Positions 1 to 64,000 of a DNA stretch of 64,000 nt are shown here, one piece after another. The DNA is from a virus. Made by a program: the position numbers and the translations under genes. The notes below the pieces were generated by a model, which had not been told where the DNA came from, did no database searches, and worked only from the letters and a program-made list of their open reading frames with translations. The first letter of the stretch is position 1. The number at the start of each line of letters is the position of its first letter. The stretch lies in IMG/VR virus record IMGVR_UViG_3300038468_000190, positions 32,001-96,000 of that record. One strand, written 5' to 3'.

Positions 1-476
1 TCGTCCTCCTCGATCATGATCTCCTTCGTGAACTCCACCCGCTCGGCCGTCATCCGCCTGAGCGCCTCGAGCGGCTCACGCTGCCGGGCGGCGTCTTCGG
101 GCACCGACTCGAGCAGTTTCTCGAGGAGCTTGTCCACTTGCTCGAGGTACGCGAGGTACATGGCGGCGTCCTCGGGCATGAGCGCCGACTCCGTCGGAGC
201 GCCCTCCATCCGCGTCTCGAGCCGAGCGATGTCCTCGTCGGCCTGAAGGAGCGCCTCGCCCGCCGTGCCGGCGAGATCCGAAATGAGCGTCAGCACCGTG
301 CCGGCGATTTCGCGGTAGATTTTGGCGAGCTCGGGGTTCGCCTCGTCGAGCTTCTTCGCCGCCCCGAGCAGGCGCTCACGACCCTCCGTCGCTTCGCGGT
401 AGATGACGCCGAGCTCGGCTTCGAGATCTCCTTCGCCTTCGTCGGCGTCGTCCGGGAGAGCAATGTCTGTGGGCAT
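1..476 (-). CDS. Hypothetical acidic helical protein, runs off the left edge
   Basis: ATG at 476 overlaps the upstream stop (TGATG); frame MPTDIALPDDADEG... is open to position 1. Confidence 0.65.
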   Translation of the reverse strand, partial: MPTDIALPDDADEGEGDLEAELGVIYREATEGRERLLGAAKKLDEANPELAKIYREIAGTVLTLISDLAGTAGEALLQADEDIARLETRMEGAPTESALMPEDAAMYLAYLEQVDKLLEKLLESVPEDAARQREPLEALRRMTAERVEFTKEIMIEED

Positions 477-1300
477 CAGGATCCTTTCGAAAAAATACCG
501 CCGACTTCGGTGCTCTCACCACGCGTATCGGCTCGCCACCCGAACATCGGCAGGTGCTCGCGATTCTTTCCTTGCGCGACCTTCAGCGCGTCGAAGTCAT
601 CGAGCTCTTTCGAGCTCTCGGCGTCGTACGGATCGCGCATGTCGCACGCCCAGACGCCCGTGTCCTTCACCGTCATGAAGGTGCCCTCGGTCGTGCGGCG
701 CGCCGAGCAGAGACGAGCGAATTGGTTGTGCTGCGCATTGAGCTCGAACGCGAGCTTCTGCCGCACGTAGTGCCTGCACGCGGGGCGAATGGGCTCGACG
801 AGGAGAAAGTCTCCTATCCGACACTCGGTGAAGCATCGGTCGTAGCCGCATCGGTCGTAGAGCACCGACCACACGTCTTCCGCGTCGGACTCCTTTTCAT
901 CCCAGTGCATCCGCTGGCGAAGCTCGGCGATCGCTCCGCGAAAGCCATCGATGAGGCGCGAGACCGGGATACGCCAGCGACCGTCCGGAGCGCGCTCGAC
1001 GAGCTCGGGCGAAAACTCGAAGCCCACCGCGCCCCATCTGTCCCTCACCACGAACGCCCTCGTGTCGGCCATGCACACGAGCGACGCCGGCGAGAGCGGC
1101 GGGATGTCGCTCTTCTCGGTCGAGTCGATCGTGACGGGCAGGCCGTCGGACCCGATGACGCGCACGGCCGGCGACGGCTTGAAGTCCTCGTGGATTTCGT
1201 CGAACGGATGAAACTCCGTCTCGGCGTCCTCGCTCGGCTCGTGCCCGTCGATCACGGCCTCGTCGGGACGGGCCTCGTCGCTCTCGCGCGAGTCGGACAT
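476..1300 (-). CDS. Hypothetical protein
   Basis: Long ORF, likely start MSDSRES; coupled to the downstream gene. Confidence 0.65.
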   Translation of the reverse strand: MSDSRESDEARPDEAVIDGHEPSEDAETEFHPFDEIHEDFKPSPAVRVIGSDGLPVTIDSTEKSDIPPLSPASLVCMADTRAFVVRDRWGAVGFEFSPELVERAPDGRWRIPVSRLIDGFRGAIAELRQRMHWDEKESDAEDVWSVLYDRCGYDRCFTECRIGDFLLVEPIRPACRHYVRQKLAFELNAQHNQFARLCSARRTTEGTFMTVKDTGVWACDMRDPYDAESSKELDDFDALKVAQGKNREHLPMFGWRADTRGESTEVGGIFSKGS

Positions 1301-1364
1301 TGCCCCGGAGGGTAAGCATGCCAAGGCCGTCCGACAAGGCCGGCCTTGTAGCTATCACCAAAGC

Positions 1365-1844
1365 CTAAGTCCCCGAATCCGCACCTGGGAGCTCCGCGTC
1401 GATTTTTCGGGCCGCTTCGATCCCCGGGGCTGTCTGCACACCTGTGTGCGCACCCTCGCCGTGCCGGTGGCCAAATTCGGCCAGCACGTCGGTCAGGGCT
1501 GGGTCAATTTTGACATCCTTGGCGGCCACCCCATGCGCCCGAAGCTCGCGGGCGAAGGCGTTCGACCGCTGGATAGCGCCCGAAAGGTCGCGAAGTAGCC
1601 AACTTTGAGCCACACCCGAGTGATAGCTGCTGTCATTGTAAAGTTTCTTCCATACATCACGTTCGTGCTCCAAGCCGTCGATAATATTAAAGAATTCCTT
1701 GGCCCTCCGGCTCTCGGTAGAAGCCCGGGCCCCTGCGTCCGTGGCGACCCGGGTCACTTCGGCGAGCCGACGGCGGAGAGAACGGTTCCAGAGGGCGAGG
1801 AGCACCACGAGGACCGAAAGGCAGACCAGAGGCAAGATTGTCAT
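1365..1844 (-). CDS. Hypothetical protein with N-terminal membrane anchor
   Basis: MTILPLVCLSVLVVLLALW hydrophobic start; ATGA overlap with NUDIX stop. Confidence 0.6.
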   Translation of the reverse strand: MTILPLVCLSVLVVLLALWNRSLRRRLAEVTRVATDAGARASTESRRAKEFFNIIDGLEHERDVWKKLYNDSSYHSGVAQSWLLRDLSGAIQRSNAFARELRAHGVAAKDVKIDPALTDVLAEFGHRHGEGAHTGVQTAPGIEAARKIDAELPGADSGT

Positions 1845-2281
1845 GTGTTTTCCCGTAGATAGGCGAGCACCAGCGCGCAGCCCGGGTGCAAGTGGGGGCC
1901 GATGTCGTCCGGCTCCGCCCACGTGTAGGCGCGGTGCTCGGGGTTCAGGCGGGGGGAAAATTCCTCCCGCGTCGTGACCACGAATACCGTGTAGACGAAG
2001 CCCGACCGGGGGGCCCGCCCGGGCCGAAAGAGCGCCTGCTCGCCGTCCGGCATGGTGAGCACTTCGAGTACCGCGACGTCCGTCGTCAGGGCGGCCGGAA
2101 AGCCGGTCTCCTCGTCGAGCTCCCGGATTGCCGCTTCTTCCGGCGCTTCACCGGGCTCCACGAACCCGCCCGGGTGACTCCAGCCCCGTCCGTCGGCCCG
2201 GTCGAGGAGAAGGACGCGGCCCGTGTTCTCCGCGAGAATCAGGCAGCCGGCGCCTCTTTTTGAGTACTCAGCGCTCGGCAT
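1841..2281 (-). CDS. NUDIX hydrolase
   Basis: Nudix box GGFVEPGEAPEEAAIRELDEETG; C-terminal LNPEHRAYTW. Confidence 0.9.
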   Translation of the reverse strand: MPSAEYSKRGAGCLILAENTGRVLLLDRADGRGWSHPGGFVEPGEAPEEAAIRELDEETGFPAALTTDVAVLEVLTMPDGEQALFRPGRAPRSGFVYTVFVVTTREEFSPRLNPEHRAYTWAEPDDIGPHLHPGCALVLAYLRENT

Positions 2282-2546
2282 ATTTCGCTGCCAGCTCCGC
2301 CAATCGCTTGGCGATAGCCTTGGGCTCCGGCCGGAGCCTCTGCTCGGCCTTCGGGTGTCGGGACCGCCACGCGCGCATGGCCGCCGCGTGGCACGGGCGG
2401 CAGTACCGCTGGCGGCCGAGCTTGGCACAACGCGCAAAGGCCTCCTTCGGCAATGTCTCGCGACACCACGTGCACTCTCGGCGGTCGGGCTCGGGGCCAA
2501 GACTCGCCGCGTATCGCTCTGACTTGGTGCGTTTGGGGCGGGCCAT
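2268..2546 (-). CDS. Small zinc-ribbon protein
   Basis: CTWC...YCRPC motif pair. Confidence 0.6.
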   Translation of the reverse strand: MARPKRTKSERYAASLGPEPDRRECTWCRETLPKEAFARCAKLGRQRYCRPCHAAAMRAWRSRHPKAEQRLRPEPKAIAKRLAELAAKYAER

Positions 2547-2581
2547 CAGGGGTAGAACGTTTCACAACGAACGCGCGTGGC

Positions 2582-3163
2582 CTACCGCCCCCGCAGGCGA
2601 CGCGGCCGCCCACCCGGAAGCGCCCGGCGCTCGTCGTCGGCGCCCTCGAGCCGCTCCATGCGGCGGTCCATCCGGTCGAGGACCTGAAGGAGCTTCACGT
2701 TCGCGAGCTGGGAAACGCGGCCCTCGCTCCGGGTCATGGCCGCCGGGTCGTGGAGGCTCGTCGCGATGGGGGCGTCGCCGAAGATGCCGCCGGCCGACTG
2801 GCCGCCGGGGCCGTGGACGCCGTCGAGAAGCTCGGCCTCCTCTTCGAGCCAGCGCTCCCGGGCCTCCTCGGCCGTCTCGCCGCGATGGTCGCCCCGATAC
2901 CGGACGACGGGCGAGCCAGGAAACTCCTGGGCTGCGTGACGCGCCAGGGCCTCGTCGCGCTCTTCGCGGTAGGCGCCGCTTGCGTCGCCGGTGCCGGCGC
3001 GCACGATGGCGCCGCCATAACGCCCACGCTCGGCCGCCGGCTCGCCTCCGGCCCGATCGGCGATCCGATCGCGGAGGAGCTCGCCGAGGAGCTCCTTCGT
3101 GGATTTGCCTTCGCTACGCGACAGCGCTTCGAGGGCTGCCTCCAGATCCTTGTCGATTGGCAA
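2582..3163 (-). CDS. Hypothetical protein, possible ribbon-helix-helix N-terminus
   Basis: IDKDLEAALEALSRSEGKSTKELLGELL pattern. Confidence 0.5.
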   Translation of the reverse strand: MPIDKDLEAALEALSRSEGKSTKELLGELLRDRIADRAGGEPAAERGRYGGAIVRAGTGDASGAYREERDEALARHAAQEFPGSPVVRYRGDHRGETAEEARERWLEEEAELLDGVHGPGGQSAGGIFGDAPIATSLHDPAAMTRSEGRVSQLANVKLLQVLDRMDRRMERLEGADDERRALPGGRPRRLRGR

Positions 3164-3219
3164 AGACGCGCTCCTTTTCTGGGTGCCGATCAGAATACCA
3201 CGGGGCCGATGGCTCGTCG

Positions 3220-3648
3220 CTACCGGACGTCGTTACCCGGCTCGGCCGGAGGCAACGCGCCCGCGACGTCTTCTTCCGGCCGGGGCGCGAGTGCTCGAAA
3301 GGCCCGGTCGATCGCGAGCGCCGCGACCATCTCGTCCGATTTGAAAAACTTTCGAATCTCCCGGAGCGAGGTCGCCTCGATGATCCAGTCCATCCGCCCC
3401 ACGCACCGTCCCGTCTTCACACTGAACGTCATGACTTCCGCGCCGCCGCCGAAGTAGACCGCGACGCGCGTCCCCGCCGGGATATCCACGACCTCGACGT
3501 CGCGCTCGCGCGTCGGCGCCTTGCTCCTCCGGTAGCTCTCCCTCGACCGCTTGAGCGCGCCATCGCTCGTCGTCAAGCGCTCGAGAACCGGCCACTCCTG
3601 GATGCGGATCATGAGCGCTTCGGGAAGCTCTTCGGGAGAGTTATTCAT
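3220..3648 (-). CDS. Hypothetical protein
   Basis: ORF within the leftward coupled run. Confidence 0.5.
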   Translation of the reverse strand: MNNSPEELPEALMIRIQEWPVLERLTTSDGALKRSRESYRRSKAPTRERDVEVVDIPAGTRVAVYFGGGAEVMTFSVKTGRCVGRMDWIIEATSLREIRKFFKSDEMVAALAIDRAFRALAPRPEEDVAGALPPAEPGNDVR

Positions 3649-4059
3649 CGTTTCTTCTTTCGCGGCGCCGGGCGCGCGGGCAAGAGAGGCACCGTAAGGC
3701 GGCTGAGATCAACGACGACGAGGTCATCGGCCTCGCGAGACCATAACCGCGCCGCCCGGCGGCGCACCTTGGTCGCGTCGCCCACGTCGAGGGTCACGAG
3801 ATCCCCGAGGACTTGACCACTCCGGAGGTCGGAGACGCGCCATGCCACTATTCGCGCTCCGCGTATTGCAGAAGCCTGAGGGCCGCGCGGAAGGCGCGCG
3901 CTGGCGCGCCGCAGCGGTCGCAGCAGTCGTCCGGCGTCGACTGAAAGCGCGGGTGCCCGCTCGCGGCCGACACGAACGCCACCAGGGCCGTGAGGTGAGA
4001 CTCGAAGCGCTGCGCCCACACGCCGTGCTCTCGCAAGCGCTCGAAGTCCGCGCGCGCGA

Positions 4060-4365
4060 TCACCGCTCGCCGTCCGGGACCCGTGGGGCGCTCAGGTTTC
4101 GGATCTGGATCTGTTGAAGCGAGACGCGGTTTTCGAGGACGGAGATCAACTGATCCTGCGTCTCTCGGAGACTCTCGTGCGACGCGCAAAGCTTCTTGAA
4201 CTTCGAGTGCCGCCCGAGCAGCCAGCCGATGCCGACGAAGCTCGCGAAGGAGAGCGCCGCCTGTGACCCGGAGCCGAGGTAGACCTTACCGGCGACGACG
4301 AGCACGAACGCCCAGACGAGCATCTGACCGGCGTCGCCGAGAAACTCGAGGTGCCTCTGCTGCAT
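4060..4365 (-). CDS. Small two-TM membrane protein
   Basis: Two hydrophobic segments followed by a coiled tail. Confidence 0.55.
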   Translation of the reverse strand: MQQRHLEFLGDAGQMLVWAFVLVVAGKVYLGSGSQAALSFASFVGIGWLLGRHSKFKKLCASHESLRETQDQLISVLENRVSLQQIQIRNLSAPRVPDGER

Positions 4366-4604
4366 CGCCTAGCTCTTCGTCGGGTCTTCACGGAGCTGGG
4401 ACTCGGCGGCCCGGAGCACATGGAGAATCACCTCGCGGGTCTCTTCGGTCGTCATCCGCTGGCGGAGCTGCCCGTAGACCCATCCGATCACGAAGCCGTA
4501 CCATTGGTCCTGAGGAAGCTCGGTCTCCGTGAGCGCGGCGAGCATTCGCTCCGTAAACTTCTCTCCCATGGCGAGCACGGCTGGCGTCAGCGTCATCATG
4601 GGCT

Positions 4605-4964
4605 TCATTCGAGTCGACCGATTTCGTCGTCCAGAATCTGAATCGCCAAAGCGATATTGCCGCGCAATATGGCCCAGAGGAATTTGCCGAGCAAGGCCGG
4701 CATCGTGTCCACCACCTTCAGGAACTTGGCCTCCGCTGAAGGAGGGATGATGGTGATGTGGCGACCCGACGGACACTCTCGCTCTCGAACGAGGTACCAG
4801 CGAGCCTTTTTGAGATCTTCGAGGCGGTCGCCCTTCTGTCCCGCACGCCAGACGTACTTCGTCGCGTTACCGACGCAGAAGTTCATGTGCTCGCAGATGT
4901 CGATCGCCTCGACGCCCGACTCGTGACTGTTGTAGTGCGGCGGATGATTGACGCTGTCCGTCAC
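4605..4964 (-). CDS. DUF3310-family phage protein
   Basis: DSVNHPPHY...EAIDI...FCVGNATKYVWRAGQKG...EDLKKARWYL signature; GTGA overlap with thyX stop. Confidence 0.85.
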   Translation of the reverse strand: MTDSVNHPPHYNSHESGVEAIDICEHMNFCVGNATKYVWRAGQKGDRLEDLKKARWYLVRERECPSGRHITIIPPSAEAKFLKVVDTMPALLGKFLWAILRGNIALAIQILDDEIGRLE

Positions 4965-5947
4965 GTGGCCTCCTCGGTGCGTTGTCCCAGAATGTCGTGC
5001 TCGCCTGGGATGAGCTTTCGGAGCTGCACCCAGCCGTTTAGGTTGCCCGAGTAGTAGAGCGGCCCCCGAACGCGGGTGATGATGCTGCCGCGGTCTTCCA
5101 TCCCGACTTTCGGCTCCACGCCGGGCGGGCACTGAGTGCGAAGCATCGGACCGTCATCGAACGCGACGTCCCAGGCCTGGGTGAGCTCGAGCTCACGTTG
5201 GGTCATTGGACGGGCCGGATGCTCGAGAGGACTCAGGTGTCCCGGACCAACGAGCCGCTCGTAGAGCGCCAGGTCCTCGTTCGCGTCACGTTTACCGTCT
5301 TGAGTCAGATAAGAAACTCGGGCGCACCGCGCCGCTGAGATGCGCGCCGCCGCGAACGCGGCGTAAGCGCCCACCTCGAGATTGAACGCTTCACCCGGCT
5401 CGACGTACGGCGTGTGCCAGTCGCCGTAGTTCACGGGGTGCGGCTCGCTCGTTTTGTACGCCTCGAGCATCATCTCGGCGGCGCGCCTAAACTCACCCTG
5501 CGCGGCGGGGTTCACGCGGAGGTGGGAGAAGTTATCCCAGTCGGTCGCGGTGATGACCGCCGTGTGCCACGCGAACGGCTCGAGGAGACGATTGGCGAGC
5601 TGTTTATGAACACCAAGTTCAGCGAGACGTCGAGCTTGCTCGATCGCTTTGCTGCACGCCCAAGCCCACTCGTCCTCCGCTCGCTGTGCCTCCTCCGCCG
5701 AGAGCACCTCGTCATGCTGCATGCCCTTCTTGTTCTTTCCGAACTCCGCCGGCACGAACGGATCCGTCTCGACGGCGGCGATGCGCCTCTCGACCGGGAT
5801 GGCGCGCGAGCTCGCGCTGTTACGCGACAGCATCCGGTGCGTGTTCACCTCGGCGAGCACGATGCGCGGGAAGGTGACCTCGAAGCTCGTCAGGCGATGG
5901 CCGGCCGGCGAGATCGAGTCCGCCAGGATGCGACACGCGTAGGCCAT
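4961..5947 (-). CDS. thyX: FAD-dependent thymidylate synthase
   Basis: THRMLSRNSASSRAIP motif (RHRxxSxxxxSxR variant), HKQLANRLLEPF, SAARCARVSY, HLSPLEH. Confidence 0.88.
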   Translation of the reverse strand: MAYACRILADSISPAGHRLTSFEVTFPRIVLAEVNTHRMLSRNSASSRAIPVERRIAAVETDPFVPAEFGKNKKGMQHDEVLSAEEAQRAEDEWAWACSKAIEQARRLAELGVHKQLANRLLEPFAWHTAVITATDWDNFSHLRVNPAAQGEFRRAAEMMLEAYKTSEPHPVNYGDWHTPYVEPGEAFNLEVGAYAAFAAARISAARCARVSYLTQDGKRDANEDLALYERLVGPGHLSPLEHPARPMTQRELELTQAWDVAFDDGPMLRTQCPPGVEPKVGMEDRGSIITRVRGPLYYSGNLNGWVQLRKLIPGEHDILGQRTEEAT

Positions 5948-6004
5948 CAGCGCCAGCCCACGGCGACACGTCGCCCGATCCGTTGAGTAGCTCTCATCCG
6001 CCCT

Positions 6005-6049
6005 AGGATAGGGGCACCGAGAGTACCGTCAAGCGGAAAGTGATATCAC
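6005..6049 (-). promoter_or_regulatory. Sigma70-like promoter for the thyX operon with adjacent GTGATATCAC palindrome
   Basis: Minus strand TTGACG (6032-6027), 16 nt, TATCCT (6010-6005); palindrome at 6040-6049. Confidence 0.55.
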
Positions 6050-6078
6050 CCCGGAAGAACCCGTGGGGCCCCGTTTCG

Positions 6079-6582
6079 TTATTCCTGCTGCAGGATGCCG
6101 CCGACGCCGAACATGAATCGCGTCCCCTTGGCGGCGCCTGCGAATTCCTGGAAGATCGCTCGCGTCGCTTCTGGGGCGGCCGCGCGTGTGATCGTGTCGG
6201 TGATGGCGATAGCGAGGGCGTCCTTCTCGCTGCCGAGCCCGAACTTGAACGACAGGTTCTCGGGGAGCAGGGCCCCCGTGCCGAGCTGGAGCAGCGTCTG
6301 CACGCCGTTGAAGCCCTGCGCCACGAAGACGAGCGTCACCACGAACGTGTGGCCGTCGCCGCCGCCCGCGAGGAGGAAATCGCCGAGCGTGAGCTGTCGC
6401 TCCGGCGTCTCGGGAAACGCCGCCGCGATGAGAACGTTCTGGGCTTGGATCTCGTCGAGCGCTGCCTGCACGAGCGTTTCCATCTCGCTTGCCTCGGCGG
6501 CCTCGGCCGTCTTGACGACGAAGGTTGCCGACGGTGGCTCGAACGCTGCGGGGTGCTCGTAGAAGAGGTCCGTGAACGACAT
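6079..6582 (-). CDS. Member of five-gene LAGAGDGHTF / AGGAKGQRFM paralog family
   Basis: LAGGGDGHTFVV and AGAAKGTRFM motifs shared with ORFs at 37609, 41918, 52351, 53403. Confidence 0.7.
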   Translation of the reverse strand: MSFTDLFYEHPAAFEPPSATFVVKTAEAAEASEMETLVQAALDEIQAQNVLIAAAFPETPERQLTLGDFLLAGGGDGHTFVVTLVFVAQGFNGVQTLLQLGTGALLPENLSFKFGLGSEKDALAIAITDTITRAAAPEATRAIFQEFAGAAKGTRFMFGVGGILQQE

Positions 6583-6721
6583 GCTCCGGAGCATATCCGA
6601 AGTCAGTGGCGGCTGTCCACGGTCTCCGGTACGCTCTCGGCTGCCCCTCCGGTCGCCTCGGCGCCGGAGCCAGAGCTCGGCCGTGTCCCTCCAGGCGGCC
6701 GGGCTCTTGTTTTTTGGGGCC

Positions 6722-8401
6722 CTACGCGAGCCGTCCGGCGCGGACGACGACGTCGATGAGGGGAGGCGGCTCGAAGTCCCGGTCGGGCTCCATCCCGAAC
6801 ACCTGGAGTTCTTCGGCCGGCCCTTCGGCAAACGCCATCTGCTCTGGCGTGTACGATTCGAAGTATTCGCTGTCGGTGTCACCTGGACGAAGCGTGAGAA
6901 ATCCGAGTAGCGCGCGCAGCGTCTCGTCCGAATCGAGCGCGTGAAGCGGCGAGGCAGAAAAATCTTCTCCGACGAAGAGCTCCTCGTCGTCCGGCATCGG
7001 CGTCCTGAATGCATAGCCGAGGATGCTCTTACCGTAGGAATCGGTGCGGTGCGTGTCCCAGACATCGAGTCGATAGCCGGTCTCGCCGAGCTCGACGGCG
7101 CGCAGGATGCCCTCGTCCGGGATAGAATTCACGGCGAAGTGATGCGGCTTGGCGTAGTGCTCGCGACGCTCCTCCGGATCGAACGGTCGTTCTTCTCGAC
7201 GGCTCCGGGCTTCCTCACGCCGGATGAGCTCTCGGGCGGACGGGAGCTCTCGGCCACGGAGCGTCGCCTGGCCACGAGAGTGGCCACGGCGCGGCGGGGG
7301 ATTGGAGAGCATCCGCGCGCGGCGCTCGCGTTCCTCCGCGCTCATGAGTTCGATCTCGACATCTCGGTAGCCCTCGGCACGAGCATGTCCGAGCGCCCAG
7401 TCTAGCCTGGCCTGACCGCTGCCCATGCCGACGGTGACACGCTCACCGTACTCTGGCGCGAACGCCGTCACGACGAACTGCTGCCCCGCTCCGACGCCGA
7501 CATGTTCCTGACCTCGCACTTTGATCACTCGCGCGTTCGCGGCCATGCCGACGTCCGACCTCGCCCCGAACTCTCGCTCGTAGATTTCCTGGGCCCGCCG
7601 GAAGATCCGCTCCTTGGTCGCCGCCGGGAGCTTCGTCTTTTCCTGGTGGGCGCGGGACATCGCGGCCCGAAGGTGCGCCTTGTCGATACGGCCGGAGCGA
7701 TTCTTGTACGGCAAGTGCCGGAGCGTCAGCGGATGGCTCCGGCCGAGTCGATCGCGACGTCCACCCGGCTCGACGTGCAAGAACGCCGAGTCGGGGAGAC
7801 TGTTCACGTAGGCGCGTGACCACTTCGCGTTCTCGGTGAGCCCCGCTTCACGCACGGTGCGCTCGTCCTCGCCGATCCGAAACCGCGTCGGCGCTTCTTC
7901 GGTTTCGGGCTCGACGTCGTAACGCGTGGGCGCCTCGAGCGTCATCGGCTCGATGTCGCGGAGGGTCGGCGCGGCCACCGTCTCGGCGCGCGACCCGGGC
8001 GCTTCGGTCGCCCCGTACTGCTCTTCGGCGAGCACGAGCGCGACCTCGAGATCTTCGTCCTCGTCGCGGACGACCGCCCCGTCGCCGTGGAGCTCCACCC
8101 CGAAGAGATCGCCGTTCGCGGAGATACTCAGCAAGGCGCGCTCGGCGGCGAGCCACTTCTTCACCCTCGTCGCGAAGCGCGTCCGGATGTGTCCCGTTTC
8201 TGCGCGCGAGCCCATGGCGTGGTTCAGGGCGTGCTCGAGACTCTTGTGCTCGCTCGAGCCGCGGCGCGGATCGCGTGGCGTCACGAGGAACTTGTCGTCG
8301 ACCACGCTGATGGTCAAGCGCTCGTCGTGCTTACCGAGCCACTTGAGCATCCGGTTTTGGAAGACCGGCGGGATGTCGTAGAGCTCGATGTCGTCTGCCA
8401 C
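6722..8401 (-). CDS. Multidomain phage protein containing a DUF6582-like (LPDSAF) module
   Basis: WSRAYVNSLPDSAFLHVEPGG...RHLPYKNRSGRIDKAHLRAAMSR resembles a module seen in phage head-associated proteins. Confidence 0.55.
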   Translation of the reverse strand: MADDIELYDIPPVFQNRMLKWLGKHDERLTISVVDDKFLVTPRDPRRGSSEHKSLEHALNHAMGSRAETGHIRTRFATRVKKWLAAERALLSISANGDLFGVELHGDGAVVRDEDEDLEVALVLAEEQYGATEAPGSRAETVAAPTLRDIEPMTLEAPTRYDVEPETEEAPTRFRIGEDERTVREAGLTENAKWSRAYVNSLPDSAFLHVEPGGRRDRLGRSHPLTLRHLPYKNRSGRIDKAHLRAAMSRAHQEKTKLPAATKERIFRRAQEIYEREFGARSDVGMAANARVIKVRGQEHVGVGAGQQFVVTAFAPEYGERVTVGMGSGQARLDWALGHARAEGYRDVEIELMSAEERERRARMLSNPPPRRGHSRGQATLRGRELPSARELIRREEARSRREERPFDPEERREHYAKPHHFAVNSIPDEGILRAVELGETGYRLDVWDTHRTDSYGKSILGYAFRTPMPDDEELFVGEDFSASPLHALDSDETLRALLGFLTLRPGDTDSEYFESYTPEQMAFAEGPAEELQVFGMEPDRDFEPPPLIDVVVRAGRLA

Positions 8402-8434
8402 GAGGAGGGAGAGTACTCCCGGTCGGCCGCGTGC

Positions 8435-8716
8435 TCAAGACAGAGGCTTACCGCGGCTCAATTCGCCGTGGATCTTGCGCACGATGGCCTGCGCCTGCTC
8501 GAGATCGCGACGAAGCTCTGGATGGAGCACTTCAGAGTCAGGAACGTGGGCCAATGCGTCCTCTTCGGTGAAGCGCAGGACCGAGACGCATCGAATGCAC
8601 ACGGTGAAATCGCCGGCTACCGGTCCGCGCATGTCGCCAGGACGAGTGCTCGTGGCAGTGTCGAGTTCTGCCCTGCAGACCGGACACTGCATCTCTGCCG
8701 TCGGGTGATGCCTCAT
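8435..8716 (-). CDS. Small CxxC zinc-binding protein
   Basis: CPVC...CIRC. Confidence 0.55.
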   Translation of the reverse strand: MRHHPTAEMQCPVCRAELDTATSTRPGDMRGPVAGDFTVCIRCVSVLRFTEEDALAHVPDSEVLHPELRRDLEQAQAIVRKIHGELSRGKPLS

Positions 8717-9593
8717 GGGCCCTCTCGAAAGAAGCCGAGGACGGTCGGGCTCACATGGTCACCGCGCTCGACGTGGGCCTCGAGATGCGTTGCCATCACG
8801 GACTGCTCTCTGCAAAGGAATTCACCACGGCGATGAGCGACCACGTCCGTGAGCGAGCAGTCCGAGCAGACGAGGCGCCCGTCTGGAATCTCGAAGATGT
8901 ACACGTCCGATCCCGGACACGGATCGACGGCGCAGCGGCGGCCCGACATGCTCGTGTGCTCGCAGCGGGTGTTCATGCGGACGATGGCCATCACGTCACC
9001 CACGCGGGCGGTGGCGACGGCCGCTCTTGCCACGGAAAGTAAAACTCGAGTTCCTTGCCGCACAGCGTGCACGCCAGAACCTTCCAGTTCTTGAAGACGG
9101 ACGAATCGGCAGGGCCGCCCAGGCCTCGACCGCGGAACTTCAGCTCTCGGTAGTCCATGCATACCGGCTTGTGCTCGCGACCGACGTGACCGCCGCACCA
9201 GCGACGGCGATCTTTTTTGCCGCGCACGGGGCGCGGCGGCGCGTCCGCCGGAAGCGACTGGCGCAGGAGGCGCCGGCGCACGCTCGAGGCGTGGTAGTTC
9301 GTTTGGTTTTCCTTGAGGCGCATGCGCGGAATTACTGTAGCAGCGGGTCGAACGACTGCACGAGCCTTGCGACATCCGGCGTACCGCCGCGCCACTCATC
9401 GGACGGATGCCACCAAAGGATCCAGCGGTCGGTGCTTGCCACCTGGAGCTCGCGATTGAGCGATCGGTACATATCGTCCGCTGGGCCCGAGGAGACGCTC
9501 ACGAGGTAGCCGCGGTGACCGAGGGCGCGCTTGACTCGACGCTCGAATTCTTTCTGGCCAGGCCACTTGCCGATCGTCACGAGCAGAAACACC

Positions 9594-11033
9594 TCACCCG
9601 TCCTCCGCGAAGTCGTCGCTGAGCTCGTCGTAAGACTGCTCGGCGCGCTCGAAAAATCTCGTGCTCGCGTCGCGGAAGCGAAGAGGCACGGTGCCCGTCG
9701 GGCCGTTACGGTCCTTGGCAACGATGAGCTCGGCGTCGTCGCTCGTGCTCTCTCTGTCGTAGTACGCCACGCGGTAGAGAAACCAGACGATGTCGGCGTC
9801 TTGCTCGATAGCTCCGGATTCCCTGAGGTCGCTGAGCTCGGGGCGGCGATCTTTTTTGCCGCCGCGCTCGGTGTTGCGGTTCAGCTGGGAGACGGCGATG
9901 ACGGTGACCTTGAGATCTTTCGCGAGCGCCTTCAGCCCGGCAGACAGGCTCGCGACTTCGTTCTCGCGGTTGTCTCGTTCCCGGCGGATGCCTTTCATGA
10001 GCTGGAGGTAGTCGACTGCGACGACCTTCAGGCGCTTACACGGCACGGCGGCGCGACCGGCGGCGATGTCGCGCATGAGTTTTTTCACACGCGTGCGGAC
10101 GTCGAGTACGGTGAGCGCCGGGCTGTCGTCGACCCAGATCGGAAAGCGCTGAAACGCCACCGCGGCGCGCTCGAGCCGGTTCCACTCGTCTTCCGAAAGA
10201 GAATTTTTGCGTGTGCTACTGACGTCGATGCTCTCCTCGGCGCACGCGAAGCGGAGCGCGACCTGCGAGCGCGGCATCTCGATCGAAAAGAACGCCGCGC
10301 CTTCGGGGAACTCGTCACCGAGAGGGCGAGCGACGTTGGCGAGGATGTTCATGCACCAGGAAGTTTTCCCCATGCCGGGCCGACCGGCGGCGACGACGAG
10401 ATCCGTGTCGTGCAGGCCGCCCGTCATCTGGTCGAGCTTCAGGTATCCCGTGGGCGTGCCGGTGCCGCGCCCGACTTCGCCGCTCTCGCGGAGCACGCGG
10501 CGCTCGGCGACCTCGTCGGCGAGAATTTTTCCGAGCGGGACGAGCTCGCTCCCGACGCCCTCGGACAGGAGCTCTTCGATGTCGTTTTCGGCGCGCTGGA
10601 TGATGTCGACGGACGGCTCGGCCGCCATGTACGCCTCGGCGGCGTAGCGCTGGCACCGGAGGATGAGCTGGCGCGCCTGCCACTTGTCGCGCACGATCTC
10701 GGCGTACGTCGCGACGTTGGCGACAGCGGGGATCTTGTCGGTCAAGTCTCCGATGTAGGGCGTCCCACCGACGCGCTCGAGTTTTCCGTTTTGGCGGAGC
10801 CGAGACGCGACCGAGATCATGTCGACCGGCTGATTGTCGAGCGAGAGCTCCGTGATCGCTTCGAAGATGAACTTGTTCGAGTCGGAGTAGAACATCGTCC
10901 AGTTGACGATGGCGGCGACGTTGTCGAACTCGCTCGCCTTGATGAGTACCGTCGCGATGACGGCCGCCTCGGCGTCGAGATCGCACGGGGGCACACGCCC
11001 CTGCGACGGGCGAAGTTCTACGACAGTTGACAC
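9594..11033 (-). CDS. dnaB: Replicative DNA helicase
   Basis: PPCDLDAEAAV N-terminus, Walker A AGRPGMGKT, FSIEM, VDYLQLM, SQLNR, SDLRESGAIEQDAD, IVAKDRNGPTG. Confidence 0.97.
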   Translation of the reverse strand: MSTVVELRPSQGRVPPCDLDAEAAVIATVLIKASEFDNVAAIVNWTMFYSDSNKFIFEAITELSLDNQPVDMISVASRLRQNGKLERVGGTPYIGDLTDKIPAVANVATYAEIVRDKWQARQLILRCQRYAAEAYMAAEPSVDIIQRAENDIEELLSEGVGSELVPLGKILADEVAERRVLRESGEVGRGTGTPTGYLKLDQMTGGLHDTDLVVAAGRPGMGKTSWCMNILANVARPLGDEFPEGAAFFSIEMPRSQVALRFACAEESIDVSSTRKNSLSEDEWNRLERAAVAFQRFPIWVDDSPALTVLDVRTRVKKLMRDIAAGRAAVPCKRLKVVAVDYLQLMKGIRRERDNRENEVASLSAGLKALAKDLKVTVIAVSQLNRNTERGGKKDRRPELSDLRESGAIEQDADIVWFLYRVAYYDRESTSDDAELIVAKDRNGPTGTVPLRFRDASTRFFERAEQSYDELSDDFAEDG

Positions 11034-11923
11034 GTTTCGGCGTCGGAGAGGCCGGGGACATCGAAGGCGCTCTCGAGCGCCTCGCGCGTTTCGTGTGTGG
11101 CCATCAGGATGGTCTTACGCCGGAGAAACCGTTCGCGAAGGAGCGACTCGAGCCGGCTCGTGAGCCAGCCGTCGCGGGCGTAGCGACCCGGATCGACATT
11201 GTCGACGACGAGGATGTGCGACTCGCGGGCGTGACCGAAGACGTCGGCCGGTTGATCGGTGCCCGCGTCGTAGCGTTGCTGCATCTCGGCGCGCACGGTC
11301 GCGGTGTCGGCGTACCAGAGAAGCGCGCGCGGCGCGCGGCGGATGAGCGTCCGGAGGAGCGCGACCAAGAGACGCGTCTTTCCAGATCCCTTCGGACCCG
11401 AGAGGACGAAGAAGCACGGCGCTCCGGCAGCGAGGCGGTCACCAAGCGCGGCGAGCTCACCGAGCGCGGCGAGGTTTTCGACTCGAGGGTACGCGAGCAC
11501 GCTCGAGTCCCAGTAGAACTTCGGAACGTTGGAGTTCTCGAGACGGCGGCGAGTCTTGTACTCGAGCCAGCGCTCGCCGCAGGGCTCCGTCACGACGCGC
11601 CGATCGCGCCAGACGGGCATGTGACCGCGCTTGACGATCCGAAAGTCCTCGGCGCACGCGCCGCCCGTCGGCGGGCATCCCGCGCAGAGGCCGAGCCGGT
11701 GCTCGTAGTCGTGATAGGCCTGGATGTTTTCCCGAAAGAGCTCGTCGTCAGTCAAGTCCGGGGGGGATCCAGATGCCAAACGGGGACAGGCGCCAGCCAG
11801 CCAGCTCGAACTCCCGCCGGCGAGCTGGACTTGCTGTCGAAGGGTGGCTTTCAGGGTCAGGCGGGTCCTGGTGATGTCCTCCGGGAACCCCGACCGACTC
11901 GCGTGCTGGAGCTTTTCGTCCAT
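11018..11923 (-). CDS. DnaC/IstB-like AAA+ helicase loader
   Basis: Walker A GPKGSGKT, Walker B ILVVDN, Cys cluster; directly upstream of dnaB. Confidence 0.8.
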   Translation of the reverse strand: MDEKLQHASRSGFPEDITRTRLTLKATLRQQVQLAGGSSSWLAGACPRLASGSPPDLTDDELFRENIQAYHDYEHRLGLCAGCPPTGGACAEDFRIVKRGHMPVWRDRRVVTEPCGERWLEYKTRRRLENSNVPKFYWDSSVLAYPRVENLAALGELAALGDRLAAGAPCFFVLSGPKGSGKTRLLVALLRTLIRRAPRALLWYADTATVRAEMQQRYDAGTDQPADVFGHARESHILVVDNVDPGRYARDGWLTSRLESLLRERFLRRKTILMATHETREALESAFDVPGLSDAETCQLS

Positions 11924-12668
11924 GCTGTACCGCTTTCTGCTCAGACTCTGGATATTCCAGTGTTAGAGAATGATTCGAGTCTGGTGAACGGTTCTTAGAA
12001 CCGTTCGATCCAGATCCAGATCCAGATCCAAATTCTGATACTGATCCTGATCCAGAAGAACGGTTCTGGGGTAACGGTTTGCTTGAACCGTTGGGGGGTA
12101 ACGGTTGTCGAGAACCGTTCACCGGAACGGTTCCGTAAGTAACCGTTCCTCCGTTACGGTAGACCTGGACCTGTAACTCTGCGTAAGTGAGGAGTTTTCT
12201 GCCGCGCCGGTACTCGCTCAAAACGCGGCCAAACGTGGCGTCCCAGCACTCCATCGTCTTGTCGGCACGTTCGTTGACGCCCGAGAGGAGCGACTCGAGG
12301 TGGTCCCATTTGAGGGCGGAATCCCCCATGTCGCACCACTCCTTGTACCATGAGAACAGAATGTTCGGGTTGTCCGCCTTGTTGTACTTTGGCGCCGCCG
12401 GGAGCCGAATCATCCGGTGCTCGGGGTCGAAGCAGAAGTGCACGCGCCCGTCGTCCTGCCGCGAGAGCTCCTCGAAGGCCCCTTCGACATCGGCGAGAGG
12501 CCGTCGGACCGTCTTGGCCATGATGACCGGATCGACGTTGGGAATGAGCCCCGGGATCCGTCGCCGGAGGTCGCTCACGAGGCACCCGATCCAGACGGTG
12601 AAGCCCGCGTAGCTGAGCTGGTTCACCCAGGGATCGGAAAAGACTTTTGCATCGACGAGATTCGCCAT
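11748..12668 (-). CDS. Putative replication initiator protein
   Basis: Upstream of loader and helicase; contains an internal iteron-like array and a GSGSGS linker, as in lambda-O-type initiators. Confidence 0.6.
   Translation of the reverse strand: MANLVDAKVFSDPWVNQLSYAGFTVWIGCLVSDLRRRIPGLIPNVDPVIMAKTVRRPLADVEGAFEELSRQDDGRVHFCFDPEHRMIRLPAAPKYNKADNPNILFSWYKEWCDMGDSALKWDHLESLLSGVNERADKTMECWDATFGRVLSEYRRGRKLLTYAELQVQVYRNGGTVTYGTVPVNGSRQPLPPNGSSKPLPQNRSSGSGSVSEFGSGSGSGSNGSKNRSPDSNHSLTLEYPESEQKAVQHGRKAPARESVGVPGGHHQDPPDPESHPSTASPARRREFELAGWRLSPFGIWIPPGLD
11987..12147. repeat. Iteron-like array, candidate replication origin
   Basis: Nine AAC(C/G)GTT at 11987, 11999, 12059, 12073, 12086, 12100, 12113, 12126, 12141; (GATCCA)4 at 12007-12030; locally AT-richer. 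Confidence 0.7.
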
Positions 12669-12688
12669 GCCGCTGTTCCCCCACCGAG

Positions 12689-12895
12689 CTAGCTCGCGAG
12701 CTTTTCGGCGCGGAGAAGTTTGCGGTGGTAAGCGCGAAGCGCTCGGCGAATGACGTCGTTGCCCGTGAGGCCGTCGAGGCGCTTCGCCTCTTCGAGGATC
12801 GCTCGATCCTCGGCGTTGAAGTAGACGACCTTGCCTCCACGCCTCTTCGGCGTGCGGCGCTTTCGTTCCCGCATACGAATGCTGCTCTCGGACAT
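12689..12895 (-). CDS. CopG/ribbon-helix-helix regulator
   Basis: VVYFNAEDRAILEEAKRLDGLTGNDVIRRALRAY. Confidence 0.65.
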   Translation of the reverse strand: MSESSIRMRERKRRTPKRRGGKVVYFNAEDRAILEEAKRLDGLTGNDVIRRALRAYHRKLLRAEKLAS

Positions 12896-12938
12896 GGGAT
12901 CAACGTGGATACAACCCGCATATGCGGGGTGTCAAGAC

Positions 12939-13631
12939 TCAATCCTCGTCGTCGAGATGGAAGCCACACTCCTTCGGATCGCCGTGGATCCATCCGGTAC
13001 GCGGACTCCAACCCGACAGGGCCCCGGCGGGTACTATGCGCTGACATCGCCGGCACGGTAGCGCCCACTTCGACGGGCTCACGTGGCAGTAATGTTTCGG
13101 GTGACGCCCGTCGTCCGTGTCGAACATGCCAGGCCATTTTCCGTGGCCTGCGAAGTCGTCGGCGGGATCATTGGGGTTCAAACGGCGACCGCGTGAGCGA
13201 CGTTCGCGCTTTAGTTGCCAGGGTGAGCGAAGGTCCGCGTGCGGCATCACGAATTTCTGATCTAGATCTCGCCAGTACTTGTCCTGCTGCACGTCGCCCG
13301 CGAACGCCCATCCCAAGATCACGAAGAGCGGCGCCTCCCTCCCGCCGACGAGCACGACGACTTCGTCGTCCGGCGTGCCGTCCGTGAGCTCGATGCCCGC
13401 GACGGTCGACTCGACGAGCCGCGCGTCGAGCGAGCTCGGCACCTTGCCTACCTTCTTCCATGTGTCCCACCGCTCGAGTTTTTGAAAGGTCCCTTCCCAG
13501 CGCCGCCGGCACGCGAGCGAAATCGCCTTCTCGGCGATGGCCCGCTTCGGCCCCGTGTCACCACGCTTCTTGGCGGCGCGCCGCGCGGCGGCAATCTCGT
13601 CGAGAGTGAGGGTAATCGTGAATCGGGACAT
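12939..13631 (-). CDS. Hypothetical protein
   Basis: First ORF of the leftward block. Confidence 0.55.
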   Translation of the reverse strand: MSRFTITLTLDEIAAARRAAKKRGDTGPKRAIAEKAISLACRRRWEGTFQKLERWDTWKKVGKVPSSLDARLVESTVAGIELTDGTPDDEVVVLVGGREAPLFVILGWAFAGDVQQDKYWRDLDQKFVMPHADLRSPWQLKRERRSRGRRLNPNDPADDFAGHGKWPGMFDTDDGRHPKHYCHVSPSKWALPCRRCQRIVPAGALSGWSPRTGWIHGDPKECGFHLDDED

Positions 13632-13728
13632 GCTCTTTGTTGCTTCTGACTCCCCGTCGGGGTACTCGATTGTCTAAGCCCTGAGCCCGCCTTTTGAGTA
13701 GCTCCTTTGGGCCGGCATGGGGCTTACC

Positions 13729-13771
13729 GGGTCGCGTCGGCTCGCAAGGTAGACGCGGCCCGAACTTTTTT
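13729..13771 (+). terminator. Intrinsic-terminator-like hairpin in the divergent region
   Basis: GGGTCGCGTC (13729-13738) pairs with GACGCGGCCC (13752-13761), T-run at 13766-13771. Confidence 0.5.
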
Positions 13772-13784
13772 CTTGCTATTGGGG

Positions 13785-13822
13785 TTGACAGTATAATCGG
13801 CTGCGGCTATCAGTGATATCAC
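13785..13822 (+). promoter_or_regulatory. Rightward promoter region with palindrome
   Basis: TTGACA at 13785, TATAAT at 13792, TATCAG 17 nt after TTGACA, GTGATATCAC at 13813-13822; lies at the strand switch. Confidence 0.55.
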
Positions 13823-13958
13823 GGACGTTGCCGGGACGGAAATTGTTCGAGTCCCCCCCCTCGAGTGAAGGAGCCTCCCGGTAGCGTCCGAATTTAGTCC
13901 AGGTCGCGCCGTGCCATGACGCGCCCGGGATCGACGGAAAGGTCGGGCGACGGAACTG

Positions 13959-14519
13959 ATGGCTCGCCACAGCGCAGCGCGTGATCAGGAAATCTGGGAG
14001 ACGGCCCAGGCCGCCATCGAGCGGCTGTGCGCGGCGGGCGAGACCGGGCTCACCCCCCGCGACATCTTCGGGGCCGAGGAGCAACGCGAGTTTTGGGCAA
14101 CGAGTTTTCTGAGGCGCCTGTCCGAGGCAAAGCTAGTTATCTCCCGCGCCGGCATGGCGGGAGGCAGGAGCAACCGGGCAAAGACCTACTTCGCAACCGC
14201 GGCGCTCGCCGTCCTCACCGAAGATCCATCGCGGCTCGAGGAGCTCGTTTGGCCGAGGGGAGCGACGTTGTCGCCGGATTTGTCGGCGCAGGAGTTACTC
14301 GAGTTCGAGGAGGAGCCCGAGGGGGAGCCGCCGGCAGAAGAAAAGCAGGACGACGGTCTGATGCCAACTGAAGGCATCGAGGAGCAGATGAAATGGATTG
14401 TCGAGAAGCGGGCGCTGACCGAGAAAGTGGACGCGCTGCTCAAGCTCGGCCTCGCGACCTTTCAGATGGTCGAAGCCCTGAGGGCCGAGCTCGAAGGACT
14501 CAAGCGCGCATGGGAATGA
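13959..14519 (+). CDS. Putative winged-helix DNA-binding protein
   Basis: GLTPRDI...FLRRLSEAKLVISR...AKTYFAT pattern. Confidence 0.55.
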   Translation: MARHSAARDQEIWETAQAAIERLCAAGETGLTPRDIFGAEEQREFWATSFLRRLSEAKLVISRAGMAGGRSNRAKTYFATAALAVLTEDPSRLEELVWPRGATLSPDLSAQELLEFEEEPEGEPPAEEKQDDGLMPTEGIEEQMKWIVEKRALTEKVDALLKLGLATFQMVEALRAELEGLKRAWE

Positions 14520-15475
14520 TGACATTCGAGGAGCTCCGGGAGCTTCACGCCATGGCGACGACGCACCGAGAGAAAGCGTCGCTCGAGGTCGAGCTCTGGC
14601 AGCGCTTCGGAGCCCAGGACCCCTCGCGCACCTGGCCCGGGCGCCGGGAGTATCTGTCGGAGATCTTGCGTCTCACGCCGGCCGAGGTCGAGCGCCGGCA
14701 CACACTCATCGGGCTCGGCGACGCAGCAAATCCGCTCTGGGACCGCCTCGAGCGGGACCTCACCTTGTCGGCGGTGACGGAGATCATTCGCCGCTCGCGC
14801 GCGATCAGCCGCGAGCGGGTCGGGGTCCCCATGGCCGTGACGGTAGCCGCCGTGCTCGACGAGTACGACTCGAGACCCTTCGTGCGCGATCTCGGCGGCG
14901 GCAAGCTCGGCCGGAGCGGACAGCCGACGCGACCGGTTGGCGGCCGGACCGGGCCCATCCGACGCACCTCGCGAGCGCCGGCCCCATCGCGAGCAAGCAC
15001 CGAGGCGATCGACAAGAAGTCTCGCGGCTCGCAGGCGAGCGCCGAGCACGTGTTCCGTGTGAAGATGCGCGAGATCGTACGCGAGTACGTCGACGACATG
15101 CTCGCCGGGCACGCCGAGGCCAACGTCATCGGCGAAGCCGAGCGCGTCGAAGCCGAGATCCGGGTCGTCCTGGCGGAGTTTTTGGGGAGGATCACGCGAA
15201 AGAAAAAGAACCCCACCCTCGCCGAGGTCATCACGCGGTCGAAGCTCGCCGGGGCCTGTCAGATCCTGCACGTCGATCCGCCCAAGTCGGACGACTACCG
15301 CGGTGGCCGCTGGTACGGCCGGACGAAGAAGCTCTTCAAGGAGCTCGCGGCCTCGTTCCACGAGGACCGCGTCGGTAGCGGCTCGCGGGATCAGTTCCTC
15401 GCCGTCATGGAAGCGTGGCGCGTCGTGGAAGCGTTCATGGATCAGAAAGAAACGACCCGCGTGAGCGCGGGATGA
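14516..15475 (+). CDS. Hypothetical protein with C-terminal J-domain-like region (HPD replaced by HED)
   Basis: ACQILHV...KKLFKELAASFHEDR...QFLAVMEAWRVV. Confidence 0.55.
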   Translation: MMTFEELRELHAMATTHREKASLEVELWQRFGAQDPSRTWPGRREYLSEILRLTPAEVERRHTLIGLGDAANPLWDRLERDLTLSAVTEIIRRSRAISRERVGVPMAVTVAAVLDEYDSRPFVRDLGGGKLGRSGQPTRPVGGRTGPIRRTSRAPAPSRASTEAIDKKSRGSQASAEHVFRVKMREIVREYVDDMLAGHAEANVIGEAERVEAEIRVVLAEFLGRITRKKKNPTLAEVITRSKLAGACQILHVDPPKSDDYRGGRWYGRTKKLFKELAASFHEDRVGSGSRDQFLAVMEAWRVVEAFMDQKETTRVSAG

Positions 15476-15488
15476 AGGAGCTCGAGAT

Positions 15489-16028
15489 ATGGCCAGACGA
15501 TCATCAGGTGCCCGAAACATAGAAGCGTTCCCGCTCGACACGGCGCTCACGAAGCCGGCCCGCATTGCGGCATTCCTAGCGTGGTGGGCGAAGCAGCACC
15601 CCTACGACTTCGCGGCGTACAACGAGATCTTGAAGGCCATCGAGGGCTTCAAGAAGCTCCCGCGCATGGACACGAAGGACGTCGAGTCCGTCCGTGAGTG
15701 CACGGGCCGCGCGGAGAAGGTCCTCCGTCGCGACTACCAGCGCGAGCTCATTCGCCACCGGGGCCTCGGCGCGCGCGCGAGCGTCGACAGTCTCGACGTC
15801 ATCCAGAACAAGCAAGTGACCAAGGCCCGGAGGATGCACAGCGCCGCCAAGAGCTTCATCGAGACCGACAACCTCATCGACGTCCGCTCGATCCCGGACA
15901 CGGCCGCCTCGCGGCCCTGGAAGCACTGGTATCAGCGCGACGCGGGGGCCATCTTGAAGATGGTGAACTCCGACGACTTCCTCGGAAAGCTTCTGCCCGC
16001 TGCGGCCGAGAAGGACGAGAAGAAGTAA
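15489..16028 (+). CDS. Hypothetical protein
   Basis: AAGGAG ribosome site upstream; clean ORF. Confidence 0.6.
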   Translation: MARRSSGARNIEAFPLDTALTKPARIAAFLAWWAKQHPYDFAAYNEILKAIEGFKKLPRMDTKDVESVRECTGRAEKVLRRDYQRELIRHRGLGARASVDSLDVIQNKQVTKARRMHSAAKSFIETDNLIDVRSIPDTAASRPWKHWYQRDAGAILKMVNSDDFLGKLLPAAAEKDEKK

Positions 16029-16517
16029 GGCCGATGCCTCGTCGCCTCCTCTCCTTCGAGGAGATGCTGGTTCTTCTCCGTGCCGGTGGGGCTGCACGTC
16101 GCACGAGTTGGTCGCCAGAAGCCCAGATCTTCCTCCTCGACCATGACGAGCCGGAGCCGTGGCTCGTCCGGATCGAGCCTCTGAAAGAGGCGGTTCGTGT
16201 CGCCGAAAAAACAGGGTTCTATGTGGAGGTCCGTCCCCCGAAGGAACGTGCGAACCGATGAGTGACTACGGACGAGAGATCGCCAACACGACCGAGTGGC
16301 TCCTTTACCACACGTTCATTCCGCACTCGGACGACTGGTTTACCGTGGCCACCTGGGTGGACAAGTGGCTAAACGGCTCCGGGAGGCATGCACGCGACGA
16401 GCGCCCGAACCCCGCCCTCGTCCTCGCGGCGTTCGAGCGGCTGGTCACGACCGGGCACCTGGAGGCCGGCACCGACGACTACGGCGCTCGGGTGTTCCGC
16501 CGGAGAAAGGAGCGCCC

Positions 16518-17147
16518 GTGAACGCGGACGAGTGGATCCGGCGGCACCAGTGGACGGCCATGGGGATGCTCAGCGAGCACGAGCTCCTCGGCGAGACGTA
16601 CTGGGCGGGCGGCCGCTCGGCCGCCTGGGTCATCGGAACGCCCGGCACGAGCGTCTACAAGGTGGAGATCATCGCCGGCATCATGGGAAGCCTCGTCGTC
16701 CACGGCGACTTCGATTTTGCCCGGTTCGCCCACTTCGGCGACCGCGAGGATGCCTGGTCACGGCTCCTGTGGATGGCCTACTGTACCGACGTCGGCTACT
16801 ACGTGGCGCAGAAGGCTTCGATCGGACTCCGCCGACAGGCGACCGAAGAGTACGACGCGAGCGTGGCGGAGCACGATCTCAAGTACTGGATCCGCGAGGC
16901 CGAAACGGACGGTGCCGCGGAGAGAGCGAATGTCCTTCGCGAAGCCCTCGACGAGTACGCCGACGACGAGCAGGAGCTCCGGAGGTTTCTGAGCGAGAAC
17001 GCCCGGACGAACGACCTCTGGGAGTGCCGCATCGGGACGGTGCTCAGGTGGGACGTCATCGTGAGCCACGTCGCCTTGAACAAGTGCGCCTCGCTTCTCT
17101 GGGAGAAGTACGGCGCCGAGGGCCCGAAGGAGTGTCGCGCCACATGA
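16518..17147 (+). CDS. Hypothetical phage protein
   Basis: GTGA and ATGA coupling at both ends. Confidence 0.6.
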   Translation: MNADEWIRRHQWTAMGMLSEHELLGETYWAGGRSAAWVIGTPGTSVYKVEIIAGIMGSLVVHGDFDFARFAHFGDREDAWSRLLWMAYCTDVGYYVAQKASIGLRRQATEEYDASVAEHDLKYWIREAETDGAAERANVLREALDEYADDEQELRRFLSENARTNDLWECRIGTVLRWDVIVSHVALNKCASLLWEKYGAEGPKECRAT

Positions 17148-17797
17148 CTCTCACGGCAAAGCAGTCGATCAATTTCTACGACGACGTCTACGACCGGTAC
17201 TTCCTCGACACGGAGTTCTGCGAGGACGGTAAGACCATCGACCTCATCTCGATCGGCATCGTCGGCCCGGACGGCAGAGAATTCTATGCCGTGAACCACG
17301 ATGCCGAGCTCCACCGGGTCTCGCCCTGGGTGCGAGAGCACGTGCTCCCGTCACTCCCGCCCTACGGAGACAGCGCGTGGCAGTCACGCCGGGAGATCGC
17401 CGGCGGGGTCGACAGCTTCATTGACAATGCGGGTAGGCGCGCGGAGATCTGGGCGTACTACGCCGACTACGACTGGGTGGCGCTCTGCCAGCTCTTCGGC
17501 GTGACGGAAGAGCCAGTCCATGCGAGCAAACATGCCGTTTGTCCGGAATGCGGGCCGCACGTGAAATTCGACGAGGACGGTTGCTGCGCGTGCTGCGGCG
17601 CGGATTGCACGGAAGCCCCGTGCAATTGTCTGCGTGAATTGTCGCAACTCCGCGCGCTCGTTCGGGAGCTCATGAAAGCGGCGGAGGAATTCTGGCAGGA
17701 GCGACCATGGGGCAGTACGCGCGGCAATGCGCTGCGGGATGCACTCACCAAAGCCCGCGCGCTCGTCGATCCGGAATCCGGGCAGGGGAAGAGATGA
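17144..17797 (+). CDS. Rv2179c-like DEDD 3'-5' exonuclease, apparently truncated and fused to a Cys-rich tail
   Basis: YFLDTEF...LISIGIV..DGREFYA...WVREHVLP...WAYYADYDWVALCQLFG, then unrelated CPEC/CCACC. Confidence 0.7.
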   Translation: MTLTAKQSINFYDDVYDRYFLDTEFCEDGKTIDLISIGIVGPDGREFYAVNHDAELHRVSPWVREHVLPSLPPYGDSAWQSRREIAGGVDSFIDNAGRRAEIWAYYADYDWVALCQLFGVTEEPVHASKHAVCPECGPHVKFDEDGCCACCGADCTEAPCNCLRELSQLRALVRELMKAAEEFWQERPWGSTRGNALRDALTKARALVDPESGQGKR

Positions 17798-20700
17798 CGG
17801 CGGTTTTCGATGCGCTACGTCCAATTCCGGCCCCGGAGGGCACGCCCGACCGGACACCGGAGGGGCGCCCGTGGGTGTCCTGGGTGAAGACGGGCGGCTA
17901 CCAGGGCTGGAGAGCCGGCGCGCGCCCAGTAACGAGCGACGGACGCTTCTGGGACTCCGTGCTCTCCATTGCAGGAGCGTACTTCGGCACGCACGCCGAC
18001 GACGTGCACTGTCTCGGTGACGGCATCTTGTCGGTCGGCGTCCTCGGCGTGACGCTCGGGTCGGGCTACGCCGAGCGGCTTTTGCAGCAGTGCCTCCTGA
18101 CCGACCCCATCCGCTTCGTGAACGTCATGGCGCCGATCCTCGCAACCGGCGCCCGTATGAAGCCGAGCGGTAAGAGCGCGAGCGGCGTTGCGCTCGTCGG
18201 CCCCGAGGGCCGCCCGCTCGTGGCAGCTTCCGAGAAGCGCGACCTGGTCATGCTCGGCTCTGACTCCGTCACCTGGACGAACGCCCAGAAGGGCCGCGCG
18301 CGGCTCTGGGTGTCCTCCGTCTCGGAGCTTCTTCGGGACACCGCCATGGACCGCGCGCAGCGAGACTTCGCCTCCGAGATCTTGCCGGCCCTCCTACCGA
18401 AAGACATCCAGCACGCGCTCCGCTGGCCGGGACACACCGAGGACACGTGGATGTACACGAAGGAGCTTCAGGCCGCCTGGGCGTTCGCGATGGTGACCGT
18501 CGCTGCCGGCGCCGCCTCGGTCGCGCTTCTCGGCTCCCTCCTTGCTGAGTATGAAAACACGACGATGACCGACGCGTTGCTCCTCGGCGGGATGGAGATG
18601 AGTAGCCTCTGGCTGATGAAGATCACGCGAGAGACCTTCGGCATATGAACAAGAACAAGCTCGCTCGCCAACACGGCTTCTTCTCCTGGGAGGAGCTTCT
18701 CAGAGAAGCGAAACAGGCCCGAAAGCTCAGAGAGGAGCTCCGACAGGTGAGGCAACAGCAGGCTCCGCTCGAACACGCGGTCTCCGAGGTCGCCGGCGAG
18801 CGAGTGCTCGTCAGCGCCGAGCGCGCGGCTCTCGCGAGCGCCTACCGTGACGTCGCGCGGCTCTACCGAGAGCGCGGGGCATCGGAAGAGCGCGCGAGCC
18901 AGGCGGCGAAGGTGCTTGCGGGATACTACGAGGGCCACGCCGAAGAGCTCGAGACCGGAAAGACGCGGGCTGAGCTCATCAGGCAAGAGGCGCAAGAGAT
19001 CCGAGAGGCCGGCGGCATCCCGGTCGAAAGGTTCGGTGACCGGTGATTACGAAAAAGCAACAAGAGATCCTGGACAGTATCGAGAGCGAATCGAGCCGCG
19101 AGCATTACCGGGCGCAGTTCGAGATGCAGAACGAGCTCGGTGACGACGTCGAAGCCGGAGGCATCTTCGACGCCCCGAACGTCGCCGGCTTCTTGAGTGC
19201 CCCCGGCTACGACAACAGCCGGAACGTTCTCCGTCAGGAGATCGTCGCCGGCAAAGAGGTCAGCGTGCCGGACGGCCTCTTGGGAGAGGGACCACGACTC
19301 TCGAGCGACGAGGCGATCGACGAGGCGATCGACGAAGCGGAGCGCGCGGCCGGGCTCGGCAGAGTATCGCCGGAAGACGTCCCCCCTGCCGAACAAGAAG
19401 CCCCGTCCATGGAGGTCATCGTCGAGACCGTGGCCGCCGAGGTCGCCGCCAAGGAGCGACGTCTGGTCACGGCTCTCGTGGTCCTCACCGTCGCCATCGT
19501 GCTCTTCGCGGCGTGGTGGCTCTCATGAGGGAGTTCACGGTATCGCTCGCGCATCCGGAGTGGGCCGACCAGCATAGCTGGTTCGAGGTCGATGCTTCCG
19601 ACCGGAACATGGACGTGTGCCCCGAGCTCCGCCCGTGTCCGACGTGCGGCTCGGTGTGGGTCGAGCTCACGGCGGTCGGCGTCAGGGATCCGCACATCAC
19701 CGGCCGGCTCGACAAGAGCTGGATCAATCTCGACCTCCGTACCGTCGCGGTGACGGTGCCCGGCACTTACTTTCAGGAGATCGTGGCCGCGCGCGTCGAG
19801 TGCGCCGAGGGGCATTCTTACGAGACGGACGGTCACCGCTACACCAGGACGCCGTCGTGGAAGGACGGCGTGGACCTGACCGTGAGCCTGGACGCGGTCG
19901 TCTACACGCTCGGCAAGCCGGGCCGAGGCCGTATCCGCAAAGCATGGAGAGTGCGGTGAAGACGCTCGAGCTGGCAAGGGCGATCTTCGTCGGGGCCGCT
20001 GTGGGTCTCGGTCTCTGTATTGTGTTCGCCTTCACCAGCGAGCCGCCTCGCGATTGCTACAAGTCGACGATGGGCAATCCCGAGGAGGTCGTCATGATCG
20101 ACGGCGATCCCTTCGCCTGTTCCAACAACCTCAAGGGCTACCGCTGCCAGAAGATGGTGCCATGCCACTGAAACGAGACGTGGAGTTCGAGGAGCCGAGG
20201 ACTTACGACGAGGCGATGGAGCTTCGGAGCCGGCTCATCTCGGAGGTCGACGAGATCCAGGGGACGCTCGCCGTCAGAAAAGATCTCGAATGGCGAAACG
20301 CCGCCCTCCGGTCGCTTCGCGACAAGCGCGAACAGCTGCGCTCGGTCAAGGACTGGATCCGCAAGAACGATCCGCGAAAGCAATCGGAGTGGGAGCTCCT
20401 CTCGAGAGCGTACGGCCTGCTCGAGGCCGTCGCGCCCGTCGCGGTCGGACACGCGGAAGAAATCGAGGCGCTCCTCGATGCGATCGAGCTCGTCGTGCCG
20501 GGTAAGTATCTCGGAAAGGCGGGAGCATGAAGAAAGACAAGGAGACCAAGGCCGACAAGCGCCTCCGTCAGGCAGAAAAAGCTCTTCGCTCGGCCGAGCG
20601 GAACAGGCGGCTTGCCATTGCCGAGCGCGATAAAGCCCGAGTGAAGTACGCCGCGGCGCGGCCGCTCACCGAAGACGAGCGAGATGAGCTTGCCCGGGCA

Positions 20701-20898
20701 GTCGCGAAGGGACAAGCGCTCTGCTGTGATGCGGGCCGCAAGTGGCTACGGCGTCGGCTCCCCGAGCCTTGGGCCCAGGCCGTGAACGAGTGGGCGTATA
20801 TTCGGCTCAGTTGCACAGAAAAAGACCCGAGTTGGCTCGAGAACTACGCTGCAAGAGTTCGAAAGCTCGAGCTCGATCGGTTTCCTTTTTGTGACTGA
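17794..20898 (+). other. Run of translationally coupled hypothetical ORFs (17794-18648, 18645-19046, 19043-19528, 19525-19959, 19956-20171, 20158-20530, 20527-20898)
   Basis: Successive ATGA/GTGA overlaps. Confidence 0.6.
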
Positions 20899-20971
20899 CA
20901 CTCGTGACTTAGGCAGCCCCGATACCGGCCGGGTCTTCCCTCATTCCGCACACGAAGCTAAATAGTCCGTC

Positions 20972-21802
20972 ATGAAACACCTTCGCATCTGGGCATTGTG
21001 CCTCCTCACGGTCTTCGGTATTTCTCGAACGGCGTCTGCGACGCGGACCGAGTCGCTCGCCCGCTGGCTCTTCGAGACGGCCAAGGAGCTTCCGCGCAGT
21101 CACGCGCCAGGCGAGACGGAGTCCGAAGAGCACGCGCGCCTCGAGCGCGTGTCGAAGGCGTACGCCCAGGCGGTCGTGCCGTACGCCGACGGCAAGGGCT
21201 GGACGGCGAGCGAGCTCGCCATGGCCCTGCTCATCCTCATCGCCGAAGAGACGAAGCTCGACAAGAGGATCCACGAGGGGACCGGGCACCCCGTCTGGCA
21301 CGAAGATCACGGCCGGTCGAAGTGCCTCGGCCAGGTGCAGGCCTCTGGCCTCGTGCCGCGCCCGATCTGGGCAACGCTCACGGGCTCGGACGACGACGCC
21401 ACGCTCCGCTGCGCCGAGGCGACGGCGACCGTGTGGGTGTCGATGGCCAAGCAGTGCGGCGTCTGGTACAGCCAGCGTGCGAGCCGGGCAAGCGTCGCGG
21501 CGACGTTCATGGCGTATGGGAGCGGCGGGAGCTGCACCCCCGGCGAGCGAGAGTGGGCGCGGGCGGACAAGTGGCTCGCCCGCATGCAAAAGCGCCCGGA
21601 CCGCTCGCCCATCCGGGGCTACCGGCGGGCGTTCCCGTCGGAGGTCCCGGACGACGTAGAGCGGGAGGCGACGGCGCTCCTCGGGAGCGAAGACTTCCGC
21701 ATCGGTCACGAACGCCGGATGGACGGCTGGGCCTTGCGGGTCGAGCGGCACGCCGACGGCAAGGTCGGCGTCAGCGTCTTTTTGGAGGACAGTCCCCAAT
21801 GA
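20972..21802 (+). CDS. Secreted protein, possible lysozyme/transglycosylase-like fold; contains a CRISPR protospacer match
   Basis: Signal peptide MKHLRIWALCLLTVFG; LIAEET...EDHGRSKCLGQV. Confidence 0.55.
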   Translation: MKHLRIWALCLLTVFGISRTASATRTESLARWLFETAKELPRSHAPGETESEEHARLERVSKAYAQAVVPYADGKGWTASELAMALLILIAEETKLDKRIHEGTGHPVWHEDHGRSKCLGQVQASGLVPRPIWATLTGSDDDATLRCAEATATVWVSMAKQCGVWYSQRASRASVAATFMAYGSGGSCTPGEREWARADKWLARMQKRPDRSPIRGYRRAFPSEVPDDVEREATALLGSEDFRIGHERRMDGWALRVERHADGKVGVSVFLEDSPQ

Positions 21803-22760
21803 AGAAACGCCGCATTACGGACGACGAGGTGGACGAAACGGCCAAGGAGGTCGACCGCATCATGCGCGAGGTCGGCCCGATGCTCGCTAAGCGCGAGCAT
21901 TTGCCGGCAGCGATGGCGCTCGGGCTCATGGCGGCGCATCATGTGCTACACGACGGAGGGAGCGAAGAAGACTTTTTGCGCCTGTGCGGAGCGGCCTGGA
22001 AACGGTCGCTCGAGGTGCACGAGAACTGCCGGCACTGAGGGCCGGGCTGCGACTGAAAGGAGCTACCAGAGTGAGCCATAGACACGGTTTGGAACCGTTC
22101 GGCAAGAAGGAGCCCACCACGTGAGCGGCGCCTTCAGCGAAGAGCTCGGTCGCGCGGCCCTCACCCTGGCTGCCATCGGCGGAGCGCTCGGGATCGGGTA
22201 TGTGCTCGGCTGGGGCGCCGCCCGTGAGCGCGCGCTCATCGCGCCCGCCGCGTCGTCGCCGCTTGCGTCGGTCGTCTCGAGCCAGCTCTCGCCGTCGGCT
22301 AGCAGCCCGGTTATTCCGCTCGGTGCTGACTACGAAGAGCGACACGCCGCCGCCGGAGCCCGCAAGAACGACGCCATCGACCGCTGCGAGAAGGAGGGCG
22401 GCGCGAGCGCCCTCGGCTTCGGATACAGCGTCATCTGCCTCAAAAAGAACGCGGTCAGTTGGCAGTTCGATCCGAACTTTCCTCCACTAAGCGAGGGGCT
22501 CAAGTGATGCGCCGCGAGCAATGGGACGCGATTCGAGACCTGACGTGGTTTCGGGGTCTTCAAGCGGAGGTCACCGAACACGTGGACGAGCTCCACAAGG
22601 TCATCGACGGGATCCGAGCTGTGTTTCCCCGCTGCCACTGGCCGAACTGCTCGAATATCGGCGTGAAGTGGATTGCCCGGCACGTCCTCTACTGCGACGA
22701 GCACGGATCACCGTTCTTGCAGGATGCGCCGTGGGCGGAGTTCGTGAGGAAGGAGGGCTT

Positions 22761-23036
22761 GTGACGCTCCTCGACGCGAACGGCTATCTCTCCTTCCTGC
22801 TCAACGTCGCCGGCAATCTCTTCCTCGCCTGGAAGTGGCGAAGCGGCTGGGTCGTGCGCATCGTGGCGATCGTGAGCTGGGGAGTCTACGGCGTCGAGCT
22901 CGGGAGTAAGCCCATCATCGCGAACGCCGTCACGTTCTTCTGCATCAACTGCTACGGCTGGTACAAGTGGCGGAAGGATGAGGCGAAGAAGGCCGCGGAC
23001 GAGAGGTGGTTCGAGGAGCAACGGAGGCTTGCATGA
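22761..23036 (+). CDS. PnuC-like small membrane protein
   Basis: Three hydrophobic segments ending INCYGWYKWRK. Confidence 0.55.
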   Translation: MTLLDANGYLSFLLNVAGNLFLAWKWRSGWVVRIVAIVSWGVYGVELGSKPIIANAVTFFCINCYGWYKWRKDEAKKAADERWFEEQRRLA

Positions 23037-23413
23037 GCGACGGAATGAGTGACGCAAACGCCGAGGGAGAGCTCGCCAGCAATGTCTGGCGCGCGGCGTT
23101 CGATCTCCGAGAGGCCATCTGGGCGCTCGGCAAGGCGATACAGCGCGCCCGCATGGGCCATCGCGGATGGAACATCCCGCGGGGCTTCATCGTGCGCGAG
23201 GTGAACGACCTTCTCCGTGAAACCGACTTCGGGCTCACGGATAAGAGGCCGGACAAGTGCTTCGAGCACTACGGGGCCGGGGCCTATAAGCCGCGGGAGA
23301 GCTGGAGAGAACTCGAGCTCCGTCGCGAGGTGGAGGGGCTTCGGTCCGAGCTCGAGGCGAAGGACAAGGAGATCCGCAATCTCCATGCTCTGTTCGACGG
23401 AGCGTACATTTAG

Positions 23414-23632
23414 ATGCGGCGCACGTGGATTCGTACGGCCGACGAGCTTCCGGAGATTGGGGAGCGGGTCCTGATTTGGCCGCTCGCATGCATCGCAATG
23501 CGCTGCGAGAACGACGCGGAGTGGCAGGACGATGCGTCGGGCTGGCACTGGGAGGGCGACGGAGAGGGGCTCGTGATCCTGAACCGTGTCACCCACTGGC
23601 ATCCCCTCTCGGGCCCAGAGGAGCAATCGTGA
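23414..23632 (+). CDS. DUF551-like phage protein
   Basis: WIRTADELPE...VLI...VTHWHPL. Confidence 0.7.
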   Translation: MRRTWIRTADELPEIGERVLIWPLACIAMRCENDAEWQDDASGWHWEGDGEGLVILNRVTHWHPLSGPEEQS

Positions 23633-24596
23633 GCATTCCGAGCTGTGGCTCATGGCCAGCCTACAAGGTCGAGACGTCCGACTCGGAGCGCGCCGTCATC
23701 GTCTACGCGCGAAATCCCATGGAGGCTCGCCGCCTCGGCGCGGAGAAGCTCGAGTGCCACTACGAGGAGCGGGACTGCTCGGTCGAGCGCACCCCCGAGT
23801 GGGACGACGGCTACGACACGCGTGCGCTCCTCGATGCCGGCTGGCACTGGGAGTGCGGGGGCTGCTACCGATACTGCTACGGCTCGGATCCCCATCTCGT
23901 CGTCCGGGACGACGTCGCCTACTGCTCGGCGGCGTGCTGTATCAAAGAGCTCAAGCGCGAGCGCGCCCGTCGTGAAGCAGAATGGCGCGGCATCGAGCTC
24001 GTGACGCGTCTCGCGCCCGGCATCGAGATCCGGGGCCTCTTCTTGAACGTAGCCGGTGAAGTCGTGGCGGAGGTCGTCCGTCCCGAAAACGGCCACCGGA
24101 CGGTCGAGCGGTTCGTGGAGGAGCCATGAAGCCGAGCATGACGGAGCTCGAGGCGGAGCGCGCCCGGGTGTTCCGGGGCCTGCACGCCGGCAAGCTCGGC
24201 CGGCATCTCGACATGCCAGCGGAGCGATTCACGTACGAAGTCAGCGAGACCGGAATCGGTGCGAAGATTGTCGTCCGTTGCCGGTGCGGTGACAGCCTCG
24301 ACATCACGGACTACGAGTCATGGTGACGCGGAGCGCTCCGCCGCCCAATAGGTGCCAGGTCTGCGGCCTGCGCGAGTCGATGGGCGTTTTCTGTTCGCCG
24401 CTCGGAGCGATGTCGCTCGCGTACTGCGGCGTGTGCGGTGGCCTCGGCCTCGAGCCCCCCGGGCTCATCGCCGGCATGGTCGACGTGAACGGCGGCTGGG
24501 ACGCCGTCGCCGACTGGCTCCGCGGCTACCCGGCGCACGCGATCCACATGGGGATGCTCGTGCTCCACGATAGGGTTCACTTCTACAGGGCCGCCG

Positions 24597-24974
24597 ATGC
24601 CTGAGCCGAAGACGAAGCGGTGGTTCGTGATCGTGACCGGCTCCAGAAAGTGGTCGGACGCCGAGGCGATTTCGCGCCGGCTCGAGAAGTACCCAAAGGG
24701 CACGATTCTCCTCCACGGCGGCGCCGTCGGCGCGGACAGAATCGCGGCCGCCATCGGCCGGGGGCGAGGCTTCGACGTCCTGGCGGTGCCCTATTTCCGG
24801 GAACTCGACAATGGGGGCGGCCCCGAGCGTAACGCCGCCATGGTGGCGATGGGCGCGGCGGTGACGAAGTGGTTTCAGGTCGTGGTCGAGGCCTTCCCTC
24901 TGCCCGGCGGGACGGGCACCCAGGACTGCATGCGGCAGGCCGAGGCGGCGGGCCTCTCGGTGGAGAGTAAATGA
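24597..24974 (+). CDS. SLOG-family (YspA/DUF2493-like) protein
   Basis: VIVTGSRKW...LHGGAVGAD...GPERNAAM...AFP..GGTGTQDC. Confidence 0.8.
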   Translation: MPEPKTKRWFVIVTGSRKWSDAEAISRRLEKYPKGTILLHGGAVGADRIAAAIGRGRGFDVLAVPYFRELDNGGGPERNAAMVAMGAAVTKWFQVVVEAFPLPGGTGTQDCMRQAEAAGLSVESK

Positions 24975-27900
24975 CGAAGCCGAAGAACCCGCACCCTATC
25001 GCCGTCACGCCGATCCCGATGCGCCTCTATTGTCCCGAGTGCCACCGGCTCCACGTGGACGAGGGCATCTGGGCGACGAAGGTCCACCACACCCACTCGT
25101 GCCAGCACTGCGGCATGACGTGGCGCCCGGCCGTCGTCGCGACGGTCGGCGTACAGTTTCTACCAGGCTTCAAGAACTACTGATGGACGACGATGGAGAC
25201 GACGACGAGCTCGAGCGTTACATCGCGCTCTGTAAGAAAAAGACGCGGCGCTACGAGCTCGTCTGTCCCGGATGCGAGAAGGGAGTTCCGGTGCTCGACG
25301 GCGGGCGTTACCATTGTCCGGTGTGCTGCAGGGTTTCGACCCGGCTCTGCGAGCTCACGAGGCGAAAAGACAATGCGTAACCGCGCAAACCTGGTCGTGG
25401 GGCTCTTCGCGCTCGCCGTCGCTGGCTGGCCGGGCGGGACCCCGAGCGGCAATCTCCTCATCGGCGCTCTCGGTCTCCTAAACCTCGCTCTCTACATCTG
25501 GATGCCGAGGCTATGAAAAGGAAAGCGCTCCTGTGCGTGTGCGTCCTCGAGCAGCGGACGTTCAAGAGGAAGAAGGCGCTGCCGTGCTGGCAGTGCGGGC
25601 GCGGCAGGCCGGAGCGGCTCGGCCAGATACAAAGGAGCAGAACATGACGCGCGGGAGCGACGAGGAAAAGCCGATCAGTTTCGAGCTGCCGGTCGACGAG
25701 CTACGGCCCGACCCGGAGACGTTGCCCGGAGGCGGCTTTCTGCGGGTCTACGTAGTCGAAGTGTGGAGCCATGGAGGTTGGTGGCCTGGTGACACCTTCA
25801 CGCCCTACGCATACAAGGCGGCAGAACAACTGCAGGCGCTGAGGGTTCGCGGAGCGAAGGCGCGCGTCGTCGCCTACGTGCGGGAGCGCGTCCAATGAGT
25901 CAGCCGAATCCCGAGGCGCGCGCGCTGGGCGAATCTAAGCTCCCACGCGGCATGTTTCGTCCGGTGTCCGTCTACGTCTCAGACGATGGCGGCGAATACC
26001 TCGTGCGTGACTACGCGGGCCAGAGTGGGCGCTTCTGCGTGATCGGGCCCTGGACGGTCGACGTGTTGGCGTCATTCCCGAAGCTCCACGAGGCACACGA
26101 CTTCATCGAGAAGCGGGCCGGCAAGGGCAGATGGTGGGTGCGCGGATGACGAAAGAGTTTCGACGGCTTGTCCGCGCCGTACTCAGCGGACGCCTCAATC
26201 GCGTGAGCCTGTCGATTCGACACAAACGCGGCGGCTTCTATGTGGAAGCTCTGGCGGACACCGGCGAGCACGTGTTCGCTTCGGCCAGCTACGCGCACGT
26301 GCATCACATCGACGACAAGCGGGTCAAGCTGTCCGACGTACTGTTGGTGAGCGCGCGGAGGATGGGCGAGGCGTTCGCGATGGCCCTGCCAGATGAACGG
26401 GATCAGAAACGGAGCGGGTGAGCGGAGATGAAGCAGAGCTCTCAGCGGGTCACGAAGACGGCGATTCTCCGGAAGGTAGCTCCAGCCAGTCCTCGCGGTG
26501 AAGGCTGGGACCCGGGGGACTTTACTCGCGGGTACATTGCGGCCGTAGCGGAGTTCGCGCGTCGCCAGACGACCCCTGCTGCGGTGCTGTCAGCCGCTGG
26601 AATCACGCGCGAGGTCGCGAAGGCCGCTAGGCCTCTTCGCTTCGACATGGACGCGATTGAAGAGCATCTTGCTAGCTCAAAGACCAAGCGTGCGAAGACC
26701 CGTGCCGCCGAGATGAGACGTGCACGGACTTGGAGCAGATGATGAAGCACGTGACTCAGCCGTATACAATGTCGAACGCGCCGGTCGATTCTGTATGCCC
26801 AGAATGCCCACCGTACCGTCCGTTTCTGTGTCGACAACACCAAGAGGAGTACACGCGCAACTTGTTCGGGGATGTCGGCCCCGATGGTCGATGTCGCTGT
26901 CTTTCCCGCGAACACATCGGCACGTCAGGGTTTGTCGAATGGTGTCCGCGCTGCGGCTCCCTTGCGGTGTTCGAGGCCGGGCGATGGATATTTAAAACGC
27001 CGTCTGAGGTGAGCGGAATCAAAACCGGCGAGGGCTCGCGAAGATGAAGCATCCCCGAATCGGAAACCGTGCGCACCGGAGCACCAGAGAGGCGGTCTCT
27101 TGAGCAAGCTAAAAATGCCTGAGCGACAAACAGACGACGGGGCGGTTGCTCTGCGCCGAGTCGGTGAAAAGATCGCGGTGCACGTTACCGATGGCGGCGT
27201 CGATCAGGAGCTTGTTATGGGCGAGCACAACGCTTGGCGTATCTTCGGGATGCTCGCGGTCATGCTGCAAATCCCGCTCTCTCCGAAGGTCGGCAAGGCG
27301 ATCGTGTTCTCGCCTCCGGAAGGCGATCGAGGCCACGTTTCATTCAAGTTCGAAGTGCCGGAGCCGAAGACGCTCGGCGAGAGAGTCGCGCAACACCTCG
27401 TGGCGAAAGAGATGAAGGCCGCGCTGGGTGAGCGCGGAGGAAAGTGATCCGATGAGCCACGTGAAGCATCAGAAGACGGCAAGTCGCGCGAAGCGGAATC
27501 GCACTCATGAATGGTTCGATCTTCCCGTTGAACAGTGGATCGGAGTCGAGCTCGATAGGAGCCACCTGGCTCCGCACACCGTCGTCGTGGGCGGATATGC
27601 TCGCGCACGCCTGAAAAGTGCGAAAAGAGCAATCGCGCTCGCTGAAAAACTGAGGTCTGTGTTTCGCGAAGAAAGCGAGCGCGCGCCGTGAAGCATTCCC
27701 GAGCCACTGTCCGCGTGGAGCGGATCAAGAAAGAGGGAGTCTCTTGAGCGACGCGAAGCCACGGACGATCACTCTCAACGCCTACCAGCGCGCGAATCTG
27801 CTTTGGCTGATCCGCGCGTGCGGGTATCCGAGTAATCGCGATGGCAGCCCCTCCGGAGTGCCGCCGTTTACATGCGCGAACACGGGCGACTGGCTCGGTG

Positions 27901-28367
27901 AGGTGTACGGCCTTCTCGGCGGATTTGATGACGAGCCGGACCGCAGCCCGAATCAATCGCTGGACGGTCTGCGCAAGAGCGTCGCTTGGTGGTTCGACGA
28001 ACAGAAGACCAAGGTGCAACCGTGAAGCACTTTGACGAGGCAGTCCTTTGACCTACCGCTGTGGACTTGGCTTCCCCGGTCACGAGCGGCTACCGTCGAT
28101 CACCTGCGATGGCTGTAGAGTCGTGCTCACGCTCATCTCGAACCCGCCTCCGAAGTGGTTTCTGGACGGACGCGCCAAGCCGGGCTGGCTTCTGGTGCGT
28201 CACGAGGAGCGCGACGGTCACGTCAGAATGCGCTCCGACTACTGTCCCGCGTGCAAGGTGAGCAGGCGCAAAAAGACCAAGGTGCAACCGTGAAGCAGTG
28301 GGTAACGGCTGTCTGTGAGGACCGCGTCTCTGCAACCCCAAACTTTTCGAGAGGAGAGAATTGAATC

Positions 28368-28850
28368 ATGAAGATCTACGTAGCATCGTCCTGGCGGAAC
28401 CTTCTGCAACCCGGCATCGTGCACGCGCTTCGGCGTTGCGGTCACGACGTCTACGACTTCCGACACCCTAAGCCCGGCGACGACGGCTTTCGCTGGTCGG
28501 AGGTGGGCGGACCTTCGGGATACGTTCACGGCGACAAGATCCCGCCGAGCGTGTACCGTGAGATGCTCAAGCACCCGCGAGCGGCCGAGGGCTACGCGCA
28601 GGACATCGGTCACGTCCATTGGTGCGACGCCTGCGTCTACGTGCTGCCCTGCGGTCGGTCTGCGTCGTTCGAATTCGGTTACGCGATGGGGCAGGGGAAG
28701 CGCGGCTACCTCGTCGCGTTCGACGACATAGAGCCGGACCTGATGTTCCGTGAAGCGACCATCATCACGAACATGGACGAGCTGTTCGACGCTTTCGGCG
28801 AGCCAGCGGAGCACGGCGAGCTAGTTCAACGGACTGGGTCCGTGCCGTGA
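28368..28850 (+). CDS. Nucleoside 2-deoxyribosyltransferase-like protein
   Basis: KIYVASSWRN...VYDF...CDACVYVLPCGRSASFEFGYAMGQGK. Confidence 0.75.
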   Translation: MKIYVASSWRNLLQPGIVHALRRCGHDVYDFRHPKPGDDGFRWSEVGGPSGYVHGDKIPPSVYREMLKHPRAAEGYAQDIGHVHWCDACVYVLPCGRSASFEFGYAMGQGKRGYLVAFDDIEPDLMFREATIITNMDELFDAFGEPAEHGELVQRTGSVP

Positions 28851-30345
28851 AGCATCAGAAGGCGGTTATCCGCGCAGAGCCGGTCACGCAAACCCCAATC
28901 CCGCACGCTCCGGGATGTGGCTGTAACCCAGTGCTTCACCGGTACAAGTGCCGGCACTGCAAGCGCGTCGTCGGCTGGTGCATCGGCGCCTACGACGACA
29001 TCGAGCGCGCGGCTGGACCGATCTGCGACGATTGCGCCGCGAGCCGCGCGCATGAGGTGGCCCCATGAGTACCGTGAAGCGGCCGGGAACCGTAGTCAGG
29101 GAGAGAGTGGTGCCCGATGCTGTCGCAACTGACGCAACCGAAGTGGCCGCGGGCGTATACATGCCGGCGCACCAGACTCACGTAACGCTGGCGCCGTGGT
29201 TTGTTAGAGGACTCTCAGCTGTTGCTGACGACGAAAAGGAGCCGAACATGAATCCCACCGACCAAGGCCCGAAGCCCGACCCCTGGGACACGGCCGACTA
29301 CTACGAGTGCCGAGAGGGCGTCGAAGAACTCACGCACGAAACGCTCGAGGATGCGCTCGAGTCGTACCTCGACGGATGCATGGAGCCCGAGTGCGATGCG
29401 GAGGCGGTGATCCGGGCAGTCGGCATGATCGAGGTCACGGCGTATGCGCGCAAAACGGTCGATCCGGCAGACGCGAAGCGCTGGGCCGAGCGACTTGCCG
29501 ACGAGGTCAACGAGTCGTGGCGCGACGAGGAGTACGGCAATCCAGACGATGACCAGGGCGGCCCTGGCGACGACGAGTTCGTGCGAGAGGTGACCGCCGT
29601 AATCCAGCGCGCCTTCGACCGGACGGACGTGTGGCAGTGCGAACGCGTCGCCAAGCGGAAGTTTTCGACCGAAGAGCTACTCGCCATCATGAGAAAAGAG
29701 TGTCCGGAGTGGTTCCGGCCGGCGGAGAAGCCGTGAAGCCGAGCGAGACGCGGTCGTTTTGGGAGAAGCTCAAGGAGGCGCCGGCGGTGGTGCTCTTCGC
29801 CCCGCTCTTCTGGATAGCGCTCAGAAAGGGCTGGGGGCACTGATGCCCTGCCTCGGAACATGAAGAAGGCCGATCAGTCCGAGCGTCGATGGTTTCAGGC
29901 CGCCGACAGGACCGTGAAGGAGCTCGAGAGAAAACGAGCTTCGGCGGATACTGCCTACCGGCTGACGGGCCATCCGAAGCACGAACGCGAGCGCTTCCTC
30001 CTCGACACGACCCTCGACCAGGCCCGTCAGATCCGGCGCATGAGGGAGAAGGAGCTCCGCCGAGCAGAGGTCGAGGGGAGCGCCCCGACACCAACGGAAG
30101 AAGATCATGAAAGACCCGAATAGACGCCCCATCTTCGAGCCCTCGGTGCTGCCGGTGCAGACGCTGAGCTCGAAAAATCCTCACGGCCGCACGCCGCTCG
30201 AGGCACTTCTCATGCGCGCGCTCGGCACGAAGGACCCGCAAAGGCTCGAGAAGTTTCTCGCCACGCTCCGGGACAAGGCCGTGATTCTCGAGAAAGAAGG
30301 CTACGAAGGTCTCTGCCGGGAGATCCGCCGCAAGGTCGGTAGTAC

Positions 30346-30825
30346 GTGACCGGAACCGTTCGACGCGGCTTTCTGGAGGTCGATCCGTCGTGGGTCGAGT
30401 GGCTCCTCGCGGCGTCGACTTGTCTCCCCTCCTTCCAGATGAGTGCGGAGGGGAGCGCGTGGCAGTGGCGGGGGCCCTGGCGCTGGCCGCGCAAGGTAGG
30501 CCTCGGAGTGCCGTTCGTGAGGGCCGCGATCGAGCTCACGGGCGATGAGGAGCCGCACCACGTGAACTGGTGGGCCAATGTGCTTCGGGTAGGCGGCTCC
30601 TACCGGAGTCATTCGCACGACGGCCGGTGGGTCTTCGTCTACCACCTGACGGCCGGCACGGCGCTCCACTTCGAGACGGAGAGCTTTCCTGCGACGCCCG
30701 GGCAGATGCTGGTGTTCGGGGCGGGGCTTCGGCATTGGACCGACCGGGCCGAGCGCGATGCGCTGCCGCGGGTCTCGATCGTCGGCAATCTCTACTATAG
30801 GAGAGGCCACCGAGTGGGGGCCTGA
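30346..30825 (+). CDS. 2OG-Fe(II) oxygenase-like protein
   Basis: WANV...HSHD...VYHL...PGQMLVF..LRH...RVSIVGN. Confidence 0.7.
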   Translation: MTGTVRRGFLEVDPSWVEWLLAASTCLPSFQMSAEGSAWQWRGPWRWPRKVGLGVPFVRAAIELTGDEEPHHVNWWANVLRVGGSYRSHSHDGRWVFVYHLTAGTALHFETESFPATPGQMLVFGAGLRHWTDRAERDALPRVSIVGNLYYRRGHRVGA

Positions 30826-31163
30826 AGGAGCCGGAGCATGACCAAGAAGAAGAAAAAGATCCGACGGGAGCCCTGGGGCCCGCTGTGGATGCTGCAGGCG
30901 CAGCTCATTGGGTTTACGAGCTACAAAGGCAGAAAGCTCGGTCTCACGATCATCGGAACCGCTGGCGAGTACTTGCTCTTGGCGCTCGAGACGACTGCCA
31001 CCGCGCCCGAGGAAGTCTTGGGCGAGCATGCGCACGAGTCGCTAGGCACTTACCCCACCGTCAGCGCCGCCATGACCGCGGCGGCGGCGTACGCGAAGAA
31101 GTGGTGGCGCTCGCAGTCGAAGAAGACGGCCGGGCCGTGGTGCGGCTGCGTGGAGATCGAGGA

Positions 31164-32744
31164 ATGAAGATCGTTGCCGATGACGTCCGTCGCCTGAGTC
31201 TCGAGCCGCTCCGTCCCTTCGTCAGGGATAACCACGAGTTCTACGGGGCGCCGGGCAAGGAGCACTATGCCTTGCTCGCGTACCTGTCGACCCGCGTCAG
31301 CGGCCGGACGATCTTCGACATCGGCACGCACCGAGGCGATTCCGCGATGGCGCTGTCGCTGAATCGAGACAATCGGGTGATCTCGTTCGACCTCGTCGAC
31401 AAGGGAGTTCCGGAGATCCGGCGGCTTCGCGACAACGTGTGCTTTTGCCTCGCCGATCTCTGGGATCCCGCGGTTCGAGAGACATGGAAGAGCCCGCTCC
31501 TTTCGAGCGCGATCATCTCGATCGACATCGATCCGCACGAGGGGCGCCGAGAGCTCGAGTTCGTGGAGTGGCTCATGGCGGAGCAGTACGCAGGCATCGT
31601 CATCTTGGACGACATTTGGTACTTCAAGGACATGCGGGACCGGCTCTGGTCCCGGATCCATGGGGATTTGAAGTGCGACGTGACGCCCATAGGGCACTGG
31701 TCCGGGACGGGCCTCGTATCGCTCTACGAGCACGTGGAGTGCGACGCCGTGCCGAAGCGGCTCTATACCGGCAACTGGACGCTCGTCACGGGCTACTTCG
31801 ATCTCACGACCTTGCCGGACGCGACTCCGGAGATCCAGGCGCGCCCGCCGACTCATTATCTCGACGATCACGCGGGCGGCACGCTCGGCCTCGACCAGAA
31901 CCTCGTCATCTTCACGGAGCCGAAGTACGAACAGAAGATCTGGGACATGCGACCCCGGTGGCTCTGGCCGCGGACAGACGTCGTCGTGAGGTCCTTCGAC
32001 ACATTCCCCATGTGGCCGCATCTCGAGCGCATCATCGAAAACCGAAACGGCCCGGCGTGCGCTCGGGACCGGCGTAATACCGCCTCCTACTACCTCTTTT
32101 GCATGGCGCGGAGCGCGATGCTGAAGAGCGCCATGCGGGTGAATCGGTTCGAGAGCACGCACTTCGGCTGGATCAATATCTGCATCGAGCGGATGGGCTT
32201 TCGTAACCTCGCGCATCTTGCAGGGGCGCTAGCCTGCAATCGGTCGAAGTTCTCGTGCGCTCAGATCGACTACATCCCGAAGAGCGTGCTCGGCTCCCTA
32301 CCGGCGTTCTTCGGCAGAGAAGGCTGCCGTGATCCGCATAGCCCCGAGCGGTCGTCGATGTGTAGCGGCTTCTTTACGGGCGACGTCAAACACATGACCG
32401 AGGTCACGAGCCTCGTGGAAACGAAGTTTCTCGAGTGCCTCGCTCTGGGCTACGGCCACGCCGACGAGCAGCTCTTCGGGCTCGTGCATGCGGACCGCCC
32501 GGGGCTCTTCGATTTGTATCCGGCCGACTACACCGAAATGGTCACGAACTACGCGGCGGTCCACGAGCGGCCGGGCAGTATCCTGAATACCGTCATCGCG
32601 GGGAGCCTCGCTGCCGGCGACAGAGCGGTGACCGAGCGGGCCGTTGCCGCTGTCTGGGACGGTTACGTAGCGGGCAAGTGCCAGCTTACCGATCGAGAGC
32701 TCGAGGCCCTGCTTCACGCCAGGAGTACTTGTACGCCACCATGA
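31164..32744 (+). CDS. SAM methyltransferase fused to an HtrL/YibB(WlaTC)-like glycosyltransferase domain
   Basis: IFDIGTHRGDSA, IDIDPH, ILDDI; then TLVTGYFDL, NRFESTHFGWIN, SGFFTG, GYGHADEQLF. Confidence 0.7.
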   Translation: MKIVADDVRRLSLEPLRPFVRDNHEFYGAPGKEHYALLAYLSTRVSGRTIFDIGTHRGDSAMALSLNRDNRVISFDLVDKGVPEIRRLRDNVCFCLADLWDPAVRETWKSPLLSSAIISIDIDPHEGRRELEFVEWLMAEQYAGIVILDDIWYFKDMRDRLWSRIHGDLKCDVTPIGHWSGTGLVSLYEHVECDAVPKRLYTGNWTLVTGYFDLTTLPDATPEIQARPPTHYLDDHAGGTLGLDQNLVIFTEPKYEQKIWDMRPRWLWPRTDVVVRSFDTFPMWPHLERIIENRNGPACARDRRNTASYYLFCMARSAMLKSAMRVNRFESTHFGWINICIERMGFRNLAHLAGALACNRSKFSCAQIDYIPKSVLGSLPAFFGREGCRDPHSPERSSMCSGFFTGDVKHMTEVTSLVETKFLECLALGYGHADEQLFGLVHADRPGLFDLYPADYTEMVTNYAAVHERPGSILNTVIAGSLAAGDRAVTERAVAAVWDGYVAGKCQLTDRELEALLHARSTCTPP

Positions 32745-33327
32745 GCTCCGACTTCGGGCAGTCGACGACGAAGTAGGGTGCGTCGCCGATGACGTCGAGG
32801 ACGCTCGCCCAGAGCGTCGTGCGTAAGGAGCTCCCGGGCTGAATATCCTCGAGTACGAAGACGCCACCGGGACGGAGGTGAGGCCAGAGGTTCTGGAGCG
32901 TGGACAGTTGCGAGGCCGCGTCGTGGGCGCCGTCGTCGATGACGATGTCCATAATCGGCTGGTCGCTCCGAAAAAATCCGTCGACATCGGTCCTCCGCGT
33001 CGAGTCGCAGAGCGCCGTCTCGATGCGCTCCTCGGAGAATTGCGTGTCCTTCTGTACGTCGAAACCGGTGACCCAGGCCCGCGGAAAGTATTCTCGCCAC
33101 GCTCGGAGCGACGCCCCGGGTCGATAGCCCGGCAGATCGTGGCCGTACATCGAGCTCTCCGCTCCCGGGGTCAACGTGCCGATGCCGATCTCGAGGAGGC
33201 GGACCGGTCGGCTGCGATAGGGCGCAAAAATCTCGCTGTAGGTCCTCGCGTAGCCGTTCTGGCCCTTGTCGGTTCCGTGTCGAGCAAAAAGGGAAATGAG
33301 CTCTAGCTCGAGTGCCGATCCAGGCAT
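32686..33327 (-). CDS. Class I SAM-dependent (sugar O-)methyltransferase
   Basis: TDK..Y...LLEIGI...GASLRAWREYFP...DIVIDDGAH...LRPGGVFVLEDI. Confidence 0.85.
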   Translation of the reverse strand: MPGSALELELISLFARHGTDKGQNGYARTYSEIFAPYRSRPVRLLEIGIGTLTPGAESSMYGHDLPGYRPGASLRAWREYFPRAWVTGFDVQKDTQFSEERIETALCDSTRRTDVDGFFRSDQPIMDIVIDDGAHDAASQLSTLQNLWPHLRPGGVFVLEDIQPGSSLRTTLWASVLDVIGDAPYFVVDCPKSELMVAYKYSWREAGPRALDR

Positions 33328-33340
33328 CGTTGGTTCTCCT

Positions 33341-34153
33341 TTAGTACGAGCTTCGGAGCGCCCGGCAGCGCCGGAGCCCCTCTTCTAAGTTCCCGTCCTC
33401 GAGCGCGCGGACGGCCATGTCGAGGATGAGGGCCTGGCTCCCCCGGACCCGCCGCCAGTTCTCGGCGAGCGAGGGGTGGTCGCCATAGTACGTCTCGAAC
33501 CGCTCCGGGTGCCGGAAGAGGACGCGTCCGATGAGCATCTCGTCCGTCGCGACGTAGCCCAAGTCTAGCGAGAGCTCCCACTCCTTCTCCATCTCGGCGG
33601 CAAGCCATCGGATCTCCGCCGGTCGCGCCGACCAGAGCCCACCGCCGACGGGCCACCAGTGTCGCTCGTAGTAGCGGTCGACGGAGTATCGCGCCGAGCG
33701 GGGCACGTAGGAGATTTCCGAGAGCCGGATCTTCCCCGGCTCGGGAGGCCTCGCGAGGACCTCGTGGAGCGTCTCGCCCTCGCGGTGAGGCAGGCAGAGG
33801 TCGGCCCACGTGAGCACGGCGTCTGCGTTCACTTGGGACGCGGCGTCGACCATCCAGGAAATCCGATGCCGCATGAGGCAGAAGTAGCGCGGCGTGTCCT
33901 TCAGAGGGTCCCATCCGATCCGCGAGTGCTGGAGATTTTGGGTGATGCGATCGATGTCGGAAAAGTCCGGTGCGATGACGGGTACGGTCAATATCCTGCG
34001 GAACGCCGTCCGCTCGATAAAGTCGTCGTCCGCGTAGACGACCATCGACACACCCGCGTGACCGAGGAGCCAGGATGACCGAACGGCCCACTCAGCGGTC
34101 GGCGTGCGTCGCTCCTCGAATTTCTCGAGGTTGTAGAAGCCGGTGACGATCAT
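33341..34153 (-). CDS. HtrL/YibB-like glycosyltransferase
   Basis: MIVTGFYNL...VGGGLW...GYVATDE...YYGDH; paralogous to the C-terminal half of 31164-32744. Confidence 0.65.
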   Translation of the reverse strand: MIVTGFYNLEKFEERRTPTAEWAVRSSWLLGHAGVSMVVYADDDFIERTAFRRILTVPVIAPDFSDIDRITQNLQHSRIGWDPLKDTPRYFCLMRHRISWMVDAASQVNADAVLTWADLCLPHREGETLHEVLARPPEPGKIRLSEISYVPRSARYSVDRYYERHWWPVGGGLWSARPAEIRWLAAEMEKEWELSLDLGYVATDEMLIGRVLFRHPERFETYYGDHPSLAENWRRVRGSQALILDMAVRALEDGNLEEGLRRCRALRSSY

Positions 34154-36228
34154 GGCCATTGCCGGATGCTCCGGAGCACCAGCTCGACATCGAACGTCGC
34201 CCAGCGCGCTTCTCTGTCCTCGACGCCGTAGGTCGCGATGAGCCGGCGGCCGAGTTTCGCGAGTCCGCAGCAGTACTCGACGCCTGCGTGATCGAAGTAC
34301 CAGGGGAGCGACACGCCGACCACGGTCGGGACGTCGCCTTCGAGGAGCACCCAGCGGTGGCCGTAGATCGAGTATTCCCAGCTCGCCGTATTGGGCATGT
34401 ACGCCGTCTCGTGGACGACAGCGAGCCACCGATTGCGAGAGATCTGTACGGGCGAAGAGCTCCCCTTGAAGCGAGCGAGGCGCCGGGCGGGCGTGTAACG
34501 CCGAAACTCTTGGCAGGCTCCGGTCTCCGTGTCGACTTCGACGATCACGAACGGGTCCCACGAATAGATGACAAGGAGCGTCCGCTGTCCGACGTTGCCC
34601 TCGATGGACCACGGGACCCAGTTTTTCTCGCGTGCACCGTCGTGCTTCTGACCGTAGTCGAGCGTCTTCAATTCCGCGACGCTCCGGAGGTCGTCGCTCA
34701 TGCGACCGAGGACGACTCGCGGCCAGCCGCCCGCGCCCGGCGTTTGGCAGCTCGTCGCCGTAAACCAGAGCGCCCCGTTGTGCCGTACCCAGCGCTTGTC
34801 TTCGAGCCCCCGGATACGCGTGAGCTCCCATTCGGCAGGGAGCGTCTCCTCGATTTCTACTGCGTCGCTCGTCACGACGAGTGCGTCGTCATTGAGCTCG
34901 GCTTCCGAGACGGCGCCGCGCGTGAGAAACGTCCCCCCGTGCGGGTCGTAGTAGCGGCCGTTTCTTTGGGTGTAGTTCACGAGGCGAAGGTGCACATCGA
35001 AGGAGTTATAGGCCTTCGCGGCCGGCGCGATCGTTGGGTTGGTCGCGACGTACGGCAGCCCGTATTTGTCGTCGAGTCCCGCCGGCACGGGGAAGGTCCC
35101 CTTCCCGAGGCTCGGAAACTCCGACAGGTAAAAGGTCTGATTGCACGCGAAGTGATCGTAGCGATCGGCCGATTCGCCGCGGCGAAGAACGAGCTTCTCG
35201 GCCGCTTCGGCTCCTATCGCTCGGCCTCCGACGGCGTAATAGCCGACGATCGAGGTCTCGTAGAGCGGCTCCTTGTCGTTGGCATCGGATTCGACGAAGA
35301 GCTTATCGCCCGAGCGCGGGAGCGCCCTCGCCCTCTCCGCGAACATGAACGCGAGGTTGTTCTTCCCTGCCAGCCGAAAGTGCGTCGCGAGGCGCGAGAG
35401 GGGCTCGGCTCGATGGGGCCGTTCCTCGTGGGCGCGAAGGAGCGCGGCCATACCGGCATCCTCCTCTCCTAGCGCGAGGAGCGCGCGCCCGATCTTGTAG
35501 AGCGAATACCAGATTTCTTCGTCCCAGCCGCCGAGGAGGCGCCGCCGCGTGTAAAAGGGGATGGCCTTTGCGAACTCGCCGATGTCGAAATACGATTGAG
35601 CGAGGTAGAAGAGGTAGCGCACGTTGTTCGGCTCGGTCTCGAGCCCCTCGGTGAGCAGGCGAATGTCCCGTGCGGTCTTGTCTCCCTTGGCTCCTCCGTC
35701 GCCTATGTCCTGGATCCAAAGGTGCGGCATTGGCGTCGGTGTGCAGTTGGGCTCGGGGCTCCAGTACTCGTGCGTGACGCCGACGCTCGTCCACTTGTGC
35801 GACAGTCGGCAGAGCCGGGTGTTCGACCAGCGGAGATCTCCCGTCCGCTGTTCGACCTCGTACCAGGGCTCGGTGAGCTTCTGTCGGTCGAAGAGCCCGG
35901 TCGAGTGCAGGATCATGTCCGCGTCGAGGCAGAGCATGTAGGTCCGCGCTGGGGGCCAGTATATGGCGGCTCGCTCGGCGGCTCGCTCGGCGGCCCGGGT
36001 GCGGTTATGGCCAAAGTTTCGCCACGGGTCGTGCCACACGACGGTCCGAAGGTTGTGCGCTCGGCCGAAGTCTTCGATCTTCTTGACGGTGTCGTCGGTC
36101 GAGCCGGTATCGGCCACGAACACCGCGCTCAAGAGCGGCCGCGCGCTCTCGAGGCATCGCTCGATGACGCGCGACTCGTTCTTGACGATCATGGATAGGA
36201 CAAGGCGGATCTCTAGGTCGTCGGACAT
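34150..36228 (-). CDS. GT2 glycosyltransferase + TPR + beta-propeller (GH130-like) protein
   Basis: MIVKNESRVIERCL, DTGSTDDT, LDAD, GVTHEY; TPR RYLFYLAQSY; GLEDKR, EKNWVP, VEYCCG. Confidence 0.85.
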   Translation of the reverse strand: MSDDLEIRLVLSMIVKNESRVIERCLESARPLLSAVFVADTGSTDDTVKKIEDFGRAHNLRTVVWHDPWRNFGHNRTRAAERAAERAAIYWPPARTYMLCLDADMILHSTGLFDRQKLTEPWYEVEQRTGDLRWSNTRLCRLSHKWTSVGVTHEYWSPEPNCTPTPMPHLWIQDIGDGGAKGDKTARDIRLLTEGLETEPNNVRYLFYLAQSYFDIGEFAKAIPFYTRRRLLGGWDEEIWYSLYKIGRALLALGEEDAGMAALLRAHEERPHRAEPLSRLATHFRLAGKNNLAFMFAERARALPRSGDKLFVESDANDKEPLYETSIVGYYAVGGRAIGAEAAEKLVLRRGESADRYDHFACNQTFYLSEFPSLGKGTFPVPAGLDDKYGLPYVATNPTIAPAAKAYNSFDVHLRLVNYTQRNGRYYDPHGGTFLTRGAVSEAELNDDALVVTSDAVEIEETLPAEWELTRIRGLEDKRWVRHNGALWFTATSCQTPGAGGWPRVVLGRMSDDLRSVAELKTLDYGQKHDGAREKNWVPWSIEGNVGQRTLLVIYSWDPFVIVEVDTETGACQEFRRYTPARRLARFKGSSSPVQISRNRWLAVVHETAYMPNTASWEYSIYGHRWVLLEGDVPTVVGVSLPWYFDHAGVEYCCGLAKLGRRLIATYGVEDREARWATFDVELVLRSIRQWP

Positions 36229-36327
36229 GTGTAGCTCCCGGGCAAATCTAAGCCCAGATCCGGTCGCCGGGCGAGCCCTTTCAGGCTGGGCTTCCCTTGC
36301 TCGCTTAACCGGGCTATTCTCGTCAGC

Positions 36328-36774
36328 ATGTTCGGGTCGTCAGCGGACGTATTCGAGAACATCCCGCCTGAAGTCACTCGCGAGTCTGGCCCCCCGGCCC
36401 CGGCTGGCGTCGGTGCGACGCCCGACGGCCTAGGCATGCAGGGCATGGGAGCGTACGCCACGGCGATGAGCGGCAAGGTCGACTTCCTCGAGCCCGGCGA
36501 CGCGTCGCCCGAAGCGGCTCTTCGGAGCGCGGGGCTCGTGTCGCTCGCCGCGGCAGTCGCTTTCGGAGCGGGACTCGCGCTCGGCGGAGGCTGGGGCGCG
36601 ATAAGCGGCATCATGCTCTCGGGCTCCGGCTTCAACATTTACCGAGCGCAGAAGTGGTGGGGCTCGCCCGAGCCGAGCGAGAAACACGAAGCGGTCGTCT
36701 CGGCGATCTTCGGCGCGATTGGTCTCGCTGCCGGCGGCTACTCGGCATACAAGGCCTACCAGGCGAAAGGTTAG
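36328..36774 (+). CDS. Membrane protein
   Basis: Two to three Gly/Ala-rich hydrophobic segments. Confidence 0.6.
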   Translation: MFGSSADVFENIPPEVTRESGPPAPAGVGATPDGLGMQGMGAYATAMSGKVDFLEPGDASPEAALRSAGLVSLAAAVAFGAGLALGGGWGAISGIMLSGSGFNIYRAQKWWGSPEPSEKHEAVVSAIFGAIGLAAGGYSAYKAYQAKG

Positions 36775-36775
36775 T

Positions 36776-38943
<2,168 letters not shown>

Positions 38944-38954
38944 TCGACAATGAG

Positions 38955-40484
38955 ATGACGATCAGGGCTGAAACGGGCACTTCTGGGCGAGGTACGCCGC
39001 GCGTCCCGCCGGGTGCCAGCGCCACGGGACTGACCTTCGACAGCCCGCAGGATCTTGCCGCCTATAACGCGACTGCGTTGCCGCATGACTCGGTCGTCGA
39101 GGTCGGCGTGGTGCACGACTCGTATCGTTACATCCCGTCGCCGAGCGCCGAGCTTCTAGCAGCCGTAGATGGCTTGAACGTCATCGCGCCTGTCGCGCCC
39201 GCAGGTGCGGTATTCGAGCGGCTCTATCTGCCTAATCAGGTAGCTTGGTACCAGACAGCGTGGACGATCGATCCGGTAGCGGGTGACGACCGCAACGCCG
39301 GCACGGCTCTGTCGCCGCTCAGGACGCTGAACGAGTGGGCTACCCGCATGCAGAACGGGGTCGTACAGCAGGACGTCACCGTCACCGTCCTTGCCGGCAC
39401 CGCCAACACGAAGCCGATCTACCTCCGCATTCGGATCAGCTACGCGGCGAGCGCGATCATTCGAATCGTCGGCACGGTCACTCCTGATGCCGGCCACACG
39501 GTGACGGCCGTCACGGCGAGCGTTCCGACGACTTCCGCCGGAACGAACGTGCGCGGATTCATCTCGAGCGCAGACGCTTTCACGGACAAGTCGCGCATTC
39601 GGTTCACGTCCGGCGCTCGGAGCGGCTACACGTGCCAGGTAACGGGCTTCAACGTCGTCAACACGTCGGCGTTCATATCGACCCCGGGCATCCTCTCGAA
39701 CCTTCACCCGCCGAACTCTATCTCTCCGGCCACGGGGTTTCCGGCGATCAACGACACCTACGTCGTCGACACGTTGAACACCATCGTCGACACGACCGAC
39801 ATGAACATCGAGGTCGACGGATCTGGTCGATTGATCTTCGAGGACGTGAATCTCAGAAACATCTCGAACCCGCAAAACCTCATCGTTTGTCGCGGCGCAA
39901 ACCCTGGGAACTTCGGTTCGTCCGTTCTTTTCTACAACTGTATCGCCCCGAGCGGCGCAGAGGTCATCTGGCTTTCGGACTCCGAGTGCTCGTTCGTCAA
40001 CTGCGCGTTCGACGCCTTCTTCGCGTCGGCCAATAACTCGGTCGTCTTCATGCGCACGTGCGTGTTCCGTCTCTTGAGCGGCAGCGGCCTATCGTGTCAA
40101 GCCGTCGAGGGCGGCTACATCCAATTCTCGAGCCCGAATTGCTTCGACGGCGCCGGGATCAATATCGACGACGGATTCATGGAGTTCAACAGCGGCGACG
40201 CGCAGTGGTGCGACGGGCCTGGAGGAACCGGCCTTCAGACCTTCGGCAAGGTGTACGTGCACAGCGGCTTTCTCATCTGGGGCGGCAGCGCCAACAGCGG
40301 GAACAACTTTGCGCGCTTCCTTCGAGTCTTCTCGGGCGGCGGTATCTATTCGACGACAGGCGCAGCGCCGACAGTCGGCCCGAACGTCACGAGCGATGTT
40401 TTGGTCGGTAACTTTGCCACCAGCTACGCCGCTATTCCGTACGTCAACGCCACGAATCTGGCGGCGTACACCACGATCGCTTGA
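38955..40484 (+). CDS. Beta-helix-like spike/fibre protein
   Basis: IDPVAGDDRNAGTALSPLRTL motif followed by Asn/Cys/Gly-rich beta repeats. Confidence 0.65.
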   Translation: MTIRAETGTSGRGTPRVPPGASATGLTFDSPQDLAAYNATALPHDSVVEVGVVHDSYRYIPSPSAELLAAVDGLNVIAPVAPAGAVFERLYLPNQVAWYQTAWTIDPVAGDDRNAGTALSPLRTLNEWATRMQNGVVQQDVTVTVLAGTANTKPIYLRIRISYAASAIIRIVGTVTPDAGHTVTAVTASVPTTSAGTNVRGFISSADAFTDKSRIRFTSGARSGYTCQVTGFNVVNTSAFISTPGILSNLHPPNSISPATGFPAINDTYVVDTLNTIVDTTDMNIEVDGSGRLIFEDVNLRNISNPQNLIVCRGANPGNFGSSVLFYNCIAPSGAEVIWLSDSECSFVNCAFDAFFASANNSVVFMRTCVFRLLSGSGLSCQAVEGGYIQFSSPNCFDGAGINIDDGFMEFNSGDAQWCDGPGGTGLQTFGKVYVHSGFLIWGGSANSGNNFARFLRVFSGGGIYSTTGAAPTVGPNVTSDVLVGNFATSYAAIPYVNATNLAAYTTIA

Positions 40485-40495
40485 CGGGCTAGCCC

Positions 40496-41002
40496 ATGTC
40501 TTCGACGCGCATAGGTAACGGAGTGGACATCGAGGCGTCGGCGGCCCCGGCCGTGAGCGGAGCCAGCGTTGCGCGCATCTACTTCGATTCGACGACGTTG
40601 CAGCTCATGCTGTCGCAGAACGCGGCGCCGTTTCAGTACATGCTCGCCGACGGCGCGTACTGGGGGTTCAATGCGCCTGGCAATAACGCCTTCGGCACAC
40701 CGTTCCAGGCCGTCAACGCCGCTGCCGAGATCAACGGGCAATGGGCAGTTCCGAAGGACGGCACCCTCGCAGGGCTTGCGATCCGCGCACTCAACGCGAA
40801 CTTCTCTGCGGCAGGAAACTGCACACTAAATGTCGGCGGCGTACCGTCCACGCTCGTCGCCGCGTACGCCGGCACAGGCAACCTGTTCGCCGACGACACG
40901 CACTTGGTGCAAGTCGTGCGCGGGGATTTGATCTCGATCCAGGTATCGGCGGCGCTCACGAACAACCCGATCTTTGCGAGCGTTCTCCTTTTACCGCGCT
41001 GA
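40496..41002 (+). CDS. Putative virion surface protein, paralog A
   Basis: GTLAGLAIRALNANFSAAG...VRGDLISIQ...ALTN. Confidence 0.6.
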   Translation: MSSTRIGNGVDIEASAAPAVSGASVARIYFDSTTLQLMLSQNAAPFQYMLADGAYWGFNAPGNNAFGTPFQAVNAAAEINGQWAVPKDGTLAGLAIRALNANFSAAGNCTLNVGGVPSTLVAAYAGTGNLFADDTHLVQVVRGDLISIQVSAALTNNPIFASVLLLPR

Positions 41003-41006
41003 AACC

Positions 41007-41528
41007 ATGGGCACGCGACTCCAAGTGATCGACTGGCCGAACAACGGCGGCGGTATCCCTACGGGTGTCTCTGTCGCCGGAGACGCGCGCATGAATCTCG
41101 CGAACGCGCCGAGAGAGCTCTTTATCTCCCAAAACGGATACCCCACGAACGAGGTCATGCTCGGCTTTCCGCTGTCGTGGGGCGCCGATAACCCGGCGAA
41201 CAACTCGTTTTTGGGGCATTGGGATTTCTTGGAAAACGCGGTCGAACTCGGTACGAGAATTCCAGCACCGTTTCGCGGAACGATCTACAGGCTATCTGTG
41301 CGCGCGCTCGACGCCAACTGGAGCGCTGCGGGCCGCATTTTCACCATACGGAAAAACGCCGTCTCGGCCGGCATCGCATCCAACGCAACCGCTACGAACA
41401 CGAACCTGGTCGGCAACACCGCGACAGCGACGACATTCGTTCGAGGAGACGCGCTCTCGATTCAACTCACCGGCGGAGCCCTCACGAACCGAATCTGGGC
41501 TACGGTCTTTCTCGTCCCAACCGGCTGA
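41007..41528 (+). CDS. Putative virion surface protein, paralog B
   Basis: GTIYRLSVRALDANWSAAG...VRGDALSIQ...ALTN. Confidence 0.6.
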   Translation: MGTRLQVIDWPNNGGGIPTGVSVAGDARMNLANAPRELFISQNGYPTNEVMLGFPLSWGADNPANNSFLGHWDFLENAVELGTRIPAPFRGTIYRLSVRALDANWSAAGRIFTIRKNAVSAGIASNATATNTNLVGNTATATTFVRGDALSIQLTGGALTNRIWATVFLVPTG

Positions 41529-41917
41529 AAAGGCGAAAAACATGGATCCGCACGTGAATGGCCCTGCAATCACCCCACGCGGTGAAGTCGCGCCCGGCGC
41601 CTACTACTTCTACAACCGCGGACGGGCCGAAGCGGTGCCGCTAGCGCTCGTCGACATCGGCGACGAGCTCTGGATTGCCCTGCCCGGCAGCCGCTTACGT
41701 TTTACCGGCTGGGCTGTCGTCTCCGTTAGTGTCGGCGCAAAGTTCCCCATCGAGCCTGGCACCGTCGCGCCTGTGTCGGCGCACGGCAAGCAATGGATGG
41801 TCTTCGAACGCGCGCCTGGGGATACGTTAGTGCTCGAGATCGTTGAGCTGTCTTGACGTAATGTTTGCGCTTGTACGATAATCCTCTACGTAATCAGAAA
41901 GCCAAGCGGTAACGAAC

Positions 41918-42655
41918 ATGTCGCGCTACGGAAGCATCGTCTTGGGATTGGGAGCGAGCACGACGCGCGTCGTCCGGGCGACCGATCCTGCCATCCTCGA
42001 GTCGCTCGTGAACCAACAAATCACGGCACTCGGCGGGGGCTTTACGATCGTTGCTCTGACGCTGGCAGGTGCCGGTAACGGGCAAGCGTTCACGGTCACG
42101 ATCGAGGCTGGGGCGGCGGCGGCTGTCCTAGGCGGGTTTCTTGCGCCGCCGACTGTTCGGTGCGTAGCCGGATCGGATCCCGAGGCGCTTCGTGCCGGAC
42201 TCGAGTCGAAGATCACGGCTCCCGGGACGCTCGCCGACGTGCAGGTCGCCGGTAGCTCTGCCGGCAACTACTTCATGGCGATGGCGGTCTTCGGGAGCCT
42301 GCTGGCGACGGGGGCAGCGGGACCTACGGAAACACGCTCGAACAAAGGCATGCCGGCCCTGACGACCGTCAACGACGGCGATCAGGGATGCGCAACGGCC
42401 GTGACGACGACGCCGGCGGCGTCGAGCGCGGCGGGAGGCTACGTCGGCGCCCGCGTGAACGGTGTCGGCGCGACGACCGGCGACGGCACGACGGTCGGAG
42501 TCATGTGTTACTTCTCCGGGACCGGCGGAGCGACCGCGCGAGCGATGAAGGACATCGTCGCGGGCGACACCTTCCACTGGAATCAGTCCGTCGCCGGCTA
42601 CAACCTCGACGCCGCGACGGACATCATCGACTACATGTACGGCGTGGACAGCTAA
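41918..42655 (+). CDS. Paralog-family protein with a distinct C-terminal domain
   Basis: MSRYG start and LAGAGNGQAFTVTIEAG closely match the collagen protein N-terminus. Confidence 0.7.
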   Translation: MSRYGSIVLGLGASTTRVVRATDPAILESLVNQQITALGGGFTIVALTLAGAGNGQAFTVTIEAGAAAAVLGGFLAPPTVRCVAGSDPEALRAGLESKITAPGTLADVQVAGSSAGNYFMAMAVFGSLLATGAAGPTETRSNKGMPALTTVNDGDQGCATAVTTTPAASSAAGGYVGARVNGVGATTGDGTTVGVMCYFSGTGGATARAMKDIVAGDTFHWNQSVAGYNLDAATDIIDYMYGVDS

Positions 42656-42674
42656 TAGCTCGGCAAGGTTTGCG

Positions 42675-44147
42675 ATGCCGCCCATCCTTGTAAACCCAGC
42701 GCAGCTGGATCCGAATCAGATAGGCACGTCTCTGGGTATGGTGCAGCCGAAGCAGGTGCGCGCGCTCGCGCCGACGCTCGCCATGCTTGATCTCACGCAG
42801 ACCACGGGCTCCATCGTTGCGTTCGATACGCTCCGCGCGACTGCAACTACGACCGATGACGAGGACAAGCACGTCACAACAGGCGTGGACCTCTACGACG
42901 ACAGCGGGGCGACGTTCGTTGCGTCGATGCTCGAGGGCCCGGCTGGCACATGGACCGTCACGGTCGCTGCCGTAACCGAGGGTGCGCACAATTACATCGC
43001 ACGTCGGAGTTTTGCGTCTGGAACGACCGATAGCCCCGTGCAGTCGCTCACGGCGCTAGGGCCACTCGCACCCAACGAGGTGACCTCGGCGACGCTTCTT
43101 GCCTGGTATCGATGTCCGGAATCGATCGAGATGCATACGCAGCTCCGTGGAACGAACACGGTGACAATCGCGTCCGCGTCGACCCTTATCGGTCGCACGG
43201 AAAACGTCATCCTTATCATTCAAGCCGGAGGTCTTCCGGGTACAGGAACCTTCCTTTCGTATATCGACGGTGGTGGCACTCCGCTAGAGGGAGCGCCGGT
43301 GACTATCCCCACGGCTCCCGGAACCTACACCCTTCCGGGAACCGATTTGACCGTGACGTTCCAGCAAGGCGTCTCCTACGGCGCCGGTACCGGGTACAGG
43401 GGCATCGTCTCGAAGTTTCTGGACAAGGTCGGCGCTTACCCAAACTCGACGAACAACTTCATCAACGATGGAACGAGTCCCAGCAACGATTCTCGTCCGC
43501 GCATTGCTGCCACGAACAACAGCGCAAGCACGCTCGGTGGAATCAACATGCTTGGCGCAACGGCTGTGCGATTCGATCCTCTCCTCGGCCAAAACGGTTT
43601 CATGTGGTGCACCGCCGGAAGCATCGCGACCGCTTTCAGCGGAGCCGATGTACCGTTTGGGTTTTTCATGGTCGTAAGCGTCGGCCAAGCGCACATCCCG
43701 ACCGTTGCCGGACAGAAAAGATGTTTCTACGACGTCTCGAATTTGACTGACGCGGATGTGCCGAGAATCTCGATGAATTGTCAGTTGGCTGCGACTGCTC
43801 AGACGGGCCTGTTCAACCCGCAAAAAGTTGGCGATACGGGTACGAACAAAAACAACGTGTCCGGCGGCGGGCTCTTTGCCGAGGTCTATTTATTGGAGGA
43901 CACTTTCGACGGAAGCCTTCGAAAGGTCGTGGCAAATGCGGCTGACCAGCTCGGCGGCGATGCCGGCCCACCGGTAGACCAGAGTGGGCTCACGATCACG
44001 ACGACGCGTTTCGTCATCGGCCAGCGCCAAGATCAAGCGGGGAAAAACGACGCGGGAACCTTCGACCTGGGCGAATTCGTCATTTTCGATGGTCCGATAA
44101 CCGATGAGCTCGAGCTCTGGCAGCACCGGGCTTACTACCTCACATGA
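42675..44147 (+). CDS. Ig-like plus LamG/ConA-like putative adhesin or fibre
   Basis: GTWTVT..EGAHNY Ig-like segment; LLAWY ... FDLGEFVIFDG LamG-like ends. Confidence 0.55.
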   Translation: MPPILVNPAQLDPNQIGTSLGMVQPKQVRALAPTLAMLDLTQTTGSIVAFDTLRATATTTDDEDKHVTTGVDLYDDSGATFVASMLEGPAGTWTVTVAAVTEGAHNYIARRSFASGTTDSPVQSLTALGPLAPNEVTSATLLAWYRCPESIEMHTQLRGTNTVTIASASTLIGRTENVILIIQAGGLPGTGTFLSYIDGGGTPLEGAPVTIPTAPGTYTLPGTDLTVTFQQGVSYGAGTGYRGIVSKFLDKVGAYPNSTNNFINDGTSPSNDSRPRIAATNNSASTLGGINMLGATAVRFDPLLGQNGFMWCTAGSIATAFSGADVPFGFFMVVSVGQAHIPTVAGQKRCFYDVSNLTDADVPRISMNCQLAATAQTGLFNPQKVGDTGTNKNNVSGGGLFAEVYLLEDTFDGSLRKVVANAADQLGGDAGPPVDQSGLTITTTRFVIGQRQDQAGKNDAGTFDLGEFVIFDGPITDELELWQHRAYYLT

Positions 44148-54718: not shown

Positions 54719-54738
54719 TAGCACTGATATCAGTGCTA
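54719..54738. promoter_or_regulatory. Perfect 20-bp palindrome, candidate operator
   Basis: TAGCACTGATATCAGTGCTA just upstream of the Arc-like start codon. Confidence 0.65.
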
Positions 54739-55123
54739 GCCAAGGGCCCTCTCTCAGCGCTTTTTCGCCGTCGGATCCTCGGGGCGAGGAAAGAGCGGAT
54801 CCGTCGCCGGAGCCCGCGGAAAGGTCGCGCTCGATTTGCGGCGCAGGATGGGCTCGACGGGCGTGTCCTCGGTCGTCGTGGCGAGGGGCGGCGTCTGCAC
54901 GCCCGTCAGGGCCTGGATGCGGATACGGGTCATCCGCATATCGAGCTCGATGTGCTGCAGGGCCTCGACGGCGTCCCGGAGCGCCTTCAAGTCGAGGCGC
55001 TCGAGGACCTCCAGGGCACGCAAGATGTTGTTGCGGTCGATCTTCTGAAAAGTCTTTTCCATGCGATGCAGGGCATCGAGCGCGTCCTCGATCGATTGGA
55101 CGAGGGCGGGATCCTTGTCCATC

Positions 55124-55498
55124 CTAGATTTCGGGGCCTGGCCTCGGCGCCCCGCCCGGACTTCTGAGAAGCGACCACATCCAGATGGCCGCGCCTAACC
55201 CCACGAACGCGCTCAGCATGAGCTCGTTACCGAGAGCGCCGCGAAGCGCCCGGGTCGCGTAGTATCCCCCCACGAACGCGACCACGTCGCCCGTGTGGTT
55301 CTCGAGCGACTCGGGGCGCGTGTCGGGAAAGAGCGGCCGGACGAGCTTTTTGACGTCGTCCTCGACGAGCTCGAAGAGAACGTGCGAGCCGACCGCGACG
55401 GCGGGCGGGATCCGGGACGCCTCGAAGACCATGCCGAGCGCGGCGTGGCCGACCGAGTAGCGATCGAAGAAGCCGGGCATCTCGCCGTCTTTTGCCAT
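55124..55498 (-). CDS. Small membrane protein
   Basis: DRYSVGH...FELVE...ESLENHTGD plus hydrophobic helices. Confidence 0.55.
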   Translation of the reverse strand: MAKDGEMPGFFDRYSVGHAALGMVFEASRIPPAVAVGSHVLFELVEDDVKKLVRPLFPDTRPESLENHTGDVVAFVGGYYATRALRGALGNELMLSAFVGLGAAIWMWSLLRSPGGAPRPGPEI

Positions 55499-56076
55499 CA
55501 GCTGAGCCACCTCCAGACAGCGCCGCTCCAGCCCGCGTAGCCGGCGGCGTTCGGGTGAAGGCCGTCGGGACTTCTCGGGATGTCGAGCTCGGCCGATCTG
55601 AAATAGAACGGAACCCGGGACTCGATGAGCTCGGAGACGCCGTGCTCCTCGAAGGGAAGGGTCGGCGGCCCGATCCACACGACCTCGGCGCCGCTCGCCC
55701 GAAGCTTCTCGAGGAGTTCGTCGACGAAGGGCGCTTGTCTCTCGGCGGCGCCCCGGCCGAGCGCCTCGTCGTTCGTGCCGAGACTGACGAGGACGATGGT
55801 CGGGCGGAAGGATTCGAGCTCGCTCTCGAGCCAGTCGCTCCGAGCCCACTGGTCGATGCGGCTACCGGTGATGCCGCGGCCGGCATAGGCCTCGACGGCG
55901 CTCTCGCCGGCGAGCTCGCGCATGTGGGGGTCGAGCCCGACGGCCATGCTGTCGCCAACGAGCAAGACCCGGCTCTTTTCCGTGAGTTTGGGGCGACGCG
56001 TAGCGGCGGCGACGAGCCCCACCCCGAGCACGGTGAGGAGCCCGCCGAGGAGCCAACGTCTGTCCACGCTCGCCAT
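55498..56076 (-). CDS. SGNH/GDSL hydrolase with N-terminal TM helix
   Basis: LVGDSM, SLGTND, DGLHP. Confidence 0.88.
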   Translation of the reverse strand: MASVDRRWLLGGLLTVLGVGLVAAATRRPKLTEKSRVLLVGDSMAVGLDPHMRELAGESAVEAYAGRGITGSRIDQWARSDWLESELESFRPTIVLVSLGTNDEALGRGAAERQAPFVDELLEKLRASGAEVVWIGPPTLPFEEHGVSELIESRVPFYFRSAELDIPRSPDGLHPNAAGYAGWSGAVWRWLS

Positions 56077-56400
56077 GTTAGCATGGCCGCTCTCCGTGTA
56101 GAATCAGTGTAAAATGACGTGCTCTCGGCCCCCGGATGCTCGGGGCGCGAGGCGAGACCCGAGCGAAGAGACGGATCCCCCATGGAACTCTTAGACGACA
56201 TCCGCACACAGCTCAGCGAAACGATTCGAGAGCTCACCGAAGATCTCGAAGAGCTCCGTAACGCCGTCGACATGGAAGAGGCGGTGACCGAAGATCTGGA
56301 AGAGCGCGTGAAGACGCACGGCGCAAGCCTCCTCGCCGCCACCGGCGCCTACCGCGCGCTCGAAGAAGCTTCGTCGGAGCTCGACGACGACGAGGACTGA

Positions 56401-57045
56401 ATGCTGAATCCGTGCGGCGGCGCGCGCTGGGAGACCCTGCCGGGCGGTCTCATCGAGATCGAGGGACAAGGCACCCCGGCATTCGAGCCGGGGAGCGAGC
56501 GCTTCCGTCAGATGGAGCAATCGTGGCAGAACTGGCGCCCGCTCATCCTCTCGAACGCACGCGAGAACGGCATCCCCGCGCGCTGGATCCTCGCGACCAT
56601 CTGTCAGGAGACGGGGCCATGGTCCGATGACCCGGACAAGCAAGCGGGCATCGTGTCGTTCGACGGGGGCGTCGGCGTCATGCAGATCACCGACAAGAGC
56701 CTCGGTAACCCCGCCGACATGCTGGACCCCGCCGTGAACATCGCCGTGGGCTCGGCCCTCCTCGGTAGGCTCGCGCGCCAGTACGACGGAGAACTCCCGG
56801 AAATCGCCGCGAGCTACAACGCCGGCCGCGTGCGCTGCGGCGCCTCCGGCAATCCCTGGGGCATGGTGATGACGGGCGACTACGTCGGCGGCGTCATCCG
56901 CTGGAACAACGCCGCGGTCCTCTACATGAATCTCGAGCCGCCGCGCCTCATGCTCGGGCTCAGTCTCGGCGCCCTGGGGCTCGTTACGGCCGCCATGCTC
57001 GTCGGGCTCCTTCCGACCCCGAAGCCCCTCCGGAGGCTCCTTTGA
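56401..57045 (+). CDS. Lytic transglycosylase (SLT) with C-terminal TM helix
   Basis: ATICQET, GVGVMQI, DPAVNI, ASYNAG. Confidence 0.88.
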   Translation: MLNPCGGARWETLPGGLIEIEGQGTPAFEPGSERFRQMEQSWQNWRPLILSNARENGIPARWILATICQETGPWSDDPDKQAGIVSFDGGVGVMQITDKSLGNPADMLDPAVNIAVGSALLGRLARQYDGELPEIAASYNAGRVRCGASGNPWGMVMTGDYVGGVIRWNNAAVLYMNLEPPRLMLGLSLGALGLVTAAMLVGLLPTPKPLRRLL

Positions 57046-57917
57046 GAAAGAAGGAGTGGGTCGAGACGCTCCTCGGTAAGCGCGAGGCCATCGAGAAAGC
57101 GATCGGATTTCCGCTCGGCGACATGCTCGGCTGCGGCCACTGGGGCTGCGTCTTTCGGAGCACGGAGCCCTGGGTCGTGAAGCTCTCCATCGATCCGACG
57201 GAAGGGCCCATCTGGTCGAAGATCGTGGGCCTCGTGAGGGACGAAACGTGGGGCGACCGGGGCTTCGTAGAAGTCAAGAGCATCACGCGGCTCCTCCCCG
57301 ACTTGAAGGTCGGAGGCCGGACGCGCAAAGTCTGGGTGATCGTGCGCGAGGCTGTCGAGCCCGTCTTTCGCGAGTACTCGCTCCGGGAGCTCGGCGAGAA
57401 GGGCCGGGGCACGATCATGAGGACGAGCCGCTTCACAAGCGAGATCCTCGGGCTACCGGGCCCGATAGGCCAGTTCGATCGGTATGTCACCCAGGGGAGC
57501 CACGAGCAGAAGGACTTCGCGAGCGGACTCGTCGGGCTCTACAAGTACCGGGACCTCGCGACCATGTGGCACATGCTCGCCGAGCCCCGGCGGAGCCGCC
57601 TCTGGGGCGAGCGCATGGAGTTTCTGAAGCAGCGAACGCACAGGGAGGCGAAGCGTCCCGTCATCGCGGAGCGGATCGAGCAGGTCTTGAATTACTACTT
57701 TCACGGCCCCCACATGGCGCCGCTCGGCGAGTCGCTCTCGATGCTCGCCGTTCACGAGGTCTACCTCCGCGACGTCCACAACATGAACATCGGCTGGCAC
57801 GTCGGCCGGAGCGACGACGACTGGACGCGCGTCGTCGTCTTCGATCCGGGCCACACGCCGACCGGAGCCGAAGACATCGAAAGCGTCCTCCTCCAGAACC
57901 CAAGGGAGGCGCTCTAG
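57042..57917 (+). CDS. Protein-kinase-like protein, paralog 1
   Basis: LGCGHWGCVF, VVKL, RDVHNMN, VFDPG. Confidence 0.7.
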   Translation: MRKKEWVETLLGKREAIEKAIGFPLGDMLGCGHWGCVFRSTEPWVVKLSIDPTEGPIWSKIVGLVRDETWGDRGFVEVKSITRLLPDLKVGGRTRKVWVIVREAVEPVFREYSLRELGEKGRGTIMRTSRFTSEILGLPGPIGQFDRYVTQGSHEQKDFASGLVGLYKYRDLATMWHMLAEPRRSRLWGERMEFLKQRTHREAKRPVIAERIEQVLNYYFHGPHMAPLGESLSMLAVHEVYLRDVHNMNIGWHVGRSDDDWTRVVVFDPGHTPTGAEDIESVLLQNPREAL

Positions 57918-58876
57918 TGGGAAACTACGCGCTCGGCATCGTCGTCAATCCGAAACTCAAGGTACCCGTCCTGGTCCTCGCCGAGGGGGCCGACATCACG
58001 ATCACGGCGATGGACGCTGAGGGGTACGAAGATCTCGGCTCGGGCTACTACGGCATGAGCGACTCGATTGCCCAGATGCTGGGCCTGCCGCGCTCGCACA
58101 CGCCCCACGGCGTCACCGTCGAGGGTCAGGGCTACGGCACGTGCCTCTACACGGCGCTCTGCCTCGGCGCCCACCAGAACTTCGAGGCGCACGAGGGCCA
58201 TCCGAATCGCTACCGCATCCAGAGCTACGGGCCCGACGGCGACGGCATTTGCTCGACGACCGACGATCGATCGAGCGAGGCCGACGAGTGGTGGCGGCGC
58301 GCCCGGAGGCTCGGGCTCGCGCGAGAAGTCGAGGAAGAGCAAGAAGAGGAGGACGTCGACGTCACGAGTAACTTCGACAGTCTCATCGAAGGCGAGAGCG
58401 TCGACGACGGCGTCGTCTCCCGCGTGAACACCATCAGCGTCGACGTCTCGAAGTCGGTCTCGGGCGACGTCTACCTCTGGGACAGCGCCTCGGGGCACCA
58501 CCTCGTCGTCGCCGACTTCACGATCCCGATGGCGTCCGGCGCCGAGGCGAGCGCGCTCTGGCAGCGCATCGGCGAGCCGAAGCTCGTGACGGAGGTGTCG
58601 CTCGAGCTCATCCTCGCGCTCGATGTCCGGGGGCTCGACATCTCCGGAATAAACCTCCTCGGGCTTTTAGCGAGGGAGGCCGGGGCGAGCGACGAGGCCC
58701 TCCACGATTTCCGCTTCCGGTGGGAGGCGGGTCTCGATCCGTCGGCGCCCGTCACGCAGATGCAGCTCGCCTTCAAGAAGAACTCTTCGGAGGCGCGCCA
58801 CGCGGCGCGCGCCGTCCGAGAGGCGGCCGAGTACAGGAGAGACGCCGGCTGGGAAGCGCTCGAGAGCTTGCCCTAA
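57917..58876 (+). CDS. Hypothetical protein with GNAT-like acetyl-CoA motif
   Basis: EGQGYGTCLY...RSSEADEWW. Confidence 0.45.
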   Translation: MGNYALGIVVNPKLKVPVLVLAEGADITITAMDAEGYEDLGSGYYGMSDSIAQMLGLPRSHTPHGVTVEGQGYGTCLYTALCLGAHQNFEAHEGHPNRYRIQSYGPDGDGICSTTDDRSSEADEWWRRARRLGLAREVEEEQEEEDVDVTSNFDSLIEGESVDDGVVSRVNTISVDVSKSVSGDVYLWDSASGHHLVVADFTIPMASGAEASALWQRIGEPKLVTEVSLELILALDVRGLDISGINLLGLLAREAGASDEALHDFRFRWEAGLDPSAPVTQMQLAFKKNSSEARHAARAVREAAEYRRDAGWEALESLP

Positions 58877-59358
58877 CGCTTCATGACGAGCGCGCCGAGG
58901 AGCGCGCCGACCGCGAACGCCACCCCCACGAAGGGCACCATGGACGGGCCTTTGCAGACCGGTAGGGCGTTGATCGCGTGATCCATCGCGGTCTGCGTGG
59001 CGTCCGGGACGCCCGGCGCGTAGGCCGCGTTGATGGCGTCACACTGGGCTTTCGGCATCGCGGTGTGGTCGGTATTCAGGCAGTCCATGAGCTCCTGCGA
59101 GAGACAGTCCGGAAGGGCCGCGGTGGCCGGTCCGAGCACACTGGCAGCGCCGAGTCCGTAGAGCACGACAGACAGGTTATCGCTTTTTGCTTGGCCGGGA
59201 AAGCATGAGATCTTCGAAGAACTCGTAGTCGAGCCATTCGTAGTAAAGAGAGCCGCAGAAGGGGCAGTGGCTCTTGGCATGGGGCCCGGGCCGGAGCAGA
59301 AAGTGCCGGTCGCACTTTCCGCATCGAAACCGGCCGAGCTCCCGGGCCGCGCCTGTCC

Positions 59359-59712
59359 TCAAATCCGAAAGAGGGTCGCGCCCTTGTGCCATCCGACGGG
59401 CTTTACTCCCTCCGAGGGGTCGTGGCAGTGCCACATGACGACGAGCCCGAGCATGGCCCCGTCGTCGTCGACGAAGGTGTCCGTCGCGCCCATGGGGAGC
59501 GACAGGGCCGCCCTCGCGCGCGCGGACGCCGTCCCGCTCACCGGCCCCGAGTAGAGCGTCCAGCCGCCTGGGACAGCCGGCTGGGGGCTCGGGGGCGGCG
59601 TCTTACAGATGGGCATCTCGTCCTCGATCGGCGCTCGGAGGAGATACGCGAGCGCCGCCGCGCCCGCCGCCGCGATCCCTCCGCCGAAAAATAGGAGCGC
59701 TCGCCTCTGCAT
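59359..59712 (-). CDS. Membrane-anchored hypothetical protein
   Basis: ALLFFGGGIAAAGAAALAYLL N-terminus. Confidence 0.55.
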   Translation of the reverse strand: MQRRALLFFGGGIAAAGAAALAYLLRAPIEDEMPICKTPPPSPQPAVPGGWTLYSGPVSGTASARARAALSLPMGATDTFVDDDGAMLGLVVMWHCHDPSEGVKPVGWHKGATLFRI

Positions 59713-60686
59713 CAGCGGAAATGCCTCCCCAGGTTTTCGAGGAGCTCCGTTTCCCTGATGGGCGGCTCGTAGGGCGTCGCCATCGCACCCGGGTCGAGAA
59801 TGACCATGGAGAGCGGCCGCACGTCGCCCTCGATCTCCGCGTGGACGCGCCAGCCGACGTTCAAGAGGTGAAGGTCCTGAAAGACCAGGTCGCCGTACTG
59901 GACGGCGCTGAGCAAGGTCTGCCCAATGATGTCGCCGTAGCGGTTCACGTAGCCGTGGCCGCGCATCTTCTCGATGGCGGCGAGCATTTCCTGAAACGCC
60001 CTGTCGGCGATGTCCTCGACCTCTTCTTTCGAGAGGCCGTCGTACGCGCGGCGCATGAGCTTACCGCGCCAGGAATGGAAGATGAGCGCGTGCCGCCGGT
60101 AGTCCTGGAGCGACATCAGGACGATGAAGAGCTCGCGCATCCGGACCTTCAGGTCTTGAGGAAACGTCGAGAGCGCGTCGCTCATCGCCGAGAGCGACGG
60201 TTCTTTCGGGTCGATGCCGGCCCGCTCGAGAATGGCCGGCGTCATACCGAGCCTGCGGAGCGTTTCCTCGGTCGCGAAGTCCGGGCGCCGGAGCACGGGC
60301 TCCGCCGCCTCGCGCACGATGCCATAGACGGGCATCTCTTCGCTTCCGAAGATGACGTCCGGGTGGATCCGAACGACATCACGAACACGAAGGAACGCGT
60401 CGAGCTCTGCCGAGACCTCGGAATCGCCGAGGAGCTCGGCCATGTAGGCCCAGATGGGGCCCTCGGTCCGGTCGCGGGTGAGCTTGACGACCCAGGGCGG
60501 CTCGGAGTCGAAGACGCAGCCCCAGAGCCCGCAGCCGAGGAGTTCTCCCATCGGGACAGCCATCGTCCGCCGAAACCGGTCGAGGTTTGCCTCGAGAAAG
60601 GAGGACCAGGCGCGCTTGGCCGCAAGCTCCTCGGTGAGCCCCTTGTCGAGCTCGATGGAGGTCATGGGCGCGCGGTTACGACGCAC
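59712..60686 (-). CDS. Protein-kinase-like protein, paralog 2
   Basis: LGCGLWGCVF, VVKL, QDLHLLN, ILDPG. Confidence 0.7.
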   Translation of the reverse strand: MRRNRAPMTSIELDKGLTEELAAKRAWSSFLEANLDRFRRTMAVPMGELLGCGLWGCVFDSEPPWVVKLTRDRTEGPIWAYMAELLGDSEVSAELDAFLRVRDVVRIHPDVIFGSEEMPVYGIVREAAEPVLRRPDFATEETLRRLGMTPAILERAGIDPKEPSLSAMSDALSTFPQDLKVRMRELFIVLMSLQDYRRHALIFHSWRGKLMRRAYDGLSKEEVEDIADRAFQEMLAAIEKMRGHGYVNRYGDIIGQTLLSAVQYGDLVFQDLHLLNVGWRVHAEIEGDVRPLSMVILDPGAMATPYEPPIRETELLENLGRHFR

Positions 60687-60855
60687 CCGAAGGATTCTAA
60701 GTGAGGTCCCGGCCGGAATCGAGTGGGATCGGTTCGGGTCCCTGACGAGCTAGATCATCCATGGCGGTCGGCTGACGAAAACGCGCGAGCACCCGATTTC
60801 CTCTTCCTGACGAACGGCAATAATCACTGGAAGCACGCCTGCTGCTGGTTGCGGC

Positions 60856-61900
60856 CTGACGAACGCCATCGGTCACCGTAGGCCTTCCACGCGATGAATC
60901 AGATCCTTGCCGAGTGGTCGCACCCTCTGACGAACGCCATCGGTCACCATAGGCCTTCCGAGCGAGAGCGTTGTGCAGGCGGCCGCGGTGATGCGAGCTG
61001 ACGAACGCCATCCGTCACCCGGAGCCCTTGCGAGTAATATTGAGTGGCATGCCCGCGGGGACCTGAGTACTGACGAACGCCATCCGTCACCGTAGGCCTT
61101 CCGAGCTCGATGCGCCGGTTGCGCCTGTCGAGCCCGTGGGACTGACGAACGCCATCCGTCACCGTAGGCCTTATACGAGTCGCCCGAAAACATGGGCGCC
61201 GATGGGTGATCGAACTCTGACGAACGCCATCGGTCACCGTAGGCCTTCCGATGGCGAACGACAGGCGTCCGCACCCCGGACCGAACTGCTGACGAACGCC
61301 ATCGGTCACCGGAGCCCTTTGCGAGGTCGAGATCGAAATACGCTCGCCTCGTCCGAACTCTGACGAACGCCATCGGTCACCGGAGCCCTTGCGAGTCGCC
61401 ACCGCCGTCGAGAACGGCGAGCTCCGGAGCACCTGACGAACGCCATCCGTCACCGTAGGCCTTCCGAGAAGCAGTGCGGCGTCTGGTACAGCCAGCGCGC
61501 AACCCTGACGAACGCCATCCGTCACCGTAGGCCTTCCGAGCAGTAGCCGCGCCGGATGGATGGCGCTAACATTCGCACTGACGAACGCCATCCGTCACCG
61601 TAGGCCTTCCGAGTTTCCAACGGAGAGACTTGTACGGACAGAAAATGTCTGACGAACGCCATCCGTCACCGTAGGCCTTCCGAGTTCTCCGCCTGCGGGA
61701 CTTCCGGCACGCGATCCATCTGACGAACGCCATCCGTCACCGTAGGCCTTCCGAGCCGGAGGGCGGAGGGAATGATTCCGGAGAGACTCTCCTGACGAAC
61801 GCCATCCGTCACCGTAGGCCTTCCGAGCTTTCTTTTTCGCCTCTTTAGACCTCTGCGCGTCTTCCTGACGAACGCCATCCGTCACCGTAGGCCTTCCGAG
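60856..61900 (-). CRISPR. CRISPR array, 15 repeats and 14 spacers (34-37 nt)
   Basis: 36-nt repeat, minus-strand consensus CTCGGAAGGCCTACGGTGACGGATGGCGTTCGTCAG; plus-strand starts 60856, 60927, 60998, 61070, 61142, 61217, 61289, 61360, 61433, 61505, 61578, 61649, 61720, 61792, 61865; the seven right-most are identical and decay increases leftward, with remnants at 60742, 60772, 60807. Confidence 0.98.

Positions 61901-64000: not shown

Follow-up and report, generated by a model that had tools for sequence, protein, structure and literature searches.

A spacer in a virus-borne CRISPR array matches the carrier's own collagen-like fibre gene at 35 of 36 positions

The CRISPR array of a large soil virus contains a spacer, the eleventh of 14, that matches the collagen-like fibre gene of the same genome at all but one of its 36 positions, the single difference being synonymous and lying at guide position 7. 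We put at roughly 50% the reading that the virus carries a CRISPR system which is probably non-cutting and is used among related viruses, and that spacer 11 is one of its near-self spacers. The self-match adds a further case to a known pattern: earlier work on virus-borne arrays described point mutations in the loci of the carriers themselves by which self-targeting is prevented (Medvedeva et al. 2019, PMC6858448), and since near-self spacers have already been published, the match is unsurprising by itself. Its interest lies in the setting, namely a family of ~45 proteins with an invariant Arg in place of a catalytic Glu, a live array, and a tracr-like RNA hidden in an open reading frame (ORF). 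In the literature searched, we found no description of a RuvC-II-Arg TnpB-like effector with an anti-repeat in its ORF tail and with live arrays on large viruses; possibly, the carrier system belongs to one of the V-U variants, unnamed and with changes in their catalytic sites, that PMC10691335 lists.

Results

The viral genome and the orientation of its array

The stretch of DNA analysed here (the window) comprises 64,000 nt, bases 32001-96000 of a 140,124-bp IMG/VR record (G000) that is 100% complete according to CheckV. The genome has a G+C content of 66%, and its gene products include a DnaB helicase, an integrase-domain protein, and glycosyltransferases. Its relatives have SLT and VanY cell-wall enzymes, so the host is bacterial. 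Another collagen-like gene (minus strand, bases 1-900 and 139400-140124 of the record) runs off both ends of the contig, the first 218 nt of which are 96% identical to the last 218 nt. A gene that extends across both ends, together with the identity of those ends, indicates that the assembly broke inside collagen repeats, and from the sequence, circular permutation or terminal redundancy of the genome is possible.

The array and its surroundings comprise the following features:

60856..61900, minus strand: CRISPR array of 15 repeats of 36 nt and 14 spacers
61106..61141, minus strand: spacer 11, an array spacer of 36 nt, from the parsed array and its exact location
61142..61177, minus strand: repeat preceding spacer 11, with 4 substitutions at its 5' end and its 3' 30 nt intact
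62259..63774, minus strand: TnpB-like effector, core part (~505 aa, counted from the ATG at 63774)
61882..62258, minus strand: open 3' tail of the effector ORF, not protein-like, with conserved RNA-like blocks up to the first repeat
62028..62064, minus strand: tracr-like anti-repeat, complementary over the full length of the repeat and located in the effector ORF's 3' tail

Spacers are numbered from the effector-proximal end, the unit under study being spacer 11 of 14. The array is co-oriented with the effector gene and begins inside the 3' end of its ORF; its leader lies at the high-coordinate end, and its repeats are perfect near the ORF and degenerate towards 60856. Spacer 11 itself is placed among degenerate repeats, and the repeat that follows it is intact. 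All relatives examined (L015, L017, L018, L024, and L031) have the same effector-array layout, the array coming directly after the effector gene in six loci. Neither Cas1 nor Cas2 was found among the genes of this virus. Compared with bacterial genomes, the repeat core gave six single, scattered matches in Actinomycetota, none of them in an array, and is uninformative on the host. The full array had no match among GenBank phages.

Four lines of evidence orient the array: the degenerate repeats at its far end, the turnover of leader-side spacers between two sister arrays, an anti-repeat whose G-U pairs work only on the effector's strand, and the TnpB structures nearest to the effector, in which the guide lies 3' of the scaffold. 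The sister arrays in question, L018 and L024, have their trailer spacers in common and differ in those on the leader side, a pattern that reads as the signature of polarised spacer gain. The guide therefore comes after the repeat, and position 7 is PAM/TAM-proximal. An earlier reading made from the sequence only had placed position 7 in the seed of type V effectors, and repeat decay, spacer turnover, the strand of the anti-repeat, and the TnpB fold all support the orientation on which that placement depends. The specificity of TnpB is set by the TAM-proximal ~12 bp (PMC10097598); by analogy, position 7 is within a stretch of this type.

Spacer 11 and the fibre gene

The target side of the match comprises two features:

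38472..38507, plus strand: near-self protospacer of spacer 11, 35/36, with the mismatch at 38478
37609..38943, plus strand: collagen-like fibre gene, 444 aa (Pfam Collagen, 6.8e-18)

When the window was searched with the 36-mer of spacer 11, a single exact occurrence was found, on the minus strand at 61106-61141, and one further match, on the plus strand at 38472-38507, with 1 mismatch (35/36). Comparable matches were given by 0 of 100 shuffled windows, and 0 are expected by chance. The mismatch, at guide position 7, corresponds to base 38478, where the genome has A and the spacer G. This base is the third position of a codon in ORF 37609-38943 that reads ACA in the genome and ACG in the spacer, both encoding Thr. 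Aligning the spacer to the window has thus confirmed the 35/36 match, the position-7 difference, and the synonymous Thr codon that the sequence-only reading had reported. Spacer 11 is the sense sequence of the fibre gene, so its guide would pair with the template strand. The rest of the repeat units of the fibre gene reach no more than 29-30/36 against spacer 11; in the sibling contig L126, the fibre ortholog reaches 28/36 and a paralogous collagen-like gene 31/36. These identities place the 35/36 match well clear of what collagen-like repeats give as background.

In the fibre protein, an N-terminal domain is followed by a G-X-Y stalk, which contains 21-aa repeat units, and by a globular head at the C-terminus. 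Its matches to PHROG tail-fibre families are through the repeats only, and its C-terminal 150 residues resemble BclA_C/C1q-like heads in the ESM Atlas, a resemblance that serves as a lead only. The protospacer of spacer 11 lies within the last, sequence-unique repeat unit, where the reading frame and the flanks are intact. An exact-protein look-up of the fibre protein, aimed at synonymous alleles, returned no record. In relatives, the fibre gene is syntenic with glycosyltransferase neighbours. Synteny in L020 and L126 extends to the whole module at 34150-40484, in which the collagen-like gene is accompanied by a glycosyltransferase, two small genes, and a 509-aa gene, and the sibling has an additional collagen-like gene (526 aa) three genes downstream of the fibre ortholog.

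Source of the spacer and polarity of the change

The sibling contig L126, whose copy of gene 20972-21802 is in the same 90%-identity protein cluster as the copy here, carries a syntenic, collinear fibre gene with 81% DNA identity to that of this genome. Against spacer 11, the orthologous 36-mer of this one sampled sibling differs at 8 of 36 positions. Since even this ortholog is so distant, the source of spacer 11 is taken to be this lineage itself or a near-clonal strain. The mismatched codon is ACG both in the sibling ortholog and in all paralogous units of the fibre gene, and the A at 38478 is therefore probably derived. On sequence comparison it is probably the genome, not spacer 11, that carries the change; either the target mutated or the source strain retained the older base.

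In IMG/VR and JGI metagenome contigs, we found no synonymous-variant target of spacer 11 with every third codon position left free, no strain with the G allele of the fibre gene, and no better target than the virus's own genome. The search for the exact 36-mer in viral metagenomes, which the sequence-only reading had proposed as a check, likewise gave no perfect target in either collection. That reading had offered two interpretations, the first of which was acquisition from a close relative followed by escape through the seed change, and this is the better supported half. Its source stands, narrowed to this lineage or a near-clonal strain by the distance of the sibling (8/36). Its escape by selection does not fare as well: no G-allele strain was found, no PAM was derived, and the corresponding one-base mismatch of a related virus, at position 16, goes back to a change in the spacer and not in the target. 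Escape selected through the position-7 change is plausible but unproven.

A TnpB-like effector with a non-canonical RuvC site

The RuvC positions of the effector were located from alignments:

62890-62892, minus strand: E
62587-62589, minus strand: R
62311-62313, minus strand: E

The effector ORF spans 61882-63774/63801 on the minus strand and encodes, beside the CRISPR array, a single effector of TnpB/RuvC fold with a zinc ribbon. It matches PF07282, PF12323, and, weakly, PF01385, and its best solved relatives by sequence are TnpBs. In a Foldseek search with its AF2 model, the matches were TnpB, Cas12f, and Cas12p, the TnpB structures 8iaz and 8h1j being best (TM 0.78-0.80). The best PADLOC profile was Cas12u4 (8.1e-44, 148 bits), and its score is too close to those of Cas12f (6.1e-40) and NCBIfam guided_TnpB (7.9e-41) for an assignment to type V-U4. 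Membership of Cas12m was rejected, with a sequence match of E = 0.52 over the zinc ribbon only, a TM of 0.39-0.50, and an anti-repeat present. About 45 relatives of the effector were found, 34-82% identical and mostly on virus-like contigs of about 40-140 kb. As a single protein query in IMG/VR, the effector had no match, and a later search with the family alignment gave two relatives.

In the alignment of 42 members, the RuvC-I position is E in 34 and D in 8, and the RuvC-III position is E in 23 and D in 19. At RuvC-II, R replaces the catalytic Glu in 42/42 members. The ordinary TnpBs used as an outgroup retain D-E-D. The catalytic D-E-D triad of type V effectors is thus replaced in this family by E/D-R-E/D with an invariant Arg, and with such a non-canonical site the effector most likely binds DNA and is probably non-cutting. 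The effector core is under purifying selection, its dN/dS being 0.18 against an 82%-identical relative.

An RNA-like tail with a covarying anti-repeat

The tail of the effector ORF, its last ~125 codons, is modelled as disordered (pLDDT about 30 in the AF2 model). Compared with the same 82%-identical relative, its dN/dS is 0.72, without codon periodicity, and blocks of its nucleotide sequence are conserved across loci. By these measures the tail behaves as RNA-coding, not protein-coding, sequence. An Rfam scan of the tail and the array gave no match. One invariant block of the tail, ACCGCTCGCAAACCG, is located ~70 nt ahead of the first repeat.

Over 5 loci, 86.9% of the cells in the anti-repeat:repeat duplex are paired, compared with 27-44% in slid controls. 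Changes on both sides were seen in 12 of the 29 anti-repeat:repeat pairs, and 0 of 500 shuffles were as high. The covarying duplex indicates a system with a tracr-like partner, and its G-U pairs fix the transcribed strand. Purifying selection on the effector, the covarying anti-repeat, and the turnover of leader-side spacers together imply that the system as a whole is in use.

Other near-self spacers and the drift of spacers

A second spacer of the array has a near-match in its own genome:

61469..61504, minus strand: spacer 6, the second near-self spacer, from the array parse and its near-match to the genome
21449..21484, minus strand: protospacer that spacer 6 nearly matches (33/36; guide positions 2, 4, and 7 differ)

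The target of spacer 6 is the gene at 20972-21802 on the plus strand, which encodes a 276-aa secreted-type protein. Relatives L019 and L125 match spacer 6 at 34/36, against 33/36 for self, and both have the spacer's base at position 7; the copies of the gene in L124 and L126 have a third base there. The remaining 29 nt of the target, its 3' part, are identical in all five sampled viruses and constitute the end of the gene's longest conserved run (71 nt), and the position-7 site is four-fold degenerate and variable among all relatives.

An independent complete relative (G001; 136,226 bp, with terminal repeats, an effector 47% identical, and the array also referred to as L031) supplies a third case. 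Its spacer 5 matches, at 34/35, a dual-specificity-phosphatase-like gene of the same virus (G001:13360-13394), position 16 being the one that differs. The sister array L015 has the same spacer, with the genome's base at position 16 and a different change at position 30. Parsimony indicates that the ancestral spacer matched the carrier's gene exactly and that each array copy then mutated. Homologous spacers of the L015 and G001 arrays differ by 0-3 bases, which shows that spacers drift, and the history of this pair fits the drift of tolerated self-matching spacers better than the escape of a target.

In 3/3 near-self spacers, from two genomes, the carrier locus differs from the spacer. The three targets are in unrelated genes (fibre, secreted-type protein, phosphatase), in mid-ORF and on either strand, those of spacers 11 and 6 lying 863 and 478 nt into their ORFs, and the genes are not conserved targets between lineages. 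Among the arrays and loci compared, no cross-targeting was found besides the near-self matches. No PAM-like flank is common to the three near-self targets and the four spacer-6 alleles, and the self sites may therefore never have been recognisable. The four near-self mismatches of this genome all lie within positions 1-7 (p about 0.002 under uniform placement), a clustering that is weakened by the location of spacer 6 at the edge of the 71-nt run, by the degeneracy of its position-7 site, and by the change at position 16 of the G001 spacer. Both position-7 mismatches in this genome have G in the spacer and A in the genome, and all four transition mismatches (spacers 6 and 11; G001 spacer 5) leave a G-T/U-G wobble (p about 0.06).

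Discussion

We propose that spacer 11 was captured from the fibre gene of this lineage; its donor would have been a co-infecting, near-clonal strain or the virus itself in an earlier state. The spacer belongs to the older part of an array that is carried together with the virus's own effector, a putative TnpB-derived, tracrRNA-dependent protein whose non-canonical RuvC site most likely allows DNA binding without cutting. Judging by precedent, the role of the system is most likely interference between related viruses in one cell, and this interference would operate by binding, as in Cas12m (PMC10442227, PMC11013384). The synonymous G-to-A change at guide position 7, being PAM/TAM-proximal, should weaken recognition of self; the mismatch leaves a G-T wobble, so self recognition may not be abolished.

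The closest precedent for the array is found in the portogloboviruses SPV1 and SPV2, whose mini-CRISPR arrays (PMC6858448) are likewise carried by a virus without adaptation genes and hold spacers from the genes of close relatives, the carrier's orthologous loci having point differences. The portoglobovirus arrays have 1-2 spacers and use host Cas proteins, whereas here there are 14 spacers, an effector encoded by the virus itself, and a tracr-like RNA; in addition, a matching sibling was found here in approximate form for spacer 6 (34/36) and not at all for spacer 11. Type IV-A3 plasmid systems are also nuclease-free CRISPR systems on mobile elements without an adaptation module, and they are used against competing elements with spacers acquired in trans (bioRxiv 10.1101/2023.06.23.546257). 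Unlike the system here, they are plasmid-borne and have a class 1 multi-subunit effector.

For the effector, the closest relatives in fold and sequence are the TnpBs of ISDra2 and ISFba1 (8h1j, 8iaz; PMC10097598), in which the guide RNA gene also overlaps the 3' end of the ORF and the guide is 3' of the scaffold. TnpB has an intact D-E-D triad, one fixed guide, and a transposon setting (PMC10097598); here the Glu is changed to Arg, the guide is supplied by an array through a repeat:anti-repeat duplex, and there is no transposon context. TldR proteins (PMC10705468) are TnpB descendants without a working nuclease that carry out RNA-guided DNA binding, some of them in prophages, and to this extent resemble the effector here. 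They have a single fixed promoter guide, in contrast to a multi-spacer array with turnover and near-self targets inside ORFs, and a TldR-like promoter guide was accordingly rejected on the grounds of the 14 spacers and intragenic targets. Cas12m (type V-M) is also a compact effector of type V whose RuvC triad is non-canonical; it interferes by binding alone (PMC10442227, PMC11013384), and by analogy the effector here is likely to act by binding DNA tightly without cleaving it. The two differ in that Cas12m uses crRNA alone, without a tracrRNA, whereas a covarying anti-repeat is present upstream of the array here, and in their RuvC triads, which are HDD, HEK, and others in Cas12m and E/D-R-E/D here.

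The alternative that survives best, doubtful but to be taken seriously, is that spacer 11 is a neutral relic, an old unit of a slowly decaying array whose one-base difference is inconsequential drift, because the site has no PAM, unit 11 yields no working guide, or the effector is inactive. The location of spacer 11 among degenerate repeats and the 4 substitutions in its own upstream repeat fit this account, as do the 0-3 base differences between the homologous spacers of L015 and G001 and the lack of a perfect target in public data. It also explains drift and the missing PAM-like flank as well as does a near-self spacer of a system in use. It is opposed by the purifying selection on the effector core, by the anti-repeat pairing that has been kept through compensatory changes, by the turnover of leader-side spacers, and, at spacer 11 itself, by the intact 3' portion of the preceding repeat and the intact repeat that follows.

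A near-self spacer in a system used among related viruses could also be functional as such: in a nuclease-dead, tracrRNA-guided TnpB descendant, a single seed wobble base would tell self from near-clonal rivals, or the fibre gene would be dampened. We regard this as unlikely; if it were true, self-matching guides would be a built-in feature and not scars.

Self-regulation, in which a non-cutting effector with spacer 11 would bind the virus's own fibre gene despite the wobble and tune its expression, with spacer 6 acting likewise, is decidedly unlikely. It had been the second interpretation of the sequence-only reading, that of a dead effector modulating its own fibre gene, and its premise has gained support from the RuvC-II Arg in 42/42 members; with this family-wide change from Glu to Arg, binding to self need not be lethal. 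Nuclease-dead TnpB relatives are known repressors (PMC10705468), the ancestral G001/L015 spacer was apparently a perfect match to its carrier, and the transition mismatches are without exception wobbles. Nothing, however, is specific to the control of the fibre gene. The targets are in mid-ORF and not at promoters, they lie on opposite strands relative to transcription, and a fibre, a secreted-type protein, and a phosphatase have no common theme and are not conserved as targets between lineages. A regulator would moreover be expected to have a perfect seed, where the mismatches here fall, and the guide copies of G001 and L015 drift.

An artefact, by which the contig merges two co-occurring strains or the collagen repeats are misassembled, is very improbable: such repeats are hard to assemble and the contig does break within the second collagen-like gene at both ends, but the protospacer is within the last repeat unit, which is unique and has its frame and flanks intact, the fibre gene is collinear with its ortholog on the sibling contig, the second near-self spacer has its target in non-repetitive DNA, and the same phenomenon recurs in an independent genome with terminal repeats (G001).

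The locus raises the question of how a compact, probably non-cutting effector discriminates self from sibling, how many mismatches it tolerates, and whether it is the absence of cutting that makes self-matching guides affordable to viruses. The two complete genomes provide natural guide-target pairs that are one base apart, at positions 7 and 16, and these are ready substrates for such questions.

Some minor observations concern the spacers themselves. Spacers 8, 9, and 10 (61178-61359, minus strand) all start with (C)AGTTCG, each after a variant repeat, and spacer 6 starts with GGTT, its GTT being created by the two spacer-specific mismatches at positions 2 and 4. The shared starts reflect either longer variant repeats or homogenised first spacer bases. 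In the L024 array, which is on the reverse strand, one spacer is present twice, in units 1 and 5. Finally, a spacer common to the G001 and L015 arrays matches this genome exactly at 42048-42064 over its first 16-17 nt from position 1 and then diverges, which on sequence could be chance or a seed-length target (E about 0.03).

Follow-up and report, generated by a model that had tools for sequence, protein, structure and literature searches.

Why would a virus carry, in a CRISPR array of its own, a guide that almost matches one of its own genes? The window analysed here is a stretch of 64,000 nucleotides from an IMG/VR virus record of 140,124 bp that is rated 100% complete, and it holds both sides of such a match. 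The features that bear on the question are listed below in window coordinates.

20972–21802, plus strand: target gene, encoding a secreted protein of 276 aa (GC3 0.89) with a signal-peptide-like N-terminus, MKHLRIWALCLLTVFGISRTASA
21449–21484, plus strand: near-protospacer of spacer 6, a 33/36 match within the secreted-protein gene; 5' flank on the non-target strand CTTGCCCG
38472–38507, plus strand: near-protospacer of spacer 11, a 35/36 match in the collagen-like fibre gene 37609–38943 (plus strand)
60807–61900, minus strand: CRISPR array with 16 repeats of 36 nt and 15 spacers
61106–61141, minus strand: spacer 11, the second guide that nearly matches the virus itself
61469–61504, minus strand: spacer 6, the sixth counted from the effector-proximal end; the minus-strand RNA starts GGTTGCGCGCTGG
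61882–63801, minus strand: TnpB-like effector ORF, 630 aa from a probable ATG at 63774, with its stop codon inside the first repeat
62029–62060, minus strand: tracrRNA-like anti-repeat in the low-complexity tail of the effector ORF, complementary to the repeat

Spacer 6 agrees with positions 21449–21484 at 33 of 36 bases, and the initial 29 are identical (blastn-short E 6e-12). The self-match is far beyond chance. A search of the 64-kb window allowing up to three mismatches recovered the spacer and this one site only, and none of 100 dinucleotide-preserving shuffles of the window gave a match to the spacer. The differences fall at plus-strand positions 30, 33 and 35 and read CGT/CGC, GCG/GCA and AGC/ACC (window/spacer), which in the frame of the target ORF are two silent changes and one change from Ser to Thr. 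Counted on the minus strand, the same three sites are guide positions 7, 4 and 2. The guide would pair with the plus, or coding, strand and is antisense to the gene. The preliminary description of this locus had reported the 33/36 match, the 29-base identity and the codon-consistent differences, and all three stand as written; the flanks that it quoted, CTTGCCCG and GCGACGGG, are also correct.

The target protein has relatives in 23 protein clusters of this virus group, and searches against Pfam, PHROG and NCBIfam gave no family. In an Atlas feature search the only hints were weak ones, to Myxococcota and to clusters that include some SLT (lytic transglycosylase) members. The 36-nt protospacer stretch contains a single variable site, compared with a gene mean of 6.6 per 36 nt, and lies at the 2.6th percentile. 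This conservation partly explains how a spacer derived from a sibling could still be recognisable in the carrier.

The array has the regular direct repeats and the unique spacers of similar length that are expected of a CRISPR array. Fourteen spacers measure 35–39 nt, the distal-most is a 13-nt remnant, and the units are spaced 71–75 nt apart except for the last. The consensus of the repeat on the plus strand is CTGACGAACGCCATCCGTCACCGTAGGCCTTCCGAG; the seven repeats nearest the effector do not differ from one another, and those at the distal end have decayed. Two repeat subtypes (..GGAAGGCCTACGG.. and ..GCAAGGGCTCCGG..) occur side by side in the older half of the array, as seen in the repeats at 60998, 61289 and 61360, and spacers 8, 9 and 10 from the effector end (61178–61359) all begin with (C)AGTTCG in guide orientation. 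Together these two observations suggest either that arrays have recombined or that a repeat boundary has shifted. Of the five newest spacers, two (61614–61648 and 61828–61864) have a GC content of 43–49%, against 66% for the genome, and may have come from elements other than siblings.

The meaning of the three mismatches depends on the strand from which the array is read. From its layout and repeat features, the array is most likely transcribed from the minus strand, which would place the differences of spacer 6 at guide positions 2, 4 and 7, within the seed. In three related loci (L013, L014 and L015) the array also follows immediately after the effector gene and shares its strand, with the first repeat overlapping the stop codon and with decay of the distal repeats; in an 81%-identical relative (L010) the contig breaks off within a repeat at the corresponding place. 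The part of the repeat that is conserved across loci is its spacer-adjacent 3' part (GTGAYGG...GTCAG in minus orientation), as expected if the mature guide consists of a repeat handle followed by the spacer. The folding energy of the repeat is −11.2 kcal/mol as minus-strand RNA and −5.1 as plus-strand RNA. The locus therefore has the layout of a type V crRNA, that is, an array co-oriented with and downstream of the effector, a guide 3' of the repeat and an anti-repeat, and it shares this layout with L013, L014, L015 and L010.

The anti-repeat recurs as well. Four loci each have one about 130–160 nt upstream of the array and on the same strand, complementary to the repeat of its own locus, and this complementarity beats 200 of 200 shuffles. 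In the minimum-energy fold of 62290–61865 the anti-repeat at 62029–62060 pairs with the first repeat (z −5.7). The anti-repeat duplexes contain 14 G-U against 5 A-C pairs (p 0.06), which favours the minus strand, although this count is biased because the duplexes were found in minus orientation. A structured RNA that includes the anti-repeat occupies the last ~135 codons of the effector ORF (61901–62290, minus strand), with an equivalent position in L013, L014 and L015. Substitutions relative to L010 number 26, 22 and 31 at the three codon positions of the last 135 codons, and 70, 49 and 181 in the core; the even spread in the tail indicates that it is constrained as RNA and not as protein. 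An Rfam search of the array and the tail gave no family.

The architecture of the effector is that of a type V or TnpB-derived protein: its N-terminus is of the IS605 OrfB type, and it combines a split RuvC domain with a zinc-ribbon TNB insert. Its domains are HTH_OrfB_IS605, OrfB_IS605 and a Cas12f1-like TNB; in Pfam, PF07282 (E 5e-15) and PF12323 (E 4.5e-12) pass their cut-offs and PF01385 falls below its own, and the NCBIfam model guided_TnpB scores 139 bits against a cut-off of 100. A database search places the protein in a family of about 43 clusters, 490–717 aa in length, with a shared layout. The matches of the family profile to known effectors are as follows.

ISDra2 TnpB: E 1e-49, over most of the core
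LaTranC: E 4e-17, over the RuvC half
Cas12f proteins: E about 1e-11, over the RuvC half
Cas12m: UnCas12m4a E 3e-6 and Cas12m E 1.5e-3, over the zinc ribbon only

The best PADLOC models are Cas12u4, at 151 bits over the full length, and one Cas12f model at 138 bits; the Cas12u4 score is no better than that of generic TnpB models, and the RuvC residues of the effector are altered. Taken together, the profile and PADLOC matches point to a TnpB-proximal type V-like lineage rather than to Cas12m. Membership in Cas12m (type V-M) was considered and rejected, given that the match is confined to the zinc ribbon, that PADLOC returned no Cas12m hit and that the full-length matches are to TnpB.

The active site is unusual. 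Aligned to 8h1j and 8iaz, the effector has E (GVEVG), R (VMRD) and E (DRE) in place of D, E and D, and so lacks the catalytic D-E-D triad, which nearly all of the ordinary TnpBs recovered in the same family search (n = 26) retain. The Arg at RuvC-II is found in every cluster of the family, and this Arg, the four zinc-finger cysteines and many other columns are invariant across 35 aligned members. A relocated Glu makes up for some replacements at RuvC-II, as in the RIIr branches (PMC10691335); the family alignment has no new family-wide invariant acidic column that could fill this role. Judged from these residues, the family has probably lost DNA cutting, and the family-wide Arg in place of the RuvC-II catalytic Glu makes interference more likely to proceed by binding than by cutting.

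Spacer 6 is not the only guide that nearly matches the carrier. The sole mismatch of spacer 11 to the fibre gene is a silent ACA/ACG transition at guide position 7, and guide 11 has the same sense as the mRNA of that gene. The two spacers together have four mismatches, three of them silent and one Ser/Thr, which is expected if the differences arose in coding sequence. All four lie within guide positions 1–7 (probability of about 0.001 for one named end), and this clustering fits the survival of only those guides that spare the carrier. The preliminary description had placed the mismatches of spacer 6 next to the seed, and the most likely reading direction of the array supports that placement. 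It had also called guide 6 antisense and guide 11 sense, which the strands of the two genes bear out, and had argued from these opposite senses for DNA rather than RNA targets. Given the TnpB ancestry of the effector, the opposite senses fit DNA targets, with two guides as a small number of cases.

The two near-protospacer flanks (..GCCCG and ..ACGGG) have too little in common to give a PAM motif. For the remaining 13 spacers there was no match in the virus's own genome, in the syntenic relative described below (G001), in the sibling fragments, or in the GenBank phage and PLSDB plasmid collections. A search of the whole array against GenBank phages and PLSDB plasmids in distant mode gave no match, and neither did an exact search for spacer 11 in IMG/VR.

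The virus genome has a syntenic complete relative, G001, of 138 kb and ~70% nucleotide identity, and G001 was found to carry neither the effector nor the repeat, which makes the module an accessory of the window's lineage. The array and effector lie in a stretch of ~11 kb (60712–71765) that has no counterpart in G001. The virus genome itself encodes a DnaB-type helicase, ThyX and a collagen-like fibre, and it encodes no Cas1; no TerL_ATPase match was found in it. Outside the window, positions 121285–125124 of the full record (G000, plus strand, locus L019) hold an ORF of 1279 aa with a Phage_integrase catalytic domain (57.5 bits). In the same 140,124-bp record, the first 100 bases recur 218 bases from the end (1–218 and 139906–140124), inside collagen-like repeat sequence, and the genome, which IMG/VR calls linear, may be circularly permuted or terminally redundant.

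We next consider where spacer 6 could have come from. Three sibling fragments (L009, L016 and L017) carry the target gene, which is 89% identical to that of the window and 91–93% identical among the fragments themselves, and all three keep the first 29 bases of the protospacer. The sites that distinguish the spacer are compared here.

Window: guide position 7 (Arg wobble) T; next two codons GCG AGC
L009: guide position 7 C; GCG AGC
L017: guide position 7 C; GCG AGC
L016: guide position 7 A; GCG AGC
G001 (outgroup): guide position 7 A; GCG AGC
Spacer 6: guide position 7 C; GCA ACC

Since the Arg wobble is T, C, A and C among the four lineages, the C of spacer 6 is a natural allele; of the five sequences, only that of the window's lineage has T at 21478 (guide position 7). 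The two other differences are of another kind. GCG AGC is present in all four lineages and in the outgroup, so the changes at guide positions 2 and 4 took place in the donor or the spacer and not in the carrier's genome, and spacer 6 would be seed-mismatched to every known relative. Spacer 6 also encodes the residues 'YS', which are otherwise exclusive to this sub-clade, and the donor, if there was one, was thus a close sibling.

The best match of spacer 6 among the relatives is 34/36, in L009 and L017. An exact search in IMG/VR gave no match, and a codon-degenerate pattern of the spacer found only L009 in the JGI metagenomes and nothing in IMG/VR or the GTDB genomes. A collection of 15 billion proteins gave no perfect target either, and the 90% cluster of the target protein has four members, all with QRAS. 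The preliminary description had seen in the differences the pattern of an orthologous gene in a sibling virus. This holds insofar as siblings exist, position 7 is polymorphic and two siblings have the C of the spacer, but no relative has GCA ACC. Perfect protospacers, which it had proposed to look for in related contigs, were found in none of IMG/VR, the JGI metagenomes, GTDB and the protein cluster. It had also held that its reading would fall if no related virus carried the spacer allele; none does, in a clade that is very thinly sampled (four lineages).

The arrays of the related loci gave little in the other direction. Spacers of L013, L014 and L015 have only short matches to the virus genome, to G001 and to all loci. 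One spacer of L014 matches window positions 42048–42063 at 16 of 16 bases, which we treated as chance, as the flank is unrelated. The assembly GCA_043956535.1 holds both L014, on a 107-kb contig that carries a homologue of the effector and an array of 12 repeats, and L016, on a 45.8-kb sibling contig; the spacers of L014 have no match in 16 kb of L016.

The chances appear about even that spacer 6 belongs, as a guide, to a TnpB-derived, type V-like CRISPR system carried by the virus and records a close relative's copy of the secreted-protein gene. Derivation from a sibling donor is the best available, if tentative, reading of the spacer. In the mechanism that we propose, the array, which lies downstream of the effector gene and its tracrRNA-like anti-repeat, would be read from the minus strand, and in each crRNA the spacer would come after the conserved 3' part of the repeat. 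The effector would read its target starting at the 5' end of the spacer. A perfectly matching relative would then be bound at the target, likely as a block to transcription or replication and not as a cut, as suggested by the family's Arg in place of the RuvC-II catalytic Glu, and the bound rival would be hindered in a co-infected cell. The carrier's own copy would be spared by its differences at guide positions 2, 4 and 7. Spacer 11, with one silent mismatch at position 7, would follow the same sparing logic.

Several points weigh against a sibling donor: GCA ACC is absent from IMG/VR, JGI contigs and GTDB, 13 spacers are matchless, and there is no Cas1. The missing donor allele is the main weakness, and it makes disarmament of the guide by mutations within the array a serious alternative. 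According to this main rival, spacer 6 was taken from the virus's own lineage or from a sibling (CGC GCG AGC) and later mutated at guide positions 2 and 4 while in the array, either by drift or because the changes relieved the carrier of harm, and is now inert against all known lineages. We regard this as possible, if on the unlikely side. It accounts for the GCG AGC common to the four lineages and the outgroup, by which the two differences are derived on the spacer side, and for a donor allele that is absent from every collection searched; moreover, spacer 6 sits at the border between the block of identical repeats and the older block of variant repeats. However, in the frame of the gene the change at position 4 is silent and that at position 2 conservative, which is not required of mutations in an array. 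When spacer 11 is included, three of four mismatches are silent, for which a rough chance estimate is near 0.05 if about 1/4 of random changes are assumed to be silent. Loss of the whole spacer through repeat recombination would also be an easier disarmament, and the clade is sampled by only four lineages. An escape of the carrier, in which the spacer was acquired from an ancestor of the same virus and the protospacer in the genome mutated afterwards, would explain why only the window's lineage has T at 21478; the mismatch of spacer 11, at guide position 7 as well, is also a silent transition. The window, though, shares the state of all relatives and the outgroup at guide positions 2 and 4, which excludes such an escape for two of the three positions and makes it improbable as a whole.

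The remaining alternatives concern what the system does now. A probably non-cutting effector could employ guides 6 and 11 to lower the expression of the secreted-protein and fibre genes of the virus itself, in the manner of TldR or CRISPRi-type repressors. The Arg at RuvC-II in 43 of 43 family clusters means that self-binding need not be lethal, and few stretches of the gene are as conserved as the matched patch of 29 nt. In TnpB and Cas12 effectors, however, R-loop formation begins at the type V seed, which is exactly where the mismatches sit. Both targets are also mid-gene rather than at promoters, they lie on opposite strands relative to transcription, and the other 13 guides have no match in the genome. 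Self-regulation is therefore unlikely, mainly because of the mismatches in the seed and the mid-gene sites. We think it very doubtful, too, that the array and effector are an inactive relic and the match a fossil without present function. Altered RuvC positions, decayed distal repeats and 13 spacers without known targets would all suit a relic, but the seven proximal repeats are identical and the effector core is biased toward third-position changes against the 81%-identical relative L010 (70, 49, 181). Many columns, among them the Arg and the zinc-finger cysteines, do not vary in the 35 aligned members, and the order of effector, array and anti-repeat is kept in distant relatives.

A guide against a sibling has a precedent, and in this sense a single spacer match is not surprising, as the pattern is already in the literature (Medvedeva 2019). 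The Saccharolobus portogloboviruses SPV1 and SPV2 carry mini-arrays that target close relatives, while the orthologous loci of the carrier are spared by point mutations (Medvedeva et al. 2019, PMC6858448). The window resembles them in having spacers from genes of the virus's own kind and an orthologous site in the carrier that differs by point changes; the role proposed for the SPV arrays is the exclusion of close relatives. Conversely, SPV1 and SPV2 have 1–2 spacers, no cas genes and repeats borrowed from the host, whereas the window has 15 spacers, its own effector and a tracrRNA-like RNA. SPV1 and SPV2 have perfect reciprocal targets in co-occurring viruses, and no perfect target of the window's guides was found. 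Taken as a viral array directed at siblings, the window shows a carrier site that is mutated or spared (33/36 and 35/36) and lacks a relative with a perfect protospacer. In contrast to SPV1 and SPV2, the virus brings its own effector and tracrRNA-like RNA, and this effector probably binds without cutting.

Among bacterial systems, Cas12m (type V-M) is described as an effector, encoded by plasmids and some prophages, that binds DNA and does not cut it (Wu et al. 2022, as cited in PMC10691335 and PMC11656645). In these citing accounts it shares with the window a small type V effector on a mobile element and an array without adaptation genes, and it is thought to silence rivals by binding; by analogy, binding by the window effector would probably resemble silencing of the Cas12m type (PMC11656645). 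The window family differs in that it matches ISDra2 TnpB far better and Cas12m over the zinc ribbon only. TldR proteins are nuclease-dead, TnpB-like repressors, some of them phage-encoded, with RNA-guided DNA binding (Wiegand et al. 2024; PMC13622181). The window effector is likewise TnpB-derived with altered RuvC residues, but TldR uses one fixed guide fused to an omega-RNA scaffold and acts at host promoters or the 5' ends of genes, whereas the window has a multi-spacer array and a separate anti-repeat. Despite the altered RuvC, we did not assign the effector to TldR, in view of its 15-spacer array and its two near-targets in mid-gene.

The array downstream of the effector and the tracrRNA-like part overlapping the 3' end of the gene are features shared with V-U4/Cas12n, Cas12f and TranC. 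The characterised effectors of these groups have a D-E-D triad and cut DNA, in contrast to the invariant RuvC-II Arg of the window family. Phages also carry type V systems against rival elements, such as CasPhi in huge phages (PMC7162821) and Cas12r of Thermus Lalka phages (bioRxiv 10.64898/2026.04.20.719267). As in the window, effector and array are phage-carried without adaptation genes, and the CasPhi and Cas12r spacers point at other mobile elements; the CasPhi and Cas12r effectors differ in belonging to other Cas12 lineages and in being active nucleases. In a 2026 preprint (10.64898/2026.09.14.751636), a myxophage 'Cas12m' (610 aa) is described next to an array of eight spacers, and its RuvC residues are reported as intact and differently spaced.

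The allele in the window and a perfect target form a ready-made pair for testing the seed and PAM rules of an uncharacterised effector family, and the same pair would test whether a rival virus can be excluded by binding alone. We tentatively suggest, as a possibility well short of even odds, that the family of ~43 clusters is a natural CRISPRi weapon, in which the tracrRNA lies inside the effector's 3' tail, the arrays silence siblings by binding alone, and silent seed mutations protect the carrier. If the sibling-donor reading of spacer 6 is true, this would be a case in a bacterial virus of spacers directed against siblings with the self spared by point changes, a logic first shown for archaeal viruses, and here it would run on the virus's own TnpB-derived and probably non-cutting effector.
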